A stretch of DNA of 64,000 nucleotides from Fimbriosthenelais zetlandica (Eukaryota). Location: positions 17,980,001 through 18,044,000 of the forward strand of contig OZ365110.1 of NCBI GenBank assembly GCA_977030845.1. The letters are read 5' to 3'. The position numbers and the translations under genes were made by a program. A model generated the notes under the pieces. That model was not told where the DNA came from. It did no database searches and saw only the letters and a program-made list of their open reading frames with translations. The first letter of the stretch is position 1; each line of letters opens with the position of its first letter. Shown one piece after another: positions 1-64,000 of this stretch.

Positions 1-801
1 CCTTAGGCGTGGCTTCAATTAAAGGTAATTCTCGTAGATTAGATTATAGGGGGATTTCTTTCCTTGTGACGAGGTACTTCATTTTTTTTCTCTCTAGTCT
101 AGAATTATATAGGACCCTACCCTGTTTATAAGGCACGGAAAAAATGATTCGCCGATAAGATTGTGTGACGTCATGGTATTATATATTGAATTCAAATTTT
201 GAAAGAATCCCCTTAATGATCTGAAATCGCAAGCAAAGTTTAGTATCAATTTAGATTTATCAGAGTCATAACTACTTTGCACATCTTGATGCATCTTTAT
301 CTCATTTTGCTTGAAAGAAGGGAAATAACCCGTCGATAATCCCAGCATTTTTATGGATAGGCATATACATATATCAGATTTTTTATATCTAACTAACTGA
401 CGCAATCATTGGAACGTGTGCATAAATGGTAGTATATGCACCAAGTACACACATATATATGTTGTTTATCTGATACCAGGCATTGATTCACTTCCGGAAT
501 TTTTGAGATGCGATCGGCAGTTTCTAGGAAACCATAAAGGTGGTACCATTGGAGTACCTATACTGTACCTAAAATTTTGTTTGTTAAACTTTGCCCTTTC
601 CGTGGTTAACAATTACAAGGCCATCCTTACAACACTTGGCTTTTTTGTTGCAAATAACTAAGATGTTCAGTCACAAATAACACCACATAAGAGTTGTCTC
701 CAGTCCCATCTTCCTGTTTGCACTTGGGACTTTGCTCTGTAGAGATAAAGAACTGGAATCCCTGCTGACTACTAAGACTCCTTATCAGTGACGAGGACCT
801 G

Positions 802-809
802 TATATAAA
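802..809 (+). promoter_or_regulatory. Candidate TATA box of gene 1
   Basis: TATATAAA about 110 nt upstream of the ATG. A second TATATAAG at 901-908 is probably too close to the ATG. Confidence 0.45.
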
Positions 810-920
810 TATGGGCCCCCACTGCCATGCCAAATAACAACAATTCCAACTCTTGGAGAGAGCATAAAGCATCAAGACAAAAAGTAAAACTTAAGCAAGT
901 TATATAAGAAAGGCAAAACC

Positions 921-2069
921 ATGGCACTTTCTTGTGAGTGGAATTCTTCACCAACACTTAGCATGCGTCATGGATCTTCATCAAAGAAAAATAAAAAGCC
1001 GGCCGTCTCTGTCATGTTATTGGGATCTCCTGATGCTGGAAAAGGCGGACTTCTCCATGCCTACACTGAGGGTCGTTATCCGGACACTGAAAGACCGGAG
1101 CACAAGCGTGTTGTGTCCATAGTCACCTTCAATGATTCCACTATCAAGGTAAATTTAATACTTTTTTATCCATAAGCTTTTGAAAAAAATCATTAGAGAA
1201 GGAAAATTTAATTCTGGAATGTATATGACTGAATTATGAAGTGGTGGTTTAAAAGGTTTAATCTGGAAATATTTGACTCCAAACTTAAAACAGGGGAATA
1301 TTATTCTAAGGCTTGGCCTATATCAAATTGAATCTACACTTTGTGCTTGTAATAGTTTATAGTATCTAAGATGCATTTCAATATTTATTTACCTTAACTA
1401 GCCTTATAAGTTATTGAAATTTTGGCAAGATTAAATTGATATGCAGGGCATTGTGTTAATTAAAGTATTATACATTGGTAACCGGGGATGCTAAGGATTC
1501 TATATTTAGAATTATCCTTTATTACAATGGAGAGATGAAGTGAGGCATAGACAATGAAATAACCATACATTCTATCCTTTCAGGTGTGTGACACTCCCGG
1601 TAACATTGACCTCGCTTCTAGCAAAGAGAACCAGAAGAAGAAGAAGCACCGAGGATCAGCTTCTGGTCCTGTGGGACTAGTGGCAGTCTATAGTGTGGAA
1701 GATCGAGCATCTCTTGATGAAGCGGTAAAAGTCCTTGAAGGCCACCTTCAAGCTGGCAGCAACTTCCACGGCATGGCCCTTGTGGGCACCTGGAACGGAG
1801 CGCGGCCTAACGGACGAAAGGTCACTCACAAACAAGGCAGGGATGCTGCACAGCAAGTCGGTGCTACATTCTGCGAGGTGGCATGTTGTCAAGAAACGAG
1901 GCTTACCATCCAGGCCATGGTTAGAAAATTGGCAGAGGTCTGCCTCAACGAGTGGACCGTGCAGAGTGAGAAGTGCAAGAACATTGAAAAAGACAGTAAA
2001 GCCAAGAGTTCCTATCGTGTGTCAGTTAAATCTGCACTGCGATCCTTGAAATCATTCTTAGTTGTATAG
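921..2069 (+). CDS. Atypical Ras-superfamily small GTPase-like protein, gene 1; two exons join(921..1148,1584..2069), 237 aa
   Basis: ATG 921 in context AAACCATGG. Exon 1 has beta1+P-loop VSVMLLGSPDAGKGG. A phase-0 intron AAG|GTAAAT...TCTATCCTTTCAG|GTG joins STIK to VCDTPG (G3 DxxG). Exon 2 continues with LVAVYSVEDRASL (beta4/alpha3), LVGTWNG (G4 position) and GATFCEVAC (G5 position), ending in TAG 2067-2069. Confidence 0.88.
1149..1583 (+). other. GT-AG intron of gene 1 (435 nt, phase 0)
   Basis: Donor GTAAAT at 1149. Pyrimidine tract plus CAG ends at 1583. Splicing restores a continuous GTPase fold. Confidence 0.88.
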
Positions 2070-2190
2070 ATTTATAATGGATCGAATGAAGTGTGAACTT
2101 CCTCTTTTGTACAAATGATTTTCATAATTTATGTTTAGTTAGAATTCGTCTTTGGAAATAAGATCTGATACATTGTGAGGACCTTGCGCA

Positions 2191-2357
2191 TATATATAAC
2201 CCTGACTTAGCGACCACCTGACTAGCAACATCTGCCTAATGTGGCCACTTTATGAAGGGCTCTAATTGTTTGATCTAAACAAAAGTACCAAAACTTGACC
2301 CTCAACGGCACTTTCAGTGGTTCCCAAGGTTGGTCGTTTTACATAAGTTTATGTGTA
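2191..2357. mobile_element. Decayed MITE-like element downstream of gene 1
   Basis: Imperfect terminal inverted repeats: left TATATATAACCCTGACTTAGCGACCACC, right (reverse complement) TACACATAAACTTATGTAAAACGACCAACC. Resembles TA-flanked GACCACC...GGTGGTC MITEs of marine invertebrates. Confidence 0.45.
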
Positions 2358-2508
2358 CCCTGTTTTCCAACGACTATAAAAATTACAGGCCTCTACATAT
2401 GTCTACATTATTTTTTCACATCAGAACTTAAATATGAAATATGAATTATAGACCTTATGTAGAATATCATGATAAGTAAAATGTCACATAAAAAATGTCT
2501 CAACTCGT

Positions 2509-2529
2509 AATAAAAAAAATCCAAATAAA
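2509..2529 (+). terminator. Candidate polyadenylation signals of gene 1
   Basis: AATAAA at 2509-2514 and 2524-2529, followed by T/GT-rich sequence. Confidence 0.4.
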
Positions 2530-3217
2530 ACACGTCATTTTTGTTGGATATTTTGCTACTCTATGCTATTGTCTCTTTCTCTCTCCCTTGGGTTAATTTC
2601 GCTAAGGAATATCTGTAGATTTCTTACAAATTATGTATACATGGATAACCAAAAACAGTTTTAAAACTTACGTAGCCTAAATCTAACAGAACATATTGGT
2701 TATGTGATTATAACCTAAATGAACACACCTTTTTTTACATTTTTGTATGACACCTCCAAGAATGTGTCTATTTCTGTCTGATAACTCGAAGCGACACGCA
2801 ACCAAAAGCACCATGAGCCTGAAGCAACTAATCTGGCACGTAATTGCCTGTTTATGAAAACCCCCATCATTCATCAGCCCACATTATCCCACAGCCATGA
2901 AATATATGGGCATGAGGGAGGTCGTTAATAAGCCTTATATATATGAACACTCAATCACATATTGAGTGGGACATCGTTTGATTATTATCTCCCTTTAATC
3001 AGTGAATAATCTGATTTTCCCATCAGCATACATGGGAAGTTTTATATTGATTTTTCAGTCTAAAACTGTCACGATTCTCTCTATTTAGTTTGAATGGTTT
3101 TCTTCTGGGATAAAAGATTACTTTTGTTTATAGGCCTACCTCTCTTCCCAGTATATTATAACTACCGTACATAAGGATTTTTTGAGTGATTTTATCAGTA
3201 TTCCATTATCACTTTCC

Positions 3218-3227
3218 GGGATTCCCC
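3218..3227 (+). promoter_or_regulatory. NF-kB/Rel consensus site upstream of gene 2
   Basis: GGGATTCCCC matches GGGRNWYYCC. A second kB-like palindrome GGAAATTTCC is at 3510-3519. Confidence 0.35.
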
Positions 3228-3528
3228 GTGTCTCTATGAATGCATGCATGGGTGTTTCCCCTTATTCATCGCGCGTGCATACAGTTATGATTTTTCATTA
3301 AATGACATTTTCCAACGACTTACAATGTTTACTGAGTAATTGGACATTACCCAGTGAAAATTTTGATAATCATTTTGGGGATATAAACGGACCAGACTCT
3401 GTCAAAAGTCATTACTGCAAACATCTTGTAGGTGGACACATTGTTTCAGGCAAAATATTTTTACTTAATACTGAAAAGAATTCCTTTCTCTGGACGGTTA
3501 CTCTGTATCGGAAATTTCCTCCACAGTG

Positions 3529-3566
3529 GATCCTTGGATGTACTAGATCCTTGGATGTACTAGATC
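3529..3566. repeat. 17-bp direct tandem duplication
   Basis: GATCCTTGGATGTACTA x2 plus GATC. Confidence 0.9.
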
Positions 3567-3593
3567 TATATACGCCATAAATGATCGTTCTTC

Positions 3594-3606
3594 ATTGGCT
3601 ATAAAA
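3594..3606 (+). promoter_or_regulatory. Candidate core promoter of gene 2 (inverted CCAAT plus TATA box)
   Basis: ATTGG 3594-3598 directly followed by TATAAAA 3600-3606, about 80 nt upstream of ATG 3683. Confidence 0.55.
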
Positions 3607-3682
3607 ACATTTCCTGGGCTACAATTTGCGGTGGTATATCTTATTTCCAATACATATTCCATCAGATATTCTACGTTCAAAG

Positions 3683-4471
3683 ATGGCGATGTATTGGCCT
3701 TTGGGTGGAACCACTTTGCCATCCCCGTGGTCCGGTGGCATGTCTTTTAGAACTCGCTGTGATTTCAAAGTCTCCATTCTGGTAGTCGGAAATGGTGGCC
3801 CGAGAAAAAACAGTTTCATCCAATGCTGCGCCCAAAGAGCCTACAAACCAAAGGAACTGCCAAAAACCACCAGGAAATTCCTAGAGCAATCACTGTCGGT
3901 GAACGACAAGCGCTGCAAATTGAAAATGTACGACGCCCCTCGGCTGCTGGACATTAATTCCAAGCCTGATTTGAATTTCATTAAAAAACTTCGTGAAAAT
4001 GTTGTCTGCCTTCTGGCTGTTTACAACATTGAGGACGAGGGGAGTTTGGAGAATGCCATTCACGACATTAAAACATGGAAAAGCTTGCTGGAAATGGTAA
4101 ACGGCAATGAGGAGGAAGGGAGCTTAATTTCGACGACCATTGTCGGCACGTGGAAAGGGGAAAGACCACCGGATGTGACGCAATCCAAGGCGCGAAGCGT
4201 GAGGGAAAGGATTGGCGACATGGGAGCTCGCTTGATCACGACATCCTGCAACCCTGATTCTAACGTATTTTCACTGATTTGGACAACGGTTTCCAACGCT
4301 TGGAGACTTGTCAAAAAACTTAATGAGAAGAAATTGATTGGGGAGAAGAACAAAGGACAATTGTTACTATTTAGTCGGAGTGAACATGACATTAAACAGA
4401 AAACAGCATTTGTCGATAAGGCTTGGTTGTGGATAAAAGGGAAACTAACTTTGTATTCTCTACTGAATTGA
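3683..4471 (+). CDS. Atypical Ras-superfamily small GTPase-like protein, gene 2; intronless, 262 aa (alternative in-frame ATG at 3740)
   Basis: Longest ORF in the window. First in-frame ATG is 3683 (CAAAGATGG). Motifs: VSILVVGNGGPRKNSF (P-loop position), SVNDKRCKLKMYDAPR (beta2-beta3-G3), CLLAVYNIEDEGSL, TIVGTWKGERP (G4 position), LITTSC (G5 position). Stop TGA 4469-4471. Confidence 0.88.
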   Translation: MAMYWPLGGTTLPSPWSGGMSFRTRCDFKVSILVVGNGGPRKNSFIQCCAQRAYKPKELPKTTRKFLEQSLSVNDKRCKLKMYDAPRLLDINSKPDLNFIKKLRENVVCLLAVYNIEDEGSLENAIHDIKTWKSLLEMVNGNEEEGSLISTTIVGTWKGERPPDVTQSKARSVRERIGDMGARLITTSCNPDSNVFSLIWTTVSNAWRLVKKLNEKKLIGEKNKGQLLLFSRSEHDIKQKTAFVDKAWLWIKGKLTLYSLLN

Positions 4472-4811
4472 GATTTGGAAATACTTCCTTATTTTGTACC
4501 TATTTATGAACGTTTACATTTATTTTAGAATACTTTGCTTTTATTTTGCTGTAATATTATTTTGCACAAAATTATTGATGGTTTTTTTTTTTATGAATTC
4601 GGATATTTATCCCACTCATCCTGTATTTTATGTACGTGTACATATGTAGAATATTTATCATGTATTTGGACATCTCATTTTGTTTCATAGAATAGATAAT
4701 TACTTTGAACAACGCAAGACAGTGCTTGTATTTAATATTTTGCTTCATGTCCGTGTGGCATTATAGGTAGGCCCCTATAGTCTGCAATGTCTGTGCTAGC
4801 CTAATTGTCAT

Positions 4812-4817
4812 AATAAA
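4812..4817 (+). terminator. Candidate polyadenylation signal of gene 2
   Basis: AATAAA about 340 nt after the stop, following a U-rich 3'UTR. Confidence 0.4.
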
Positions 4818-5529
4818 TCATAACAATTTATATTGGTTTGAATGTTTATCTATTAATAATTTTACACTAGTCACCTAAATATTTAACAATTTATCTAGGG
4901 GTAGAAGGGAAAGAGGGAAGGGGAAATTTGTACTATTGGTCATGGATAGACGTGTATAGTATAGTGTCCCTGTGATAATTTAGCACATGCCGGAACTCCC
5001 TCTCGTGTGTGTTAAGGTTATCAAATGACGATTTGACAAGCCATGCTCATGGCTCTACCTGTCTCCTTCTAAGCGCACTACACATTATCATGATTATAGA
5101 CATCAAGAAACTGCAGTTCAATATCCTCTACTTTTACTCTTAAAATAATAGGATTTGTCTCAGAAGAATTTACCTAAATAGAGAAAATATGTAATATGTT
5201 CCCAGGGTGGAATACGTTCTATTACATCAGAGATATACCTGTAATCATAAAACTAATTATTATTATGCCAGATTCGCTCTTTTCATCTCGGATTCTGTAT
5301 GGACTTGAAGTGTGATTATACACTATCCATTTTACATGCTCGAAATATATTTGAGAATGTTATTATAATAACATATATGTCTGTTTTCACCATGCCTTAA
5401 TTTCTGTTCTCAAGCAGTCCTTGAGGATCGAGCTACATGTGTAGACGCAGTCTTTATCCTGGTCAGAGGGTGAAATATGCGCTCTCTCTAATTATATATA
5501 GCACTTGGAGGCACTTAAAGAAAGAGAGG

Positions 5530-5832
5530 ATATCCTGCATTCTTCCTTTAAGGCGATCTGGGAGTAATGGGCATAGTGAGGAGGATGGTAATTGATTTTC
5601 TCCCTGTGCCGCATGCGGCTCTCCAAAGATCAATCTTTAGGCTCTTGTTAATGTACACTGTTCTGGGGCTTAGCAGCAGGGATTTGATATCATTGATTGA
5701 AGACATGGCTTTTAAAACGGAGTCCATAAAAAGGAAGTGAGAGAAAGAGGGGCGGGCGATGATAAATGTACATGGATGAATAGAAGCTACAGTATAGCGT
5801 ACAAATGTAGTCCCAACCGGAATTAGAACCAC
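5530..5832 (-). mobile_element. LINE reverse-transcriptase remnant (RTE-like)
   Basis: ORF 5548..5832 has PSFSHFLFMDSVLKAM...IKSLLLS, resembling the SPxLFxxxMD...SLLYADD region. Confidence 0.4.
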
Positions 5833-7799
5833 TAAGAAATGTTAGCTTATCTAATGTTAACAACTGGCGGGTCCTCTATAGTATGAGTATTAAATGTTCA
5901 CATGAGCCTAATGATCATTGATTCTGCTATTATGTAAGTTTATCCACTTATGTTTGATGCAGAATGATACTATAGGAAGCTGATTATAATATGCATACAT
6001 GCATGGTAATCCAATGCATGCTTCCCTTGGTAATTAACTGGCAGTTCCCATTTTAATCTATATTATTTGACACAGCACTAACAAATAGTGGTAACTTACT
6101 CGTCGATGTATCTGTGTCTGTGTCCAGCTTGTTACTCGGGATATTGTGAGAGCCTAGCGAATATAGTAAATGTTAATGCTTTCCCCTGTGTCCATGCCAT
6201 CTCATTCATTTTCAGGAGGTGAGAATATTTTCTTCCTATGTACAGAAGAAAGAATGGGGTTTTAATACGGACTAGTACGTAAATAATATCCTAAACATAT
6301 AGGAACGCCAAAATATATTGTAAAAATGGGTCAAATCGCAAATTGAAACTCGGAGCTTCCTAGTAATTGTTCTTTCGAATTATATATTCAGAACCTGGCC
6401 TTTTCACGTATCATTGTGATAAGCCTTACCATTTTACTTGATAGTAAAAATGGGAATCCTCGATAGCATAGATGCGATTTAAGCTGGCAACAGACATTTT
6501 ACCACGACCAGCTTTTTACTCCCATCTGCCTATCCCTCTGTTCACAATGACATATTTTATCTCGCTCCAAGCGAATTAAAAACATGAAACATAAAAAGTA
6601 TTTTAGCTTTTAGACTTAGCACCTCGGTTTTTGTGTTGTACAAGCCCCGGGGCCTGTAGAGACCTGGTGTGATTCAGTATTTTTCTATCTGTACAGCGTT
6701 CCGCTACTTTGGAACCATAAACTGTTACAGTATTCAGAAAGGCTAGAGTTACAGGCCCTACGTATGCATAATCCGGCGCGACCCGCTCATAATCTTTATA
6801 TGCTACTTCCTGAAGCGATGTCATACGACCCTTGAAGCCCCCTATGAGCCATGGCACAAAGGTGTTTGGTCATTCATGCACGTCCCACTGGCCCCATCCC
6901 AGGCAGGCGTGACAGATATATGTTGATTTCCAACAGTAAATTGCTGATAAAAGACTGGATGCTAGATATAAAACTATAATGTAGCCTTGTGTTATATTGA
7001 ATACAACACTTCCCCACAGGATGGAACGTGTGTATACATTACCATATAGTATGATGGCCCGTGCAGTATTACACGTACCATACGTGGTTGAGTTGCATGT
7101 ATTAGTAACTTAAAGATGTATGAAAGCTAAGCTGTTATGAAATTGATTTTTCTTTATCGCACTTTCTAATAATCTTAAAATTTGATTCCATTGGCATTTT
7201 GACATTTCATCCGAGGAATTTCAGGAAATGCATTCCATAGAAACGCTAGTAGGCCTACTTCTACAGTTTAAATTTGAAAGCCTGTCAGAACCTGCTCATT
7301 GATTTTAGACCTATTATTTTCTGATTGAAACGCAAATGATTCATACAAAACTCATGTATACATTTTGCGCTATGATCCCATGCCAGTGAGGATTGGTCTA
7401 CCGTATAAGGTCAATTTGTGATATAAATTATGGTTGTTGGGCAGTGTATGTCGACCACAACACATTGCCTAATCGCACATGGCCCACAACTAGTGATTTA
7501 TGGCTTATTGGATCATGTCGAGTTTCCATATATCATGCCCTCTAAACATGAAAAGTATATTTATAAGCTGGCCTGCATGAATAAGGATATAGTACAACTT
7601 ATTATGCACACTTTTTTATGAAGAATTATAAAAGTTTTACAGGAATAAGCAGTGGCCAGTGATCCATAGAGATAATCTTATTACTAAGTGGAAATCTTAT
7701 TACTACATGGAACCTAAGTATTAACCTTTCTAAGACCCCTTTTCTAAGTTTTAGACTTGATGGGTTAAAGAATTAAGGAATATACTAAGAGAGGCTGTA

Positions 7800-8700
7800 T
7801 TTCTTCATCTACTCATTCCCTATGATAACCATGTCCTTGGGGTTAGGGGTGTTTAAAGGATGGGGGGTGATGAGGAGGGTGGGAGGGATGGAGACAGAGT
7901 GGACGCATGGTGTAGAAGTTAAAGCGGCTGGGGGTGGGGTGGATGGATGCAGGTTGAATAAATCAGAGCTGAGCCACCAGCTGATGCATGGCTCCTCAGG
8001 GAGGCACTGTGAGTCTGTGACGGTTTGGCCTGGCCTGGGAAGGAGGAGGGTTGGTGGGCGAAGCAGTGGCCAGAGTCCTGGTCCTAATGATGCTTCAGGG
8101 ACACACCCGCCCGGACCAGGCCATGCATACTATCCACAAATCAGCCAGTGGATCGCCAATAAGTCACTCTAGGGGCCACGCCAGCCCATGCATTCAGCCA
8201 CATAGATAAGTCCTCACAGAATCTTTTTCCATTGACACCTTCGCTCCATCGCCAGCGCTTGAAAGTAGGCATTGGCTGCCTCGGTAAAAGCAACAATTCT
8301 GTGTACATGCTTTGGATGTTTTATCATTCATATAGCAGGGTCTAAATGTAAAGTGCAAAATATGTATGAATTCGTATTGTAGGTAGGTTGGTAGATGCAT
8401 GGGACGACTAACACATCAGCTGTTACTGCAAAGGAGAGTGTCTTAACAAAATATCAAGATTATTGGGCTGGAGGTCTGAGAACAGAAAGGGGGCAGGGAG
8501 ACTAGGAGTGAGGGAGGATGCCGAGAAGGTGTGCAGGAGGGGGAATGGCATATAGATACGAGTCTGAGAGAAATTAGATGCTGCCTTTTCCAAGCTTCAC
8601 CAAATCTAAATAGTCTGGAAAGTCCTTGGAGACCTGGAGTGAAAAGTGCAAAATACTGTTAGTCACTGGGGTATGTAGGCAGTTCCTCGTTTATTCACTT
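7800..8700 (-). mobile_element. Highly decayed retroelement remnant (SGNH/esterase ORF1-like and CR1 3'-end-like fragments)
   Basis: Weak motifs across frames: LLLLPR, VTYWRS, and PRTFQT..SLEKA resembling FFPRT..WNSLP..A. Confidence 0.25.
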
Positions 8701-9899
8701 CCGGAAATCAGAAATCTCATTACGGTGATTGAGAAAAGACGATAGGAGTTGACGGTTCGGCGGCAAAATGGGTGTCACTGATGCAGACTTCGCGTGAAAT
8801 TAGTCCATCTAATTTGTTTGCCAATTCAGACGTTAGAGGCACAGCAAAGGGATCTCGATTAGCTTCGATGCCTCACATTGTCCATAGAATAGTTCGTTAT
8901 CCCACCTCGTGTTGGCTGTAGGGGGAATTGTCAGTTGGACATGCATAAATCACTATAGAGCTCCTCGGGGAAATAGGACTCCATCCTAAAGAACCTACAG
9001 CTAGGTTAGGCAAAGGATTAGTGGACCTAACTTTGTGGTTTGATCTGGTCTGTCTGCATGAGATATCTGCTCCAAAATTGTATTCCATTCCAGACCAGCT
9101 AAGAACGAAGGAATCCAGAAGAATGTGGATTTAAATTGGCTTGATTTTAAGAGATGGGGGTTATGAAATTATTGCCGAGTTGGTGGAAGGATTAGTGGAA
9201 TTTGGAAAGGCTGTCTACCAGTTGGATGGTTTTAATGTATGTAAAATGCCATTTCTTTGCAAAACACATCAGCTGCTCGGCGATCGATAATTATTCGAGG
9301 AAAAAGTTTGAAGCAATTATGCTTTAAACCCACAGATTTTAATTGCTTTTTCTTGGCTCCTAAACCGAAAGCAGAAAGAAAAACCTTATTTGGCATAAAA
9401 CACAGCCTGGTTTTGTCTGCCCATTAATCATTGCCAAATTAAATAAATGGCAATATTATGTTGAAGTTGATGATGTGCCTGAATGGATTCAGTCTGGACC
9501 ATCAATTTGTGATGTTTTGCCACTATTTTAGAAAACCAACACGCTCCAAAGGAAGGTTTCATTTCATTTCATTTCAAACTTTATTTAGCGTCGGTGCGTT
9601 TACAGAAAAGTATAACATTAGCTTGACGCTCAGAAAATGTAACATTTGGACTGACAGGAACATTGACCGCAAATCATTGATTTGAATGCATTTATTTTTT
9701 TAGCAGAAACTAGCAGGTGATTTTTCGTTACATACAGATCCTTGCATGGATACATATACCATATCCGAGTCCATGGCTCTCTGAAACTAACCAGTTGAAG
9801 CTTTAACCTTTTTCTCTCATATACAGACGCTGCCGTCGACTGGGTTTCCCTGTGCTATATATATGTGTGCACAACAGGAAGCTGTGTAAAACGATCTGT

Positions 9900-10340
9900 C
9901 GAATATGCATAGGGAGCCACCGGAAACAAATGCCTTCTGCGGAGACACCTAGCGGGGGTTAATCAAAGCGAATGGCATCCTCGGCGGGGTGAATTAGCAG
10001 AGGGATTCCACAGCGCCTCGACCAATATACATTACCACTATCGATCCCAACAGTATGGCATAATCTCGTATTTGCAGGGTTTGTTACCAACAGCGAATTT
10101 GCGACTAAATTGAAATCGACACCGGAGAGAGATCGGACATAAATCATACTGACATGGGAGCAGAGAATGCGAGCATGGAGAGGGAGGCGGTATTTCTGGA
10201 ATCACCGGTAAGGTCGCTATGATGGCTGACCTTGGATGATGCTGGGATGATTCCCGATCAACAGTATAACCAATGCTTTTTCTTGGGTCATGTTTCATGC
10301 AAGAAGGCGAGCAGAAGCATGTGTTTGCTGCTAATCAACT
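9900..10340 (-). mobile_element. LINE (CR1/L2) endonuclease remnant
   Basis: QHHPRSAIIA and GVDFNL fragments resemble HP.A.II.GDFN. Confidence 0.3.
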
Positions 10341-13300
10341 ATTTACAACCCTTAAAACACTTTTATCATGAGAAATGCAGGAATGTTATGACCTTCACAT
10401 GTAGGCCTATGTGTGTCACTCGTCGAAGTGTGGCATCACCTCGAAAAATGCAAAGTCATTCTCTTCCTCCCATCCGTTCTTTACACTCTCCTACAAGATA
10501 AGCACAAGCTTTGCATATAGAAAATAGAGACCTTTGGTGCCTGATCGACGTGGCCTCCCCGTCTGTCAAATGTAGCTTGCTATCTAAGCCATTCTTTTAG
10601 AAACACAGCTAGTTAGCATATTGCATGGGGACCCATAAGAAAAACCTGCATTCGATCACTGGATTGAAGCTGGCAATCCACTGTTGTGATATGAGTTGCT
10701 ACAGTAGGCAATGTGATGCCACACATTGCAATATCCCTCCGCCTTTGTAGCAACAAAGAACTGCAAAATGATATGCAACATGATGTGACATTACAAATTA
10801 AGGTTGCTATATAAATATACGTTTAGAATTGTTGCAATGCCCTTGCCATATAGTGGTGATACTACATATATTTTTTAGTCTTTGTCACATGCAAAAGGCT
10901 GTGACACAGCATCGGACTTGAATCAGTTCACCAGGCATACCCTCATGCATATAGGACTTGTGAGATAACAGAACACAAGACCCCTTGCAGTAGTCATGAG
11001 TAAGCGTGATATTCACATCAATTGAGATCTTGCCAACTTTGCCCCCACGAAGCTCTCATACGAACCCTCGTCGTGGTGTTAGGAAAGCCAGATTTCTTCT
11101 GCGAGTGCTCGTAAATCTCATATGATCCGTCAAAGCCCTCACTTTAATTGCTTGATGGTTCTTCCACAACAGCTATGAAAACTTCTGGAGGTTACAAGCA
11201 AACCTTGGCCATGTAAATATTCATGTACCGAGCCTGTCTCCAACATGAACAGCTTTATGTTTTATGAGCCCAAAGTCAGTAATGAATCTCATTTAAATCC
11301 CTAGGATGTTAACCTTTCGGAAACAAGGTTTGAACATATCGTTAAGGATATCATTATAGAGGTTAACGATGGGGAAAACATCCCCCTCTTGTTTGCCAGC
11401 ACTCATTTGTCTTCCTCTCAGGGCTCTTCCACTTCCTGATATACTATGCAGCTTACATGAAGCTGCATCATTTCGTCTATAAAAAGCCATGCACGGAAGG
11501 GGCTTTCTGCATATGTGTAGGCGGAAGGCAGCATGTGCCTCAATTGATGTGTTGTTTTCCCAACGCAGCTCGATTGAATAGGAAATATATCATACTTGAA
11601 TACTCTATATGTCTTTGATTAATATATATCCCATCACTCATCTGCACCTTAACGTATTTATCTTAAATTATAAATATATATGTTATCCAAACATTAGCAA
11701 CAACCACGGTAAAAAAGCTCAATGATCTCTCCTCTTTCCTTCCACCCATCTCTTATAGTTAATATGTACGCTTGCATAATGTATGAATTATTACACAAAT
11801 TGGCAAGTCTCTTATGCGAACTGATTTATAATTTAGAAAAGGAGTTCATTATAGAATTCTCTTCAGTCATCCTTGTCCTATCATCTCTTATTCATCTTAA
11901 GTAAATGTTGACTTCAAATCAGTTGTCCCTGGAGGCTTTCATTCTCCATTGACTGCCTTTTCCAATTACCTTTCTTGATACAAAGTATTACATTAAAGGT
12001 GACACTTCACATTTACACACAGAGATGTATGTTATTGTCCCTATGCATTGGATGGATCATTATGGAACAAAACTTGACATTCATAACATTTCTCTGTGAG
12101 AAAGCTTTTCAGGATCAGTCTTAATTAGATGAGCCGCGGATAATCAAGGGAGGGAATTTGATGAATACCATTGGCTCCCTTTTTTCCTTTTGGCTCTGCT
12201 CGAGGACAAATGGATCACGCTCTCCTACTCTACTCTAGAAGATATAAAAGTGTGTTGAAAGGCTAGTTAAAAAGCAAAATGGGAGGTGATTGATGTGAGG
12301 GTAGGGAGCAAGATGGATGGATATTCCCCTGCATATTGATATCAATTTAAAACCAGACTCCAGCCTCGGCGTTCCAACGACCCACACTCGTTTATCACCC
12401 ATTGGTGAATGGGTTGAGACAAGCTGGGTATGAATGAATCAGATGGGAAAAGTATGAACCGTGATGCTTGAGGAGATTTCAGCTCAACGTGATATTCTCA
12501 CAGCAGGCTAATGAAATGACCATAAGGTTCTTGTGTGTGCGATGCTATGTGAGATAGCAATATAACTCTGCCAGACAGTATGCTTTCACCTCCAAGAAAC
12601 CATCCTATAACTATGCATTCATAGGAGATTTTAGGAGCAGGCGATGACATCCAAATGATCTTTTTTATGTCAAGCATGTCTGCGGGCATTATTCATGGGC
12701 CATCAATCGCAAAGACCTAGGACACTTGGCTGACAGCCTAGCAAGTGTGAAATACTGGTCCATTCTCTATAGCCATCTCTTGCCTATAAGTGCCAGCAGT
12801 CTCGGTTACTCATTTGGATAGGCAAGAAAATCTCCCCCAGCCTCTGATGATATGAAGAAACTGCGAGAAGGAAAAAAAGGAGACAGGATATAGCCTTGTG
12901 GTGGAGAAAAATCAAAAGGATGTTTATCTTCACAACCTTCTGCCCAGAGCACATGTCCCCAGAGGCTTTGCCTGTTCCTCTGGATGGTGTATCTTGGTCT
13001 GTTGGCATTCATTTTCAGCTGCGAGCTGCCTGCAGCAAGAGATTACCAACATTCATATTCATGTATCAATCTGTGGTCTCGTTGTTTTGCTTGGTAAAAC
13101 TGGCATGTAGAACCTAAAGGATGCTTTACTGACTGGCATAAAATCAAGAAGAAGAGGCACATCGAGAGACTCAATCTTTTTCTGTACTCTAGCACTCAGC
13201 CAATTGCTGATGAAAAAGCCCTTCCTCCTTCCCCTCTTTCATCAATTAATCCCTGTCACTGAGGATGTGCAATCTCTTAACTTTTAAACCCGACCCGTGT

Positions 13301-13388
13301 GTTAGCAGTTAATTGGTAGGATTGTGTCATGAAGGATTGGGAAATAAAGGTTATATGTAGGAAAGGTATGTGTCTGTGTGTGCTTAGT

Positions 13389-14209
13389 CTACCTTAAAGA
13401 ATCAGGAAAGTCCCAGCCTTCACAAAAGGTGAAAGGACTTCCATCAAGGTTGGGAAGGGTGGTGAGTGGAGGGTCGGGTAGTGTATGTCCCATTCGATTT
13501 CTCAAGTGAAAGGGATTGTGCGATGCCAGCAACGAGCGCAGCCGCCAGAAAATTGGAAGGCTCGCTAGAAATGGAAGCAATCACATAACTGTCATAGTCG
13601 CAGATAACAGGAATTTATTATTTTTTTATCCAGAAGATGTCCGTTGAAAGTAGTGTAATTAGAAAATATATTGTGTGCAGAGGGGCTTGGTACAGAATAG
13701 GAAGCCACTTCAGAGCAGGTAGCCATGTGAATGAGAAGAAGTGGTGAACTGAATATCATCGATGCACTTTGTCCCTTGAATACTGATTTCCTTTTCTGCA
13801 AAATTGCCCACAGTCAGGACATAATTTCTGTTTTGATTTCCCATACAATCGGGAAGCTAGTTTAGCTTACACGAGTTTCCCTCCTTTTTTCCTATAATAT
13901 AATCCCCCAAACAGCACCTCGTAACATAGCCCCAAGGTGAGTCTAGGCTATCCCCATTGAGGGATGTTTTTGAGGGAGTTATGTTGGTCAAATGAAAAGT
14001 TGTTGGAACATTTCCGGTCTGAGTCTTTGATTAAGACTCATTCCATTCTCTATGGCAGCCCCTCTAATTATTGCTTGGTAGAGGCTGCCAGAGCAATGTT
14101 GCAGCGTCTTATAATCTATCTTTCTTTCGCCTTCGCCGGGCCAAAGTGACTCCCAAATTACTAGCTGCGAAGATTGACCATGAATTATACAGCCTACATG
14201 TGTATTCAT
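13389..14209 (-). mobile_element. Ngaro/DIRS tyrosine-recombinase remnant
   Basis: Three collinear minus-strand ORFs: LYQAIIRG...RLRPEMFQQL (13988..14209), KRKSVFKGQSASMIF (13592..13801; cf. RRSKTDQxGxG) and NLDGSPFT (13389..13580). Confidence 0.45.
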
Positions 14210-14899
14210 CTTAGATGGAGGTAATTCAGTTGCATAAATATATAATATTTATCCTGCTTGGACTACCGTATAGCATTTAAATCATATATAATATTAGTGT
14301 ATACTTTTTTGCTGGTCTAATAATAGTTTTCCATCTATAGACATAAAATGAAATTTCACAGAGATCATACTGTGATAAATGATAGTCTAACTGAAATTGC
14401 AGATCTATCATATAGAGATCAAATGTCTTACTGCCCAAATAAGGGCAGTTGGCAGGAGAGGAGGCAAACGCTCATCTCATCCGAGTCACACACTGTCACC
14501 TAATGATGCCTCTTCTGACCCAAGACATGTCCAAGCTTGGTACTGAACATTTCCACCCCAATCAAGGAGACTGGGCCAACATAATGGCATGCATGGGTCT
14601 TGGATGCTGGTGCCTTTTGAGCTGGAGTGGAATATCTCCCTGGGCCGACCTTTCCTATAATATGGCTGGCAGCTTCTTTGGCCTTTGTTACAGGAATGAC
14701 AGGCTAAAGCCCAATGGATCTCTTCTCATTATGACATTCATGGATAATATACTCCATGCCCTGGAAATGTTATTGGATTGTCAATGTCCAGAAAGTTGAG
14801 CACAGCAGTGGAAGAAAATATCTTCGGATATTATGAGAAATAATGAATTAGATTACATCAACCTGTTTGGGTGTTGATAGATACATAAGAAAATGCAAT

Positions 14900-16190
14900 A
14901 GAGGAGTTATCATGTACATTGCCTTGCTCAGCCCCATTTTCTGCCACTTAGAATTCTCCCCAAATCCTTATCATGACTCTCTGCACAGCCTGCAGGTGGC
15001 AGTGGTGTGGTGCTCTTGGAGCAGTGCCTGATTTCTTCCCATTTTGTCTCCTGTAGTTTTATCTTATTTAGGATGTATTTGTCCATAAAGATTTCACACC
15101 TACCGTAGATTTTCTTTTATCGGGGACGTTTTAACAACATAAAAAGACATGCTCATCTCTGTGATGACTATAGTTGATTCTATAGATTCAACCATGGAAG
15201 GACTTTTGGCTTTCTGCAGTACTATTGAATTGGCATGTAGCTATTTTCCATAGGTTAGATCTATTGACCAGTATATCATGATGTCCTTCAGTTTCAAGAA
15301 GGAAAAAAATCTAAACCCAACAAAGAGTCTGAATTGGCAGTGAGGTAGATAAGAAAGGACAAAGCCCTTTGGCAAGAATCCAATTACCCAGCCGGTAGGG
15401 CCTTAGTAATAGGGTTAATAATACGGTCACCAGGTCAAGCAAAGCTATTTCATCCATAAAGAGGATAAGCTTTATTGGTTCGTTACTAAGACACTTACTC
15501 GCCTGCACTTCAAAGCTAGGATCTTCCTCCTTTGTGATAGCTTCATTAAGGTGAGGTAGACCGGAGGGCTAGCACATCAGCCTAGTCTTTGCGCAGCCTT
15601 TCACCAATCTGCTGCTTCTCTTTACATGGCCAATACTGTTTGTTTTGAGCATATTAGACGAGGAGAGATAAAATCTAACACTCTGCCTGCTTGCTTCTCT
15701 GAGCAGAGAAGGGCCAGAGAAACAAGGAGAAGGTACAGGCGATTGCCTCCCATCACGTTCACTGCTGTTTGACGATAAGTGAGAAAGCTCGCACAATCAA
15801 ACAAGAATGCAAAGACTCTTGTGTGTGCTCTCTGCCTGTCTCTTCTGCCAGTTCTTTTACAACTGTTTCATTGACCGCAGTTCTCTGTCCATTGCTGTCT
15901 TGGGTGTGCAGGCAAACCGGGCCAGCTACATCGATTTGTCCCATTGATTGGCCCGCTCTTTTGTGAGCTCTTGATAGTACTTTGGGAGGCAAGGATGCTG
16001 AGTCTGATGACACTTTCTGAATGAGTTGTTCCTCCTGACCTGACCCATCAGTGAAGGAGGCGGTTGGTTGTGAGGCTCTTGGGGAGTGGCTCGTCTGGCA
16101 AGGAATCGCTTCACTGCTGAGCAAAATCCTCCACAAGCCTGCGAATAAACTCCCTTGATCACCCAGGTCAAGGCCTGAAAAATATATTAT
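14900..16190 (-). mobile_element. DIRS1-type retrotransposon remnant (YR ORF region)
   Basis: SVRFYLSS...SIGHVKRSSRLVKG (15569..15796) resembles TIxxYLSAIS..G.HPLV.RFLKG. It is followed by a PSFE..SKCLS segment resembling PFEPL..ASLK. Confidence 0.45.
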
Positions 16191-18389
16191 ACAGCAGGGA
16201 GGAAGGGGGTATTTATTGAAGTGGAACTATATAATAATGATTTATTAAGTGCTCTTATAATAAGATTTATTATGAGCTACATAATCTAGGTTATGCACTG
16301 AGATATAATTTGGAATGCTTAAATACATGAATACAAACTTTGAGTTCGGTCCCTGGCTCAACCTGCGGGTGATAGTAACATTATTTAGTTCATTAGGATG
16401 TAATTCACAGTTTGCTTATGTAAATTATTCTCAATAAAAAGGCATCTTGAAGCTTTCTACAATTTAATGACTGGGCCAGAAGGTATACAGACATGTAATA
16501 TCCAGCTAGAAATGCCATTATTTATTCAAAATCTAACTGCTATTTGACTCTGTTCCCTCTCGAAATTGTCTCATGAATATCATTATCAAAGTCGATGACG
16601 GTAGTTTAAATTTCCATTAACAGCTCCTGCAAGACTGTCATCATATTGTATGAAAGGTCATAATAATGACGATGTGCAATAGAGCTCTGCTTTGATTTCT
16701 CCGAAATGTTAAAACATAGTCCTCCATAATTACCAGAGGATTCACTTTGTATTTAAGCAGTAGACACTACAGTTGCATCTATTTCCACTTGTCTGTCTCC
16801 ACTCGTTAGGCCCTGCAGAAACTGGCGATAATATTTACTCCCAATCAAGACACATGATACTCATTTCCATGGCAACCCAAGATATTTTTCATCCTATCGT
16901 ATCCTATCCCCCTATCCTATGTTGAAATTGCTTTGTTTCCCTCAAATATTTATGTTATACCTTTATCATACCAAATCTCGTTGCATTGCAAGAAGTTGCA
17001 TAGTACGTCTCCCACGTACCATGTCATGTGCATTAAAGTTGTCAGTACAATTACAAATGTGAAAAGTTTCTGAAAAATATATAGATCTGTCCCACATTTT
17101 TCACATTCAGTCCTCGTTTTTAATCAGTATAAGGATCTATTTCAAATCAGCCTGCACAGCTTTATACTGTCTGCATGGCTCTGTACATATTCTTTTACGT
17201 GCTTGTGCCTTTTTGTGAAAAGGAGCCATAGGTCCCCAATAGCTATGAGAATGACTGGGCTGTGAAGTCAGGTATTACAGCCTTAGGCCTTTTTAGGTGG
17301 GGATAAATCAATGTATCTGGCACAGCATGAGTCGCATGTTTTTAGGGGATTGGACTTGTACCTGTGTTGCAGTGCGAAAATAATATGCTCCATACTGTTA
17401 GTGGTTTGTCACCCAGGGGGAGAATGGATTGGTTCTCATCATGAAACATTTTCCCAAAGTGGGGCTAAGCTTGTTAGGGAATGGAAAGGTTTTGGCCGAG
17501 GTTGAATACTTTCCAACACATCTCGGGAAAGCAATGGAATAATTGGAAGAGAAAGTCAGGATGGTATTGGAAGCATTTTGGCAAAAAGGACAGTTATTCT
17601 AGAGAAAATATACACATTATTTCTTATAGTTTATAGAAGCCAGATATTCGTCTTCTATCATAGTCTTAGAATCAGGCCAATATAGGAAAGAAGATGGTTA
17701 GGCCTACTGCAAATTTACACTCTTGCTAAAACACATGAAGGTGAAATATGGCTATTATATTTTCATTTAAGATACAGTGGGGTTTAAGATCTTGGGACAC
17801 AACAATTTGTGTGGTTGCATGCATGCATGAGTCGTATATATACGACTCCTTGTCGACTGCCAGTAAGGATCATTATCATAATCAAATGTTAGACTTTCGG
17901 TCCACAGGTTTTATTCAAAGGGTATTTGTATTGTTCTGGATTTATTATTTGTAATGATGGTACAAGAGTCATTCATGTGAAATCAAACATTGAACGTATT
18001 CATCCACCTGGAAATACACTGCTGTGGTGGTAATGGTCCATATATGAACTTCATAATGAAGTGCTGTTAGAAATATTATAAAAATGGAGCCATACTGTAA
18101 AGACTTATATCCATTCCTGTCCATGACGACCAAGCGCTATGTCTGCTTATTGAGTCCCCTCCGGCAGAATATTTGCCTAACACTCCACTTTAATTACATG
18201 GGACGAAGGCCTTTTTATGAAAGGCTCGCACCTTAATGCATATTAAATCTACGTCATTTTAAATCTTACAAAGGCATAATTCTACTTGATGTGGTCCATA
18301 TAGGCGTGTGTAAACAGCCCCAGGATAACTGCTGCAAAAAGTGCTGTGCAGCAAAACTGAGGTGTTCTATAGCTTACATGCACTGTTAA

Positions 18390-18900
18390 GGCATGATGCA
18401 CAGCCAGTCTTGTATGGTGGATGCGACAATTGTCCTGGAAGGACAAGAATATAATAGGACAACTGCATCAAGAGGATTGTCCCAGTCCGATGAGGGATTA
18501 GTGTCAGTTCCACTGACTCCTATCTCTCCAATGCTGAGTAAATGTGAGGTGACAGCAGTCCAGCGTGGGATTGTTGCCAATCCTTGCTGGACTGGGCAGC
18601 TCTCCCGTGGGGAAATCCTGAAACAAATTTTGTAAAGCCATTAAGCAAGTCTTGATGGTGTTTCAGTTAAAGACGCTGGGACTGCGTTGATTGTAATATG
18701 CTGATCCTCTAGGCCAAATTAAACCCTGATTACTTTGGTAATTTGTTGTCGATTCTCAAACTCAAAGCCCTGAGATTAATTCAGGCAGATTACGGCCATG
18801 TGTAGCCTGCATAGCTGTCCCCACTCTGGTAGCGGGAATGCCGAATGGGACCCGAGGCGAATATTTTGTCTAGGCCATGTGTAGACCCAATTACATCTGC
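18390..18900 (-). mobile_element. Gypsy/Ty3 reverse-transcriptase remnant
   Basis: KYSPRVPFGIPA at about 18835-18866 (cf. Y.F.RLPFGI.SA). Downstream HHQDLL and SYYILVLPGQLS fragments are collinear. Confidence 0.45.
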
Positions 18901-20917
18901 CTGTTCTGGAGAATAGCAGTCAGGCACTGATGCAATTTTACCTATTAATTTTCGACATATCTTTCAAGATCTTTAGTGAATTGGTAACAATTTCAGTGTG
19001 CGTATACTTTCTACCTAATATTTTTAAATAGGGTGATGAAATTGTTCCCTGTAATATAACTGGGACGTTTCTTGTCCTTTTAATAGCCTCCGATGCTGAA
19101 AAATAGATTGATGTAACCAGAGAACAATTGCCGTCCCCACTGTCTATATATATATGCTATGAAATATTAGCCTATACCTACTACTATACTGATTACATTA
19201 TCCTATCATTTTGGCTTTTGAATTGTTGAACTTAGGGTTCGTTTCAGCCGTATATCTCGCTCAGAATTGCCATGTCTGTTCCCACTCCACATATCACACC
19301 CTCAGCCTCCACCAGTTGGCCTTTTCACCGAGGATTCTGCCGGTGCCATGCGTGCAGACCCACCCAACTAAAAGTCCTCCCCTACATTCATGCCTATCTC
19401 ATCTTCGTCTTTCGATGCCACACGGGCGTCTTAAATTGGCACACGAGATGCAATTTTCCTCATAATTGCCCCATCAGACAGCTGAAAAAAAGACGGGCAA
19501 AAATCGTTATCGGGCCACAAGGCACCCTGACCGAATCACGCCTTGCTGCTGAATTTTATCCATGGGGTGCAACGTTTAGGATGGCCAATACATTTTATTC
19601 ATATATGACATTTGCGCTAGCTGCATGTGAAAGGATAGGTTCCATTTCCTTCTGCTATTTATAGGGACCACTGCAAGCTATTATGAGCAAAGATAGAGCA
19701 TAGAGGTAATAAATGTAATGATATTACATTGTTCTCTATATATTAAATATATGTTTAAATTTGAAAAAGTACCATTTAGCTTTTGGTCCGTAACGTGGCA
19801 ATAGGTTTTGATATTATTGACAGCGTGCTTATGCCATATCGGCATTATCATCGCTTTAACATTTTCATTTGTCATATTTCTTCAAATTTCAAAGTATCTT
19901 ACCTTCATTCTACCTTTCATTTTGATCATTATTATGATCCCTTGTCAATGGTGGAGGTGGATGAGCAGGAGCAGCTCGGGAGGTATCTGTACGAAGAGGA
20001 GGAGCAGTTGGAAGGGGAGCATGCAAGCCATGGAGATGCCTGTTTATTATATGGAATACCATTCATGTCCAGGCGATGGGATTTTAGACTCAGATAGCGG
20101 CGTTATTATGAAGAATCTCTTCAAGTATTAGCAATCACAAAGAAAGCATAATTCCCCCTCATAACAGCACATCCCAGGCGGGCTGCAACTGCTCATCAGC
20201 CCCATCATTTATTAGGTCAGAGGATTGAGTGCCTGGCACACGCGAGACACAATGAAAATATCCTGAGAAAAATAACGACCCATCTCTCCTGCTTGTATCG
20301 GGATTTGATGACAGCCTGGATCCAGCTGATAGCTCATAATTTTTCCATCTGCCCCGAGAAATCTGCATGCTCTGGTAACAGCAGTCGCAGTAGATGCAGT
20401 GGAGAAAGAGAGGCAGGGCATAGGCAATGTGGCATGGGGAAATCCACTGTTGGAACTGGGAGCCTGTAAATTAAAAATTGAACAAATTTAACTAATGAAA
20501 CATTCTTCAGGCCTTCATTTCTCCATTTCCTTCTTTGTAATTGGGATAAAACTCTACTGGCATCGATAATGTGGTGGAATGTGAGAAACATTATATAATA
20601 CGTGTACATAGATGCCTTGGTTTATTTCACTGATTACCAGATAGTACTGCCAATAACATCGATATTGTATGTCGTTTATGTAAAAAGCTTTTCCACTTCT
20701 TGTGGCGGAATACATATTCCCCTCTACTCCCTAACGTGTCCCTCGTTTCTCCCTTATCAGCAATAGTACATCACCATACAGACTATTTTTGAAAGGGATA
20801 CATGAAATTTCTGAACTTTCAGTAACCTACAGTACTGAATCTAGAATGCCACACATGGTAGGGAGTTGCAATGGGTCCAACCTTGAAGAACAGAACATTA
20901 CTGTGACTGGATCTGCA

Positions 20918-20990
20918 ATCTGCAGGAAACTGGATCAGATCTGCACGAGACTGGATACAGTCTGCAGGAGGCTGGATATCGTCCAGAAGC
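20918..20990 (+). repeat. 21-bp tandem repeat (about 3.5 units), reads as heptad ICRKLDQ/ICTRLDT/VCRRLDI on +
   Basis: CTGGAT recurs at 20930, 20951 and 20972, each preceded by TCTGCA. Confidence 0.75.
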
Positions 20991-23900
20991 TGCAATATGC
21001 AGGGGTCTGGGCCTAATTTACTGCAATTTATTATGAGAGGACCATTGGCAGGCGTGAGCTGGATTTGCTCTCAATACCCCTACTCTCAAGTAAATTGAGG
21101 GTCCATGACACCACACATATTGCTTTTTGCCTGCTGGTGGAAAAAGAAGCCTGTATGATCTAGATAATGATCTGTACGCTATGACGTCCGCACCAATGAG
21201 GATGACTTTTTTCTTTTCGACTTTTTCCTTCGACACCTCCTTTCCATCCTCTTAAATACTTACTGATATATGTTCCATGTTGTAACATTCATTAGTCTAA
21301 ATTAATAATGAGCTACCAGCAGTATACATCCTGGTTTTATACTTAGATTACAGCTCCATATTCTGTGATTGGAGGATGCCAATCTATTTGGATCTCCTTG
21401 CAATTATGGCCGGCAAAATTTATGGCAGGATGTATAAGGCCTTTCTTCTGTACAATGATATCGCGTGATATAATTAGCTAACTCTGGTAGCTGAGGCTTG
21501 GTTCTCTCAATGGAAGGGAAGCAGCTCTCTGAGACCCTGTCGAGGATGTAGAAAAATGGGGATGGACACGGGAGTGTGATGTACATGAGAGTGGACCTCT
21601 TTCTAACAGACACAAGACCACGGTGATGCTATACTGTAATGAGCTAGAGGATGGCAGCCTGCTAACAGGACCTCTAACTACTATAGATCTCAGCTCTAAA
21701 AATAGTTAATGTCCTACAGGTTTTGCTGTATCCAATTTCGGTCCCTGCAGCTTTAGGAGATATGTCAACAATAAGTTGTGATTTCATAGCCTAATATGTA
21801 TGACACTTAATGGCATTGTTAAGAGAAGACAAGACTATCGACCACACAAATGAATCCCGCCTTTATTGTTTCTGCCACCCACGTGTTGTGATTGCTTTTA
21901 TAATGAGTTTTAAAATGTTTATTCAAGTACAGTTACAAGAGTTACAAGTCATTGCCTATTCTACGTCGCCTAATGCAATGCAATTAAGGCTTGCAATTGT
22001 CTCATATCATATCTCTCTTTCTGACTTGCCATTTGTACACAAATGCCATTTAGGTTTTTCATGAGATAAGAATCAGGTTGTGAGCTTATAAATATGGACT
22101 CCTGTGTCTCAAAAACATGTAGCATGTACACATAAGTATTGTTTTTATGATTATTATGTCCTGTACTTGTGTGAGTCGTGGCAGCCTCAGCAATATGGCA
22201 GCATGACCACCATACAGCTATAACAAAAGACATAACTCGTTCTGAGAGGGCCCTCTGCTCGTGCAGACGAAATTGCATACGTCTTTCACCTCCCAAGGGA
22301 CATATTTCCTTAAGCTCGGCTGATGAAAATAGAGAAAAACAGGCAGTGTTAAGGAGGGCTGTAACTGGAGGGAGGAAGAGAGAGGGGCACTGGAAGCGTT
22401 CTCTATGCTTTTTTCATATGGATACAGCCGGAGAGGCAAGAAAAATGGCGATATGATACAATACTCAGGCATGAGGGAATGTTTTAGGTCATGGAATAAG
22501 GCAGGCCAGGGTCGAGAAATGTGGACGATATGGCGAGAAAGATGAATGTTTTATGCCTTCCGGAAGAACGAAGCCATTGGACAAGCTACATTGAAATTCT
22601 CCCGAGGAAGATGCGGCAGATCCGGTGAACGCAACTGATACAGGAAAAGGGAAATATTTCTGTTCAAAAAGCCTCCCTTTGGACCATTCCAGTAAATACA
22701 TTTGACCTGCATATATATTATTGCATTAACTTAGTGTATGGCGGTCATACGAGTAACTGATGCTTGGTTACACTTTTACACAGTGTTCATGTTGGTAATA
22801 ACACATATACTTTATAGTATCTTTATGGGCAATTTGCCAGTTTTACTCTGGCATTAAAAGATGTTAAACCTGCCATGACAAGGCCCTGCCAGAGTCATAT
22901 GTCTCCTCAGGGAAATCAAAAGATGTTGATGAAAGAAAACGGCCGTTTTTCCCCTCTGCACCAAGGCGTCAATTCCCATACATTACTGATTTTTAGGACA
23001 TCTTGTTATTTGGTCCTGGTATTTACCAAAAGCTACAAATTTGTTAGCAGCCTTTTGCTTTTCTACCCCTTCCTGACCCATGTGCCACAGTGACAATACC
23101 CAGGCAGCGGATTCAGTTGGCAGGATCCAAAGCCTGCTTCTTACGTACTGATTACTTTTACTGGAAGTATGATGCTTTCCAGTTTCAGCGTGTCGATTCA
23201 CAGAATAACCTATAGTTATGTTTAATAATTATATTTTTAATTGACATTTCGCTCCATGTTCAAACTGGATCAACAAAAGGTCATCGAACGATGATGAGGG
23301 AAGTCCCCAAAGTCAATGTAGAAAACCTGCAATTCAAAGAGTGCATCTTTCTATTTCCATAGAGGCTCACATACATGTGCATACAGGGGTGAAATCTGCT
23401 GCACCAGAAGGATTATTTTCTCCTGGGCTTGTGTTAAAATCTACCAATGTGTCAGAAGAAGCTCCATGGTGGATGAGCAGAGGATGAGCATCTTATATGT
23501 TAAACAGTGTGAGTTCGATTTTCCACCAACATGAGAGGGTCCAGGAAAAGTGGCCTTCATGTCATCATGACACAGACCAACTTCCTCTCCTCTCATCAAA
23601 CATGGTGGCCAATAGAGGCACCCAGGGGAGGAGCTGGCAGTGGGACAAGTATAGGTCTCAAATCATATTACAACCAAGTGCTGCAGGCAAGAGCTTGGTG
23701 GAAAAATGCACACATAGAATTTGATGTCTCTCCGCAACGAGAAAGAGGAGTTGGAGACGCCAGCGGGCTCGATTCACTGCTACCGTCTGCAGCTCACTGT
23801 ATTGGAATTCAAATATTAGCATTGGCAGGAAAGGGGTAATCACGATGGCTACTAGGCCTGGGGGGACATCATGGAACAAGGTAGGCAGGATATCGCAAGC

Positions 23901-24999
23901 GTTCCTTTTGATGCCCGGTCCCTAAATTGGATTCACCAGCCCCATTCGACAGTTTTATTAAATCCAGTCCCTGTCCGTTAGAAGATACCAGGATGGCTGG
24001 TGTTGCCAATTGCACACTCATTCTATTTTGCCAAAAGTTAGCAGGCCTTTCTTGTGCAGAAGTCAGCTAGACTTGGTAGCAGCAGGCCTTGTGCCTTTTT
24101 TTGATCACTGCTGTAAGAGGCTGAAGCTTTGCATGGTTGCTACTCCCCCATGCTCCATCTCGCTACAAACGGTACGGTTTTCAGATTTTGTGTGGGTTGA
24201 TTCTATTGGATTGCCGTTGCCATAGCAACCCGTCAATTCATTTTCAGCGCGGCTGCCCCCCGGTTGTCACCAGGCCTCTTCGATCATCCGATTAGCCCGT
24301 TGATAATTCATTTTGACAGTGTTTATGGCCAATGCCTAGAGTGTCTGAGCCTGTTTTCTTTGCAGAGGTCCTAGCACAGAGACGTTTTCTAGACGACCAT
24401 TACAGGATATCATAGACCTGGCGGTGCTATTGTATCATTAGGTACATGAGAAGCCTCGGGCAATTTACTTTCTATGAGTGACCAACCCCACTGATGCGAG
24501 GTATTCGGAAAACATTTCCATCAGAGGGAAACAATTGAGGCATGGATGATCCATGTCACATAGATCTTCAGCATGCACAAACGTTGGTACGAGCAGCAAA
24601 AGAAATTTACCTCGAAAAGATTGCTCTAAGTAACAATCGTCTGTACACGTTATGGTTGAGTTTATTATATTATAGGATTATATTATAATATATTTTGTGA
24701 ATGTCCGTGCCTTGCTAATTTCTGCAAATTGAGAACCGGAACACCTGCCCTATCACACTCTAAACCCAATGGAGGCACAGTGATGGAGCCAATCTTTTCT
24801 GCTTTTAATAGGTGCTACTCCATCTCCCAATAAAACTTCTGCCCTGTGAAAGAGTAATGTTGGCTACAGTATTAGTATTCTGAGTACTGTGTTTGCTGTG
24901 GATATTTTTTGGCGACAGGCATCGAAGTAGTTGTCTTGTGATGAGTTAGCTCCTGAGGAACATGGCTAAGGCGGGTCAAGGGTGCATGCTCAAGATGCC

Positions 25000-27000
25000 A
25001 CTAACACGTCCATCATAGCTAACCCTCAGCCGTTCCAGGGCAGACCATGTTTCATACTCCCTCCGCCAGCCTCTGATCCACCCAGGTCTTAAGAGGCTTA
25101 TGACTACCGTAATGCCTCTTTATGCTGATCATGTATACTCCAGCTATTAGCAAGTTCTCTGCCTGCCATAAAGTTTTTCAATGAAGGTTTTTAATGGAAA
25201 CTACATGCCAAAATTATCAAACATAGGTTATCAGGTCTACTATGAAGCATTGGAGTCCACAATGTTCACCTGGCCTTAAGATTAATACGTCTGCTAAATT
25301 TTATTCACCTGCTAGCTGGACCAGGTTGAGGAATTCCCATAATTGGAATGATGCATCAGACAAATGACCATTGGACATACATTGTAGAAGGTTTCCAAGA
25401 CAAGAATCTAAAATTAGACTTGGCCTATATGTAAAGGACAATATTCCTGCTCAAAGGAGAGGTCTAGCAATCTTCCATGGGGCCATCTGATCTGGAGGGA
25501 ACCTTTCCGCTGGAAATGTCAATCGGTCGGCATGTAGGCCTGAGGGCCACAGTAAATAGACGGGGCGTGCAGAGAGAAGCCGGTCCCTGAGCTGCTCGAT
25601 TCCCTTATTGGAGCTGATTATGGTACCAGGGCAACACTGGGCCCGGATCTTCTCTTGCCCCATACGCGATTACCAAGGTTGGGTCAAACCCAACTCAGAC
25701 CACTAAATAGCTTTGCCTTACAATGAAGGCACAATATTCCAGCATTCGTCTTGTGTTGATTGGTTAAATGCAACTCCCCGGATTCTACATAATTAGATAA
25801 TAACCTATACACATTAATTATGAAGTTTGAACCCCATTAATGTCAATGTCCATGGAAGAGGATAACATTTCATATGAGTGCATGATCATCCATCGCAAAT
25901 TCTAAAGTGACTTGAAAGTAATCCTGATCAGAATCTCACGTTGGCATCATGATATGAAAAATCAACCAGGGCTGTGCATTCATGGATGCCAGGCTGCAGT
26001 CACTACCACCAGGCATTATCGATAGCTTCTTCATTCCAAAGACGTTTGCATGCACAAGTACTTGGCCTTTTTGTACTGCCTTTTATATTGAGACTGAACA
26101 TCACTAACCACGCTCTGCATGGGAAAGTATTTTCACCGACTCCTTTTATGTATTCCATCTGCATGAGGAATCCACCATTCAGCTACTGATATCAAATGCG
26201 CATCAGCAGCTCCCCATTCAGCTGTTCAATTAACATGATACCATTCAAAAGTCAAACCAACATGATGGAAAGTCCCATGGGAGAAAAAGAGAGGGTGGTT
26301 AGGGCCAAACCTGTAAATGCAATCACGATGACACCACGAAGTAAATCCCACAAACTGATCATAAGAAGGGGAAGCAGTTGTCAAACAGGCTCTGGTAATT
26401 TGCTGAGTGTCTGAGCCGATTCGTGTCATCCATTATGTGCCTGTCAAATGCTTCGAATCTTGAAGGGATATCAGCTGAGCCTAGCTGGCCGCCTGAATAG
26501 CTGGATAAATATTTAGGTGTCATGGAAGTCACCTTCTTGCAGCACATGCCATTATTGATGTTCTAACCTCAGCCCAACCCTAACTAAATCAAATGGTAGG
26601 AAATCACTGCCAGTCCTTTGAGTCTATGGCATTATGGTGATTGAGGAATTGGCAAGATGTTTTCTTCTCTGGCAAGCCTCTTTGGGTGATATTTCCCAAT
26701 CAGACAGTCCTTTTCTCTAGTCTTCAATAGGAACGAGCTTGTATAGCTTTCTAGCCAAACTATCGCAGCGCCTCTTGCGCCATTTGTATGCAGCGTGGCA
26801 CCAGACTAACAGGACATTTCTGAGGCTCAGTTGTTAAGATCTGTTGGTGGGAAGGGAAATGCATCTTGTACTGGGCGTCTCCCACCTCACAAACTCTATA
26901 ATGCATTAAAATCTTTGTCATAATCCTGTCAGTTATAAGACGCGTTATCCCAGGCTTGGGATGCCTGATCTATCTGCGGTATATGCCTTTTACCCATCCA
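25000..27000 (-). mobile_element. DIRS1-type retrotransposon remnant (RT, RNase H/MT, start of YR)
   Basis: Collinear motifs HVLQEGDF (about 26521-26548; cf. L..GDW), YQSLFDNCFPF (cf. YQF..LPFGL) and KIRAQCCPG...LWPSGLHADRL...FPPDQMA (cf. LRA.HIPG...WG.P.VDLF...PDP.A). Confidence 0.5.
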
Positions 27001-29029
27001 ATGTTCGTTATTTGGTTTTGATTCAGGAAAAACTGTTACTGGAAAAAGTTATATACATGCACCATATTCTACTATAAGTTATATTCCCAAGGAGCTTCGC
27101 TGCTTGGTAGCATATGCTTCTCCTCATGAATTTTCTGAATTTAAGAATGTTAAAATGAGGTGATATGTATATGGTTTGAGCTGAGGTCTCTACTGACCAC
27201 AGTAGGCTAAGCCAAAGTTAGCTGCCCTTAGGGCTGTCGGATTTCTCTGTGCCAAAGAGGTCCTCACATTTTGTTACCCACTATAGTGCCTGGGGAAAGT
27301 TAAAGTATCACTAGTATCATTCAGGTTTTTACTGACAGAAAAACATCCTGAATTATTTATCCTGAAATATATTTATCTAGAACTTTATTTCAAATAAACC
27401 ATGGCAGTTCATAATGAGATCTTGGGTGCCATTATTTTGAAATCCCCTGATGATGGCCAAAAGTAGTGGGAGGCAGGAATTATAGGGATTATAAGGCTAT
27501 CACCGTAGGTCACAAACAGGAAGGAATAAATTACTCTGGTAGTGAAAATGATGTTTCAACAGCGTTTTATCCATTGGGCGTTTGTCCTATGTGCCGTGAA
27601 TGATTTTCTCTGTCCATTACATTGTTTTCTTTCTGTCTCAAGGACCTCTCAAGGACCTTGAGACCTGTTATGTTGTTATGTAGATCGGGGGCCAATGACG
27701 TCACCTTGAATGGTTGTGTTTTGTATAGCTTTTGACATTTTGAAAATGGATTTCTCTTTCCCATGGGATCTAATGGGACAAGTTTTATTGGGGATCGATG
27801 TCATGTGGTGAGTAGTTCACAGTGCACCGTCTATGATATAGTGTTCTTTTCCCCTTTAATGTAAAGGTCACTGAAAATGCAGCTGAGTTGCATTGCGAAA
27901 CAAAAACTGCAAACCCTGCCTCCAAGAAAGTTTGGCTATGGTACCGCTCCTGTGCATTTCTTGAATTTAAAATTATATCAATTACCTCAAGTTTACTGAT
28001 ACTGTTATCCATATGACTTGGACTGCTGCCATGATGTTAAACATTGATCAATCAATCAACCAATCAGTATGTAGGGCAGACAGGGGATACATTAAGAAAA
28101 CTGCTGACCTTTTGGTCTTTTTTCAGTCTTGTTTTACTAATAATATGCAATATATGCATGGAACCTGTGCAATGTAATAATGACTGGCAAGGCCATCTTT
28201 GATCGATACCTTCATATTTGCTTCTTTCTTCCCAGAAGTATGATTTATGCGTTGGTGCCAGCATAAATAGGTCCTTGAATAAATGAATGCATAACAGACC
28301 CTTGATCAATGAATAAATAATGCTATTCATTCACCACCGGACAGCTTTTATTGAAGAATCAGGTCAGAATTGTGGAAATGGCATGAACATTTTGTTTGTC
28401 AAAAATACTTGTTGGCTTGAACGAATGTTTTATAGTGGTAGTTCTCGATTGTGAATTACATGCGTACAAAGGTATATGAATATTATATTCCATCCACCCC
28501 ACTTTTATTTGTTCATATTAATATTATATGGATAAGCGATAAAATAGGATTAATGATCAGTGAATGAAGCATATAGGTTTGTGATTATGATGTCTCACTG
28601 ATTTTGCTGCACTTGAAATATATTTATTATAATAGTGGGATAGTGCCAGATATATACCAGGTCCGCTATGGTGACTATTAATATCATCATAATTATCCCT
28701 TTAATGCCGAGCCCTATAGAAGTTACTGTGGCCTCAATACGAGGACACTGAAATAGCCCTCAAAATTGTCATCATAATTATGAAACTGTCCCAGTTCTAT
28801 TCTCAGAAAATTTATCAGAGAATCTCTATAATAGACGGAAATGCATCTGCATCTCCATCCAAGCAAGTTTGAGGCCTGAAATACTTATAAGGGCTTCTAC
28901 CTACAGTAATATGAGTTGGCCTACACTCGGCCAAAGAAAAACGAAGAGAATGTTCTTAGACAATAGAAATTTTATCTTCGCAGATAAAGTAAAACGCATT
29001 AGGTCTAGTCCAAGCAACTCATGATTAGT

Positions 29030-29430
29030 TCACCTTTTAAAAAGCCCCAAATAGGAACAAGAGTCAATCAATGAATACGAGCATACGAACGCCGACCAAT
29101 CCGCAATACATGTACAAGTGACCCTAGGTCGATTGGAAAGGAGTATTTTCAGGGAGGGACTGAAGAAAAAGGCAAAATCCCCAGCCCGTTGGGACTGTGG
29201 CCTCATCAGGCTACAACATTGGCTTGTGGATGAAGGTGGTGCTTGGAAGGGCAGCTGAAGGCTGAGCATTGAATGATGGATGGGACTGGTGGCGATGGGA
29301 GGGTATCTGCCAACCAAGCCTTGCCAATGTGAGGATGTAACACCTCCTTCCTTGCTTGCCCTCCCTCCACTGTCACTGATATACAAACAAGTACACCAGG
29401 AACCTGGGTGAATTAAAAGCCTCAAACTTC
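29030..29430 (-). mobile_element. DIRS RNase H remnant
   Basis: PDEATVPTGWGFCL (cf. TDAS..GWG) and GVRMLVFID (cf. V.V..DN). Confidence 0.4.
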
Positions 29431-32149
29431 AACCCTGTCACCCTTGAGGTTACAATCCTTTAGACTGATTTTTTCCAAAAGATCCAATCACTTTGCATGA
29501 GTGAAGCAATTGAATCGCTTCAAGTGGGTCCAATTAAGACACCCTATTATCACTCACTGCTAGCTCCCTGTGGGTTACATGAAACTGGCCTGAGCATTCG
29601 GTGAATTAAGTAATAAAAAGTGGATTATTCTCATCGTTGGGCTCCTTGAAACCAGAATAAAACGGTTCTCCAATGTGGTCCTGGATGATTATCAGTACTG
29701 GGTCTATAATAGGACTATGTGAATACATTGTAAAGCCCCAGTTCGTATATAGTCTCCATCCAGAACTTCTTGCGAGAAATTCTTTATTATTTTCTACTCA
29801 TACTGACTCAGAAGTCCTTCATTGTCACATACTTGACCAATTGTATTCACCTGCCCTGCCTGCAGGGTTCAAAGAGGCATGTCATACAGGAGAATAACCC
29901 ACAATGGATTGCTCTTCTATTACCTCCTTCTTCACAATCAGACGAGGGAATAAATGACAATGGGCTGACGAGACAACAACCTAGGCAAATGATGGATGGA
30001 TAAAACATCCCTGAGATAAGACTACTGCCATCGCTAGATACTGAAATTAATGGAAGGAACTTCCATAGGCACTGACAAAAATGTCTCTGATGTGATTAGC
30101 CATAATTCTTCCATCTATATGTAAGAGTCTATTGAAAGACAGGCGAGGCAATGACAAAAAGGGTGGCAGTTTATTTAGAAGAGATATAATTAAGTTATTC
30201 ATTAGGTAAATTGTTTCCAATTAGTGACAGTTACTATATCCTTGCGGGGTCTTTCTCTGATGTCTCCCTCACAGAATGTTCATGAATGGTACCGGTTACT
30301 GAACTGTTTCTATTGTTTTCACGAATCAAATCAAAGAAGGGTTGTGCTTCTTATAAGTCATGTACATGGTTGTTGGAATAATCAATGACAGAATCCCAAT
30401 TAGATGGACAATACCCTGCACAAGAATTTCACTAATCGTAATCCCAAGATTTTAATGGATTCATAAAATCGTCTCGCCCTGAGGATTTTAACAAAGCCAA
30501 CCGGAACCGGAACAATCAGCTTAGCAACGGCGGTGACCAATCCCCTTTGGGACAAGTCTTAAGCCTAGACACACACGCCCTCTCATGGAGTTCTTCCTAA
30601 CTTTTATCATTAAGAGGAACAAGGATCTTATAAAGCATTCTGTCACTTGGAAACGGCCCCAATCAACGTGTATGCACAGCAGAGAAAGGCCCAAGCAGTC
30701 TCGATGGGAAATTAAGTCAAGGAATTAATTGGAAAGATGTAAGAAAACGGTTTATTTACATTTAATTAAGATAATTACAGGATCGAAACAAAAGCACATC
30801 GCCAAGCCTCTTCAAAAGAGACAAAACGATTAATTTCATTTGGAAGGGTTCGACTTGCATATCTTAGCTTTGCACATTCAGCGAAGGAAAGTTTTTTACC
30901 CATTCATCACCACAACAGATTTATCCATATTAGGAAAGTAGGCCTGTAAATCATTGTTAAAATCATAGCCAACGAATAGGGACAAATTCATGTTCTCCGA
31001 CACCTCCATTACTTGCAAATGAAATATTACTCAGCAACGTAGCAGGTAACAAAATTATGCATAGCAGGGCCTTGGAGTACCTAACTGAATCAATGGCGAA
31101 TGCGCTCTTTAATACGGTATCCTAAAATTGATCATTCCCATCGTTTGTACGCTTAAACAGGCCATCGATATACATGAGTGTTGGAGGAACGAGTGCCAAT
31201 AAAAGTGATTTTTCCATGGTTTCTACAGGAGCATCATTAATAATGTAATGCGATTGTAAATTAATTATAGACTTTCAGCAACGTGTGTGAAGTTCCCATA
31301 TTAAAGGCCTGGGGTGAGAGGCAGCCGTGTAATCATGAGATTTGCATTCGTACAGTTTCAAGCTTGTTCACATGCTGATGTGAATTAAAGAATATTAATT
31401 ATAGAATTGTAACAGGAATAGGTTTCTGTACATTGCTATCACTAGTAGTATTTTATATATTAATTTATTGGCTTAACTAAAACAGCGAGTGCCCAAATTC
31501 TTTTCTATAAACTGCCTCGGCTGAGTTTATAATTATGAGTTTAACATTTATTCATCTTAAGGATCTCGGATGCGGAAAATTTTCTTTTCATTACTTATGC
31601 ACTAAGTTATATGTACTATCAAACTGTACTTACTATAGTACTTCCTTTTACCATTAACCGCGAGGTCATATAACAACACCGGAGTGAGTATTTAGTGCCT
31701 ACATAGTCTTTCTGAAAGCCCATTCCCCAGACAAAGGTATAATGTCAAGGTGCTTGTGTGCATCAGGCAGACTTTGTGCCATGTTAAATCATTCAGGTGG
31801 GGCTTTTTTCCATGGATGGAAGGCAAAAGGGACCGATGGTTGCCATCACTCAGGGGCCTCCACGTGTCGGATTTCCTCTGAAAGAAGTTCAAGGTGGTAA
31901 TTATTTGTCCTGCCTATAGCAATTTGTTAAAGAAATGTGGTCAGGTTTGTGGTTTGTTTAAAGGTCAGTGTTTGTTATCGTTCCATCGTTTATGTACATA
32001 ATTAGTATTCTAAAATCATGGTCCGGGGAGATATGTGTTTGAAATATGCTGTGAATAAGTGTGAAATATATAAGTATATATATGCAAATATATAATTCAA
32101 CAGTCTGCTCTGTAAGGACATTATGTAGGATTACATTCCGCTAGAATTG

Positions 32150-32960
32150 GTGCATGCAGGCAGGCAGGCAGAGTATACAATATCCCAGTGCCATCCCTGT
32201 TTAATCCCTCCTTTTGATGCTATTGAAAAGAGCTTCAACCAAATATATGCCGATGGCATAGGATTCAAACCAATGGCCTCAACCCCGCCTTCCAAATGCT
32301 TTCTACTGAAGTGTCCCCTCTCGCCTCCATCACATATTCAAGCCCCCTCATCCTTCCCCAAGGACCTTCTAGTGTGATCTTTGAGCGATGTGAAAGCCTC
32401 TGCCTCTTTCTCATGGACTTACATCCGGTTTAGCTCCCCAGAGACCTCCTGTGGTCTTGCCACAAACAACTCCAGATCTTGGACTTTCTCCACGCAACAA
32501 CCTCCTTCCTTACCTTCGCCTCTACTTCCCTCCCCTTGAGCCCCTTCTCATTCCCCTTCTCTTCCTATGGTCATTCCTTTTCTTCGTTCTCTTGCCCTCA
32601 ATATCCACTTTTCCACCCATCTATTTCTGGTCCTCTAAGGTTCCTTCAGCTTTTGCATTTCTGGAGATGCCACGTAACTTTTCCATGGCGCCATTGTTGT
32701 CTTTGAGGGCCACTGGTGCCAGCACTGCAGATCCTGAAGAGCGGGTCATCAATATTTCCTGCATACACAGCCCAACGGCGAAACCCCTTGCCAGATGAAG
32801 TAAAGGAAGTATATTGCCCTCTGTACCCACACACTCCCTTTTCAAGTCATTAAAGATAAGCCTATCCTGTGTACATCTCCTGATATAATGCCCCCTTTGC
32901 TCTCCTGTGGTCAATGTTGTTTCCGAGTGGATGCTTGTATAGGGGCATGGGGTAAACACA
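32150..32960 (-). mobile_element. Probable Gypsy pol remnant
   Basis: EAEAFTSLKDHT (RT-RNase H linker, cf. EAF..LK..LT) and GHFSRKHL. Confidence 0.3.
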
Positions 32961-35229
32961 TAGGGTGTCCAATTTATACTAGTTTCAAAAAGACTATCAA
33001 AGAGACGGGAATGGAAATATAATAATCTTCAGGGAGGTCCCGCAAATGTATATTTAGGATCATATTTGCCCCTTTTGCCAAAGGTGTTTGATTCTCTTAT
33101 CCTATTCTTTTTGTGTCTGTATAAAACGTCTATTTGTGGTATTTTTTTGTGTTTTTTCTTGATAAAAATTAATTATCAAAAATCTCAATTCAAGCTCAAG
33201 TGGTTTCAAAGGAGCTTGTAATCCAAAAATATGAATATCACACACTGAGACAGTGGGGAGCATGCCCATGGGAAATTAGAGCAGGAGCTGCCTGCAGGCA
33301 TGCTAGCTTCAAGCAGGAGAATGCAGGAGGCTTTTCTTTCCTTGGAGAATGCTGCCAGGCATCGAACCTAAGTCCATCTGGACCTTGATGAAGGGGACTG
33401 ATTGTAGGTCTGAAAGTCCCTTATACCTTTTATGATCACCATCGCAATGCTTCCTTCAATGGCACTGCACATTGGGTGATTCCCAGCGAAGCACATTCAA
33501 AGGACCCAATCGCACTGCCTATTTGAGCCTAAATACATCATTTCCTCATTAGGAATTTGCAGCGTGCTGCCTAAATCAGGCTATTCCCGAGGGAGGCTTT
33601 GGTGTCTCTACCCACCTCGCCAATTTATAAAACATGTCTCGCCTAATCCTGGCGTCTGAACACATCGCCCTAGATTCCTCGGTAGTTGTTATTGCGTCCA
33701 AATCTTATGTCCCAAGTGTGAAAATACTTTGCCAATGGAACTTGAAGGACCTCATGCTTTATACACCTTGTGTATCAACCGGATGAGATGCTACCCACCC
33801 TCAACGACCTCTGGTGGTAATAAAAATGGTGAGATATGATATCCATGGCAACGCCACTGATGGGTTTCACACATCGGGGAAAAATTGATATCCTTCATTC
33901 CTGGCTTGTTTTTTTTCCTGTTAATCGATTTCTATCTCGTAGGGCAGATGAGAAATTAATGTCCTGTTTTTCTTAAAGTCATCTCAGAATTGTTCGCATG
34001 CAAACCAGCTGTAAAAACGTAACCATCATTAAATATAATGAGGAAGGGGTGAGTTTAATCATGATCGATACGCCGGCATTCACCATAATATGAAAAAACA
34101 TATTGTTTTACTTTAAGGTATAAAAGGTCCGACCATAACACAGACCTGACTGTGCTGTATATAGCAATATGTTCTGGCTCTATGCCATGGAAACACTTGA
34201 AACCAAAATCATTTTATCCTATCAACATGTATGGATGATGAAACGTTTCTATATGCACAGCTGTATATTATTTCATTGTGACATTAGGGTATTTCTAACT
34301 GCCTTTGCCAAGGTATGCTATCTCATTAGCTGCAAAGATTATTGAAGCCACTCAAACAAGCCAAGGCAATTGAGTTTTCCTAATGGCTATGGCCACCAAG
34401 AGAAGAAATCCATGGTGTCCTTTGTCTACCAATGAATTAATAAACAACAATGGAAAGCTCATGGGCAATATGCCTCTATGCCTTTCATTATTCAAAGGGC
34501 TTTATCGATGCTGTAATTGGCTGTTCCCAAGAAAAGCCATTGCCAATGACAAGGGCCGGCATGTGCAAGAGTGGTATTGCTGAAGCATGAATTTTTCATA
34601 CATGTCTAATTATTGTTGATTATATCTCGCCAATATAGCATGAGGCTTATATATATTGAAACAAAGAATCAACCACGAGAGAGAGTTGTGCACAGAAAAA
34701 TATGAATTCCCTAACATACATGTATACATACTGACCCCCCAACTTATCTCAAAACTTTTAGGTAGTAGTGTATAGGTATATATTCTGAGGTGCAATATGT
34801 AAATGATTGAATGGGGTTTAACGTCACTTTCAACAATTTTTCAGTTATATCATGACGGTGCCTACTTGTGACAGTGAGCCCAATGCTCTTTTATAGTGCT
34901 GTCTCACTGAGGTATCATGTCGCAGGCACATGACATGATATCTCACCCAGTCACATTATACTGACACCGGGTTGACCAGTCCCAATATGTAAATTCATCC
35001 ATGTTTAATTGCAGTGGGTCAAATCATGATCTTCCTGTGATATGAATATGGGAAGACCAAGTAATTATAGGCCTACATCATTTCCTCATTAAAAAAAATC
35101 ATGGGAACCAACCTGGAAAAATACATAAGTAAGATTCAGCTCTTTTGGCCTCTGTATACGAGGATGGGCTTTCTATTTAATCAAGCCCAGAGACTTAAAT
35201 GGTGACTATAGCCAACAGTGAATACTGAG

Positions 35230-35560
35230 GGGAGAATCATTGCTAAAGCTGACCCCATTTCTCCCTAGAGGACTTCCCAATCCCATTTCACGTTTGGTGC
35301 TGACCCTGACTTACAGCGAACCTGACATGTCACTATTACTATCCTGATGAGATGTGACATGGTGGAGGCACTCTCACCTTGGAAATAACAGGGTGGACAG
35401 CGTGCCATACATATGGATTTCAACTGACCACTGGTGGCCATATATAAACCCAACTCTTCCATTCTTTATTCTCCTGCTTTTCCTGGACGTTTTAAGGGAT
35501 CCCAAGATTAAGGGATCCCAAGAATCCAATTTTATCATGCAAGTAGTTGCATGGTGAATA
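35230..35560 (+). mobile_element. CR1/L2 endonuclease remnant
   Basis: HGGGTL and LVAIYKPNS in adjacent frames (cf. GGGV...YRPP). Confidence 0.35.
35492..35523. repeat. 16-bp direct tandem duplication
   Basis: TTAAGGGATCCCAAGA x2. Confidence 0.9.
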
Positions 35561-38500
35561 ATTATTCATTAATTACATTTATTATTAGCGTTTCTGTACC
35601 TGGAGGCCCTTAACCATGCAGGATGTTTCGGTGCTGGGGTGTTTTGTCGTCTTTTTCTGCGGTCTTCCTATTTGTCGGCATTTTCACCTCAACGCTCTCT
35701 GCGCTTCCCCTTCCCTTCTCTGCCTTTCATTTTCCTTTGAAATGCAATTCAGATTTCTACGCTCTTCTTCAAAAGAGAAACATAGAGCTATGGTCTATTT
35801 TTCTGATGGAATGAGAATCAATGGTATAGTAGGCCAGCTTCTTCTAGCCGTTAATGTTAGGCAAATCCTTCCTGATGAATACTGGCACTTGCTCAGAGTT
35901 GTCCTCATATGAATACGTTCCTGAGCGGCAGCCCTGCTACTCACGCCGTCAGGCTGTCTGCACATGCTGGAGGGAAATTCACTTGTGGCCAGAGATATGA
36001 GACGCAAAATGTCATTGGCTCAGTCGCTTCTGCTCGGCTACCCACTGATTGGAACAGCAGTTCCATAGGGTGCCGGTTGTTATGGTGACAAAAGAGGGAA
36101 TGTGGCCATAGTTGGTGGTCAAACGAGTGAAGTCGGAGTCAGGGTAGACTGTAGGCTTGAGAATCAAATAGACCGGTGTCTCCTTGGTTGGTCCTTAGGG
36201 AACAGAATTGTTTTGCCCTGCAGGCCTCACAAAGCAGTCCCGCCTCTTGTTCTCAATCCCCTTTCAAAGGAGAAGGCCCCTGTAGATTTTCCAATGTAAA
36301 TCAATGTGAATACAACACGAAGAAAATGTCTGTTTAGGGCATATATTATATATGCTTAGTAATGTATTTGAAAACGAGCAAGGGCAGGCATTTATGTCAG
36401 CCTGTCGAGCATTTGTTCGAGCTCTTGTGGCTGGAATTCTACTTTAGCAGACACCGAATTGTCATAAACATCACAATTACTGCTAAAACACTAACGTAAT
36501 CAATCACATCCACCTTGCTCTTACTCTTTGTCTCGCTGTTCAAATATTGAACAAGGAATTCATAAAACCCTTAGCCTCGTTGAGTTCAATCACTCACCAT
36601 TCATAATCAGGTTATATGGGCAATTACATTGGTAGAATACTTTGCTGTGTTTTAGGTCCTTAAGGAAACGTTTTTGTCTCTGCCCCAGCACCCATCTGTT
36701 CATATTCTAATCCTTATTCTGACACCTCGCATCCCTTACCCACTGATATTAGGATGCTGCCTTCCTATAGTAGACTTACTCCACCCTAACTACAGAATTC
36801 GTACTTGTATGCTTCATACAATACCGAGGGACTGATATGGAATAAATGACTGGAATGACTACTTCTAGTCACAGGTGGAAAAAGCCATACGGTACCGAGC
36901 CATCTGTCTTTCTCTGGGCAATATGGAGAGGCAGCCTCCGTAAAATAAAACTTATCGCTTGATGTATCTCATACATAGCTTTCGCGACCTGCATGGCAAT
37001 AGCAATATACTGTGGCTAAAAATTCAGAGACAGATTAGCGTCTTATTGACGTCACTAGCCCTCGTCCCCTCATCCGTTTTCAGGACGAAAATGGCGCCAT
37101 GATTTCTTCAGGGCTTTGGGCGTTTCTTTTCTTTGACGCTCCTTTCTTTGCCACGTGCAACGGCGTTTAAAGGATCAATGAAGATTGCTGCTTGGACTCC
37201 CAATGAGGCAAGAAAGCAAGCTTATAGTGCATATTGATCGTTATGACTGCAGGGAAGAAATACGTTGCCTTGAATGCCTTTACGGAAAAATGCCAGTGCT
37301 GTGAATGGGGGACGACCAACAATGGTGAATGTGGGGATACGTGAGCGATAATAGGGAAGTTAGCTCTCTGGTGTGCTTTAATTCCCTCTAGCCTCGGGGT
37401 CACCTAAGGTTTATTTTCTGTTCTGGCTGGAAGCAGTGAATGGGAAAGGAAGAGGGTGAGAATGAATTGCGAAGAAGAGAGGAGGGCTTTGCCGGCAGAG
37501 AAAGCCCTTAGGTATATGGACGTACTTGGGAAGGCGGGACATGGTGTAAAGGTCGTTTAGATGCCCGAGTTGAAGGGCAAGGAAATGAAAATAAAATGTT
37601 CTATTCTATATATGGCGTCACGTGGTGTCCCATGAACCAAACTGATCTTGGCTGATGAAAAATGTGTTGTAGACCATCTCATGTTCAATTTCAATATAAA
37701 AATTGGATGTTATTATCAATTCAAAGATGTGCTAATTTCGCGCAGGAAACAAAATGTTAAGGATGTTTCTTCTTTATAAATAACCACATTTAGACCTGCA
37801 AGCAACCTGCCACGAGACTTTGTCTTTATTAATGTATGCAACTGAACTCAAAGTACACATGACTCTTGACGTAAAGCTCTTATTGCACGGAAGTCATTTT
37901 GCTGTTGTATTCTCTAAGGAAAGATCCATTTTTTCACTTGCACGCTGCCTTACCACTAGCTCTTTCCTCTCTCGTATTTGTCGCCTTCTCTTCTGTCAAT
38001 GCCTGAGACTCGTGTTTGTCCCATATCCATTTGCCCCTGTCCCATCCTTCAATATTCGCCTTTTCAGATTTGTAAATCTTTCTCCCTCACTTTCTCCCAA
38101 TCTCTACCCTCTCACATTTTATCTCATCCATATTCCTTCAACTGAGTTCCTCTTAAAGGAAGTCATTTTGACCTGATACCGAGTCCACACGCAACGCAAT
38201 CCCACTATAGTGGACGCCCCCTATCCAAGCCCACATGACGCACTAAGGCAAAACTCGGACAGAAACCAAAACCCACATAGGTCCTACCTTCACAACATAT
38301 AATACACACGTACAGAGCTGAAGCCCTGAGGGGATTTTATTCACCCGTTCGCCAAGATGAAACGACCGCTGAGGAAATAGACTAGACATGGCTGTAGGGA
38401 AGATAGTGTAACGTTGGGTCGTTAGAGGGTTCATGTGGGCCCCGGGCGACACCGGGCAGCGCTAGGTGGAGATTACAGGAATCGAAGCCACGTCGGCCTA

Positions 38501-40170
38501 GAAGCCACTAAAGGCTCAGCTCTATCGATCAGAGTCTCCCACCACCATCACCCTCTTCCTTTTCTCGGTGTTTTTGCAATCAGCAAATTCGGGCTTGTTT
38601 GAAAACGGGAGGTGGTTCCTTGTCACTTCAAAGTGGGTGGCAGAACAAAGTAAAGGAACCAAAAAGCTAATGCACCCTCTTGTTATTCTCTGGGCATACC
38701 AGTTGGTATGGAGGATACAAAGTCGAGGAGGAGGAGGGCAGGCCTGCCTGGAACGAAATACAAATAATAGTCTGTTTCGGCTATATCGGCAAGAATTTCA
38801 GTGCCAATGCCCTTCTTCCGGACTCTTTTGCATTCCACACAGCGTTGGGCGAAGATGTATCTGTCACTCACCGTTGAGGTAATGTGATTAAAGGGAAGCT
38901 TGTGAAGCAAGCTGAAATGGAAATGTTCACCTTTTCAAGGTATAAATGGAAGGTGTACACAGAGGCTTATATACACGTTGCATTCTCTATTCGGAAGTCT
39001 GAATAATTCTATGAAAGCTTGAAGAATGAATTCTATATTCTTCTATATTTAGTTTAGCGACACATGATTAATGCATGGAGTATAGAATCAGCTCACAACT
39101 CTCAATGTACGACTGATGGCAAATCATTGTTGATCATGATCCATTTCTGCTTTAACGCCTCTGGCTTTACTAAGTTTAAAACGCACGCAGCAGCGTCCTC
39201 CAACTACTAAGATTTAGCCCTCCCTCATAATTCATATTACTGCAAGCTTCACTTCCTATGGCACAGCACGTTATGATAATTTTGTATCGTGGAAACAATG
39301 AACAAATCGTTCTTAGTCTAATCCCCACGCCCGCTCCATCATCCCTGCCAATGTGATATCTTCAGAGTAATCTCAATTTATGGCCCACAATGTTGTTTCG
39401 TCTATGCTTGTCTCTGGACTAATTCTACTGATTAACTATACTGTCAGCTTGAATCATAGATTCCCGTTCACGAAGTGGAATAATATCATGATGAAGCGAA
39501 TGCTCCCCCTGAGCTAATCTAAGTATATGACACTGATAAGCTTAATCTATGTGTGACCTTTATTCTTGAGGCAGTGTAATGGTAATTGCTTCCATACAAT
39601 GTGATAGTTGAAGAGGGTATACAAATGCATTTCTTCACACAGTTGCCGGGTCTGTATTTGCATACATATTTGCATAGAGCTTCAAGGAAAGTGGGATAAA
39701 GAGACTACAATGATGGACTGACACAATAAGATACAGGGAAGTGGTCCTCCATCTTGTTCCTCATGTAGCAACTGTTCACACACTCTAAATCCAATGACGG
39801 AGTAGTTCTTGTACCTTGGGCTGATACGCTAAAACCTTCAGTTCTCATTTGGTATTTAATGGTTGCGTATTGTTATACATGTATATATGTTTTAAGCATT
39901 GCAACTGTCGTATAAAATTGCCATGCTAGTGTGAAGGAAGTTATATTCTATTCTTGGAAATATTCCACATACTATTTACGCATTGAGACTAAATTAATGG
40001 ATTTAAGGAGTATTTGTCTTATTATTGTTTTAAAACTCGACGATAATGACTGTTTACTGTTGGCATATAGAGCGATGGTTATTCTTCAAAGAGCATTGTG
40101 ACAATGAACCTTTGTGCACAGGCCATTATTTATGCTATCGAATCTGATTCAGAACTAAAACAAATTCCCC

Positions 40171-52199: not shown

Positions 52200-53400
52200 T
52201 TAGAGACTCCGGAAGGTCATGCCTCTAAACAAGCCTCGGCGTTGATCCACTGGCATCTGTCCTGTAAGGGTTGTTGTTGGCACAAGCCAGAGATGTCCTT
52301 GTCATGGACCAAAGACATCCCTGCCAGAAGCCCAAGTGATGGTTGAGATTAGGAGACACACACAAGAGATTAAACCATTCGGCAGGGGTGGGGGGACACT
52401 GGAATGGTCTTTTAGTCCTATCTTAGACTTAGCTTGCTTGACCAGGGGGTTGTCAGAGGGTGTGTGTTGGTGTCCCACCCCCCTCACCAAGTACCTCATA
52501 TGTGCCTACGCTGGGGATCTGTAATTGCACGCCTATAGCAGGCCTATGACAAGCCTTTCCCTAAGGGGAAGCCTTGCTCCCACTTTATCTCTCCTTCGCC
52601 GAGCCACCATGTCTTATTGATTCCCGCCACACCAGGCGGCAGCACCATCAGCCTCGCTCAATCTCAAGACCGCCATTTTTCATCCGGGTATTTCGTTGGA
52701 GGTGCTTACCAGAATGGCCATGGTCTGTCCTTGTAGGGCAATGAACGAGCACTATCGTTATTACAGTCCCAAAGTGCATCCCCAGAGTAGGCTGTTCTGA
52801 TTGTATTGCCATATACACCACTGCAGCAGAAACGTGCCTGAGAAAACCAAGATAGGGCAACCAGCTCTGTTGTCCTCCACCAAATCACTCTGAATCAAGA
52901 GCTATGTGTCCCTATCACAATTCCTATGAATGTTTATCAATGAATGAACTGTTCCTTGCAGATTCAGAAAAAATACATATTTATAGGGCTTATTTTTTCC
53001 GATAGATATAAATGATGCTTTGGGTAGTGTCGGGAGGGATAGATAAATAGTTTTTCCTTCCTACACTAATATCTCATATTATGCCCTGGGTTAGGTGTAA
53101 TACTATATATCTGACCTCAATATCAAGCTCATACACTGCTTAGGCCCCACATCAGAGATCCTCTGCATGAGAAGGGTCCAATTCCAACAGCCGTTACATC
53201 GATCTTCCGCAACTAGGCCAGCCAAACCAAGCAAGTACCATATGGAGTGAAAGGGCATGCAGTGAGTGAGAGAGGAAAGACAGACCGATGTTCTAAAAGA
53301 AGTTGTTGCGTGCTTGTGTTGGGAATTGCGATCCATGGATCACTCATATTCTAAATTTGGAATCATCTCACCCCAAACTTGGTAGAACGTTCAAAATGAC
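52200..53400 (-). mobile_element. Ngaro/DIRS retrotransposon remnant (RNase H to YR)
   Basis: TELVALSW...LWDCNNDS (cf. LEL.....W...CDN) upstream of HTPSDNPLVKQAKSKIG...TITWAS (YR N-terminal region). Confidence 0.45.
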
Positions 53401-54459
53401 CACCTGAGGTTCACCTAGCCTCCTGCAGCAATCCTGCTTTTTCTAGCGGATTATTTCTGGCGGTGTCACATAACTTCTGGGGGTCTGGTCACACGAAAGC
53501 GTGAACCTGGTTGCTGCTTGCTACAAGAATGCCATGTTGCTTAGGGTTGCACATGTCTTTCATGAATCTGAGATTTAATGTACTCGTGCACTCTATATCG
53601 CTATGATATGATATTCATAGAGAGCATATTATAAAAACTGTCACTGTGGGCAGGGGGCACTCCTCTGTCATATCTCGATAGGACCAAATTGGACCACATC
53701 AAGAAGAGAATACTTCCTTTCAACATTTGCCATTTCTCTCAGAGGATCCTTGTTATTATGCTGGGTCCTTCGCTCTGGCACAGGGGAGATCAGAGTCAGA
53801 AGAAGAGAAGAGTCGGACATTGGTGGACACAGTTGCCTCTGGCCTTGATCTGAGCTTAGTGAAATCTCCCAGGTTCACCTCGAGTGTTGAGAAAGTTCCA
53901 AACAGTATTTCTCTTGGTGGTAAATCATTATTGGAAACATCAGGTCCAGTGGATTTCTTTATTCTAATATGTATGTCCAGCATAATCTTTTTCATAATGT
54001 GTCTATTGAGGAATTGTGTTCGACAAAAAGTGGTCCCCTTTGAAGAGTATGTATAGCTTTTGTAGTTTGGTGAGGGGCCCGTGTAGGATCATCCAAGTCA
54101 TCGATCTCGCTAGATGGCGCCTCTCTGCTAATGTTCCTATGTGTCACGTGACTGGCATTGGTATTGGGCATGGGTAAGGGTGTTAAGGTGGCCTATTAGA
54201 CCCTTCACTCTGACCAAACCAGCTTCTGCATGCAGATAGCTTCATATGGCTTAGCATAGACCTCCCCGCAATACACTCAGCTCTGTGGACGCTATTAGCT
54301 CCTACCAAATGCATCAAGCCCGTGAAAAGAGGAAACGAGGGAATTATTCTTCCACTTCTCTCACTGATTCTTCCAATTAAACAATGCATCTGAATTTTTT
54401 TAAAAGGCACTGAAAGATGTTTTTTGTTGTCATTCTTCCTGAATTATTTGATGCGCTGG

Positions 54460-55080
54460 TCATAGAAGAGTGAAATGATACCTCGTAATGACTTTGAGAT
54501 ATTCATAGACCTGGGCTGGGTAAACAGTGTCAGTTTGCTGGAGTAGGCTGCACATCCTGTCTGTAATATGGTAAGGCCCATGCCTGAGCATGTCGCAGAT
54601 GTTGGTTTGCAGCGACATTCCTGTCGCTGCCCCCCAGGTCCCCTCCAACAGATGCCGCCTCCAGTTCACACTGCTCTTACCGCAAACACTGAAGGTCAGA
54701 TCTGTTATATATGCGTCTGTAGTACATGTGGGCACAATGACCCCTTTGACCTTTGTGTATGTAAGAAGGTCAAAGTTGACATCGTTTGGGGGCTAAGCTT
54801 TGTCACTCTCTTCGAAGGTTCAGTCTTTAGGTGGTTGAATTTTCACCTTGCTAAAGGTGAAAAGTACTTTGAACCAGAAACAGCTTGACCTTATTTCTCA
54901 ACCTTTAAATGACCTTGTGCACTTGGGGAAGATTTACCTAGAGTAGTTGTGCTGCATCCCATGGTGCCTTCCAATATATTGTCTATATTATTATCAGTTA
55001 GTACAACCTGGAGGTAAGCTTTTGGAGTACATGTAGTATGACGACTGGGTGTACCTGCATTGTCAGCCCTATACACCCCA
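54460..55080 (-). mobile_element. Probable Gypsy RNase H/integrase-linker remnant
   Basis: AYLQVVLTDNN (cf. YL.G..F...TDH) followed by TWGAATGMSLQTNICDML. Confidence 0.3.
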
Positions 55081-56483
55081 TTTCTAGCCAGGTCGACTTC
55101 ACCTTACAATGGAGACACGTGACTCGGCCCAACCAACAACAACACTTGTCTCATGTTGCTGAGTTAGCTGAAATGTAAACCGCCCCACAAATGGCCTTCT
55201 CGTGTAGGCCTGGCTCGCCTTGTTACCTACACACTACCCGCCTTGACTACCGACGCGCTAACACTGATGTTAGTACACACTGGGGTGTCTTCTAACCTGA
55301 ATCCTCTTTACCGATTTTAAAATTTCCATTAAGCGATTAATGGTGTTTGTGAGAGGTCAGAGAGATAAACAAGGTATTGAAATCCAGGGCATGAAATGTA
55401 GAAACTCTTCTGAATTAAGGAAGCTCATTGCTTATTCACTGTTATAGTATGAGTAATTTGCGTTATTCAGGCTGATTCACACTCTGTGACCATGTTGTGC
55501 TGCGAATGCACTGTGCCGCCTCTGCATATCACAGGTTAAAAAATAATGATCAATGGAATGATGTTAACGTCGCCCTCACTATCAAGTGTAAAACCCACAG
55601 GCAATTCAGAAATGGTCGATCGGCCACACTATTAATGTAGGCCTATATGTTAATATAAGTTGCGTCAAAGTACAAATTAGCATAATACTGGCAGTTGTGC
55701 ATAATAATAAAAATGTATGGTTGACTTGTGTCTGTCATGCATATTCCTTGGGTGCATTTGAATCCAGATACTGGAGTGCTCACATACGTATTAGCGACCG
55801 TTGGTTTATTCACTGACCGTTTTACCCTCTTTAGGCTACTTGCCCCATGTTACAGTGCCTTATGGCTTTGTCACCAAGTATTAAACATGTTACAGTTTGA
55901 TAACCTTGATATACGTTGCAGTATGCAACATGGACTGTGTAAGGCGGGTACAGTTTGTGGATCACCCTAAGGAGGCTTTGCCCTCTGCTACAACTATTTT
56001 GTCTCATGGGAGCCTCCTATATTTTACTACCCTCGACAGTGCATCTGACAGTGTATTCCTACTCGGGCACATCATTGGCAGCACTTAGTGAGGGGGAGTC
56101 CGACTTATTTTAGAAACATAAAACCCTGTTAAGCTCCTAGCATGCCATCGCTGTGGACATGACTGTTGGTCGGATTGAAGTAATGCCATCGCATGTTGGA
56201 ATAACGTGTCAAAACAAGAAGAGCTTTTATCGAATACAGGTGACAGGACTAACGGTGTTGCTTGGTGCTTCATGAGACTGAGTATTTATTCTGAAATTTA
56301 GTTACCCATTGCTCATCCAAAAAGTTAAAGCACCATAGACGATATCTGTTTTGAAATGCCAGCCTTTCTGTCATGAGGGGGTCTGATTTAAATATGTTAT
56401 CACTGCATATTATTTGCCTAAATATGTTGCACCCCATGTACCAGTATCATGTGACTCTTCAGTAGAAGCATGAAACTGGCCCT

Positions 56484-56882
56484 TAAACCGGGCCTCCACT
56501 GCGGCGACAAGCCTGTCGCAAGGGTTGCGACAGCTATTTGGCAGGATTTAGAAAGCCTGGCCAGAGGGCGAATCAAACGGAACTACTGGCTGGTAACCGG
56601 AAGTGGCCCTGTCGCACGACATTGTCGCGGCAATGGAGGCAGATTGTCGCTGATGTGGTCATATGATTTGCTGATGGTATTCAGGTAATGTCGCAAGACA
56701 GTGTCGCATCAATTGAGGCCTCTGTCGTCCCATGTCGCTTCAATTTCTGCATGAAAATGTCGCTGCAATGGAGGACCATGTCGCTTCTGTCGTACGTCGT
56801 CGCATACACCTTGCGACAAAGGCTTGTCGTGGCGATATTGTCGTGCGACACTGTCGTCACTGGTTGAAGTGTACCCGCACTT
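56484..56882. mobile_element. PIF/Harbinger-type MITE-like element packed with TGTCG motifs
   Basis: Imperfect TIRs (left TAAACCGGGCCTCCACTG; right reverse complement AAGTGCGGGTACACT). By-eye count: 14 TGTCG and 5 CGACA in about 400 bp. Confidence 0.5.
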
Positions 56883-58699
56883 CCTGTGGTCCTGCTATAC
56901 AGTTGATTTGTCCTCACCCATCTTCTTCTGAACTTCTGACTGGACATTGAGAATGTCCGAGAATTTGACTGCACAGACTGCACAGGTGTCCTTGAAAACC
57001 AGCTCTGGGATGGAGAGTATGGAGCAATGACGTTGCCCAGTCATTTACCCATTCCTTTCTTACGAGTAACCCTACTGTAGGCCTCTTCCACCCTTTTTAA
57101 AGAACTTCTGGATCCTTCCCTCTTATCTTTCAGGGCGGTAACTGAGGTCCTCTTTTGGAACCGCAAGGGAATCTACTTTTAGCCGATGGAAATGGGGGTG
57201 TTATACTGATTTCTAGTAGGCGAGGGCTGCATGTGAGGAAGGAGGCAAATGGTGGGTGGTGAGGTACTGAGCGGGGACTTGGGTGTCTCTTAACGACCAT
57301 CACCTAACAACGAGCTCTCGTTCTTAACAGATCAACTTCAGCTTCCCCATCTTTCTCACTCTCTGCAGGAAAATTGGTTCTCCCCGCTGCAAATTTCTTG
57401 CCCTTCTACGAAATATCATCTCTAATGTTTGATGCCATGCATCTGTCCCTCTGTCCTGTCGTCCATGACTCTGTCAGCGGTCTTGACTCTGGGCGGGGTG
57501 CCTGGGGTTGTGTTCTGGGGTTGACAGGGTTCAGAGAGGATGGTCATCTCCAAACTGGCATTTGCCATGTAATGTCATAAATGCAGCGTAATGTCGAATT
57601 TGGCAGAGTTATTAAACGACAAATATGCCATGTTTGTAAGCTTGAATATTGGATCTGTACTTAAAAAGTTTGTATTTTGCACTTTAATTAATTGCCTTGG
57701 GGAGACCAGTCACAGTTCCGAACTGGCTTACCACAGACCATTAAGAAAATGGTGAAACGTGAGCAATTGATTTAAAAAGGCCACTCTCTTGATCAGCCCA
57801 AAATTACTCCTCTTTGAACACACCATAATGATGTCAAAAATATTTGTGAAATAATTACAACATGCAGATCTTTTCATTTACGTTGCCCTTGCTGGGGAAT
57901 TTTGCTGCTACATTCATGCTGAATTTCATTAATAATAATTAACACCATTTGTCACATATTGAAAATTATTATAGCATTCATAATTATAGAAAACTGTTCC
58001 ACGTCCAGAAGATAGGAGATATTACAATCTGTGAAATGGTTATGTGGCTCCTGAAAAGGGAAGGCTTTTCAGGAAAAATATGAATTACACTTACCGAAAA
58101 AGAGTAGCCTTGTTGTCAACGAAAATTCACTTGCAGGGTCTCCGTTATCAAATCATTTGCTCCGATTGCCTGTGAACAAGTTTTACCAATATTTAATATT
58201 GAATTACCACATGGAGAGTGGGAGCCTAGCTCACCAGATCTTCTTTGGATTTCAAAGAAATTCACACGTGACATCGTGTCCTTTAATTGAGGCTGATTAG
58301 TTGGAAATGTGGCAATTCGATTCAAAGATTCTTATCCCTGTAAAATGTATCTGAAAAGAATAATACTTTTGGGGAATCTGACAAGATTAATATTATGATC
58401 TACAGATACAAATAATATAATAATTATACAATCTATGATGCCTGAAAAGTTTTTGAAAGTGACGTTAAACACCATTCAATCACAATCTATACGATTATTA
58501 CCATCCAACACCAATATATTCTTTGTGGATGTCATAAAAAAGCACTTCACTCGGAGTGCTTTATCATTCCTTTCCCATACACTCATTTATGTACCATTCA
58601 TTTACTGTCAATGTTTATATCATACGCAGTAGCAGGCACATTGATAAAAACCCTTTGGGTATATTTGAAAAGGATGGTTGTGTGGTGAGAGTAATTCTA

Positions 58700-59930
58700 T
58701 CACTCTCCGAGAGTGAGATACCACCCTGATCGCTTTCACTGGCTTGGACAGCGTTCCTCCATTACCTAAAGCTGAAGGCCCATCCTAGAACGGCTGGAGG
58801 AAAAGCAGGGGGTCGGCCCGACAAGGTTAGCCCGATTTATCATACCTTTCCATGGGGCTTATTCTGCATCAGGGGACCCTTTCGAAAGGGATGATTGGCA
58901 ATGTCTCTGGCTTAGCTCTTCATTATTATTCAGAGGAGTTGATGCATCCTATATATATCTGTGGTGTACTTGTTTCCATTACTTTAGCCATGGAAAGTTA
59001 GCAGGTTGTGGAATAAATCTCCTCATGCACTATCCCTTCCTTCATCTTGCTTTTGGATATTGCTATCACAATGTGACTCAATAACGGCTTCATGTTGCTG
59101 TTCTTAAATCGTGTTCAATCAAAGTTAAATTGATACTCCCTGGAGTGGTTTTTAGTTTCATTGCGTTGGCCAGACAATTGAACATGGAAAGAAATCTCGG
59201 TAAAGATCATCACTGCAATTGATACAGAATCCATAGTTTTGCCAATTTGCATTATTTTTACCATAGGTAAAGGTCTTAGTGTGTTGTTGTCGTCTCACCC
59301 ATGCAGCATATATATGGTCAGACTTTTGTATACAGCCACCCCTTCCAAATGTAGCGTACATTGCGAGGGAGGAGTCTTTCATTGACATTCTTGAGCCACT
59401 CTCTCCGATACCATTCAACACAAGCGACTCCAAATGCAGCATCCAAGCAAGAAAATGACCAGATTCAAATCTTGATGAATATCTATAGGCGTCTTATACA
59501 GGAGGGCGCAGAAAGCTGAAAACCTAATGAATCAGTAAAAAGAGGGGTTTATATGACTTCTTGCAGTGATTAATTATATTTGATTATGACCCTATGCCAA
59601 AGAGCCACTCGACTATCCCAGATCACACACACCACTTCACGTGCTTTCCACTTGGCGGCTCGACATTGTCCCAACTCGTTGTAAAAGAGGGTTACTTCTA
59701 TGTCGGCAGCCAGTGTTAGTAATGCAAAGCATGCTTGGTCGACCACGGATTATCCACTCATAATTTCTCCCACGTCTGCTTCTACTTAAAAGAATTGCTT
59801 CAGATTTAAACCCCGCTGGCTCCAGGGAAAAGCTGTTATTATAGTAATGAAGATTTTCCCTTTTCCTTATAGATTTTTCTGAGATGATGGCTTCTGAGGA
59901 GCCATGCATATTACATTGATGGATCAAGAT
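58700..59930 (-). mobile_element. CR1/L2 LINE ORF2 remnant (endonuclease and linker)
   Basis: GFKSEAILLSRSRRGR, then KSDHIY...KTFTYGKNNANWQNY (cf. SDH...Y.KANW..F). Confidence 0.45.
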
Positions 59931-60347
59931 GGTGCCTCAGGCCCATAGAGGGAGAAATAAACAGTATTCCAGGAGAAGCCAGAATAAAAGATGGAGGAAC
60001 AGAGGCGGAGGGTGGGGGTTGGGGAGGGGGAAGATTAGCTATTTTTAGTGGCGTTAGATCCTGCGGGGAAACGAGGACAAAACAGTGGAAGAAGGGTCGA
60101 TGATTCTAAGATTAAAGCTAACGTACAATTGACAATTGCAATAAGCATTTCATTCCTTTAATCAGAATGATGCCTATAACGGTCTAGTTCTTTACCGCTG
60201 GTATTTTAAGTATTGACCTGTATCTCGATCATTTGAGAAAGGTAAATGTCAACTCTGAAAGCCTACTGAAAGCATCGTCGGAATTATATATGTTAAAGCA
60301 GCTGTAAGTCGCATACAGTGATACAGTGAGTGTTCTCTCAAATCTTG

Positions 60348-60587
60348 CTATATGTAAACAAAGAGCGAATATTGTGAAAAGGAGGTACATTCAGACATAT
60401 TACTTGTGTGGGATGTAATTACTCTGGCAGATATCACGCTTTCGCCAATGGCATATTTGAAGTGGCTTCCATTTATACTAATATCCATTGTCATCCCACA
60501 TACCGTACTATTTACCATACTACATTTACGGGTAGAGAAACTGTTACAACAGTCTCCTATTATAAATGATAATCCATGAGGTATCAT
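60348..60587 (-). mobile_element. L2/Rex-type endonuclease remnant
   Basis: PHGLSFIIGDCCN (cf. P.A.FIIGDFN) and VCGMTMDISIN (cf. TR..TLD). Confidence 0.4.
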
Positions 60588-63560
60588 TTAATTAATGGAT
60601 TTTCCACCCTGTTAGATTTCTTCCACCTTGGTGCATCGCATCATTTGTTGGAGTGTTACAGTTTTTCCTGCATCCTCTGAATAATTAAAAGGCAATGTAT
60701 TTTTGCAGTCCCATAGCAAATACCAGGCTTTATTCAGCAGGATGCAGCTGACATTCCTTTACTGAAGGATTGAACTTGTTTTCTGGAATTGAACGTGCAA
60801 GTATAGGGCCAATAATCAGGTCAATCCATTCAACGCATCATGGATTGTTGTGGGATAGGATAACCATTTTATGTCTATAGATGTATTGTATTGAGAACTG
60901 ACACCAGAACATGTGTCTTGATTCCTGCAAAATGTGTGCACATACACTGTTAAAAATCCTAATGGAATTGACTGGCCGCCACACTGAAAATCGCAAAATC
61001 AGTTAGAATTGCCTCACCAAATTTAGCCAGATAAAATTCTATTGTATTCTGGGGGCGCAGCTTTGTCCAATTTCGTCCAACTTAAATCTCTTTAATTTCT
61101 AGGTGGAATTAACTAGCATTTCCTTAATTACCCTAATCACTTCACCATCCACCCGGGATAATGACTAGAAGTGTATACATTTACTATAGCAGAAATTAAT
61201 CAGAACGTCAAAACATGAAATCCACAATTAATGCTGAGGATAAGTAAGTATTTAATTCAGTTTCATGGCATTTTAGTCTAACTTTAATCACCCAAGCATT
61301 GCTACTAAATGAAAACGGACTAGCAAGCATTGCAAAGTATTAAAGACTTAAATCTCTGAGTCCCTCTACGTTTCATACAGATGAAATCCTTATCTTCCTC
61401 CCACACGGGGATCCCTAAATCTCTGTGAGTTTACAAAGATGAACTGTAGTTTTAGCGCCCTGCACTGTCTATCGATCTTGGCCCCTCTTATGATTGGTCC
61501 CCACACAGACAGTTACATGTGTCCCCAGAGCCTGTAAAATGATGACAAAGGCCAGGAATGGGTGGGGAAGGGATGTATGGATCCATACAACAACTGAAAA
61601 AAATGCTGGTCTTGGACTCGTACTTGGTGCTGTGTTTTTTGAAGGCATTGTGTTGCTGCTCTTGGGAGCATGCCGTGACGCAGAGCTGGGCAAACCAGTG
61701 GAAGAGGCTTGATGTATGGTCCCATCGACTCTTGAATCTCTCCCCAGGCTGAGTGGACCGGGTGAATGGACTGTATTTGTGGTTGAGGAAAGGGTGAGGA
61801 TGGGTAAAAAAAAAAGTGTTTAATAGTTGAGTGGGGAGAGTTCATTGAAAAGTTACCATCAGAAGAATGAATGAATCTATTGTTTTTTTGCTGATCTTCC
61901 CTCCCATCCCTACCGCTCTAAATAAAAATATTGGCTTATCCTCTGATCAGAGCATCCATTCTGTAGTTGAGCGCTGGGTTACTCTTTATCTGGGTGGGAT
62001 GCAGGGTCACATACACGCTGGTTATCTGTGCTGACTGATAAGACAGTGTTAAGTCCATGCCACCCTCCTACATTATTTTCCTAATCGAATTATGATGTCC
62101 TATTTGTAGTCAACAGTCGAGGAGGACGCCGCAATAACCCCTGGGAAAAATTAATCGTTGCTCCATGTTGGGTCGCGGAGATACTATGTTAATATTTGTT
62201 GCTGGATTTAGATAAATTGCCGTCGTGAATAACTCGGGCCTTTTTGGTATGCGGCGGTGGGTGAAATGGGGGACGGTTGCTGCTGAAACAGGTCATGATG
62301 CCAATTATGTTCCAGGTGCCATGGGTATATATACCGGAGTAAAAACATTGAGAGGATGGTATACAGTATAAGCCTGAGGTCATTTTCGGAGACGATTGAG
62401 AATGATATATTCAACATTGACCAAGGGCAAATCTATGTGTTGCTAGTCTGTAGTATAAAATCTAACTTGAAAACCTTTGGTGAAGAAAGGCAACCCCTTT
62501 TCAACGTAACTGTTGCACTAATGTTCATGCCTCATGCCAGAACTACCTAAAGTACTTCCCTCTCCCGTCTCCATCCACCTCCTTATCCTTCCCATTTCCT
62601 CCTAGATAGACCTTTGCCTGCTTGTCGTCAACACCATATTTTCTGTGTGTAATCAATTGATATCGATTCTACCTCTTGCTCGCCAACATAACGCCCATAA
62701 TGCTTGAATGCTCATCCGATTTAGCCTGGGCCTGGTTTAGGTGATTGAATGGTAGAAGATGAGGCATGTTAGATGTGGTCCAGAAGGAATCCATGCCTAG
62801 CTTATATGAAGCCATCTTTAATAGACTTAGTCTGGGGAATGATTCAGAAAAGAATTGAATGCTTGGCTTAGCAGATAAACTCTCATATGCCCAAATTGTA
62901 TCTGTAAATTTGTTTACGCCCTTTGCATTTTGTTTCATATTATTTTTTCCTATTTGTAATGGATTCATTTTTAGCTTTCTAGATTGTTTTTTCAATTGGT
63001 CTTTTTGTTAAAAAGAAATGTAAATTTTACTCAATTTATATTGATGAAAATGAAAAGCTTTGAAGTAATGTTAGTAGAGAAAGTAATTCAGCCTTTGTGA
63101 AATGCAAGACAGGACCGGTCGATCAGCCATCACATGAGCAGTGCACATCTCCGCTGAAGAAATGTTGTGTTGCTGTGGGCAGAAATAGAATGATGTATGA
63201 GCATAGCTTAGTTTTGACAGTTCCTTGCCGGAAATACAAAGTCAGGAATATAACTCCCTACGTCAGCACAAATAGCTTTGGCATCCTCCTCGAGAGAGGA
63301 CTGCTAATCTTTTAAAAGGTGTCTTTGTAGGTGTCATTTTACCACCGTCTCTTTCGCTCCTTCTCGTGACTGCAATAATTTATATGTTTTTTTGACTGAT
63401 TCTTAATTCAGAATTATCGCGACACTATAGTGCAATTAAAGGCTACCTCTTAAGTCATGGGGAGCCTGCCATATTATTATTTAACCAATGAGTATAGCCT
63501 ATATATAATATGTCATCAATAGCAGTAGGTCGACTTTGTTGCAGTTCAACCCATACATGA

Positions 63561-63597
63561 CTCTATAAAAATTGTGATATGGCTCTATAAAAATTGT
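63561..63597. repeat. 22-bp period tandem duplication
   Basis: CTCTATAAAAATTGT at 63561 and 63583. Confidence 0.85.
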
Positions 63598-64000
63598 AAC
63601 TAAAGAAATATCGGGAGAGGAATGTGTACCTTACCTCCTGGTAGCTAATCTTTGGGAATTCCACAAATCCTCTCTGGTCCCGTTCTTTTCCTAAAATATT
63701 TCATTCTATTAGTCGCCCCAAGCGCCACCCTATTTCCTGCATAGCTTTTATTTCCATGGGAAAATGTACCTCGTTTCCTGTGTTGCCACGTTCAATTCCC
63801 GCGAACGCGCGTTCTCCAACATTCCCACGATTGTAACAACAACATATCAAAAGTTGAAATGACGGATCACCTCGCATTCAATGTGCATCGATTTTACTGC
63901 TGCTTGTGGTGTGATTCTTCTGGATGTAACATTCCTGCATATTATTATTCTCATACATGGTATATTAGCCTTACATTATTTGCTTTGATTTGTCTCCCAA

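What the first reader, a model, noticed from the sequence alone, without database searches (positions are those of the whole stretch)
921..4471. Tandem pair of Ras-fold pseudo-GTPases sharing an unusual G4 replacement (VGTWxGxRP)
Seen: two adjacent same-strand genes with recognisable small-GTPase topology. At the G4 position gene 1 has LVGTWNGARP (1779-1808) and gene 2 has IVGTWKGERP (4139-4168). They also share AVY[SN][VI]ED..SL..A, but are otherwise very divergent. Established: G4 N/TKxD Lys and Asp (Ras K117/D119) give guanine specificity; known G4-divergent families differ from this (Rho TKxD, AGAP/centaurin-gamma TQD). Inference: Trp in place of the Lys and Gly in place of the Asp, kept in two long-diverged paralogs with open ORFs, suggests a selected ancestral trait. 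This may be an unnamed subfamily that is nucleotide-free, fills the pocket with the Trp, or binds a different ligand.
Basis: partly seen in the sequence, partly recalled or inferred. Interest (0 to 1): 0.8.

Follow-up and report, generated by a model that had tools for sequence, protein, structure and literature searches.

The report
Paired Ras-like proteins with altered guanine pocket
Two neighbouring genes in this invertebrate encode Ras-shaped proteins from a small, unnamed family that has replaced the guanine-reading motif with a tryptophan-containing one, so they probably no longer act as GTP switches, though this is untested.

Summary
Gene 1 (921-1148 + 1584-2069, one GT-AG intron, 237 aa) and gene 2 (3683-4471, one exon, 262 aa) are same-strand paralogues (27% identity, E 2e-12; profile-profile probability 98.9%). 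Both are weak Pfam Ras matches, and gene 2 models as a Ras fold (pLDDT 80). Alignments to Sec4, Rab1A and R-Ras2 place GTWNGARP and GTWKGERP on the NKxD (G4) position.

An exhaustive HMMER search of 1.84 billion representatives found only four related clusters, all unnamed. Every member has G-[T/I]-W-x-G at G4. Next come ordinary Rabs with NKxD.

A third species keeps the same-strand pair on both haplotypes. A tree separates a gene-1 clade from a gene-2 clade, so the motif predates the duplication.

Reading frames are intact, synonymous sites are saturated, and pN is 0.27-0.49 between species, so these are not pseudogenes.

No family member has the switch-I Thr or a catalytic Gln. The gene-1 lineage keeps the P-loop Lys and DTPG. 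Gene 2 has GNGGPRKN and DAPR instead.

Best reading: a lineage-restricted pseudoGTPase pair. Expression and nucleotide binding are untested.

Another first-reader note on this window (s1-200485) lists gene 2's P-loop and switch-II replacements.

The parts
802..809 (+). TATA box of gene 1, preceded by a CTTATCAGTG (GATA-type) 10-mer at about 781-790
   Evidence: Pattern scan. The 10-mer plus TATA arrangement is shared with the orthologue's upstream region in L005.
921..1148 (+). Gene 1 exon 1 (76 codons). It holds the conserved N-terminal MALSCEW, the degenerate P-loop GSPDAGKG (1023-1046), and the invariant Tyr in GRYP (1071-1082, the Ras F28 / Rab1 Y36 position).
1149..1583 (+). Gene 1 intron (435 nt, GT..AG, phase 0, polypyrimidine tract), absent from the orthologues
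   Evidence: Sequence. Orthologous ORFs are contiguous across the junction in L003/L006 and L004/L005. Reading through the intron hits a stop after 84 aa.
1584..2069 (+). Gene 1 exon 2 with stop codon. It holds G3 DTPG (1590-1601), AVYSVED (1683-1703), the G4 replacement GTWNGARP (1785-1808), G5 EVACC (1875-1889), and a basic amphipathic tail (2013-2066).
2509..2529 (+). Two AATAAA signals downstream of gene 1
3600..3607 (+). TATA box of gene 2, adjacent to an inverted CCAAT (ATTGG)
3683..4471 (+). Gene 2, single exon, 262 aa plus stop. It holds the conserved N-terminus MAMYWPLGGTTLPSPWSG (3683-3736), the degenerate P-loop GNGGPRKN (3788-3811), the invariant Tyr in RAYK (3836-3847), DAPR in place of DxxG (3932-3943), AVYNIED (4016-4036), the G4 replacement GTWKGERP (4145-4168), G5 TTSCN (4238-4252), and a hydrophobic/basic tail (4400-4468).
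4812..4817 (+). AATAAA signal downstream of gene 2

Best explanation
The two genes are members of a small, lineage-restricted offshoot of the Ras superfamily. The family was found in only about four invertebrate datasets. Earlier notes on this genome suggest a lophotrochozoan, probably a worm; this was not checked.

Shown: an ancestral intronless gene had already replaced the guanine-specificity motif NKxD with G-[T/I]-W-x-G-x-x-P before it duplicated into the gene-1 and gene-2 lineages. The two lineages have stayed adjacent on the same strand.

Shown: all members lack the switch-I Thr and the catalytic Gln. The Asp that reads the guanine base is a Gly.

Shown: the window's gene 1 keeps the P-loop Lys and DTPG, but a Gly replaces the Mg-binding Ser/Thr. 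The window's gene 2 has bulky residues at two normally Gly positions (Ras G15 to Arg, G60 to Arg) and S17 to Asn.

Inferred: neither protein works as a GTP/GDP switch. Gene 2 is a nucleotide-free (class i) pseudoGTPase. Gene 1 is nucleotide-free too, or at most a non-hydrolysing binder without guanine specificity.

Inferred: the invariant Trp (Ras K117 position) packs against the invariant Tyr (Ras F28 position) across the former base slot. This would plug and stabilise the empty pocket. The proteins would then act as constitutive protein-interaction modules through their conserved N-terminal peptides, the remodelled switch-I block (YPxxERP / YxPxxLPK) and their C-terminal helices.
For: Fold and homology.

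Motif table from the family alignments:
- G1: GSPDAGKG, GSPDGGKG, GGADAGKA, GKTDAGKS in the gene-1 lineage; GNGGPRKN, GNNDCIKN, GSSTSALS in the gene-2 lineage.
- G3: DTPG (three members), DLPA, DAPR (two members), HVQA.
- G4: G[T/I]WxG in all members.
- G5: an invariant Cys where Ras has A146.

The switch-I Thr column of Rab1A aligns to E/N/A/K.

The Trp and Tyr are 2 of only 11 invariant columns out of 175 ungapped columns. They stay invariant even in the L003 gene-2 orthologue, which has no P-loop Lys left. That argues their role does not depend on phosphate binding.

The family is monophyletic, with gene-1 and gene-2 clades (100/100, 94/92 and 85/82 support).

Synteny is kept on two haplotypes of another species.

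Purifying selection: between species pS is 0.71-0.86 against pN 0.27-0.49. Between haplotypes pN/pS is about 0.3.

The genes look intact: TATA boxes, Kozak contexts and poly(A) signals are present, and a conserved GATA-type 10-mer plus TATA lies upstream of gene 1.

Precedent: side chains block the guanosine site in p190RhoGAP pG1 (PMC5593906). The class i definition comes from the AAGAB paper (PMC12490416).
Against: - No biochemical or RNA data. No sequencing run could be listed for this species, so expression and splicing of gene 1 are inferred only.
- P0004 keeps a canonical GxxxxGKS P-loop and DTPG, and the gene-1 lineage keeps the P-loop Lys. Phosphate or nucleotide binding may therefore survive in part of the family.
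- Thr at the first G4 position is compatible with GTP binding in Rac/Cdc42 (established knowledge).
- The clustering of invariant columns at G4 is only modestly significant (simulation p about 0.04).
Confidence: 0.6

Rival explanations
1. The family, or at least the gene-1 lineage, still binds a nucleotide through its P-loop Lys and DxxG Asp but with changed base specificity. The base (adenine, or any base) would be sandwiched between the invariant Tyr and the new Trp. The proteins would then be ATP- or NTP-loaded, non-hydrolysing or slowly hydrolysing modules rather than empty ones.
For: P0004 has a canonical GKTDAGKS P-loop plus DTPG together with GTWMGDQP, scores 66 bits on Pfam Ras, and also hits MMR_HSR1. 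Gene 1, P0002 and P0005 keep GxxxxGK. Loss of the guanine-reading Asp removes specificity, not necessarily binding. There is a precedent for a GTPase-derived protein that uses ATP: SpoIVA (abstract of PMC7952092).
Against: The Mg-coordinating Ser/Thr of G1 is Gly or Ala in three of the four gene-1-lineage proteins, and the switch-I Thr is absent in all. The Trp and Tyr are equally invariant in gene-2-lineage proteins whose P-loop is destroyed (L003: GSSTSALS). Their conservation therefore does not track phosphate-binding capacity.
Confidence: 0.25
2. They are ordinary GTP/GDP switches whose G4 variant still accommodates guanine nucleotides.
For: The fold is kept. Gene 1 has GxxxxGK and DTPG. 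Thr at the first G4 position occurs in Rac/Cdc42 (established knowledge).
Against: The guanine-specifying Asp is Gly, and the Lys is Trp. The switch-I Thr and catalytic Gln are absent. The G1 Ser/Thr is Gly in gene 1 and Asn in gene 2. Gene 2 has Arg at both the G15 and G60 positions.
Confidence: 0.07
3. They are decaying or untranscribed gene relics. In gene 1's case, the gene would be broken by a 435-nt insertion rather than carrying a spliced intron.
For: There is no RNA evidence. The intron is unique to this species. The proteins evolve fast (51-56% identity to the nearest orthologues).
Against: Frames are open in every copy seen, across about four species and both haplotypes of one of them. 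pN is far below the saturated pS. There are eleven invariant residues, including the single-codon Trp twice. The insertion has exact GT..AG ends, phase 0 and a polypyrimidine tract, and exon 2 is fully conserved. Promoter motifs are conserved.
Confidence: 0.05

Closest known systems
Canonical Rab/Ras small GTPases (best sequence and fold matches: Rab1A, Sec4, Rab3A, Rab11A, KRas; for P0004: Rheb, RhebL1, RERG)
   Same: Same G-domain fold and secondary-structure order. The beta4/alpha3 block VYxxxDxxSF/L is shared. The family profile hits Rab1A at E 4e-11 and KRas at about 1e-8. Foldseek TM by target is 0.66-0.76. P0004 hits RhebL1 and Rheb at about 1e-7.
   Different: G4 is GTWxG instead of NKxD. 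G5 has Cys where Ras has A146. There is no switch-I Thr and no catalytic Gln. The P-loop is degenerate. No RabF motifs and no consistent C-terminal Cys/CAAX prenylation signal are visible in the alignments. Extra conserved N-terminal peptides and C-terminal helices are present. No robust assignment to the Rab, Ras or Rheb branch is possible.
Class i pseudoGTPases (AAGAB psGD, p190RhoGAP pG1/pG2)
   Same: A G-domain fold with degraded G motifs. The guanosine site is blocked by the protein's own side chains in p190RhoGAP pG1 (PMC5593906). Function is through protein-protein contacts rather than nucleotide cycling (PMC12490416).
   Different: No detectable sequence relationship: none of them appears among the best PDB hits. 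Here the proteins are free-standing and small-GTPase-sized, occur as a conserved tandem pair, and degeneration is graded across the family. The proposed plug is an aromatic Trp/Tyr pair, not a salt bridge or an extended helix.
Rac/Cdc42 G4 variants (TKxD, TQxD)
   Same: Thr at the first G4 position (established knowledge, not tested here).
   Different: Rac and Cdc42 keep the guanine-reading Asp and have no Trp. Here the Asp is Gly and the second position is Trp.
RGK GTPases (Rad, Gem, Rem)
   Same: Small G domains with N- and C-terminal extensions, no prenylation, and non-canonical switch residues (established knowledge). Rem1 and RAD models appear among the top AlphaFold DB matches.
   Different: RGK proteins keep NKxD and bind guanine nucleotides (established knowledge). 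No specific sequence similarity was seen here.

Membership tests
Ras superfamily small GTPase (Pfam PF00071 Ras) | G-domain fold (six-stranded sheet, five helices, in canonical order) | tested here: met
   The AlphaFold model of gene 2 built on a 29-row alignment has pLDDT 80 and pTM 0.72 with the canonical element order. Foldseek hits to Rab3A, Rab8, Rab11 and KRas have probability 1.00.
Ras superfamily small GTPase (Pfam PF00071 Ras) | Score at or above the Pfam gathering threshold (21.6 bits) | tested here: inconclusive
   Gene 1 exon 2 alone scores 24.7 bits (passes). Gene 2 scores 20.5 bits (just below). Orthologues score 20.3 (P0001), 31 (P0002), 34.9 (P0005) and 66.1 (P0004) bits; the L003 gene-2 orthologue gives no hit.
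Ras superfamily small GTPase (functional switch) | G1 P-loop GxxxxGK[S/T] | tested here: not met
   Gene 1 has GSPDAGKG (Gly for Ser/Thr). Gene 2 has GNGGPRKN (Arg at the G15 position, Asn at the S17 position). Only P0004 is canonical, with GKTDAGKS.
Ras superfamily small GTPase (functional switch) | G2 switch-I Thr | tested here: not met
   The column of Rab1A T43 / Ras T35 holds E, N, A or K in the family.
Ras superfamily small GTPase (functional switch) | G3 DxxG followed by a catalytic Gln | tested here: not met
   Gene 1 has DTPG, so DxxG is kept, but it is followed by Asn rather than Gln. Gene 2 has DAPR followed by Leu.
Ras superfamily small GTPase (functional switch) | G4 [N/T]KxD guanine-specificity motif | tested here: not met
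   G4 is GTWNG in gene 1 and GTWKG in gene 2. All 7 family members have G[T/I]WxG, with one extra residue in the L003 gene-2 orthologue.
Ras superfamily small GTPase (functional switch) | G5 SAK/SAL | tested here: not met
   G5 is EVACC in gene 1 and TTSCN in gene 2. The Cys is invariant at the A146 column.
Rab family | RabF motifs and C-terminal Cys prenylation motif (CC, CXC, CCXX) | tested here: not met
   Inspection of the alignment against Rab hits shows only a partial KLKMYD resemblance to RabF2. The C-termini are ...SFLVV and ...YSLLN. Cys near the C-terminus is inconsistent across the family.
PseudoGTPase, class i (no nucleotide binding, no hydrolysis) | G-domain fold with degraded G motifs | tested here: met
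   The definition is taken from PMC12490416.
PseudoGTPase, class i (no nucleotide binding, no hydrolysis) | Demonstrated lack of GTP/GDP (and ATP) binding and hydrolysis | not testable with these tools
   This needs purified protein and assays: mant-nucleotide binding, thermal shift, HPLC.

The most novel reading that the evidence does not exclude
The invariant Tyr (Ras F28 position) and the new invariant Trp (Ras K117 position) form an aromatic clamp for a non-guanine ligand, either an adenine nucleotide or another planar metabolite. In that case the gene-1 lineage (P-loop Lys and DTPG retained; fully canonical P-loop in P0004) would be a Ras-fold switch or sensor with a new base specificity. 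Gene 2 would be its nucleotide-free partner, encoded next door.
Probability: 0.12. Interest if true: 0.75.

Novelty: new variant of a known kind. Interest (0 to 1): 0.45.

Why it matters
PseudoGTPases are a recently recognised group, and few families have been characterised. This family offers a natural series under purifying selection. It runs from a member with an intact P-loop (P0004), through members that keep only the P-loop Lys and DxxG (gene 1), to members with every nucleotide-binding motif gone (the gene-2 lineage). All share one invariant change, Lys to Trp and Asp to Gly, at the guanine-specificity motif.

That makes it a compact system for two questions: how a Ras fold is stabilised once it stops binding guanine nucleotides, and whether the base pocket can be re-used for another ligand.

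The practical reach is limited. The family is confined to a few invertebrate genomes, and no function, partner or expression pattern is known.

Tried and rejected
- RNA evidence: two run searches (whole locus, RNA only; gene 2 alone, any kind) listed no run. Read laying could therefore not be used.
- Word-indexed protein searches found only P0001 with gene 2 as query, nothing with gene 1 exon 2, and only P0002 with the family alignment. The exhaustive HMMER search was what recovered the family.
- Two scans of JGI metagenome contigs found no relative.
- The first AlphaFold run, with a 3-row alignment, was unusable (pLDDT 47.5). It was replaced by a 29-row alignment that includes Rab homologues, which may bias local detail of the pocket.
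- NCBIfam gave nothing relevant.
- ESM Atlas look-ups returned only generic Ras/Roc/Arf clusters.
- Searching papers for the run and assembly accessions found nothing, so the species of the related contigs remain unnamed.
- Subfamily placement was left open. The family profile slightly prefers Rab1/Sec4, while P0004 prefers Rheb/RERG.
- Tail amphipathicity is moderate in the gene-1 lineage (muH 0.5-0.76) but not in gene 2. A membrane-binding tail is therefore only a weak idea.
- An introner or repeat origin for the gene 1 intron was considered: no other copy exists in the window.
- Ten other long ORFs of the window have no Pfam hit.
Full report
**Anatomy**

The first 4.5 kb of the window hold its two longest open reading frames.

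Gene 1 starts at ATG 921 in a good Kozak context (AAAACCATGG). It runs to 1148, is interrupted by a 435-nt GT..AG phase-0 intron with a polypyrimidine tract (1149-1583), and resumes at 1584 up to the stop at 2067-2069. The product is 237 aa. The junction (...STIK|VCDTPG...) matches the uninterrupted orthologues residue for residue.

Gene 2 is a single exon, 3683-4471 (262 aa). Its start, MAMYWP..LPSPWSG, is conserved in two orthologues.

Both genes have a TATA box at a plausible distance upstream (802 and 3600) and AATAAA signals downstream (2509/2524 and 4812). Upstream of gene 1, a CTTATCAGTG 10-mer followed about 10 nt later by GTATATA is shared with the orthologue's upstream region in another species.

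The remaining roughly 59 kb of the window contain no ORF with a Pfam hit among those tested.

**Check of the observation**

The peptides LVGTWNGARP and IVGTWKGERP are at exactly the stated coordinates.

- phmmer alignments of gene 2 to Sec4 place V-G-T-W-K-G-E on V-G-N-K-S-D-M.
- Alignments of gene 1 to R-Ras2, and of the family profile to Rab1A, place GTW.G on GNK.D.
- The two proteins are 27% identical (E 2e-12).
- A profile-profile comparison of the two lineages gives probability 98.9%, E 3.6e-17, with the motifs in register.

It carries no special meaning.

**What they are**

- Pfam sees only weak Ras matches: 24.7 bits for gene 1 exon 2 and 20.5 bits for gene 2, against a threshold of 21.6.
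- With a 29-row alignment, AlphaFold gives gene 2 a confident Ras fold in canonical order, plus a long alpha5 and an extra C-terminal helix (pLDDT 80).
- Foldseek matches Rab3A, Rab8, Rab11, Sec4 and KRas, with nothing more specific.

An exhaustive HMMER search of 1.84 billion cluster representatives, using a family profile, recovered only four related clusters:

- P0001: gene-2 orthologue, 56% identical.
- P0002: gene-1 orthologue, 51% identical.
- P0005: 42% identical to gene 1.
- P0004: 31% identical to gene 1.

Beyond these, the hits are canonical Rab-like proteins with NKxD. None of the four carries a source name, and all come from Logan or ENA contigs.

Every family member has the G4 replacement:

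| Member | G4 |
|---|---|
| Gene 1 (window) | GTWNGARP |
| P0002 | GIWDGDRP |
| P0005 | GTWRGTRP |
| P0004 | GTWMGDQP |
| Gene 2 (window) | GTWKGERP |
| P0001 | GTWIGSAP |
| L003 gene-2 orthologue (uncalled by the source) | GTWRSGQRP |

**Age and selection**

A 1.8-Mb contig of a third species (L003) and its second haplotype (L006) both carry a gene-1 orthologue. The gene-2 orthologue lies 8.1 kb downstream on the same strand in L003 and about 9 kb downstream in L006. The arrangement of the window is therefore conserved.

A maximum-likelihood tree makes the family monophyletic against Rab outgroups (100/100). It splits the family into a gene-1 clade (94/92) and a gene-2 clade (85/82) with the same species order in each. 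The duplication, and the TWxG motif with it, therefore predate these species.

All copies are open. Between species, synonymous differences are saturated (pS 0.71-0.86) while pN is 0.27-0.49. Between the two haplotypes, pN/pS is about 0.3 on few substitutions. The genes are fast-evolving but constrained, not decaying.

In an alignment of the seven non-redundant proteins, only 11 of 175 ungapped columns are invariant:

- an N-terminal Trp;
- the first P-loop Gly;
- a Tyr at the Ras F28 / Rab1 Y36 position;
- V, D and A of the beta4/alpha3 block;
- G, W, G and P of the G4 block;
- a Cys at the Ras A146 (G5) position.

Four invariant columns within eight residues is more than expected by chance, but only modestly so (simulation p about 0.04).

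**State of the nucleotide-binding motifs**

- No member has the switch-I Thr or a Gln after DxxG.
- The gene-1 lineage keeps GxxxxGK, but the Mg-binding Ser/Thr is Gly (window gene 1, P0002) or Ala (P0005). Only P0004 is canonical (GKTDAGKS).
- DTPG is kept in three of the four gene-1-lineage proteins.
- The window's gene 2 reads GNGGPRKN and DAPRL. In Ras numbering that is G15R, S17N, G60R and Q61L. This agrees with another first-reader note on this window (s1-200485).
- The gene-2 orthologue in L003 has lost even the P-loop Lys.
- The guanine-specifying Asp is Gly everywhere.

**Mechanism (inference)**

In Ras, the aliphatic part of K117 and the ring of F28 lie on opposite faces of the guanine, and D119 reads the base (established knowledge). 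Here the K117 position is an invariant Trp, the F28 position is an invariant Tyr, and D119 is Gly.

Both aromatic residues remain invariant in proteins that can no longer hold phosphates. The most economical reading is that they stack on each other and fill the former base slot, which would stabilise a nucleotide-free G domain. Pocket blocking by the protein's own side chains has a precedent in p190RhoGAP pG1 (PMC5593906). A fold that neither binds nor hydrolyses nucleotide is what is termed a class i pseudoGTPase (PMC12490416).

On this reading the proteins act through fixed surfaces. Candidates are the conserved N-terminal peptides (MALSxxW..SP in gene 1; MAMYWP..LPSPWSG in gene 2), the remodelled switch-I block (YPxxERP / YxPxxLPK) and the C-terminal helices. 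The gene-1-lineage tails are basic and moderately amphipathic. The gene-2 tails are not.

Long-kept adjacency makes co-regulation or a heterodimer conceivable, but nothing tested here bears on that.

**Main rival**

P0004 combines an intact P-loop and DTPG with GTWMG, and the gene-1 lineage keeps the P-loop Lys. Part of the family may therefore still bind a nucleotide without guanine specificity, with the base held between Tyr and Trp. I could not examine model coordinates or run any binding test, so this remains open at about one chance in four.

**Limits**

- No sequencing run was listed for this species, so transcription of both genes and splicing of gene 1 are inferred from conservation only.
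- The taxon is not established. Earlier notes on this genome point to a lophotrochozoan, 'probably worm', which I did not verify.
- The protein collections call genes on Logan and ENA contigs as simple ORFs. Intron-containing relatives would be missed, so the family's true range is probably under-sampled.
- Metagenome scans found no further members.

**Verdict**

This is an unnamed, lineage-restricted Ras-superfamily branch with an ancestral, constrained G[T/I]WxGxxP replacement of NKxD, kept as a tandem pair. It is best described as a new variant within the known class of pseudoGTPases. It is of moderate interest until binding and expression are tested.

Noticed in passing
window 1149-1583: The single intron of gene 1 sits at an AAG|GT site. 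It is absent from the orthologous genes in L003/L006 (genomic contigs) and L005 (which carries the promoter, so is probably genomic). This looks like a lineage-specific intron gain in an otherwise intronless family. No second copy of the intron sequence exists in the window.
   Followed up: partly
window 5577-5711; L001 4685-4819: A stretch of about 137 nt, roughly 1.1 kb downstream of gene 2, is 77% identical to a stretch about 2 kb downstream of the gene-2 orthologue in another species, although synonymous sites between the two species are saturated. No reading frame is shared. It contains a conserved 9-bp inverted repeat (AATTGATTTT ... AAAGATCAATT). It may be a regulatory element or a small RNA. 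There is no Rfam hit.
   Followed up: partly
window 47513-47937: Three tRNA-Leu genes lie in tandem on the + strand: one with anticodon AAG and two with anticodon TAG, the latter two scoring identically.
   Followed up: no
window 42000-46000: Strongly negative GC skew (-0.20 to -0.27) and negative AT skew over about 4 kb. The region includes a 205-aa low-complexity ORF (43106-43723) with no Pfam hit. It is probably repetitive sequence.
   Followed up: no
ENA ERZ26222911 contig holding P0004 (no DNA retrievable): The most canonical family member (P0004, intact P-loop) occurs as two 224-aa copies in tandem, 1.8 kb apart on the same strand. A near-identical allele or copy (P0031) lies on another contig.
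   Followed up: no
L004 1-20 versus L005 135-175: Contig L004 (run ERR14707600) begins about 30-38 nt downstream of the TATA box visible in L005, which is where a transcript would start. It may be an RNA-derived contig, and if so it is evidence that the gene-1 orthologue is transcribed. The library type could not be checked.
   Followed up: no
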